This document shows, in pieces, positions 1-26,291 of a stretch of 26,291 bases of DNA (the stretch's first letter is position 1; each line of letters starts with the position of its first letter). Source of the stretch: Archangiaceae bacterium (GTDB lineage Bacteria > Myxococcota > Myxococcia > Myxococcales > Myxococcaceae); NCBI GenBank assembly GCA_043750125.1, contig JAYVCD010000094.1, positions 1-26,291 of the forward strand. The letters are read 5' to 3'. The notes under the pieces are model-generated. The model was not told where the DNA came from. It saw nothing but the letters and a program-made list of their open reading frames with translations, and made no database searches. Both the position numbers and the translations under genes were made by a program.

Positions 1-29
1 GCGCTCAGCGATCGTTGGGATCGCGCAAT

Positions 30-233
30 TCAACTCACGCTCGAGCCACTTCGCCACGATGTCCGAGTCGCTGCTTGATCAGGATGAGAGCCCGACCCAA
101 GCAGCGTGTCGAGCTGCGCTTGTCTTGGATTGCGTGCGATTCGATTCCACTGCGCCACGCGCAGCCTGGACGCGGCCCACAGCGCGGGGCCGGTCAGCGC
201 ACTGCCCCACGGCCGGCGCAAGATCACGGTCAC
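30..233 (-). pseudogene. Short (67 aa) translationally coupled ORF, possibly the truncated N-terminus of a GH3-family acyl-amido synthetase
   Basis: The GTG start overlaps the cupin stop (GTGA at 230-233). The product MTVILRRPWGSALTGPALWAASRLRVAQWNRIARNPRQAQLDTLL recalls the N-terminal 'P..AQ..TL..L' helix of bacterial GH3 proteins (from memory). The frame then drifts into unrecognisable sequence and stops at 30. Confidence 0.3.
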
Positions 234-919
234 CCGACCCACTGCGCGGGGCGGCACGGCTCCAAAAGCCGCGTTCGGATTTGGCTCAGAAGCTGTCGGT
301 AGCGGGCAGGGTCGAGGCGCTCGACCGGAACCTGGGTGAACTGCTGCGCGCTGCGCGGCTCGCGGGTCAGCACTGTCGTCGACTGTTGCAAATCCCTTCC
401 CTGGATCACGAGTGAAACGGTGGGCTCGGCCGAGTGGGTCCAGACGCGGTGGGCGGTGCCCACGCCAAGGGAATAGCCGGCATCCGGCAGGACATGGCCG
501 CGACGCACGCACGCGACATCACACGTCCCGAGCCCTTCGAGCCCGAAGTGGGCTGCTCCTGCGGTGGGTCGATACCGGTAGCAATGCCAACCCTCGCCCG
601 GCCTGATCACGTACTCCTCGAAGCGGTAACCGCCCCGCAGCACTCTCGAACCGAAGTTCCACCGGTGATCGTGGATGTCGCTTTCCCGACCTCCTTGCGG
701 CCAGGCGTGCAATCGAACCTTGTACGCGCCGGGTTTCTCCATCAGCACGAGCTTGGAAAAACCGAACGTGTGCTCGTACGAGCGGCTGGCCAGATGCACC
801 AGCTGAGCCTCGAATTGGGGAGCCAGGATCGCGTCGATCAACGACACCACGGCATCGTCAACGAACAACCCGAGAATGGAAGTGACGCTTTCGAGCGAGT
901 CATCCTTCTTCATTCGCAT
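230..919 (-). CDS. Cupin-fold metalloprotein, cysteine dioxygenase-like (3-His)
   Basis: Motifs RLHAW..SDIHDHRW..VLRG and later TAHRV..SAEPTVSL mirror the CDO pattern IHDH...HRV...EPAVSL. Start placed at ATG 919 (alternative 913), after GGGAAG and 22 bp downstream of the decarboxylase stop. Confidence 0.75.
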   Translation of the reverse strand: MRMKKDDSLESVTSILGLFVDDAVVSLIDAILAPQFEAQLVHLASRSYEHTFGFSKLVLMEKPGAYKVRLHAWPQGGRESDIHDHRWNFGSRVLRGGYRFEEYVIRPGEGWHCYRYRPTAGAAHFGLEGLGTCDVACVRRGHVLPDAGYSLGVGTAHRVWTHSAEPTVSLVIQGRDLQQSTTVLTREPRSAQQFTQVPVERLDPARYRQLLSQIRTRLLEPCRPAQWVG

Positions 920-941
920 CGCAACTTCCCGCTCGAGAGAC

Positions 942-2303
942 TCACCCAAGACTGACCTCGGAACGGGCGCGATCCAGCGCATCGAGGACCACCTCGAGAT
1001 CTGCCTCCGAGGTGGCGGCGCTTGCGATGCACGCGCGAAGTGCCGGCCTCCCGGAGACCTGCGTCGAGGCGAGCCAGGCCCAGCCGCCATCGGCCACGTG
1101 CCGGGCGAGGGCGGCGTGATGGGGCGCCGAGGGTCGGCGGCTGTCGGCGAAGCAGACGATCGCCAGCGGGCTCTCGAAGAGGATCTCCCAGTTGCGCTGT
1201 TGAAGCTGGGCCGCGAGCCAATGGCCGAGTCTCACCTGCTCTTCGACCCGCCGCGCGAAGCTGCCCCACCCTTCTTCCAGCAGCGGAAGCAGCAGCCGCA
1301 GGCCGGTGAAGCGACGAGACCACGACAGCGAGGCACAGTACGGATCGGCGGGCACGTCGGCGGGAAGCACGTATGCCGCGTGCGGTGCAAAGATGCGCAA
1401 CTGCGCCGGGTCGCGAACCAACAGCAGCCCCGTGCCCAGCGGCATCGAGAGTCCCTTGTGGGGATCGAAGGTGATCGAATCTGCCCGCTCGATGCCCCGC
1501 AACAGCGGCCGCAAGCTGGGCGAAAGTGCTGCGGCGCCGCCCCACGCAGCGTCAACGTGGAGCCAGAGATCATTTGCCTCGCAGACCGCAGCCAGGTGCG
1601 CGAGCGGGTCGATTGCACCGACGTTGGTGGTGCCCGCTGTCGCTGCCACCATCAGGGGAAGTCGCCCGCTTTGGCGATCGGCGTCGATCTGCCGCTGCAG
1701 CGCTTCAGGATCCATCTGAAATCGCGCGGCGCAGGGAACCAGCTGCAAGGCCTCGCGCCCGAGCCCGGTGGCAACCGCAATCTTCTCCAGACTGCGGTGC
1801 GACTCGACCGACGCGTAGATCGTCGGCCGGGTGGTTTGAAGACCGCGTTCCTCGAAGCCCGGCGTCCGTTTCGCGAGCGCGAGGATCACGGCGGTCGTGC
1901 TGGCCTCCGATCCTCCACTGGTGAAGACCCCACCCGCGTCGGGCCCCAGGCCGAAGAAGGCGGCCAGGTCGCGCACGAGCCGCTCCTCGACCGCGACCGG
2001 TCCCGGACTGGCGGAGCGAACCGCGAGCTGGGGGTTGACCCATGAGACGAGCAGATCTGCCGCGGCCGCGGCTTCCAGCGGCGCAGCTGTGAACCACCCC
2101 AGACACCGCGGGTGAGAGCCGCGAAGGCCGTCGTCGAGGAGGCGGCCGCAGATCTCGAGCGCCTCAGTGCGTGAGCGGCGCTGGTCGAGCGGGATCTTGC
2201 TGACCAGCTCTTCGAGCCCACGCCCGTTCGACTGAACCGGTGTCTGCGCGTTTGTCGTGAGCCGTTCGATCACCGGTTTCAGCGCGTCGAGCCAACCGAT
2301 CAT
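942..2303 (-). CDS. Group II pyridoxal-phosphate-dependent amino acid decarboxylase (GAD/CSAD/AADC/Ddc family)
   Basis: Motifs GVFTSGGSEA, SHRSLEK, ATAGTTNVGAIDPL, WLHVDAAWGG and ADSITFDPHK (PLP lysine). The ATG at 2303 forms an ATGA overlap with the upstream stop. Confidence 0.93.
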   Translation of the reverse strand: MIGWLDALKPVIERLTTNAQTPVQSNGRGLEELVSKIPLDQRRSRTEALEICGRLLDDGLRGSHPRCLGWFTAAPLEAAAAADLLVSWVNPQLAVRSASPGPVAVEERLVRDLAAFFGLGPDAGGVFTSGGSEASTTAVILALAKRTPGFEERGLQTTRPTIYASVESHRSLEKIAVATGLGREALQLVPCAARFQMDPEALQRQIDADRQSGRLPLMVAATAGTTNVGAIDPLAHLAAVCEANDLWLHVDAAWGGAAALSPSLRPLLRGIERADSITFDPHKGLSMPLGTGLLLVRDPAQLRIFAPHAAYVLPADVPADPYCASLSWSRRFTGLRLLLPLLEEGWGSFARRVEEQVRLGHWLAAQLQQRNWEILFESPLAIVCFADSRRPSAPHHAALARHVADGGWAWLASTQVSGRPALRACIASAATSEADLEVVLDALDRARSEVSLG

Positions 2304-2797
2304 GAGAAGACCTCCCGGACCAGGTCCGACACTCCGGTCTGCTCCGCACGCCACGCCAGGTAGTCGCGATCGAGCCGCCCTTCCCAGTGGCGGAGCAGGG
2401 CCACGGCGTCATCGAGATCGCACTTGCCCGGCTCGTCGCGCCGCAAGGTGAGCTTGAGGGTCAGCTGGTCCTCGGCGGAGAGGACCCAGCCGAACGTCGG
2501 GTGGGCCAGCCGGCGCGTCGACAAGGCGTGGTCGAAGCACAAGGTGTGGACCCGGTCGCCAGAGCGAAGAATGAGCGGTGCCGCCCAGACCTCTACGTCT
2601 CCAAGCCGAAGCCCGTTGGGTGGCACTCGATCGGCGTGCGGGAACAGCGCCATGACCTCGTGAATCGATGTGCAGCGAACGACAATGTCGATGTCTCGCG
2701 GCGGCCGCGACCATCCGTACACCGCGCCTGCCGCGCTTCCGAAGACCGCGTGTTCGAGACCCCCGCGGGTGAGGACCTTCAAGACGTGCTCACACAT
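2300..2797 (-). CDS. Small Pol-beta-superfamily nucleotidyltransferase-like protein
   Basis: hhGS..A..YG..R..RDID (G[GS]...DxD) motif plus a C-terminal L.AED...LK....R....K.D..D helix motif. It overlaps both neighbours. Confidence 0.7.
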   Translation of the reverse strand: MCEHVLKVLTRGGLEHAVFGSAAGAVYGWSRPPRDIDIVVRCTSIHEVMALFPHADRVPPNGLRLGDVEVWAAPLILRSGDRVHTLCFDHALSTRRLAHPTFGWVLSAEDQLTLKLTLRRDEPGKCDLDDAVALLRHWEGRLDRDYLAWRAEQTGVSDLVREVFS

Positions 2798-3875
2798 AGG
2801 TGTCGAGCACGCACGAGGGACGCTCCGCGCGATAGCGGCGCAGGAAGTCGCCCAGAAAACCGACGTGAGAGCCCAGCCAGGGAAAGACGCCGAGCTGCCG
2901 GCCTCGGTGTTCTGCCGGAAAGAAGAAACGGATCAGCACCGCATCGTCTTCAGCGGGCAGCATCTCCAGCCGTTCGATCAGCGCGTCGTAGGCCTGGCCC
3001 GTGGATCCCTCGAGCAGGCCGCGCGGGTTGGGGCGACCGACGATCCGATCGTCTTCGATGATGTATCGCTGAAGTAGGAACTCCTCGAGATTCGAAAGAT
3101 AGACAGCCGTGAGCTTGAGGCCGGCGGCTTCGACGATGCGCCGAACAGAAGCAATGCCGCCCGGGCTCGCGACGTTTCCCAGCAACGGAATGATCTTGTT
3201 CTGGGCGTGCATCGCCTTCACATATCCAAATCGATCTGGATGGGTGAGGTAGTGGAAGTTGAAGCCTTCGGGGGTTGTGGCGGTGATGACCTCTTCGAAG
3301 TCGGGAATCTTGTCTAGATTGGCCAGACATTTTTCAGAGACGCTCGTCACCTGAAGCTGCCGGCGAACGAGCTCGCGAAGCAGCCGCTCCACGCGCTTCA
3401 GCAAGACCTCGTCAGCTGTCCAGCGGGCCCTGAAGGTGGCCAGAACGTGGGCCAGGAAGGTGGCCGCCTGCACCTCATCCATTGACTGGTCCTTCAGCTG
3501 CGCCACCACGCTGCCGATCTTCGCGAGGCCGGCGACGGGTCGGCGTCGGCCGAGGACCAGACAAAGATAGTCGAGGGGGTTGCCCGCTTCGGCAAAAGCC
3601 AGCTTGAAAATGAGGTGCTCGAGAAGGTTATCCAGCCGCGCATCCAGGATGACTGCGAGCTGCGGCCGCAGCGCCCCGATGTATGTGTAATTCTGGTCTG
3701 GCCCCACGCCCAGATAGGCGCCCCGGGGCGAGGGGCTCGCGGGCATGCATCGAGAGAGCACTTCGTTGTAGCCGACCTCGCTGCTGACGAAGCAGTCGAG
3801 CCCGTAGTCCGTCGACGGAGGAGCAAGAGTCAGTTGTTCGCGAATCAACGCATCGAAAATGGGTGTCATTGGCAT
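2790..3875 (-). CDS. Conserved hypothetical protein, putative class I SAM-dependent transferase (BtaA/DUF3419-like pattern)
   Basis: Gly-rich GAYLGVGPDQNYTY is followed by a strand ending in Asp (AVILD), then LLEHLIFK and later YL....F..V...VYLSNLEEFL, the order expected for a Rossmann methyltransferase fold. The start is uncertain (ATG 3875 or 3869; the frame is open to 4010). The stop overlaps the next start by 8 bp. Confidence 0.6.
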   Translation of the reverse strand: MPMTPIFDALIREQLTLAPPSTDYGLDCFVSSEVGYNEVLSRCMPASPSPRGAYLGVGPDQNYTYIGALRPQLAVILDARLDNLLEHLIFKLAFAEAGNPLDYLCLVLGRRRPVAGLAKIGSVVAQLKDQSMDEVQAATFLAHVLATFRARWTADEVLLKRVERLLRELVRRQLQVTSVSEKCLANLDKIPDFEEVITATTPEGFNFHYLTHPDRFGYVKAMHAQNKIIPLLGNVASPGGIASVRRIVEAAGLKLTAVYLSNLEEFLLQRYIIEDDRIVGRPNPRGLLEGSTGQAYDALIERLEMLPAEDDAVLIRFFFPAEHRGRQLGVFPWLGSHVGFLGDFLRRYRAERPSCVLDTYV

Positions 3876-4289
3876 CGCGTTGAGCAATGGCCGGACCAAT
3901 TTTCGGCCGTGGATCTCCGCAAAACGTCTGGTCTGTGGACGCAGGCTGCGCAAGGCGCTGCTCAGCGCGCGACATCCCCAGCCTGATTGGACTCGAAATA
4001 GAGGCCCCACCCTACGCGTGCTGCTGCGACGGGCATGAGGCGCTCAAGCCTCGAGCGTCAATGAAGGGGGGTGGGAAAACGGTCGCCAGTTCAGCTGAGG
4101 CTCGCCATCGTGAATCGCGTTGCCAGAAACTCGGCATTGATGGCCAGCCGGCTGGCACTGCGATGCCGAACCGTCCGGACGGATCTGCGGGACCCTGCCT
4201 TTCGGGCCACCCGCATTTCCGGATGAATCGGGGCCCGACGTTTCACTTCGAAAGATCTTCAATTGGGTTGACCCGTTGGAGGCGCCCAA

Positions 4290-5720
4290 ATGAACCGCAC
4301 CACTACCTTCCTCGTGATCGCCGCCGCCCTCGGGCTGATGGCATTGGTCGTAAAACTTCCTGGCCCGTCGTCGGCAGTCGCCGCCCCCGCCCGACCCGAA
4401 CTCCCGGTGCAGACCGCCCGCCTGGTGGAAGCGCCGAAGGGCACTCCCGGTTCATTGACGCTCGCCGGCAAGCTGTCTCACCCCTACGTCACTCCGGGAA
4501 CTTCAGACATCTACCTCAGCCTGGAGGTCAGCGGAGTCGATGTCCCCGGAGCCCGCCGCGCCCCCGTCAACCTGTCGGTGGTGCTCGATCGCTCAGGCTC
4601 GATGGCTGGCGAGAAGATCGCCCACGCCCGCAAGGCCGCACTCGCGTTGGTGGATCAGCTCGACGAGCACGACCGGCTGGCGGTCATCCACTACGGCAGC
4701 GACGTGGTGGTCTTTCCCGGCGCGTTCGTGACCGACGAGAACAAGCGGCGCTTGAAAGCCTTCATCGCGCGGATTCAAGACGAGGGCGGAACGAACATCG
4801 GAGAAGGCCTCACCGCCGGAAAGGCCCAGCTCGACCTCGGACGCTCGGACTTCAAGGTGAATCGGTTGATCCTGCTTTCCGATGGTCAGCCCACGGTGGG
4901 GGTCACCTCGGTGGCCGGCCTCACCCGTCTGGCCCAGCGGTACCACTCGGACGGAACCACGCTCACCAGCATCGGCATCGGCCTCGACTTCAACGAGGAC
5001 CTGATGCAGCGGCTGGCCGAAGTCGGCGGGGGCAGCTACGCGTACCTTCAGGACTCGAACGCGATCGCCAGCATCTTCGAGCGAGATCTGAAACAAGCGG
5101 GCACGGCGGTCGCCCGCGACGTGACCCTGGGGCTGACCCTGCCCGCGGGAGTGCGATTTGGCGAGGTCCTCGGCCGTTCCGCGTCAGTCAACGGCACCGC
5201 GGTGCTCATTCCCTTGCCGGACTTCTCGGCCCGTCAGATCGAACGCCTGGTGGTCAGGGTCAGCGTTCTGGCCGGTGGGACTTCAAACGAGGCGATCGAC
5301 GTAGCCGACCTGAAGCTCAACTACCGCGATGTGCTCGCGGACCAGCCGGCCGACGCAAACCTGAAGCTTGCTGCAATGGTGACGGTGAATGCGACGTTGG
5401 CTTCCGCGCGCCGCGACAAGGACGCGGTGGTCGCGGCGACCCGGGCTCTGTCGGCGGTGAACTACAAGAACGCAGCAGGCTGGCTCGAACGGGGAGACGG
5501 GCGCCGGGCGAGCGCCGAGCTGAAGAAGAACGAGCGGCTCTTCGATGACGTGGGGGACCTCGCGGGCAAGGAGCTCGAGACCGATCGCGCCCAGAACCAG
5601 CAATTTTTCGGGATTACAAGTTCGCCTGCCGCCGCGCAGCCCGAAGGCCAATCGGCCGGCAGCAAGGCGATGAAAGTTCAATCGTTCAAGAGCAGTGGTT
5701 ACGGCGATTCGGTGTACTGA
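4290..5720 (+). CDS. von Willebrand factor A domain protein (YfbK-like) with N-terminal signal/anchor
   Basis: MIDAS motif VLDRSGSM, GGTNI, ILLSDG and IGIGLDFNEDLM; hydrophobic N-terminus; GGAGG Shine-Dalgarno upstream of the ATG. Confidence 0.9.
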   Translation: MNRTTTFLVIAAALGLMALVVKLPGPSSAVAAPARPELPVQTARLVEAPKGTPGSLTLAGKLSHPYVTPGTSDIYLSLEVSGVDVPGARRAPVNLSVVLDRSGSMAGEKIAHARKAALALVDQLDEHDRLAVIHYGSDVVVFPGAFVTDENKRRLKAFIARIQDEGGTNIGEGLTAGKAQLDLGRSDFKVNRLILLSDGQPTVGVTSVAGLTRLAQRYHSDGTTLTSIGIGLDFNEDLMQRLAEVGGGSYAYLQDSNAIASIFERDLKQAGTAVARDVTLGLTLPAGVRFGEVLGRSASVNGTAVLIPLPDFSARQIERLVVRVSVLAGGTSNEAIDVADLKLNYRDVLADQPADANLKLAAMVTVNATLASARRDKDAVVAATRALSAVNYKNAAGWLERGDGRRASAELKKNERLFDDVGDLAGKELETDRAQNQQFFGITSSPAAAQPEGQSAGSKAMKVQSFKSSGYGDSVY

Positions 5721-5754
5721 CCGCTGTAAGGGTGCGTAAAAAATGCGCATGCGG

Positions 5755-5770
5755 TGGCGCTTGACCCGCT
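5755..5770 (+). promoter_or_regulatory. Weak sigma54-like -24/-12 element upstream of pckG
   Basis: TGGCGC-TTGAC-CCGCT has the correct GG-N10-GC spacing but a poor -12 match. It also contains TTGACC, which could instead be a sigma70 -35. Confidence 0.25.
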
Positions 5771-5798
5771 TCACGGTTTTGGCCAAGTAACTCCACCT

Positions 5799-7562
5799 AT
5801 GGCAAACCAGACGCTCACTTCGAATACCCACCTGCAGGGCTGGGTGTCCCAGATGTCGAAGATGTGTCAGCCGGACAACGTCGTCTGGCTCGATGGCAGC
5901 GAGGAAGAAAAGAAGAACCTCACTGAGCTCGCCGTCTCGAAAGGGATTTTGATCCCGCTCAACGCCCAGAAGCACCCCAACAGCTATCTGCACCGCTCGA
6001 ATCCGAATGACGTGGCGCGGATGGAACACCTGACGTTCATCTGCTCGAAGACCAAGGACACGGCCGGGCCGACCAACAACTGGATGGCGCCGGACGAAGC
6101 CTACGCGAAGCTGACCGGACTGTTCACGGGCTCGATGAAGGGTCGCACGATGTACGTCGTGGCCTACGTGATGGGCCCACTGGGCAGCGAGCACAGCAAG
6201 GTCGGCATCGAGCTGACCGACTCGGTCTACGTGGCGCTCAACATGCGGATCATGACCCGCATGGGGAAGCAGGCGCTCGACACGCTCGGCGACAAGAACG
6301 ACTTCAACCGCGGTCTGCACTGCACCGGCGACTTGAATCCCGAGCGCCGCTTCATCTGCCACTTCCCCGAAGACAACACCATCTGGAGCTTCGGCTCGGG
6401 CTACGGCGGCAACGCCCTGCTCGGAAAGAAGTGCCTGGCGCTGCGCATCGGCAGCTACCTGGGTCAGAAAGAAGGCTGGCTCGCCGAGCACATGCTGATC
6501 CTCGGAGTCGAGAACCCCGAAGGACAGAAGACCTACGTCGCAGCCGCTTTCCCCAGCGCGTGCGGGAAGACGAACTTCGCGATGATGATTCCCCCGAAGC
6601 GGTTCAACGGGTGGAAGGTCTACACCGTCGGCGACGACATCGCCTGGCTGCGGGTCGGGGCCGACGGGCGGTTGTGGGCCGTGAATCCCGAGAACGGGTA
6701 CTTCGGCGTCGCTCCGGGAACGAACTGGGCGAGCAACCCCAACGCGATGAAGTGCATCGCGAAGGACACCATCTTCACCAACGTCGCCGTGACCAAGAAT
6801 GGCGAAGTCTGGTGGGAAGGAATGGACGGGGAAGTCCCCGAAGAGCTGATCGATTGGAAGGGGCTGCCCTGGAAGCGCGGCAGCGCGGAAAAAGCGGCGC
6901 ACCCGAACAGCCGCTTCACCGCGCCGGCGAGCAACAACCCGATGCTGTCGAGCCACGTCAATGATCCGCAGGGCGTCCCCATCGCCGCGCTGATCTTCGG
7001 TGGCCGGCGCAGCACGACCATTCCCCTGGTGATGCAGTCCTTCAACTGGCGGCACGGGGTGTACCTCGCAGCGACGCTCGCTTCGGAGACCACCGCCGCC
7101 GCGACGGGCAAGACTGGCGTCGTGCGCCGCGACCCGATGGCGATGCTGCCCTTCTGTGGCTACAACATGGGCGACTACTTCCAGCATTGGCTTCAGATGC
7201 AGAAGCGAATGCAGTTTCCGCCGAAGGTGTTCTGCGTGAACTGGTTCCGCAAGAGCGCCGAAGGCAAGTTCCTCTGGCCCGGCTACGGCGACAACATGCG
7301 GGTGCTGAAGTGGATCGTCGATCGCGCCCACGGCACAGTCGGAGCGCACGAGTCGTTGTTCGGCTGGGTGCCGAAGGCAGGACACATCGATTTGTCCGGG
7401 CTCGACATTCCGCAAGAGCAGGTCGACGCGGCGCTGGCGATCAACGAAAGCGAGTGGCGCACCGAGCTCGAATCCCAGGCCGAGTTCTTCGCTCAGTTCG
7501 GCGACCGGCTTCCCAAAGCGCTCGAGCTGAACCGCCAGCTGTTGCTCTCACGCCTCGACTGA
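5799..7562 (+). CDS. pckG: Phosphoenolpyruvate carboxykinase (GTP)
   Basis: [69 protein letters not shown] and VNWFRK are all present. Strong GC3 bias. Start placed at ATG 5799. Confidence 0.98.
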
Positions 7563-7611
7563 AAGGATCCGATTCGCCCTGAGGAGACCGGGCGGGGTAG
7601 TTTGCCGCTTC

Positions 7612-9285
7612 ATGCCCCGACCCATTTCTCGTCCGGCGCCGTTCGCACCGATTTCCGCGCGCGCCGAGGACGTCTCGGCGAGCCCGTCGGTCTTGGTTTC
7701 GCGTGAATCGGGTGATTCTTTTGCAGCCGGCAAACCGCGGCCGCCCGTTCCGGCCGAGCTGGCGAGATCGATCAGTGACTGGGTCCGGGGACCCACCGGC
7801 CACGCGGCCGAGCAGGCCATTTTGGACCTGCTCGAGAAGGCGAACGCCGTCCCCAACGGCCTGGCTTCCACCTTCTACGAGCTGTCGCGGATCGACGGCC
7901 GCCTTCCCGAGAAGATGATTCGCGATGTGGCCGATCGATCGATTTCTGATCGCCTTCACGGCCGTGAACAATCACCCGAAGCGCTGAAGCTCTGGTCGAT
8001 GTTGATGGACGGTGCCCCGGTGCCCCGAAGTCGGGACGCGATGCTGTTCGGGCTGCTGGCCCGCGCGATGGAGATCGGCTCGATTTCCGAACCCGCGGTG
8101 GCGACCTACGCCCGCGAGCGGCTGCGAGACACGGACGGGCAGCTGTCGGTCTTCGGCGCCACGCTCGACCGCCTGGATCGCCGGAAGGCCTCCCAGAAAG
8201 GCACCTTCGGCAACCGGGCGCTGAACTTCGCGTACCACTTCTACGACAAGACCCGGCTGACCCACGTGCTCAACACGCTGATGGGCACCCACGACACCGA
8301 GTCGCCTGCCGAGGTGCAGCGCGCGCTGACCAGCCCCAAGGTCCGGGGTGCGGACGGGGTCGAAAAATCTCTGGGCGATGTCACGGTGCTGGTCAACGGA
8401 ATGCTGAACCTCGAGCCGACGGCGCCGATGATGTTTCGGCTCGCGCGCCACACCGCCGGGCCGGTCATCCTCGCGAGCAGCAACCCCGATGGGGCAGACG
8501 GTTATCGGCTGCGCGAGCTGACCGAAATCTGGGGCGTGCCGGTGCCGCCCGAGCTGAAGGGCAAGCTCTGGGCGATTGGCGACGTCTCGGCCACGATGAT
8601 CACCTGGCCCCAGGGTTCGGACCTGTTGATCGAGCACCTGGGAATCATCGACGCCCAATTTGCTGCGCTGAAGGCTGCGAATCCGAAACTGGCGGGGGTC
8701 GATTCGTTCCGCGCGGCGAAGACCACCGTCGTCGGCTACAGCCAGGGCGCGCTGTCTGCGACCGCGGCGCGAAAGCGGTTGGAAGACGCTGGGCTGCCCG
8801 ATGTCATCGACAACCTGATCGCCGTCGCGGGCGATTTCGCGGGTACCCCCTTCGCCGACGGGGTCGACTCGGCCGAAGACCTTCAGGCCGGACAGGGACA
8901 TTCCGGCCCCAACGCGCGGGTGGCTCAGACACTCGAGAAAATCCTCGCCCAGGTCGATGGCGAAGAAGGAGCGCGGACGTTCGAATCGAACGACCCGGAC
9001 TTCGTTCGCCGAATGAGCCAATCGCTGGGCTTGAGCTCGGACCTGGTCGACGTGTCCTACTACGCGAAGGCCAGCAGCCCGACCGACAAGGTCGAGCCGA
9101 TTTTCGGCAGCGCCGCACGACTGCTCGAGTGGGCCCTGGGAAATCGCGGGCACGGCTCGGACGGAGTGATTCTGACCGGCGAGTCCCAACTCGGCCGCAA
9201 GGTGGTGATGGACGAGAGCCCCAAGAGCCACCTGATGATCTGGAAGGACCAGGACACGGTCGACCGGATCCTCGAAGCGCTCTGA
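7612..9285 (+). CDS. Alpha/beta-hydrolase (lipase/esterase-like) with long N-terminal extension
   Basis: Nucleophile elbow VVGYSQG, LIAVAG..AGTP, SDGVI (acid) and C-terminal SHL (His). The roughly 250 aa N-terminal region is unrecognised and has no signal peptide. Confidence 0.75.
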   Translation: MPRPISRPAPFAPISARAEDVSASPSVLVSRESGDSFAAGKPRPPVPAELARSISDWVRGPTGHAAEQAILDLLEKANAVPNGLASTFYELSRIDGRLPEKMIRDVADRSISDRLHGREQSPEALKLWSMLMDGAPVPRSRDAMLFGLLARAMEIGSISEPAVATYARERLRDTDGQLSVFGATLDRLDRRKASQKGTFGNRALNFAYHFYDKTRLTHVLNTLMGTHDTESPAEVQRALTSPKVRGADGVEKSLGDVTVLVNGMLNLEPTAPMMFRLARHTAGPVILASSNPDGADGYRLRELTEIWGVPVPPELKGKLWAIGDVSATMITWPQGSDLLIEHLGIIDAQFAALKAANPKLAGVDSFRAAKTTVVGYSQGALSATAARKRLEDAGLPDVIDNLIAVAGDFAGTPFADGVDSAEDLQAGQGHSGPNARVAQTLEKILAQVDGEEGARTFESNDPDFVRRMSQSLGLSSDLVDVSYYAKASSPTDKVEPIFGSAARLLEWALGNRGHGSDGVILTGESQLGRKVVMDESPKSHLMIWKDQDTVDRILEAL

Positions 9286-9297
9286 CCCCGACGGGGC

Positions 9298-9963
9298 TCA
9301 AGGGGAAACCCACCAGACGAGCTCGCCGTGGGTGGGCTGGACCTTCTGAATCGGCAGCTCGCCGCTCTTGCCCTGCACCCGCTGAAGAATCTCTTTCTTC
9401 TCGGGGCCCGCGGCAATGATCCACACCCGCTTCGCCGCGTTGATCAGGGGCAAGGTCATCGTCATCCGCTTCGGGGTTTCGTTCATCACCACCAGGCGCG
9501 ATTTCTCGGCCAGCTGGGGCGAGCCGGGAAACAACGAGGCGGTGTGACCGTCGGCCCCCAGCCCCAGCAGGACCAGGTCGAGCACCGGCACGCCTTCGTG
9601 AAGTTCTTTGATCCGCGAGCGCAGCAGCTGCTCGTACCCCGCGGCGTCGCCCTGCTCGGCCGGCATCGGGTGGGCCACCACCTTCACTTCCCCCAGCTCA
9701 TCGAGCAGCGCCTTCTTCACCATTCCGTAGTTCGATTCGGGGTGGTCGAGCGGGACTGGACGTTCGTCGCCGAAGAACAGCTCGACCTTCGGCCACTCGA
9801 TCAGCGGAGTCATCGCCAGCGACTGGTAGAGCAACCGGGGAGTCTTTCCCCCGGACAAAGCGATCGAGAACGGGGTGTGCCACGTCATCTCGACCGCGTC
9901 GATCAGCGCCCCTTCGAGCTGTTCGACCAGGGTGGGCAGGTCTGGGCAGAGAATGTTTTTCAT
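9298..9963 (-). CDS. pgl: 6-phosphogluconolactonase
   Basis: [43 protein letters not shown] and RMTMTLP.IN.A; ATGA overlap with the zwf stop. Confidence 0.96.
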
Positions 9964-11348
9964 TGGGTGTTCCAGCCGCCCACGTCCGAGACCAGCTGGT
10001 CGGCCTCGGCCGGGCCCCAGGTGCCGGGGTCGTACTCGAACATCGGGCTGGGGCCGTGAATCACCGGGTCGACGATGGCCCAGGCCGCCTCGACTACGTC
10101 TTGCCGGGCGAAGAGGGTCGCGTCGCCGGCCATCGCGTCGCCGAGCAGCCGCTCGTAGGCTTCCATTCGACCCTTCTCGCCCTGCTCCGGGGTCTCGACG
10201 ACGCTCAGTTCCACCGGCTTGCCGGTCATTCCTTCGCCGGGTGCCTTGGCCCGCGCGCCCATCGCGATCACCACCGTCGGGCTCAACCTGAAGCGGATGT
10301 AATTGCCCATCGCCGGAGCCTTCTCGTTGAAGACCACCTGGGGCGGATTCTTCAGCTCGACGAACAGCTCGGTGGTGGTGGTCTTGAGGCACTTTCCCGC
10401 GCGCACGTAGAACGGGACGCCTTCCCACCGCCACGAATCGATGTGAAGCCGCAGTGCTGCGTAGGTGGCCATGTGCGAGTCCTTCGCGACGCCCTCTTCA
10501 TCGCGATAACCGCGAAATTGGCCGCGGACCATGTGCTTCGGGTCCATCGGGCGGATGTTCCGCAAAACTTTCGCCTGCTCGTCTCGAATCGCTTCGGGCC
10601 AGGTGGACGAGGGCGGTTCCATCGCCAGGTAGCTGACGACCTGCAGCAGGTGGTTCTGAATGACGTCGCGAATGACGCCGGTCTCTTCGTAGAACTTTCC
10701 ACGGCCCTTCACCCCGAAGCTTTCCGCGAGGGTGATCTGCACGTTCTCGACGTAGTTCCGGTTGAAGATCGGCTCGAGGAAGGCATTGGCAAACCGGAAG
10801 TAGAGGATGTTCTGCACGGCTTCCTTCCCCAGGTAGTGGTCGATGCGAAAGACCGCTTCCTCGGGAAAGCTCTTGTGCAGCACGGCGTTGAGCTCGCGCG
10901 CCGACTCGAGGTCCCGCCCAAACGGCTTCTCGACGATCACCCGCGCGTCCTGGGTCAACCCCGCTTCGACCAGGTGGCCAACCACGGCCCCGAACATGCT
11001 CGGGGGAATCGCCAGGTAGTGCGCGGGTCGCTTCGCGTCGTTGAGGGCGGCCTTCAACTTCACGAAGGTCGCCGGCTCGTTGTAGTCGCCATCGATGTAC
11101 TGCAGCTTGGCTGCGAGCCGGGGGAAGGCCTCGGGATCCAGGCCTCCGTATTCGGTGACGCTCGCCTTCGCCCGTTCGATCAGCTGCTCGCGGCCAATTC
11201 CAGATCGACCCACGCCCACCACTGGAAAATTCAGTCGCCCCGCCCGGGCCAGGGCCTGCAGCGCGGGAAAGATTTTCTTGTAGGCCAGGTCTCCGGTGGC
11301 GCCGAAGAAGACCAACGCGTCCGACTGCTGCCGGGGGGGCGCGGTCAC
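9960..11348 (-). CDS. zwf: Glucose-6-phosphate 1-dehydrogenase
   Basis: [45 protein letters not shown] and AYERL; GTGA overlap with the gnd stop. Confidence 0.98.
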
Positions 11349-12355
11349 TTTTTCTCCGAGTGACCACCGAAGCCAAACCGCATCGCCGACAGCACTTTGT
11401 TCTGGAACTCGTCTTCGCCCCGCGACGCGAAGCGTTCGAAGAGCGCGGCGGTCAAGACGTGCGCGGGCACTCCTTCGTCGTTCGCCGCGGCAATCGCCCA
11501 GCGCCCCTCGCCCGAATCGGACACCCGGCCGGCGAAGCTGTCGAGGTTCGGTTGGGTGACGAAGGCTGCGGCGGTCAAGTCGAGCAGCCAGGACGAGATC
11601 ACGCTTCCCCGCCGCCAGACCTCGGTGATGCTGCCGAGGTCGAAGTCGTACTGGTAGTGCTCGGGCTGACGAAGCGGAGTCGTCTCGGCGTCCTTCTCGT
11701 GGGTGCCCTTGCCGATGTTCGCCTTCTTCAAGATGTTCAGCCCTTCCCCGTACGCGGCCATCAGCCCGTACTCGATCCCGTTGTGGATCATCTTCACGAA
11801 ATGCCCCGCCCCGGCCGGCCCGCAGTGCAGGTAGCCCAGCTCGGCGGTGCCCCCCAGGTTCTGCCGCCCGGGGGTGGGTGCCAGGGTGCCTTTTCCCGGA
11901 GCCAGGGTGAGGAAGATCGGGTCGAGCCGCTTCACCACCTCGGGCTCGCCGCCGATCATCAGGCAGTAGCCGCGCTCGAGGCCGAACACCCCTCCGCTGG
12001 TGCCCATGTCGAGGTAATGGATTCCCAGCGTCCCCAGCCGCTTCGAGCGCGCGATGTCGTCGTGGTAGTGCGAGTTGCCCCCGTCGATGATCGTGTCGCC
12101 CTTCTCGAGCAGCGGCAGCAGCTGCTCAATCGAAGCGTCGACCACCGCGGCGGGGACCATCAGGCAAAGGGTGCGCGGCTTTTGAAGCTTCGCGACCAAC
12201 TGCTCGAGGGTCGCGCTGCCGATCGCGCCTTCCTGGACCAGGGCGTCGACCGCGGCCGCCGAGTAATCGAACACCACGCTGGTGTGACCGCCTCGCATCA
12301 GCCGCCGAACCATGTTGGCCCCCATCCTTCCCAGACCGATCATTCCCAGTTGCAT
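11345..12355 (-). CDS. gnd: 6-phosphogluconate dehydrogenase (decarboxylating), short type
   Basis: [48 protein letters not shown] and [10 protein letters not shown]; 336 aa; AAGGGG upstream of ATG 12355. Confidence 0.97.
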
Positions 12356-12434
12356 TGCGTGCCCCTTGAAAGAGATTTTTTGTCCTTTACGCCTTTCTGC
12401 CTGCTCCGGGTCGGCACAAGGTAGGTTTCCACGC

Positions 12435-13262
12435 ATGCGCTGTGCCGGCTTGGCTTCAACGGCGGTCCTGGGTGTGCTTTTCCTGCTTTCGACGGCCCAG
12501 GCGGCCAACCCCAAAAGCGGAGCTCTGATTAAAGAGGGCGACCGGCTGTACAAAGAAAACAAGTACCGGGAAGCCGCCGAGGCGCTGAAAAAGGCCTACG
12601 ACCTCGAGCCCGCGGGGGTGCTGCTCTACAACATCGCCCGCGCGTACGACCAGGCGGGCGAGCTGAAGATCGCCCTCGACTACTACCGGGTGTTCGTCGG
12701 TCAAGAAGGCTCAGAGCCTGCCCTGGTCAAGAAGGCCAACCTCGCGATGGACCGGCTGCGAACCCTGGTGGCGAAAGACGAGGCGGGACGACAGATGAAC
12801 GACGCCGAAAAGAAGCGGCTCGAAGACGAGGCGCGCGCGGCGAAAGGAAAGGCCAGCGAAGAGGCCGAGAAAGGCCGGGTGCAGAAAGAGGCGTACGAGG
12901 CCAAAGAGAAGGAAGCCGTCAAAGCGGCGCAGAGCAAGACGAGCCTGCGCCTGGTCAGCAGCCTGGGGCTGGGCGGGGTCGCGGTTGCAGCGCTGGGCTC
13001 GGGAATCGCCTTTGGGGTGCTGGCCGGTTCGAGCAAGTCGAGCTTCAACGCGGCGACCACCGGGGCGGACAAGAAGAGGCTCGAGAGCGAAACGAGGACC
13101 CGCGCATTGATTGCCGACGTGAGCTTCGTCGGCGCAGCGGCGGCCGCGGTGGTGGCGGTGATCCTCTTTCCCAAGGGCGGTGCGGCGTCAGAAAAGGCGG
13201 TCGAGGTGGTCTTCGCGCCGGCTCCGGGCGGGGCGTTTGCTGGGCTCCAGGGGTGCTTCTAA
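12435..13262 (+). CDS. Secreted TPR protein with charged helical linker, two hydrophobic segments and C-terminal Phe
   Basis: Signal peptide ending AQA; TPR-like YREAAEALKKAY..P..LLYNIARAYDQAG; two Gly/Ala-rich hydrophobic stretches; ends PAPGGAFAGLQGCF. Confidence 0.85.
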   Translation: MRCAGLASTAVLGVLFLLSTAQAANPKSGALIKEGDRLYKENKYREAAEALKKAYDLEPAGVLLYNIARAYDQAGELKIALDYYRVFVGQEGSEPALVKKANLAMDRLRTLVAKDEAGRQMNDAEKKRLEDEARAAKGKASEEAEKGRVQKEAYEAKEKEAVKAAQSKTSLRLVSSLGLGGVAVAALGSGIAFGVLAGSSKSSFNAATTGADKKRLESETRTRALIADVSFVGAAAAAVVAVILFPKGGAASEKAVEVVFAPAPGGAFAGLQGCF

Positions 13263-14642
13263 GTGCGGCGGCTGGTCGCCTTCGCCACGGTGGGCTTGAG
13301 CCTCTCGTGCAGCTTCACCACCGCGACGGGCTTCAACCCCTGCGAGACCGACAGCCAGTGCGCGATGGACCACGCCTGCCTCGAGAACTTCTGCACCCAG
13401 ATGACCCTGGGGTGTCGGCGGCAAATCGGCGAATTCACCTCGACGAACCGGGTGGTGTTCGCAGCCACGTTGCCGTTGAGCAGCGCGCCCGATGGAGGAG
13501 TCGTCGATGAGTCTGAGCAGCAGGGCCTCAACGCACTCGCGCTGGCGGTCGACGAAGGCAACCGGCGCGACGGGATCAAGGGAAAGAAGTTCGCGCTGAT
13601 CTTCTGCGACACGTTCGGGGACGACGCGATCGCCAAGCAGCAACTGACGTGGCTGGCTTCCGAAATGAAGGTGGTCGCGGTGGTGAGCTCAGGCTCGGAT
13701 CAGACGATCGCGATCACCAACGTGGCGGCGGTGCGCGATGTGCTGGTGATCAGCGCGACCGCCACCTCGGCCGAGCTGATCGGCACCTTCCAGAGCAATC
13801 GGCAGTTGGTGTGGCGCACCGCTCCGCCCGATTCGCTGCAAGCCCGGGTGATGGCGGACTTGATCGAGGCCGACTACCCCTCGGACGCTGGAGTTAAAAT
13901 CGGGATCGCCTACGTGGACACCACCTACGGCCAGGGCCTGTCGGCGGGGCTTCGCGCGCGCTTGCCCCCGCGGTTCGAGGTGAAGGAGGCGCCCTATAAG
14001 CGCAACGCCGACACCACCCAGGTGGTCAACGACTTGAACGCCTTCGCCCCGAAGCTGACAATGGTGGTGGGTTTTCCGCCCGACATCCGAAACATCGTGA
14101 ACCTCGCGAAGACCAAAGCGGCCCTGAGCAAGGCCTCGGGCCACCAGTGGCTCTTTTCCGACAGCGCCAAGGACCCTGCGATTCTGTCTGACGGAACGTT
14201 GGCCGAGCTGGTGGGAAGCTTCGGCACCGCCCCGGCGCAGGGAGCGGGCGCGACGTTCCCTTCGTTCAAAGATCGCTTCTTCACCAAGTACGCCGCCGAC
14301 CCGGCGAGCTTCTCGTTCACCTCTCACAGCTACGACGCGATGTACCTGCTGATGCTGTCGGCCGCCTGGGCGACGGCCAACGACGGAGCGGTGACCGGGC
14401 TGCGCATGGCCGACGGAATGCGAAACGTCTCGAAGGGCGCGGCCTATTCGCTGTCCCCCGACAACTTCACCGGAGCCGTGACCGCGATGCAGTCGCGGAT
14501 CTCAATCGACGTCGAAGGCGCGAGCGGCAAGCTGAACTTCGACCTCGACGCCGGCGCGCCTTCTTCTCCGTACGAGCTGTGGCGGGTGGAAGCCGACGGC
14601 GGCTTCACCACCACCCGGCTCGTCGAGCCCACAGGCCTTTGA
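13263..14642 (+). CDS. Lipoprotein, LivJ/LivK-like periplasmic binding protein type I with N-terminal Cys motif
   Basis: Lipobox LSLSC; C-x5-C-x5-C-x4-C module; ALALAVDE.N..GI.G, ISATATS, WRTAPPD..QA, YG.GL, SYDAMYL and GASG.L.FD. The GTG directly abuts the upstream TAA. Confidence 0.88.
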   Translation: MRRLVAFATVGLSLSCSFTTATGFNPCETDSQCAMDHACLENFCTQMTLGCRRQIGEFTSTNRVVFAATLPLSSAPDGGVVDESEQQGLNALALAVDEGNRRDGIKGKKFALIFCDTFGDDAIAKQQLTWLASEMKVVAVVSSGSDQTIAITNVAAVRDVLVISATATSAELIGTFQSNRQLVWRTAPPDSLQARVMADLIEADYPSDAGVKIGIAYVDTTYGQGLSAGLRARLPPRFEVKEAPYKRNADTTQVVNDLNAFAPKLTMVVGFPPDIRNIVNLAKTKAALSKASGHQWLFSDSAKDPAILSDGTLAELVGSFGTAPAQGAGATFPSFKDRFFTKYAADPASFSFTSHSYDAMYLLMLSAAWATANDGAVTGLRMADGMRNVSKGAAYSLSPDNFTGAVTAMQSRISIDVEGASGKLNFDLDAGAPSSPYELWRVEADGGFTTTRLVEPTGL

Positions 14643-14649
14643 GCGTTCG

Positions 14650-16863
14650 TTGCCCCCACCGGTAATCTCCGAATTCGAGGTGACCCAACAGCTGCCTCCG
14701 ATTGGAGGGGCTGAAGTCTATCTGGCCCGCCGGCTGTCCTCGGGGCAGGCGGTGGTGCTGCGGGTGCTGCGCGAAGAGCTGAGCGCATCTGAAATGCTGG
14801 TCGCCTGCTTCCTCGACGCGGTTTCAGCGGCGAGAACGGTCGTCCACCCCTACCTCGCCCAGGTGCTCGACTCGGGAATCACCCCGCAGGGGCGGCCGTG
14901 GGTGGCCACCGAATATTTCGAAGGCGAGGATCTCGCTCAGCACCTGCGCACCAACCCGGGGCTGTCGCCCGCCGAGCTGATTCGACTTGCAGTCCCGTTG
15001 TGCGAAGCGCTCGAGGCGGCGCACGCGGTCGGGGTTCTTCACGGCGGCCTCAAGCCTTCGAGCATCTTCATCGCGCGCGGCTTGGGGAACGAAGCGAGCC
15101 GCCTGCTGGACCTGGGCCTCTCGCGTTTCGAAGGAGACCTCTCGGTCGAGGGCGATCGGGCGGCGCAGGTGGCGTTGCTGATGTACGCGGCACCCGAGAC
15201 GATTGCCGGGGGCAAGCCCGACGTGAGATCGGACCTCTATTCGTTGGGAGTGGTGCTGTACGAGGCGGTGACCGGAGCGCCTCCGTTCGTGGCCTCGGGC
15301 CCCGACGGGTTGCGGAAACTTCAGCTCGAAAAGGCTCCGCGGCGACTGACGGGACGAAATGCGCCGCTGGCGGCGGTGGTCGAGCGCTGCCTGGCCAAGA
15401 ACCCCATCGATCGCTACAGCACGGCGCGGCAGCTGGCCGATGCGCTGCTCGCCTGTCGGCTGCCCACCACGCTGGACCCCGCGGTGTCGGGAAGCGGTCA
15501 AGACGCAGCGGCGGCAGACGAGGCGCGGGAACAGCTGGGGGACGTGCTGGGCAGCTACCAGTTGGTTCGGTTGATTGGTGAAGGCTCGATGGGTCGGGTC
15601 TACCTGGCGCAGCACACCAAGCTGGGTCGGCAGGTCGCACTGAAGGTGTTGCGCACCAACCAGACCCGCCACCGCGCGCTGGTGCAGCGCTTTTTCCAGG
15701 AAGCCCGCACCGTCAATCAAATCAACCACGAGCACATCGTCGAAGTATTCGACTTCGTCGAAGAGCTGACCCCCGATGGAATCAACCTCGTCTATTGCGT
15801 GATGGAGCTGCTCGCCGGCACCAGCCTCTCGGCGTTGCTGTCGATCGAACGGCTGGCAGTGAACCGGACGGTGGCGATGGCCCGACAGATTTGCAGCGCG
15901 CTCGGAGCCGCGCACCAGGTCGGCGTCATTCACCGCGACATCAAGCCCGACAACATCTTCCTCACCACCCGTGCGGGGCAGGCCGATTACGTCAAGGTCC
16001 TGGACTTCGGGGTTGCGAAAGTGACGGTGCAGCCGGGGCTGAAGATCACGGTGAGCGATACGGCCAGCGGCGCCCTGGTGGGTACCCCGACGTACATGTC
16101 GCCCGAGCAGGCCGCGGGACTGAAGGTGGACCCCCGGGCCGACATCTACGCGCTGGGGACCCTGATGTACGAGATGCTCACCGGGCACCCCCCTTTCCAG
16201 TCGACGACCTTTGGCCAGCTGGCCGCAGAGATCATCACCAAGGACCCTCCGCCGATTGGAAGCCTTTCGATCGCAGGCGAGAAGGTTCTCCCGGGGTTGA
16301 AGGCCGAGATCTACCGCGCGCTCGAGAAAGATCCGCAGGCGCGCCACCCGACGATGGAAGCCTTCAGCCAGGCCCTGGCGCCCTACGAGCTGAGGAATGC
16401 GGGGCGCGCGTCGTCGACCCGGCGGGCCGCGTTTCTGGCGGGCTCGGTGGGGCTGGTCGCGATGTTTGGCGTGGCCGTCAGTCGCCTGGGCGCGGGGGTC
16501 CCGGTCGCTCCGCCGGTGCTTGCCATTCCCGAGCGGGTGCCGGTGGAAGTGCCGCCGACGGTCCATCTGACGGTGGGCTCGACCCCTTCGGGGGCGCGGG
16601 TGACCCGGAAGGATACCGGGCTCGAGCTGGGGGTGACTCCGCTGGGCGTGGTGCTGCCGCGCGATGAGGCTCCGCTGGTCCTCGAGCTGAGCCTCGCAGG
16701 TCACCGACCGACCGAACGGGTGGTGCGACTCGACGCCAATACTGCGCTCGACGTCTCGTTGGAAAGAGACGTGGAACCCACACCCAACCGCCCTTCCCCA
16801 CCCGTGGTTAAGCCAAGGAAGAGGATCGGCAAAGAGAGTACGATCGACCCGTTCTCGGAGTGA
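14650..16863 (+). CDS. Membrane Ser/Thr protein kinase: degenerate kinase domain + intact Hanks kinase domain + TM + PEGA domain
   Basis: Domain 2 has GEGSMG.V, VALK, HRDIKPDN, DFG, GTPTYMSPE and DIYALG. Domain 1 is homologous but degenerate. The TM lies at about 16426-16482 and a PEGA-like S.P.GA.V...LG.TP domain at about 16561-16764. The TTG start is uncertain. Confidence 0.95.
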   Translation: MPPPVISEFEVTQQLPPIGGAEVYLARRLSSGQAVVLRVLREELSASEMLVACFLDAVSAARTVVHPYLAQVLDSGITPQGRPWVATEYFEGEDLAQHLRTNPGLSPAELIRLAVPLCEALEAAHAVGVLHGGLKPSSIFIARGLGNEASRLLDLGLSRFEGDLSVEGDRAAQVALLMYAAPETIAGGKPDVRSDLYSLGVVLYEAVTGAPPFVASGPDGLRKLQLEKAPRRLTGRNAPLAAVVERCLAKNPIDRYSTARQLADALLACRLPTTLDPAVSGSGQDAAAADEAREQLGDVLGSYQLVRLIGEGSMGRVYLAQHTKLGRQVALKVLRTNQTRHRALVQRFFQEARTVNQINHEHIVEVFDFVEELTPDGINLVYCVMELLAGTSLSALLSIERLAVNRTVAMARQICSALGAAHQVGVIHRDIKPDNIFLTTRAGQADYVKVLDFGVAKVTVQPGLKITVSDTASGALVGTPTYMSPEQAAGLKVDPRADIYALGTLMYEMLTGHPPFQSTTFGQLAAEIITKDPPPIGSLSIAGEKVLPGLKAEIYRALEKDPQARHPTMEAFSQALAPYELRNAGRASSTRRAAFLAGSVGLVAMFGVAVSRLGAGVPVAPPVLAIPERVPVEVPPTVHLTVGSTPSGARVTRKDTGLELGVTPLGVVLPRDEAPLVLELSLAGHRPTERVVRLDANTALDVSLERDVEPTPNRPSPPVVKPRKRIGKESTIDPFSE

Positions 16864-16864
16864 C

Positions 16865-17506
16865 ATGCGCGCTGGGCCGGTCTTTCTCTCGCTGCTGACG
16901 CTCACTTTCGCAAGCCCGGTCCGTGCCCAGGATCCCGCGGCAAAGTCTCGCGCGCTCTACCATCAGGCCCAGCAGGTCTATGACCGCGGCGAATTCGCCA
17001 ACGCGCTCGAGCTCTTCGTTCAGGCGTACGAGGCCAAGGCCTTGCCGGGCTTTCTATTCAACATCGCGCAGTGCCACCGCCAGTTGCGCAACTACGAAAG
17101 GTCGGGCTTCTACTTCAAGCGGTATCTCGAGGTGAGCCCGCACACCCCGAACGCGCGGGTCGTGCGCGAGTTGATTCTCGAAGTGGCGGCCAAGCAGGCC
17201 GGCGTTGAGGAGCTCAAGCGCACCGAGGCCTCTGCCGCCCAGGCCCAGGAAGTAGAGCTGGCCCGAATCGCCGTCGCGCATGCCGAGAGCGAAGCCACGG
17301 CACGACGAGACGAAGAGACCCAAAGGGTTGCGCGGGCGCTGCGGGAAAAATCGGTGGGGCGTGAATCGTCGGGCTCGGTGCTGACCCGCTGGTGGCTGTG
17401 GGCAGGCGTCGGGGTGATCGTGGCCGGCGCAGCGGCGGGGGCGGTCTACGTCGGGACGGCGCCGTCTCCCCGGCCGACCACCCTGGGCACGGAAAGCGCC
17501 CGGTGA
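16865..17506 (+). CDS. Secreted TPR protein with C-terminal membrane anchor
   Basis: Signal peptide ending VRA; YDRGEFANALELF.QAY...FLFNIAQCHRQL TPR; C-terminal RWWLWAGVGVIVAGAAAGAVYV hydrophobic helix. Confidence 0.87.
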   Translation: MRAGPVFLSLLTLTFASPVRAQDPAAKSRALYHQAQQVYDRGEFANALELFVQAYEAKALPGFLFNIAQCHRQLRNYERSGFYFKRYLEVSPHTPNARVVRELILEVAAKQAGVEELKRTEASAAQAQEVELARIAVAHAESEATARRDEETQRVARALREKSVGRESSGSVLTRWWLWAGVGVIVAGAAAGAVYVGTAPSPRPTTLGTESAR

Positions 17507-19545
17507 GAGCCGCCGCAATTCTCACCGCCGTTCTGCTGTTCGGGTGCGAGCGCAGTCCCGAGACCGTGGTCGGAACGGCGGTGATGATCCGGGTGCAGTT
17601 CGATGGGGCCCTGAGCCCTTCCCAGCTGCGCTTGAGCGTCGCGGACCCCGGGGGCGTATTCTTCGGCCCGCGCGTCCGGCCTGAGACAGCCGGGGCGCCG
17701 CTGGGCTCAGAGCAGACGATGCGGGTGTTGCTGCCCGACGCGCGCGCGGGCGAGATCATCACGGTGCGGGTGGACGGACTGGTGGGAGCCAACGCGGTGG
17801 GTTCCGGAACAGGCACCGCGACCGTGATTCGGGGACGGGAAGTGATCGCCACTGTGGTGCTCACCGGACCGGCCGTCGACGCGGGCGGCTGCGACGCCAG
17901 CTCATGCCCCGAGGGCTGCTGCTCGCAAGGGGTTTGTCAGCCGCGCACGCTGCTCACCTGCGGCGCGCGGGCCTCGACGTGCGTGATGTGTGACGCCGCC
18001 AAGAGCGGCGAATGCGGAGCCACCGGCTTCTGCCAATGCGGAGCGGGGGTGCAATGCGGAACCGGGCAGCGCTGCGTCAGCGGAAGCTGCGTGTGTGACG
18101 CAACGTCCTGCCCCGGAGGGTGCTGCCTGGGGCAGACCTGCAATGCGATGTCGCTGTCGACCTGCGGAGCGGTGGGTGGCGCCTGCGCGTCGTGCAACAT
18201 CGACCGCAGTGACAGCTGCGAAAATGGAGGCTGCGGGTGTGGCCCGGGCGCAGCGTGCGGCGGAGGCCAGCGGTGCGTTGGCGGGCTTTGCGTCTGTGAC
18301 GCGACTTCGTGCCCGACCGGGTGCTGCCAGGGGAACAGCTGCAGCCCGCGGGCGCTGGTGAGCTGCGGCGCGCAAGGCGACTCGTGTGTGACGTGCGACT
18401 CGGGCAAAGCCAATGTCTGCTCGAGCACGGGCCAGTGCCGGTGCGGCCTCAACCCCGCGTGCGCCACGGGCCAGAGCTGCTCGGGCGGAGGCATCTGTAC
18501 CGGCGGTGCCTGCGACGCCACCACCTGCCCCAATGGTTGTTGCAAGGGCGCGGTGTGCACCGCGGCCTCTCTGGCCAACTGTGGCTCGGGAGGTTCGGCC
18601 TGCTCGTCGTGCAACCCCGCCACGTCCGATGCGTGCGCGGCGGGAGGCAACTGCCAGTGCGGATCAACCCCCTCGTGCGCCAGCGGCCAGCGCTGTGTCA
18701 GTGGCGCCTGCGTGTGTGATGCTTTGTCCTGTCCGACCGGCTGCTGCGCGGGGTTGGTGTGTACGGGTCAATCGCTTGGAACGTGCGGGGCTCCCGGGCT
18801 TGCCTGTCAGACCTGTAACCCGTCGACGGCGAGCTCGTGCACGGGGGGAACGTGCGGGTGCGGCACCGGCCGGGCCTGCGGCCCTGGAACCCGCTGCGTC
18901 AGCGACGCGTGCGTCTGCGATGCCACCTCGTGCGCGACCGGCTGCTGCTCGGGTGGCGCCTGCAACTATTCTCCATCGGTCGCGATGTGTGGGTTGGGCG
19001 GGTCGACCTGCTCGGCTTGCGACTCGAACACCGCGGACACCTGCGCGAGCGGAAGCTGCAAGTGCGGCGGGGGCAACCCCTGTCCGATTGGCGAAATGTG
19101 CGGCAGCGGGGGGAACTGCACCCCGATCACCTGCAACGTCACCACCTGCCCCAATGGGTGTTGTTCCGGCACCTGCAAGACGCCTTCATTCGCCGAATGT
19201 GGTGCCAACGGCGGCTCTTGCACGTCTTGCAATTCGAACCGGGCGGACAACTGTTCGAGCGAGGGCCACTGCCGCTGCGGAATGTATCCCTCGTGCGCGG
19301 GCCCCAACTGCGTAGGTGGAACCTGCTCGGGGGGATCCTGCAATTCGACCAACTGCCCCAATGGATGCTGTCTGAGCGGGGCGTGCACCACGCCCTCGCT
19401 CAATGACTGTGGTCACGGGGGCTCGGGGTGCGTGACGTGCAGCCCGACGCGTTCGGACCAATGCGCAGCCGATGGAGTGTGCCGATGCGGAACCGCGATT
19501 CAGTGCTCTCCCGGAAAGACGTGCGCCGCCGGGGCGTGTACCTGA
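17503..19545 (+). CDS. Cysteine-rich repeat lipoprotein
   Basis: GTGA overlap with the TPR gene; lipobox LLFGC; about 110 aa beta-rich domain followed by eight Cys-rich repeats. Confidence 0.88.
   Translation: MRAAAILTAVLLFGCERSPETVVGTAVMIRVQFDGALSPSQLRLSVADPGGVFFGPRVRPETAGAPLGSEQTMRVLLPDARAGEIITVRVDGLVGANAVGSGTGTATVIRGREVIATVVLTGPAVDAGGCDASSCPEGCCSQGVCQPRTLLTCGARASTCVMCDAAKSGECGATGFCQCGAGVQCGTGQRCVSGSCVCDATSCPGGCCLGQTCNAMSLSTCGAVGGACASCNIDRSDSCENGGCGCGPGAACGGGQRCVGGLCVCDATSCPTGCCQGNSCSPRALVSCGAQGDSCVTCDSGKANVCSSTGQCRCGLNPACATGQSCSGGGICTGGACDATTCPNGCCKGAVCTAASLANCGSGGSACSSCNPATSDACAAGGNCQCGSTPSCASGQRCVSGACVCDALSCPTGCCAGLVCTGQSLGTCGAPGLACQTCNPSTASSCTGGTCGCGTGRACGPGTRCVSDACVCDATSCATGCCSGGACNYSPSVAMCGLGGSTCSACDSNTADTCASGSCKCGGGNPCPIGEMCGSGGNCTPITCNVTTCPNGCCSGTCKTPSFAECGANGGSCTSCNSNRADNCSSEGHCRCGMYPSCAGPNCVGGTCSGGSCNSTNCPNGCCLSGACTTPSLNDCGHGGSGCVTCSPTRSDQCAADGVCRCGTAIQCSPGKTCAAGACT
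17890..19542 (+). repeat. Eight tandem coding repeats of about 67-72 aa with 14 Cys each
   Basis: Consensus C[DN]xxxCPxGCC-x3-4-C-x7-8-CG-x5-CxxC-x7-C-x4-5-CxCG-x4-C-x4-5-C-x4-5-C, read from the translation. The units are diverged at DNA level. Confidence 0.92.
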
Positions 19546-19669
19546 CGGGGTCCGGCTCGGGGCCTCAACTTCTTGAGGAGACCCTCAAAAACAGCGTCGG
19601 GAGCGGGCGGTCTTCTTGTGGGGTTTCGACGGGTTGAGACGGGTCCCCGCCTTGCGAAGGCGTCGCGGC

Positions 19670-20233
19670 ATGAAACGACTCTCTGTTGCCGTGTTGTTCG
19701 CCCTGGCGTGTGGTGGCACCCATCTTCCTCCCGACTGGAAAAAGAGCGGCGGGGGCCACGTGGTCGCGGCGCTGTCGTCGGTGACCCTGGCGGACGATTG
19801 CGGGGCGAACATCAAGGCGGCTGGCGCGGACATGGCGCCCTGCGCCGCGGGCACGATCTGTCCGAGCTTCTGCCGTCAGTCGAGCATGCAGCTTCAATTC
19901 GCGTCGACGGCCGCGACGGCGTCGAAGATCGAAATCCTGGCGGTGCGGGTCATCGACCCCACGAACTACAAAGTCCTCGAGAGCCTGTCTCACCGCGAAG
20001 CCAGGCAGTGGAGCAGCGAACAGTACGTCGCGTGGGACGAGCTGCTCGCGCCCAACGCGACGGTCAAGGCGACCGACAAGCTGTCGGCGCTCCCCCGGGG
20101 CTTGAATGCTTTTTCCGACACTTCGCGCATCGGGAGCCAGACGAAGTACCTGATCGAAGTGGATGTCGCGGTGGACGGCGAGCCGCGCACGTTGAGCATC
20201 GAGGCGTCCCGCGAGCCCGACATCGTCACCTGA
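19670..20233 (+). CDS. Hypothetical lipoprotein
   Basis: MKRLSVAVLFALAC lipoprotein signal; GC3-biased codons; four further Cys in LADDC..PC....ICPSFC. Confidence 0.78.
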   Translation: MKRLSVAVLFALACGGTHLPPDWKKSGGGHVVAALSSVTLADDCGANIKAAGADMAPCAAGTICPSFCRQSSMQLQFASTAATASKIEILAVRVIDPTNYKVLESLSHREARQWSSEQYVAWDELLAPNATVKATDKLSALPRGLNAFSDTSRIGSQTKYLIEVDVAVDGEPRTLSIEASREPDIVT

Positions 20234-21650
20234 CCAGGAAGTCGATCACCCGTTCGATCTTCTTGCCGTAGGGCGGGCTGAGCATCTTTCCGGTCTGGCT
20301 CAGCGCGCTCGAGATGTAGACGCCGCGGGCGTGAGAGAAGGTCTGGAAACCGGTGATGCCATGGTACGCGCCGGCGCCGCTCTCGCCGATGCCGCCGAAG
20401 GGCAGGTCTTCCTGGGCAAAGTGGAGCAGCGTGTCGTTGATGCAGGCGCCTCCCGAGACGGTGCGCTTGAGAACCTCGTCGGCCCGCCGGGAACTGTCGT
20501 CGAAGTAATAGAAGGCCAGCGGGCGCGGGTGGCTGTTGATGTACTCGAGCGCCTCGTCGATTGTCCGGTAGGTCTTCACCGGAAGAATCGGCCCGAAGAT
20601 TTCTTCTTTCATCACCCGCATCTGATCCGTCGCGCCAAACACCAGCGTCGGCGCGAACTTTCGGGACTTCACCTGCTCGGGCAGCACCAACAGCGGGTCG
20701 AGGCGGGCGCCCTGGGCCTGGGCGTCGGCGAGCAGGCCCTTGAGCCGCTCATAGGCGCGGGGGTTGGCGATCGACGAGTAGTCGGGGTTGTGGGCGAGGT
20801 CCGGGTAGAGGCGCGCGACGGCGGCTTTGAATTCTTCGCTGAAGCGCTGCTCACTGCCTTCCTTCAGCAGCACGTAGTCGGGCGCGATGCAGGTCTGGCC
20901 GGCGTTGAACAGCTTGCCTGCCGCGATGCGTTCGGCCGCCTTGGTCAGCGGATAGTCGGGGTGGATCAGGGTCGGAGATTTTCCGCCCAGCTCGAGGGTG
21001 GTCGAGGTGAGGTTGGCGGCTGCGGCCTGGGCGACCATTCGACCGACGTGGGTCGACCCGGTGAAGAGCAGGTGATCAAAGGGCAAGGTGGTGATTTCCC
21101 GCGCTACGTCCGGGCCGCCTTCCACGACCACCACTTCGTCGGCGCTGAACGTTTCGCGCACGGCGCGGGCGAGCGCCTCGGACGTGCGCGGGGTCAGCTC
21201 GGAAGGCTTGATCATCACCTTGTTGCCGGCGGCGAGCGCACCGGCCAGGGGCCCCAGCGCCAGGTCCACCGGGTAGTTCCAGGGAGCGATGATTCCCACC
21301 ACTCCCCGCGGCAGGTATTCGACGTAGGAGCTCGAGGGCAGAAACCACCACTTCGGGCGCACCGCGCGCTTCTGCATCCAGGCGCCGACCTGCTTGCGGG
21401 CTTCTTTCACCCCCATCATGGTCACCATCACGTCGGCCAGCAGCGTCTCGTGCCGTGAGCGCCCGAGGTAGTCGGCGTTGATCGCCTCGACGAAAGCTTC
21501 CTGGTTCGAGCGGAGCATGCCCTCGAGGCGCGTCAGCACATCTTCGCGCTGCGCCCGGGTGGGGAATGGGTTGAGCCGGTAGGCAGACCGCAGCCGCTCG
21601 AATGCCTGTTGGGTGGGGCTTGGGGAAAGGGCAGCGGCGGTTGAGCTCAT
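20226..21650 (-). CDS. Aldehyde dehydrogenase, coniferyl aldehyde dehydrogenase (CalB)/ALDH3-like
   Basis: PWNYP, KPSE.TP, FTGS, LELGGKSP, NAGQTCIAPDY, EEIFGP.LP and LPFGG.GESG.G.YHG. Start is ATG 21650 (alternative GTG 21659). There is an 8-bp convergent overlap with the neighbouring lipoprotein gene. Confidence 0.95.
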   Translation of the reverse strand: MSSTAAALSPSPTQQAFERLRSAYRLNPFPTRAQREDVLTRLEGMLRSNQEAFVEAINADYLGRSRHETLLADVMVTMMGVKEARKQVGAWMQKRAVRPKWWFLPSSSYVEYLPRGVVGIIAPWNYPVDLALGPLAGALAAGNKVMIKPSELTPRTSEALARAVRETFSADEVVVVEGGPDVAREITTLPFDHLLFTGSTHVGRMVAQAAAANLTSTTLELGGKSPTLIHPDYPLTKAAERIAAGKLFNAGQTCIAPDYVLLKEGSEQRFSEEFKAAVARLYPDLAHNPDYSSIANPRAYERLKGLLADAQAQGARLDPLLVLPEQVKSRKFAPTLVFGATDQMRVMKEEIFGPILPVKTYRTIDEALEYINSHPRPLAFYYFDDSSRRADEVLKRTVSGGACINDTLLHFAQEDLPFGGIGESGAGAYHGITGFQTFSHARGVYISSALSQTGKMLSPPYGKKIERVIDFLVR

Positions 21651-21747
21651 GACGGGCACCCTACCTTTCCATCGACTTGATTGGTTGACGTCTGCTCTTC
21701 AGTCGGAAAGGGTCCGGCCGCAATTTCCACCTCCTCAAGGAGTCGTC

Positions 21748-22428
21748 ATGAAGGTTCGTTACTCGCTGCTTCTCGCGTCGATCGCGCTGTTTTCTACCGG
21801 CTGTGCCAGCAAGTACTTCATCCAGAAGGACGCCTATTCGGGCGTGAAGAAAGTCGCTCTCGTCCAGCACGTGATCAACCCGCGCATGCTGCTGGGCACC
21901 GCGAATTCGGAAGAGGCCAAGACCGGCACCGCCGAGAAAGACTTCGAAGTGCTGAGCAAAGAAATGGCTTCTTCCTACGCGGTCACTCCGCTGGCCGAGA
22001 TGGTCGCCAACCCGGCGTACACGGGCGCAGGCGGCAAGACTGCGTGGGAAGGGTACTACTCGGCGAAGGGCGCGGCGTTTTTCTCGGCCGACGAAGACAC
22101 GCTGAAGGCAGCCACCATCCCCGCTGAGACGGCGAAGAAGCTGTGCGAAGGGCTCGGCGTGGACGCGGTGGCAGTGATCTACGAGAGCTGGGACGTAGAC
22201 CCCTACGCGCTCGGCTTCCGTGCTCACTCGAAGAATGGCTACATCATCAACATGTTCGACAAGAACGGGACCAAGGTCTGGGGCGACGTGGTCTGGGGGA
22301 CCTCAGAAGAAGGAATGCCGATGGCGGCGGGCGTGATCGCCACAGACGTTCCGACCTACGTCCTCAACAACACCCAGGCGTTCACGGTGGCGTTGCAGGA
22401 AGCGAACAAGCACATCTCGGGTAAGTAA
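21748..22428 (+). CDS. Hypothetical lipoprotein (possibly CsgG/LpoB-like alpha/beta fold)
   Basis: AAGGAG Shine-Dalgarno; lipobox STGC; KKVALV...LCEGLGVDAV...MFDKNG.KVW pattern; strong codon bias. Confidence 0.8.
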   Translation: MKVRYSLLLASIALFSTGCASKYFIQKDAYSGVKKVALVQHVINPRMLLGTANSEEAKTGTAEKDFEVLSKEMASSYAVTPLAEMVANPAYTGAGGKTAWEGYYSAKGAAFFSADEDTLKAATIPAETAKKLCEGLGVDAVAVIYESWDVDPYALGFRAHSKNGYIINMFDKNGTKVWGDVVWGTSEEGMPMAAGVIATDVPTYVLNNTQAFTVALQEANKHISGK

Positions 22429-22446
22429 TTTCGTCGCGTCCTGAAG

Positions 22447-22470
22447 GGCGCCGGCCGACCGGTCGGCGCC
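22447..22470. terminator. GC-rich hairpin between convergent genes, possible terminator
   Basis: GGCGCCGGCC-GACC-GGTCGGCGCC forms a 10-bp stem with one G-U pair, 18 bp after the lipoprotein stop. There is no U-tract. Confidence 0.5.
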
Positions 22471-22531
22471 TGCAGCAGCAGGGTTGAACGAGGCGAAACG
22501 TCTCAGCGAGGCACAAAGCCTCCGGCCGCCG

Positions 22532-23437
22532 TCAGGCCGCGACGCTGGCCAGCTCAGGTCGAACCGGGTGTTCTACCAGCGCCGGAAGCAGCACTTTGAC
22601 CGCGCTGGGCACCACGTGAATGTCGACGAAGGCCGAAGGGTGACGCAGCTTCCCGTCGACGCGCAGCTTTCGATCGCCCATCGAGAACCGCACGTGCCGG
22701 GCGCGCTTCACGTGCAGCTCGGGCGCAGTGGGAGTTTCATCGCGGCGCAGCGCTTCCATGTATTCGAGCAGCTTGGGACGATCTTCGGGAGTGGCGAGCA
22801 CCACGTCGAAGGCTCCGTCTGAAGGGTCGGCACTGCGTCCGAGGTGGAGATTGGGCCCGAGCATCCCGGCGTTCATCACGTCGATCATCACGTAGTCGCC
22901 TGAAAAATTGTGCCCGTCGATCGCAAGGTCCCAGTGACGGGCCTCGTACTTTCCCAGAAAGTTGGTGAGGACGTCGCGGGCGCGGCTGGGGGTCTTGTCG
23001 CCCTCGGCGATCGCCTCGCTCAGCGCTTCGCAGAACCAGCCGACCCCTGCGCTTTCACAGAAGTACTTCACTCCCCAGCTGCCGACCGCGCGCCCGAGAT
23101 CCAGGCTGCGCAAGCGGGGGCGAGTCAACGAGGCAATCAAGGTCTTCAAGTCGCGCGTCACCCCGAGCGTCTGGGCCAGATTGTTGGCGGTGCCCAGCGG
23201 GAGCACCACCATCGGCAGCTCGGAATTGAGCAGCCTTCGGGCGACGCTGAGAATCGTGCCATCGCCGCCGGCGGCAATCACCACCTCGCAAGATTCGCGA
23301 AAAGCAGGGGTGAGCAGCAGGTCGAGATGAGTCACTTCGGTGACCTCGTGCCCTGCATATTCGAGCTCCCCCAGAAGCTCTTCCCGAGACAAAAAGCCGC
23401 ACCCCGCTTTCTCGTTGTGCACCACAGTCACTCGCAT
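22532..23437 (-). CDS. Diacylglycerol/lipid kinase family protein (DAGK catalytic domain, YegS/BmrU-like)
   Basis: HNEKAG, VIAAGGDGT, LPLGTANNLA, LDLG, ESAGVG, ADPSDG.FDV and VDG. Confidence 0.92.
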   Translation of the reverse strand: MRVTVVHNEKAGCGFLSREELLGELEYAGHEVTEVTHLDLLLTPAFRESCEVVIAAGGDGTILSVARRLLNSELPMVVLPLGTANNLAQTLGVTRDLKTLIASLTRPRLRSLDLGRAVGSWGVKYFCESAGVGWFCEALSEAIAEGDKTPSRARDVLTNFLGKYEARHWDLAIDGHNFSGDYVMIDVMNAGMLGPNLHLGRSADPSDGAFDVVLATPEDRPKLLEYMEALRRDETPTAPELHVKRARHVRFSMGDRKLRVDGKLRHPSAFVDIHVVPSAVKVLLPALVEHPVRPELASVAA

Positions 23438-23484
23438 GGGCCCGACTCCTTGTCCTTTCAGCTACTGACGCAATGCGCATGCCG

Positions 23485-23500
23485 TGGCATCGATCCTGCT
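23485..23500 (+). promoter_or_regulatory. Putative sigma54 (-24/-12) promoter of surE
   Basis: TGGCAT-CGATC-CTGCT matches TGGCAC-N5-TTGCW with exact GG-N10-GC spacing. The predicted +1 lies near 23511, just before ATG 23514. Confidence 0.55.
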
Positions 23501-23513
23501 CGGTTTGACGGGC

Positions 23514-24416
23514 ATGCGAATCCTCGTGGCGAACGACGACGGCGTGTTCAGTCCCGGACTGCAGGTGCTGGCGGAGGTGGCGTCGAGCTTCGGTGAAGTG
23601 CGCATCGTCGCTCCAGATGTCGAACAGTCTTCGGTGGGGCATGCGATTACGGCGACCCGACCGTTGAGCTACCGCCCCACCCGCATTGGTCGATTCAACG
23701 GTTGGAGGGTCAATGGCACTCCTGCCGATTGCATTGCTCTGGGGATTCATCACTGGGCCCACGTCGACGCGGTGCTGAGCGGCATCAACCAGGGTCTGAA
23801 CCTGGGGCATGCGATGTGGCATTCGGGCACGCTTGCGGCGGCAAAGCAGGCCGCGCTGTTCGGAGTGCGGGGAATCGCGATGAGCGCGGGCGCCCTCGAG
23901 ACGGCCGAGGAATACGACGCGCTGAAGCCGTGGGCTGCCGCGGTGCTGCGAACGCTGCTGTCGAGCAAGAACCAATCGCTGCTGAACAACGTCAATTTTC
24001 CGGCGAAGCCCCGCGGCATTCGGTGGACGCGGCAGTCGGTGCGTCAGTACGACGGGAAGGTGGTGCCGGGCACGGCGCCCTCGGGACGGGTGCATTTCTG
24101 GTTCACCGCCGTGCCGATTCTGGGCGTGGAGGAAGGCACCGACCGTTGGGCCTTCAGCGAGAACTACGTTTCGGTAACCCCGCTGCGGCTCGACCTGACC
24201 GACGAGAAAGCGCTCAGCCATGCGCAGCAGGACCTGCCTTTCGAGGACTCTCAAATTCCCAGAATCGCCAGCCCGTCTTCGGGCAGCGAAACGGAATCGG
24301 ACGACGTCATCGAGACCCCGGTGTCGACCAATGACCTCCAGGAAGGCCCGGGAGGCAGCGAGACGACGCCCGACGCCCCGAGGTTCAGCGCCACGATGAA
24401 GTTGCCCCGCTCGTAG
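23514..24416 (+). CDS. surE: 5'/3'-nucleotidase SurE
   Basis: MRILVANDDG, VAP..EQS..GHAIT, VNGTPADC, SGIN.G.N.G, SGT, NVNFP and VSVTPL. The C-terminal tail overlaps treZ antisense. Confidence 0.95.
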   Translation: MRILVANDDGVFSPGLQVLAEVASSFGEVRIVAPDVEQSSVGHAITATRPLSYRPTRIGRFNGWRVNGTPADCIALGIHHWAHVDAVLSGINQGLNLGHAMWHSGTLAAAKQAALFGVRGIAMSAGALETAEEYDALKPWAAAVLRTLLSSKNQSLLNNVNFPAKPRGIRWTRQSVRQYDGKVVPGTAPSGRVHFWFTAVPILGVEEGTDRWAFSENYVSVTPLRLDLTDEKALSHAQQDLPFEDSQIPRIASPSSGSETESDDVIETPVSTNDLQEGPGGSETTPDAPRFSATMKLPRS

Positions 24417-25963
24417 AGCAGCGTCTGGCGTTCCTCGTCGACCCGACATCGGCCGGGTCGGTGGCTCATCAACAAAGGCGAGCTGCGGCGCAAGGCGAGC
24501 AACGCGCGGGTGAACTCGAGCACCTGGGCGTGGGGCGCACGGTCCCGCTCGTTCCAGTCGAGCTTGCTGCGGAAGAAGGTCGTCGGGTCCTGAGGATCTG
24601 GACTGGCCTGGGTAAAGCCCTGGGTGGCCAGCTCGCGCTTGCGTCCCTCAGTGGTCGCGCGGGCCACTTCGGGGTCCCGATGGTCGGTGAAGAACAAGAA
24701 CGGCGACGAGGCGGCCCACTCTTCGCCCATGAACAACATCGGAGTGAACGGAGACATCAGCACCAGGGCCAGCGCGGCCTTGGCGCGCGCAATTCCCGCG
24801 GCGTGCGACAGCCGCCTGCCGGTCGCATCGTTGCCGACCTGGTCGTGGGTCTGGGCGTACCCCAGCAGCCGATGCAGCGGCACGTCGCCCAGCGGAAGAC
24901 CGTGGGCGCGCTCGCGGTGGCCCGAGTGCTGTCCCTGAAAGACAAAGCCTTGCTCGAGGGCGCGGGCGAGCAGGCGCAGCGGGTTGGGGTGGAAGTCCGC
25001 GTAGTAGCCATGGGCTTCGCCGGTGAGAGTGGCGCGCAGGGCGTGGTGAAGGTCATCGCTCCATTGGGCATCCATTCCATAGCCGAGCTCCGCGCGACGG
25101 CGAATGACCACCGGGTCATTGAGGTCGCTCTCGGCGATCAACACCTTGCGGCCCGAGGCTTCGACTTCTGCGGCCAGCTGCGTCAGCAGGTGCACCGGCG
25201 AGTCGTCCACCAGCGCATGCACCGCATCGAGCCGCAGCCCATCGAAGTGGTAGTGGTCGAGCCAGTGGAAGGCGTTGTCGAGGAAGAAGCGCCGCACCGG
25301 TTGGCTCTGCGCACCGTCGAGGTTCACCACCGCGCCGCCCCACGGGGTGTGCCGGTCGGGGTGGAAGTACGGCCCGAAGTGTCCGAGGTAATTTCCAATC
25401 GGGCCGAGGTGATTGAAGACCACGTCGAGCACCATGTTCAGGCCGAGGGCATGGGCGGCATCGACCAGGCGCTTGAGCCCGTCGACTCCGCCATAGGCGC
25501 GGTGCGGAGCAAAAAGCGCTGCCCCGTCGTAGCCCCACCCGTGTTCTCCCGAGAAAGTCGCCACGGGCATCAGCTCGACGTGGGTGATGCCCAGGTGTTT
25601 GAGCGCGGGCAAGCGCGCCGCGGCGGCGTCGAAGGTCCCTTCGCGGGTGAAGGTGCCGACGTGCAGCTCGTACAACACCGCGCCTTCCAACCCTGCGGGG
25701 CGGTGCGCCTGGTCCGTCCACGCAAAGCGCGCGTGGTCGACGGTGAAGCAGGGGCCATGCACCGAAGCCACGTCGGCGGCGCGGGGGTCGGGAATGGGAT
25801 CTGCGTCGTCCAGCCGCAGAAGGTAGGGGCCGACCACCGCGGCGATGTCGATTTGAAACAGGCCGTCGGGGCGCTCGACCAGCAGCAGGCGGCGGCCGGT
25901 GTCGCACAGCTCGACTTCGACCTTCCGAGCCCGAGGGGCCCAGACTTCGAGCAACGCTTTCAC
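24251..25963 (-). CDS. treZ: Malto-oligosyltrehalose trehalohydrolase (GH13)
   Basis: VWAP, YELHVGTFT.EGTF, ELMPV..F.G..GWGYDG, DVVFNHLGP.GNYL, TPWG, DGLRLDAVH, IAESD, QWSDD.HH, HDQVGN and PMLFMGEEW. Confidence 0.96.
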   Translation of the reverse strand: MKALLEVWAPRARKVEVELCDTGRRLLLVERPDGLFQIDIAAVVGPYLLRLDDADPIPDPRAADVASVHGPCFTVDHARFAWTDQAHRPAGLEGAVLYELHVGTFTREGTFDAAAARLPALKHLGITHVELMPVATFSGEHGWGYDGAALFAPHRAYGGVDGLKRLVDAAHALGLNMVLDVVFNHLGPIGNYLGHFGPYFHPDRHTPWGGAVVNLDGAQSQPVRRFFLDNAFHWLDHYHFDGLRLDAVHALVDDSPVHLLTQLAAEVEASGRKVLIAESDLNDPVVIRRRAELGYGMDAQWSDDLHHALRATLTGEAHGYYADFHPNPLRLLARALEQGFVFQGQHSGHRERAHGLPLGDVPLHRLLGYAQTHDQVGNDATGRRLSHAAGIARAKAALALVLMSPFTPMLFMGEEWAASSPFLFFTDHRDPEVARATTEGRKRELATQGFTQASPDPQDPTTFFRSKLDWNERDRAPHAQVLEFTRALLALRRSSPLLMSHRPGRCRVDEERQTLLYERGNFIVALNLGASGVVSLPPGPSWRSLVDTGVSMTSSDSVSLPEDGLAILGI

Positions 25964-26291
25964 GTTGCGCTCGACAAAAGCGCGACCGGAAATCGCTTCA
26001 ACACCGACGCCAGCTTCACCGAGCCCTGCAGCCCCTGTTGCTCATCGAGGTGGGAAACGAAGGTTCCCTCAGGCAGCAGCACGTGCGTGTCGCCCCAATC
26101 GCTCGAAGGCCAACGAGCGACGATCACCACCGCGTGTCCCCCGCCCCGCCCTGCCCGCGCGAACGCGACCACTGACTCGACGCGCTCGCCCACGACTTTC
26201 AGCGGAACGTAGTCGGCGTTCTCATCGAACAGCTGCGGGCGGGCGGCGCGCAGCTTGAGCGCCTGGCGAATCACCCACAGCTTGGTCAGGC
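25960..26291 (-). CDS. treY: Malto-oligosyltrehalose synthase, C-terminal fragment (gene runs off the window)
   Basis: KLWVIRQALKLR..RP.LF....Y.PL...G....VVAFAR....WGDT...LP.G....FPVALL is the typical TreY C-terminus. There is a GTGA overlap with the treZ start. Confidence 0.88.
   Translation of the reverse strand, partial: LTKLWVIRQALKLRAARPQLFDENADYVPLKVVGERVESVVAFARAGRGGGHAVVIVARWPSSDWGDTHVLLPEGTFVSHLDEQQGLQGSVKLASVLKRFPVALLSSAT

Follow-up and report, generated by a model that had tools for sequence, protein, structure and literature searches.

Which pathway is encoded by the five closely spaced genes at one end of a 26,291-nucleotide contig of an Archangiaceae bacterium (GenBank assembly GCA_043750125.1, contig JAYVCD010000094.1; this whole stretch is referred to as the window)? 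An earlier interpretation made without database searches, the sequence-only reading, described the genes as one unit of small-molecule-modifying enzymes that matches no described pathway and includes no NRPS or PKS. No NRPS or PKS gene is adjacent in the loci read here, and literature searches returned no published description of this gene combination.

Arrangement and distribution of the operon

All five genes are on the minus strand, in the order DUF7790, minimal nucleotidyltransferase (NTase), group II PLP decarboxylase, 3-His cupin and GH3 (Table 1), and a GC3>GC1>GC2 coding pattern is present in each of the five frames. The DUF7790 and NTase genes overlap by 8 bp (ATGTGTGA, 2797-2790), the NTase and decarboxylase genes share ATGA (2303-2300), and the cupin gene shares GTGA (233-230) with the fifth open reading frame, all as read on the minus strand. 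The decarboxylase stop codon is TGA 944-942, and a gap of 22 bp follows if the cupin starts at the ATG at 919-917. An alternative in-frame start, TTG at 949, overlaps the decarboxylase stop by 8 bp (TTGGGTGA). Because this arrangement matches the corresponding overlap in the orthologous operon of genome G016 (ATGGTTGA), and because the residues it adds resemble the N-terminus of the G016 cupin, the 22-bp gap is probably an artefact of start choice. The sequence-only reading had placed all four junctions correctly, and only its gap is probably not real.

The same gene order was found in four further Myxococcota loci, namely L006 in G016, L008, L009 and L012, giving five known loci, all from metagenome assemblies. 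Within the sampled genomes of the phylum, the cluster frequency is 2 in 401. An 8-bp overlap of the form ATGnnTGA joins the DUF7790 and NTase genes at all five loci, and the NTase and decarboxylase genes overlap by either 4 bp or 1 bp. The genes flanking the cluster vary from locus to locus, and no transporter is conserved beside it. Gene order and overlaps repeated at four further loci are not explained by chance, and the view of the five genes as one unit is upheld. The sequence-only reading had named a failure of homologues to co-occur elsewhere as grounds for its rejection, and in these four loci they do co-occur. Judged from these sequences, the genes appear to form a real, translationally coupled operon limited to a few Myxococcota lineages.

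The DUF7790, NTase, decarboxylase and GH3 genes make up the conserved core. The cupin is accessory and not a core member, being present in two of the four loci that span the decarboxylase-GH3 junction; L008 and L009 have the core genes and no cupin within the locus. A search of the presumed promoter region upstream of the operon detected neither a sigma-70-like site nor an Rfam match.

Table 1. Features of the operon and its surroundings
Feature	Position	Strand	Basis or remark
Left end of multicopy insertion sequence (IS)	1..98	minus	Repeated contig ends
IS terminal inverted repeat	98-79	minus	GGGTCGGGCTCTCATCCTGA
8-bp target-site duplication	99..106		CGCTGCTT on the minus strand; recurs at C22 11335-11342
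GH3 acyl-acid amido synthetase, first 45 codons	99..233	minus	GTG start at 233 overlaps cupin stop (GTGA)
GH3 remainder, ~475 codons	G000:C22 9907-11334	minus	In-silico excision of the IS
3-His cupin, thiol-dioxygenase-like fold	230..949	minus	239 aa from TTG 949 (likelier); 229 aa from ATG 919
Group II PLP-dependent amino-acid decarboxylase, 453 aa	942..2303	minus	PF00282
Minimal nucleotidyltransferase, 165 aa	2300..2797	minus	Fold and G-S...DxD motif
DUF7790 protein, 361 aa, first gene of the operon	2790..3875	minus	PF25046; ATG at 3875
Presumed operon promoter region	3876..4289		Intergenic, common to the divergent VWA gene; position alone
VWA-domain gene, divergent from the operon	4290-5720	plus	VWA domains detected

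The GH3 gene and its insertion sequence

The fifth open reading frame (30-233) had been described as a GH3-like remnant. The GH3 identity stands, and the gene is not a relic; it is a full-length gene split by an insertion sequence (IS) at the contig end. True GH3 coding sequence extends only from 233 down to 99, and the stop codon (32-30) lies inside the IS, which accounts for all of 98-1. The same 96-98 nt end six contigs, and a second type of end, which carries the inverted copy of the repeat, ends four. The other IS end is found on C22, flanked by the same 8 bp, and a second contig pair (C258/C137) also has a common flank duplication (CTGGCGGT). Logan contig depth in run X1 is 195-288 over positions 1-100 and 8.7 over 101-1500. 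The element has the terminal inverted repeats, target-site duplication and multiple copies of an insertion sequence. None of the 460 contigs of the assembly contains its body, nor does the relative G005, where the IS likewise lies at contig ends.

When the IS is excised in silico, the two pieces join into a GH3 open reading frame of 520 aa with 344 of 533 positions identical to the intact G016 GH3 and a gap-free junction. An IS with an 8-bp target duplication interrupts GH3 after codon 45, so that the last step of the pathway is knocked out in this genome as assembled. The intact orthologous operon in G016 (contig C64, locus L006, 6591-12002) is, unlike the disrupted copy in the window, suited to expression.

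The G016 orthologue matches PF03321, PF23571 and PF23572, the C22 piece matches PF03321, and the nucleotide-binding motifs SSGTSG, YNATEG and YRLGD are readable in the cluster GH3. Four cluster GH3s align over nearly their full length with the NCBIfam model for OlsH (NF052613) at 241, 226, 235 and 236 bits, none reaching the equivalog cut-off of 620, and the cluster enzyme is related to this ornithine-lipid enzyme. OlsH has been shown to use ATP to join a fatty acid to ornithine, yielding N-acyl ornithine, and its operon also encodes a head-group methyltransferase (PMC12493201). The OlsH-OlsG-OlsI operon of Singulisphaera acidiphila resembles the cluster in that a few genes, among them a bacterial GH3 and enzymes modifying the head group, form one operon (PMC12493201), and ATP-dependent amide formation would be expected as the chemistry common to both. 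However, in place of OlsG and OlsI the cluster GH3 is partnered by a PLP decarboxylase, a minimal NTase, a DUF7790 protein and sometimes a cupin. Neither OlsG nor an OlsI-like alpha/beta-hydrolase acyltransferase appears to be conserved beside the cluster, and no alpha/beta-hydrolase adjoins GH3 among the open reading frames scanned in L006, L008 and L009; a PF00756 esterase lies downstream of GH3 on C22. Myxococcota orders are missing from the orders with OlsH homologues listed in the relevant passage of a 2026 review (PMC12971839).

The decarboxylase and a possible siderophore-like product

The prediction of a PLP decarboxylase is borne out by PF00282 at 201.7 bits (cut-off 27), and the PLP-lysine motif DPHK is present in the translation. 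In the PDB, cysteine sulfinic acid decarboxylase of human and mouse (CSAD; 2jis, 1.3e-53), GADL1 and 4rit rank highest, and matches extend to the desferrioxamine decarboxylase 5o5c and the diaminobutyrate (DABA) decarboxylase 2qma. RhbB, the DABA decarboxylase of rhizobactin synthesis (NF052646), is the best NCBIfam model for all three cluster decarboxylases tested (175-194 bits; 174.7 in the window, 194 in L008 and 181 in L009).

Together with an adenylating amide synthetase, these matches are consistent with a siderophore-like or polyamine-conjugate pathway, in which a diamine derived from diaminobutyrate, ornithine or lysine would be joined to a carboxylic acid by GH3, replacing an IucA/IucC-type synthetase, and the product hydroxylated by the cupin. 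However, the RhbB scores fall far short of the equivalog threshold (900), as the decarboxylase scores do for every NCBIfam equivalog, none of the genes that usually mark such clusters (receptor, transporter, N-hydroxylase or acyltransferase) is conserved nearby, and the putative hydroxylase is missing at two of the four loci that span its junction, making this an improbable account of the operon.

The cupin and a possible sulfur pathway

The structure model of the cupin (pLDDT 94.2) was compared using VIA, and the 36 best rows are all thiol dioxygenases, led by the cysteine dioxygenase (CDO) of B. subtilis (4qm9; Z 13.2, rmsd 2.5, 139 aligned). Alignment with 12 canonical CDO_I sequences using hhalign (probability 87%, E 4e-6) superposes H83, H85 and H157 on the His ligands of CDO (HxH...H). 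The protein therefore has the cupin fold and three His metal ligands of a thiol dioxygenase, and the 3-His cupin of the sequence-only reading is confirmed. The catalytic Tyr of the CDO Ser-His-Tyr triad (Tyr157 in rat CDO numbering) is replaced by Gln173 and the triad His by Val171. The CDO_I segment SLHvY aligns with T/S-L-V-I/L-Q in the cupin family, and Gln173 is near-invariant among 58 members. No Pfam family was matched by the cupin at E <= 0.1, including CDO_I (PF05995). A scan of 34 family members assigned no Pfam family to 31 and gave a sub-threshold Cupin_6 hit for two, and the family as a whole comprises more than 2,000 sequence clusters with no Pfam model.

A CDO-fold 3-His cupin beside a group II decarboxylase related to CSAD and GADL1 recalls the CDO and CSAD taurine pathway of eukaryotes and bacteria. 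The cupin would then oxidise the thiol of cysteine or cysteamine, yielding a sulfinate, the decarboxylase would form hypotaurine and GH3 would N-acylate it. The active sites and the gene content argue against this. Residues F116/S136/Y138 of chain 2jis_A, which correspond to F94/S114/Y116 of CSAD, align with T72/Q92/A94 of the cluster decarboxylase. The three CSAD positions are reportedly the substrate-selectivity residues, a description said to be that of Agnello et al. in 2013, and with these residues absent a cysteine sulfinic acid decarboxylase identity is not supported. Since the cupin also lacks the triad Tyr and His and a CDO_I match, and is missing from L008 and L009, a taurine-type route is very improbable.

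The nucleotidyltransferase and the DUF7790 protein

At the sequence level, the NTase matches nothing in Pfam or the PDB. G20-S21...D35-x-D37 is invariant in eight homologues, and Foldseek searches with the structure model (pLDDT 93.5) gave eight matches at E <= 0.001, every one NTase-fold or nucleotidyltransferase-like, among them MenT1 (8an4, E 2e-5), TM1012, ANT(2'')-Ia and LnuA. The earlier assignment as a nucleotidyltransferase is confirmed by the motif and by the modelled fold, which is that of a minimal, pol-beta-like NTase. ANT(2'')-Ia, LnuA and the toxin MenT1 share this fold and the G-S...DxD catalytic motif but are 10-20% identical, and the cluster NTase differs in that its gene always accompanies DUF7790 in the operon. 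A conflict or toxin-antitoxin-like system centred on a MenT/AbiEii-like NTase, with unrelated or regulatory neighbours, is suggested by the closest solved fold being that of the tRNA-nucleotidylating MenT1 (TM 0.64-0.71 by query) but is the least credible explanation, as the small-molecule enzymes ANT(2'')-Ia and LnuA are equally good fold matches, the neighbours of the NTase at all five loci are DUF7790 and the decarboxylase and not a cognate antitoxin, its gene always overlapping those of metabolic-type enzymes in one operon, its distant relatives at 18 loci all lack the partner genes, and PADLOC defence profiles gave no match to the NTase, only generic PLP-fold matches to the decarboxylase (SspA, DndA) and a marginal 12 bits to DUF7790.

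The first gene product belongs to PF25046 (E 4.7e-19; 69.3 bits, cut-off 23), as do 42 of 42 aligned homologues; 45 database clusters of homologues share 42-76% identity with the query over 93-100% of its length. A SAM-transferase-like function had been suggested for it and was not confirmed, as none of the 42 members matches a methyltransferase family in Pfam at E <= 1 and hhalign against 19 BtaA-type DUF3419 sequences gave a probability of 0.9%. DUF3419 is the nearest named cluster outside DUF7790 in the ESM Atlas (0.79), a hint and no more. A match at E 3e-4 was found to PDB 6ulo, an 'uncharacterized protein' of the LIC_10091 family. This protein is likewise a PF25046 member, and the HMMER match falls in the conserved ...GN...YxSNxEE region, but the match is partial (NCBIfam 33 bits, cut-off 350), and 6ulo is solved but uncharacterised and hence gives no functional clue for DUF7790.

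Predicted pathway and product

The explanation that we prefer, and to which we give about an even chance, is a Myxococcota-restricted operon that combines a decarboxylase-made amine with amide ligation by GH3, the latter gene being cut by the IS here. The decarboxylase would convert an amino acid into a primary amine by removing its alpha-carboxyl group. GH3 would use ATP to adenylate a carboxylic acid, probably a fatty acid as for OlsH, its only characterised bacterial relative, and would then link the acid through an amide to that amine or to an amino acid. The result would be an N-acyl amine or a product resembling an aminolipid. The cupin may be an O2-dependent Fe(II) tailoring enzyme, inserted, on this explanation, ahead of GH3 in the lineage of the window genome and G016. 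DUF7790 and the NTase might jointly modify the head group, at a guess by group transfer or nucleotidylation. The sequence-only reading had arrived at an amine-containing metabolite or lipid head group with possible amide ligation, a reasonable inference that is strengthened by the relationship of GH3 to OlsH.

We know of no acyloxyacyl aminolipid that lacks a carboxylate in its head group. A more specific proposal, which we consider unlikely, is that the operon makes a novel GH3-dependent lipoamine with a decarboxylated-amine head group free of carboxylate, built or decorated by the DUF7790/NTase pair. In a bolder form, DUF7790 would act as a SAM-dependent transferase of an alkyl (3-amino-3-carboxypropyl) group, which the decarboxylase would then trim to aminopropyl. 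Either form, if true, would provide the first function for DUF7790, for the unclassified minimal NTase and for the thiol-dioxygenase-like cupin family, and identification of the product would annotate all three together, including a large CDO-like family without the catalytic Tyr.

Many unusual lipids and natural products come from myxobacteria. Bacterial GH3s are numerous, OlsH being the sole characterised one found, and the operon offers a compact, testable case of a GH3 wired to an amine-forming decarboxylase and not to a free amino acid. The same genome carries a GH3 paralogue on C51, co-directional with an inositol-phosphate-synthase-like gene, a DegT aminotransferase, an LPG-synthase TM protein and an MMPL transporter. 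This run, which brings together putative amine-making genes, a GH3 and predicted lipid export, may serve as an analogy for the cluster.

Organisation and conservation of the gene cluster

The cluster comprises five minus-strand genes at one end of contig C94, and encodes a DUF7790 protein, a minimal nucleotidyltransferase (NTase), a PLP decarboxylase, a 3-His cupin and a GH3 enzyme. The source genome is 89% complete in 460 contigs, and the window is formed by the first 26,291 bases of C94. The gene junctions are as described in the sequence-only reading, with ATGTGTGA at 2797-2790 between the DUF7790 and NTase genes, ATGA at 2303-2300 between the NTase and decarboxylase genes, a 22-bp gap at 941-920 ahead of the cupin gene if this begins at ATG 919, and GTGA at 233-230 between the cupin gene and the fifth open reading frame. 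GC3>GC1>GC2 holds in all five frames. Rfam returned no match at E ≤ 1 over window positions 1-4400, and a consensus scan of the same region gave no promoter-like site and no excess of terminator-like sites (3, where 3.0 were expected). The stretch is present in 6 sequencing runs, none of them listed as RNA.

Coordinates of the cluster genes, their neighbours and related loci (positions in the window unless another contig or locus is named)
Feature	Position	Strand	Basis or remark
DUF7790 gene	3875-2790	minus	reverse-complement reading
NTase gene (165-aa protein)	2797-2300	minus	reverse-complement reading
Decarboxylase gene	2303-942	minus	reverse-complement reading
Cupin-like gene	919-230 (from TTG: 949-230)	minus	reverse-complement reading
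Short fifth ORF	233-30	minus	reverse-complement reading
VWA-domain protein	4290-5720		divergent from the operon
602-aa ORF	5754-7562		putative GTP-dependent PEP carboxykinase, judged by eye
Unassigned 557-aa protein	7612-9285
Glucose-6-phosphate dehydrogenase and 6-phosphogluconate-dehydrogenase-like gene	9960-12562
Second GH3 run	C51 of the window genome (G000), 19290-27006 (L149 291-8007)	minus	GH3 heads a co-directional run
Second DUF7790-NTase-decarboxylase-GH3 copy (L010)	JAXLYM010000023.1 32300-48764, about 6990-11260		tblastn
Acetyltransferase-like gene	L008 about 3150-3851; L012 upstream of 861	same as DUF7790	copies compared

A pattern scan with the NTase alignment, covering one genome for each of 185,579 species, identified four loci, every one in Myxococcota MAGs, and all known carriers of the cluster are MAGs. 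When searched by tblastn with the five proteins, the related genome G016 (L006/L007) exhibits the arrangement DUF7790-NTase-decarboxylase-cupin-GH3, and its intact operon occupies L006 6591-12002 on contig C64. Two further loci, L008 and L009, carry DUF7790-NTase-decarboxylase-GH3, and the cupin gene is absent within these 13.6-kb and 10.3-kb loci. The MAG containing L009 also includes a more divergent copy, L010, in which the DUF7790 and decarboxylase matches are broken into several tblastn segments; either this copy is a paralogous cluster in decay, or frameshifts in the assembly could account for the breaks. One of the 80 retained metagenome loci has DUF7790-NTase-decarboxylase reaching the contig end, and at the remaining 79 the distant (~30% identical) DUF7790 genes are found without NTase, decarboxylase or GH3 genes.

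The junctions are also conserved. The DUF7790 and NTase genes overlap in the form ATGnnTGA in 5/5 loci, and the NTase/decarboxylase overlap is 4 bp in four loci and 1 bp in the fifth. In all four loci reaching that point the next gene has a possible start giving an 8-bp overlap with the decarboxylase stop; in the window this would be TTG 949 of the cupin gene, and the residues so added resemble the N-terminus in G016. Flanking genes are not conserved between loci. Of 401 genomes sampled from the phylum, 2 hold a close NTase orthologue; the remaining 28 NTase matches there have E values of 8e-11 or weaker, and the loci of distant NTase relatives were without partner genes alongside in all 18 cases read. 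The conserved order and junctions, together with this 2/401 occurrence, indicate a genuine cluster that is rare and confined to particular lineages, built on four core genes with the cupin gene as an accessory. Homologues thus co-occur elsewhere, and linkage of the operon genes is established. Ahead of DUF7790, the five loci have no small ORF or precursor peptide in common. An upstream acetyltransferase-like gene is common only to L008 and L012, where it shows 73.5% identity over 185 aa between the two (best PDB match 3zj0, 'acetyltransferase', E 1e-6).

The GH3 gene is split by an insertion sequence

The fifth ORF had been described as a GH3-like remnant, but is instead the 5' portion of a complete GH3 gene. 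In G016 the same genes are followed by an intact GH3 protein of 526 aa, the first ~43 residues of which match the window ORF. The remaining GH3 coding part is located on another contig of the window genome, C22, on the minus strand, running into the contig end. C94 and C22 both terminate in ~98 nt that open with a 20-nt repeat, inverted between the two contigs, and the 8 bp adjoining the repeat are the same on both (CGCTGCTT). The repeat occurs 11 times genome-wide at ≤3 mismatches, of which 10 lie ~98 nt from contig ends and read outward, and one, with 3 mismatches, is internal. The sequence beyond the repeat is of two types, one shared at 100% identity by C94, C111, C207, C231 and C258 and at 96% by C11, the other at 100% by C22, C137 and C345 and at 84%, over partial length, by C159. 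A second pair, C258 and C137, has the common 8 bp CTGGCGGT.

When both insertion sequence (IS) ends and a single duplication copy are excised by script, an open frame of 520 aa results, which is identical to the G016 GH3 at 344/533 positions and gapless at the junction after residue 45. In Logan contigs from four runs (X1-X4), two of which may be the assembly's own source, summed depth over window positions 1-100 is 90-288, and the unique DNA behind the IS end reaches ~8 in two runs and no more than ~5 in the remaining pair. Positions 101-250 are uncovered in X3 and X4. The sole contig seen passing from the operon side into the junction (X1, X2) terminates in the IS end, and an IS-free allele was not seen in the Logan contigs of these runs, which drop rare variants. 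Given the repeat ends, the shared 8 bp, the restored frame and the depth, window positions 1-98 are IS sequence, and the stop of the fifth ORF at 32-30 lies inside it. GH3, the last gene of the operon, is therefore disrupted by the IS in the genome as assembled.

The IS has terminal inverted repeats of 20 bp, is flanked by target duplications of 8 bp, and interrupts the assembly at 10 or more sites, the contigs ending in it besides C94 being C11, C22, C111, C137, C159, C207, C231, C258 and C345. Its body and transposase are absent from the 460-contig assembly, and the IS family is not recoverable. Both are also missing from a relative, G005, where a 73%-identical end is found at four contig ends.

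Predicted functions and a possible pathway

Established enzyme classes in the cluster are an amine-forming decarboxylase, an adenylating amide synthetase, an O2/Fe cupin and a nucleotidyltransferase, alongside one protein of unknown class; the steps connecting them are inferred. All three GH3 domains are present in the cluster GH3, which upholds the class proposed for the fifth gene. The best NCBIfam model of the cluster GH3s is OlsH (226-241 bits against a cut-off of 620), a characterised bacterial GH3. According to the OlsH report (PMC12493201), the enzyme forms N-acyl ornithine from fatty acid, ornithine and ATP, and its operon also holds a head-group N-methyltransferase and an O-acyltransferase. 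The decarboxylase, called a PLP decarboxylase by the sequence-only reading, is a clear group II PLP enzyme.

The simplest chemistry using these two best-understood enzymes would be conversion of an amino acid to a primary amine by the decarboxylase, from which GH3 would then form an amide in an ATP-dependent reaction. The kinship of the GH3 with OlsH suggests that the acyl group would come from a fatty acid. A second GH3 gene in the window genome, 50% identical to the G016 cluster GH3, is followed on C51 by a myo-inositol-1-phosphate-synthase-like gene, a DegT/DnrJ aminotransferase, an LPG-synthase TM-domain protein and an MMPL transporter. This run looks like another head-group-amine, GH3 and export operon, possibly for an aminocyclitol lipid, and supports the proposed chemistry as a further case of amine-making genes paired with GH3, in this instance alongside lipid-export proteins. 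A literature search (DUF7790; OlsH/GH3; GH3 with myxobacteria, decarboxylase and nucleotidyltransferase), covering texts other than supplementary files, gave no description of the cluster, in line with the sequence-only reading, to which no described pathway with this combination was known. The cluster would belong to a known kind, the GH3-dependent amide or aminolipid pathways.

Alternative pathways were considered from the individual enzymes. The best NCBIfam model of the decarboxylase is diaminobutyrate decarboxylase, and a siderophore-like diamine conjugate would be a corresponding product; this reading is weakened by scores far under the cut-off and by partner genes typical of such pathways not being conserved. 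The best solved relatives of the decarboxylase, with similar scores, are cysteine sulfinic acid decarboxylase (CSAD), GADL1, a Sphaerobacter enzyme, tryptophan decarboxylase, GAD65 and DesA.

CSAD paired with the thiol dioxygenase CDO would form a hypotaurine pathway, and the cupin does resemble thiol dioxygenases. In a VIA structural search with the cupin model (pLDDT 94.2) the best 36 rows, with Z from 13.2 to 10.4, are thiol dioxygenases without exception, sigma-1 receptors coming next from Z 10.3. Alignment by hhalign with 12 canonical CDO_I sequences from related genomes gave 87% probability with the three His aligned, consistent with the 3-His cupin first proposed. However, the CDO catalytic-triad His and Tyr positions are Val and Gln in the window cupin, and the CSAD selectivity motif, which we take to be F, S and Y and which was located at the expected places in 2jis, aligns to T72, Q92 and A94 of the decarboxylase. 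These residues, and a cupin that is dispensable, weaken the hypotaurine reading. No canonical CDO_I gene was found in the window genome or in G016.

A word-based search with the cupin found three proteins only; a full HMMER search, its profile built from four sequences, recovered 2,119 cluster representatives (50% identity) at E ≤ 0.001. The family is rare in the phylum (4/401 genomes), and its profile gave only chance-level matches to repeat proteins among PDB sequences. From 150 listed members 34 were scanned, of which 31 have no Pfam family, 2 have sub-threshold Cupin_6 and 1 is a NUDIX fusion. The family has no Pfam model, and its consensus includes IHNHRWDF...LHRV...LQGP; two members are ~500 aa long.

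The NTase gave no match to Pfam or PDB sequences. Its assignment, already made by the sequence-only reading, is borne out by an invariant G-S...DxD motif and by a confident model (pLDDT 93.5), with MenT1, TM1012, ANT(2'')-Ia and LnuA as nearest folds; the databases hold seven homologues. A MenT-like conflict module, to which the first of these folds would correspond, is weakened in being without PADLOC support.

DUF7790 and the gene neighbourhood

The first gene product matches PF25046 and, in part, the solved uncharacterised protein 6ulo; the papers listed in a search for LIC10091/6ULO all concern Leptospira surface proteins. The window protein shares 42-76% identity with about 45 database clusters. 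It had been called SAM-transferase-like, which was not confirmed: no methyltransferase Pfam family was found among 42 DUF7790 members, and hhalign against 19 DUF3419 sequences (DUF3419/BtaA) was negative (probability 0.9%). DUF3419/BtaA clusters are the nearest named ones in ESM Atlas with DUF7790 excluded (0.79), a match rated by the tool as a lead only. By eye, the conserved GVGPDQN, a downstream D, GN and YLSNxEE may resemble a SAM-binding fold of Rossmann type that contains a long insertion. In ESM Atlas the window protein sits among DUF7790 clusters, with FGE-sulfatase-domain fusions shown. In one cluster (54 proteins, ~612 aa each), which is most frequent in Myxococcota, FGE-sulfatase (PF03781) is fused to DUF7790. 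OvoA has an FGE-like domain ahead of a Rossmann-like one. Complex prediction for DUF7790 and NTase gave a score of 0.00, without verdict. Among neighbours of distant DUF7790 genes (62 of 147 ORFs scanned, from 26 loci), GDSL lipase (5), GNAT (5), DUF72 (4) and sigma-54 activators recur, and provide no usable functional link.

Downstream of the split GH3 gene, C22 416-9300 (L011) includes a PF00756 esterase, several GT4 glycosyltransferases and two ATP-grasp enzymes, none of which is conserved beside the cluster in other loci. On the other side, the operon neighbours at window positions 4290-12562 are ordinary.
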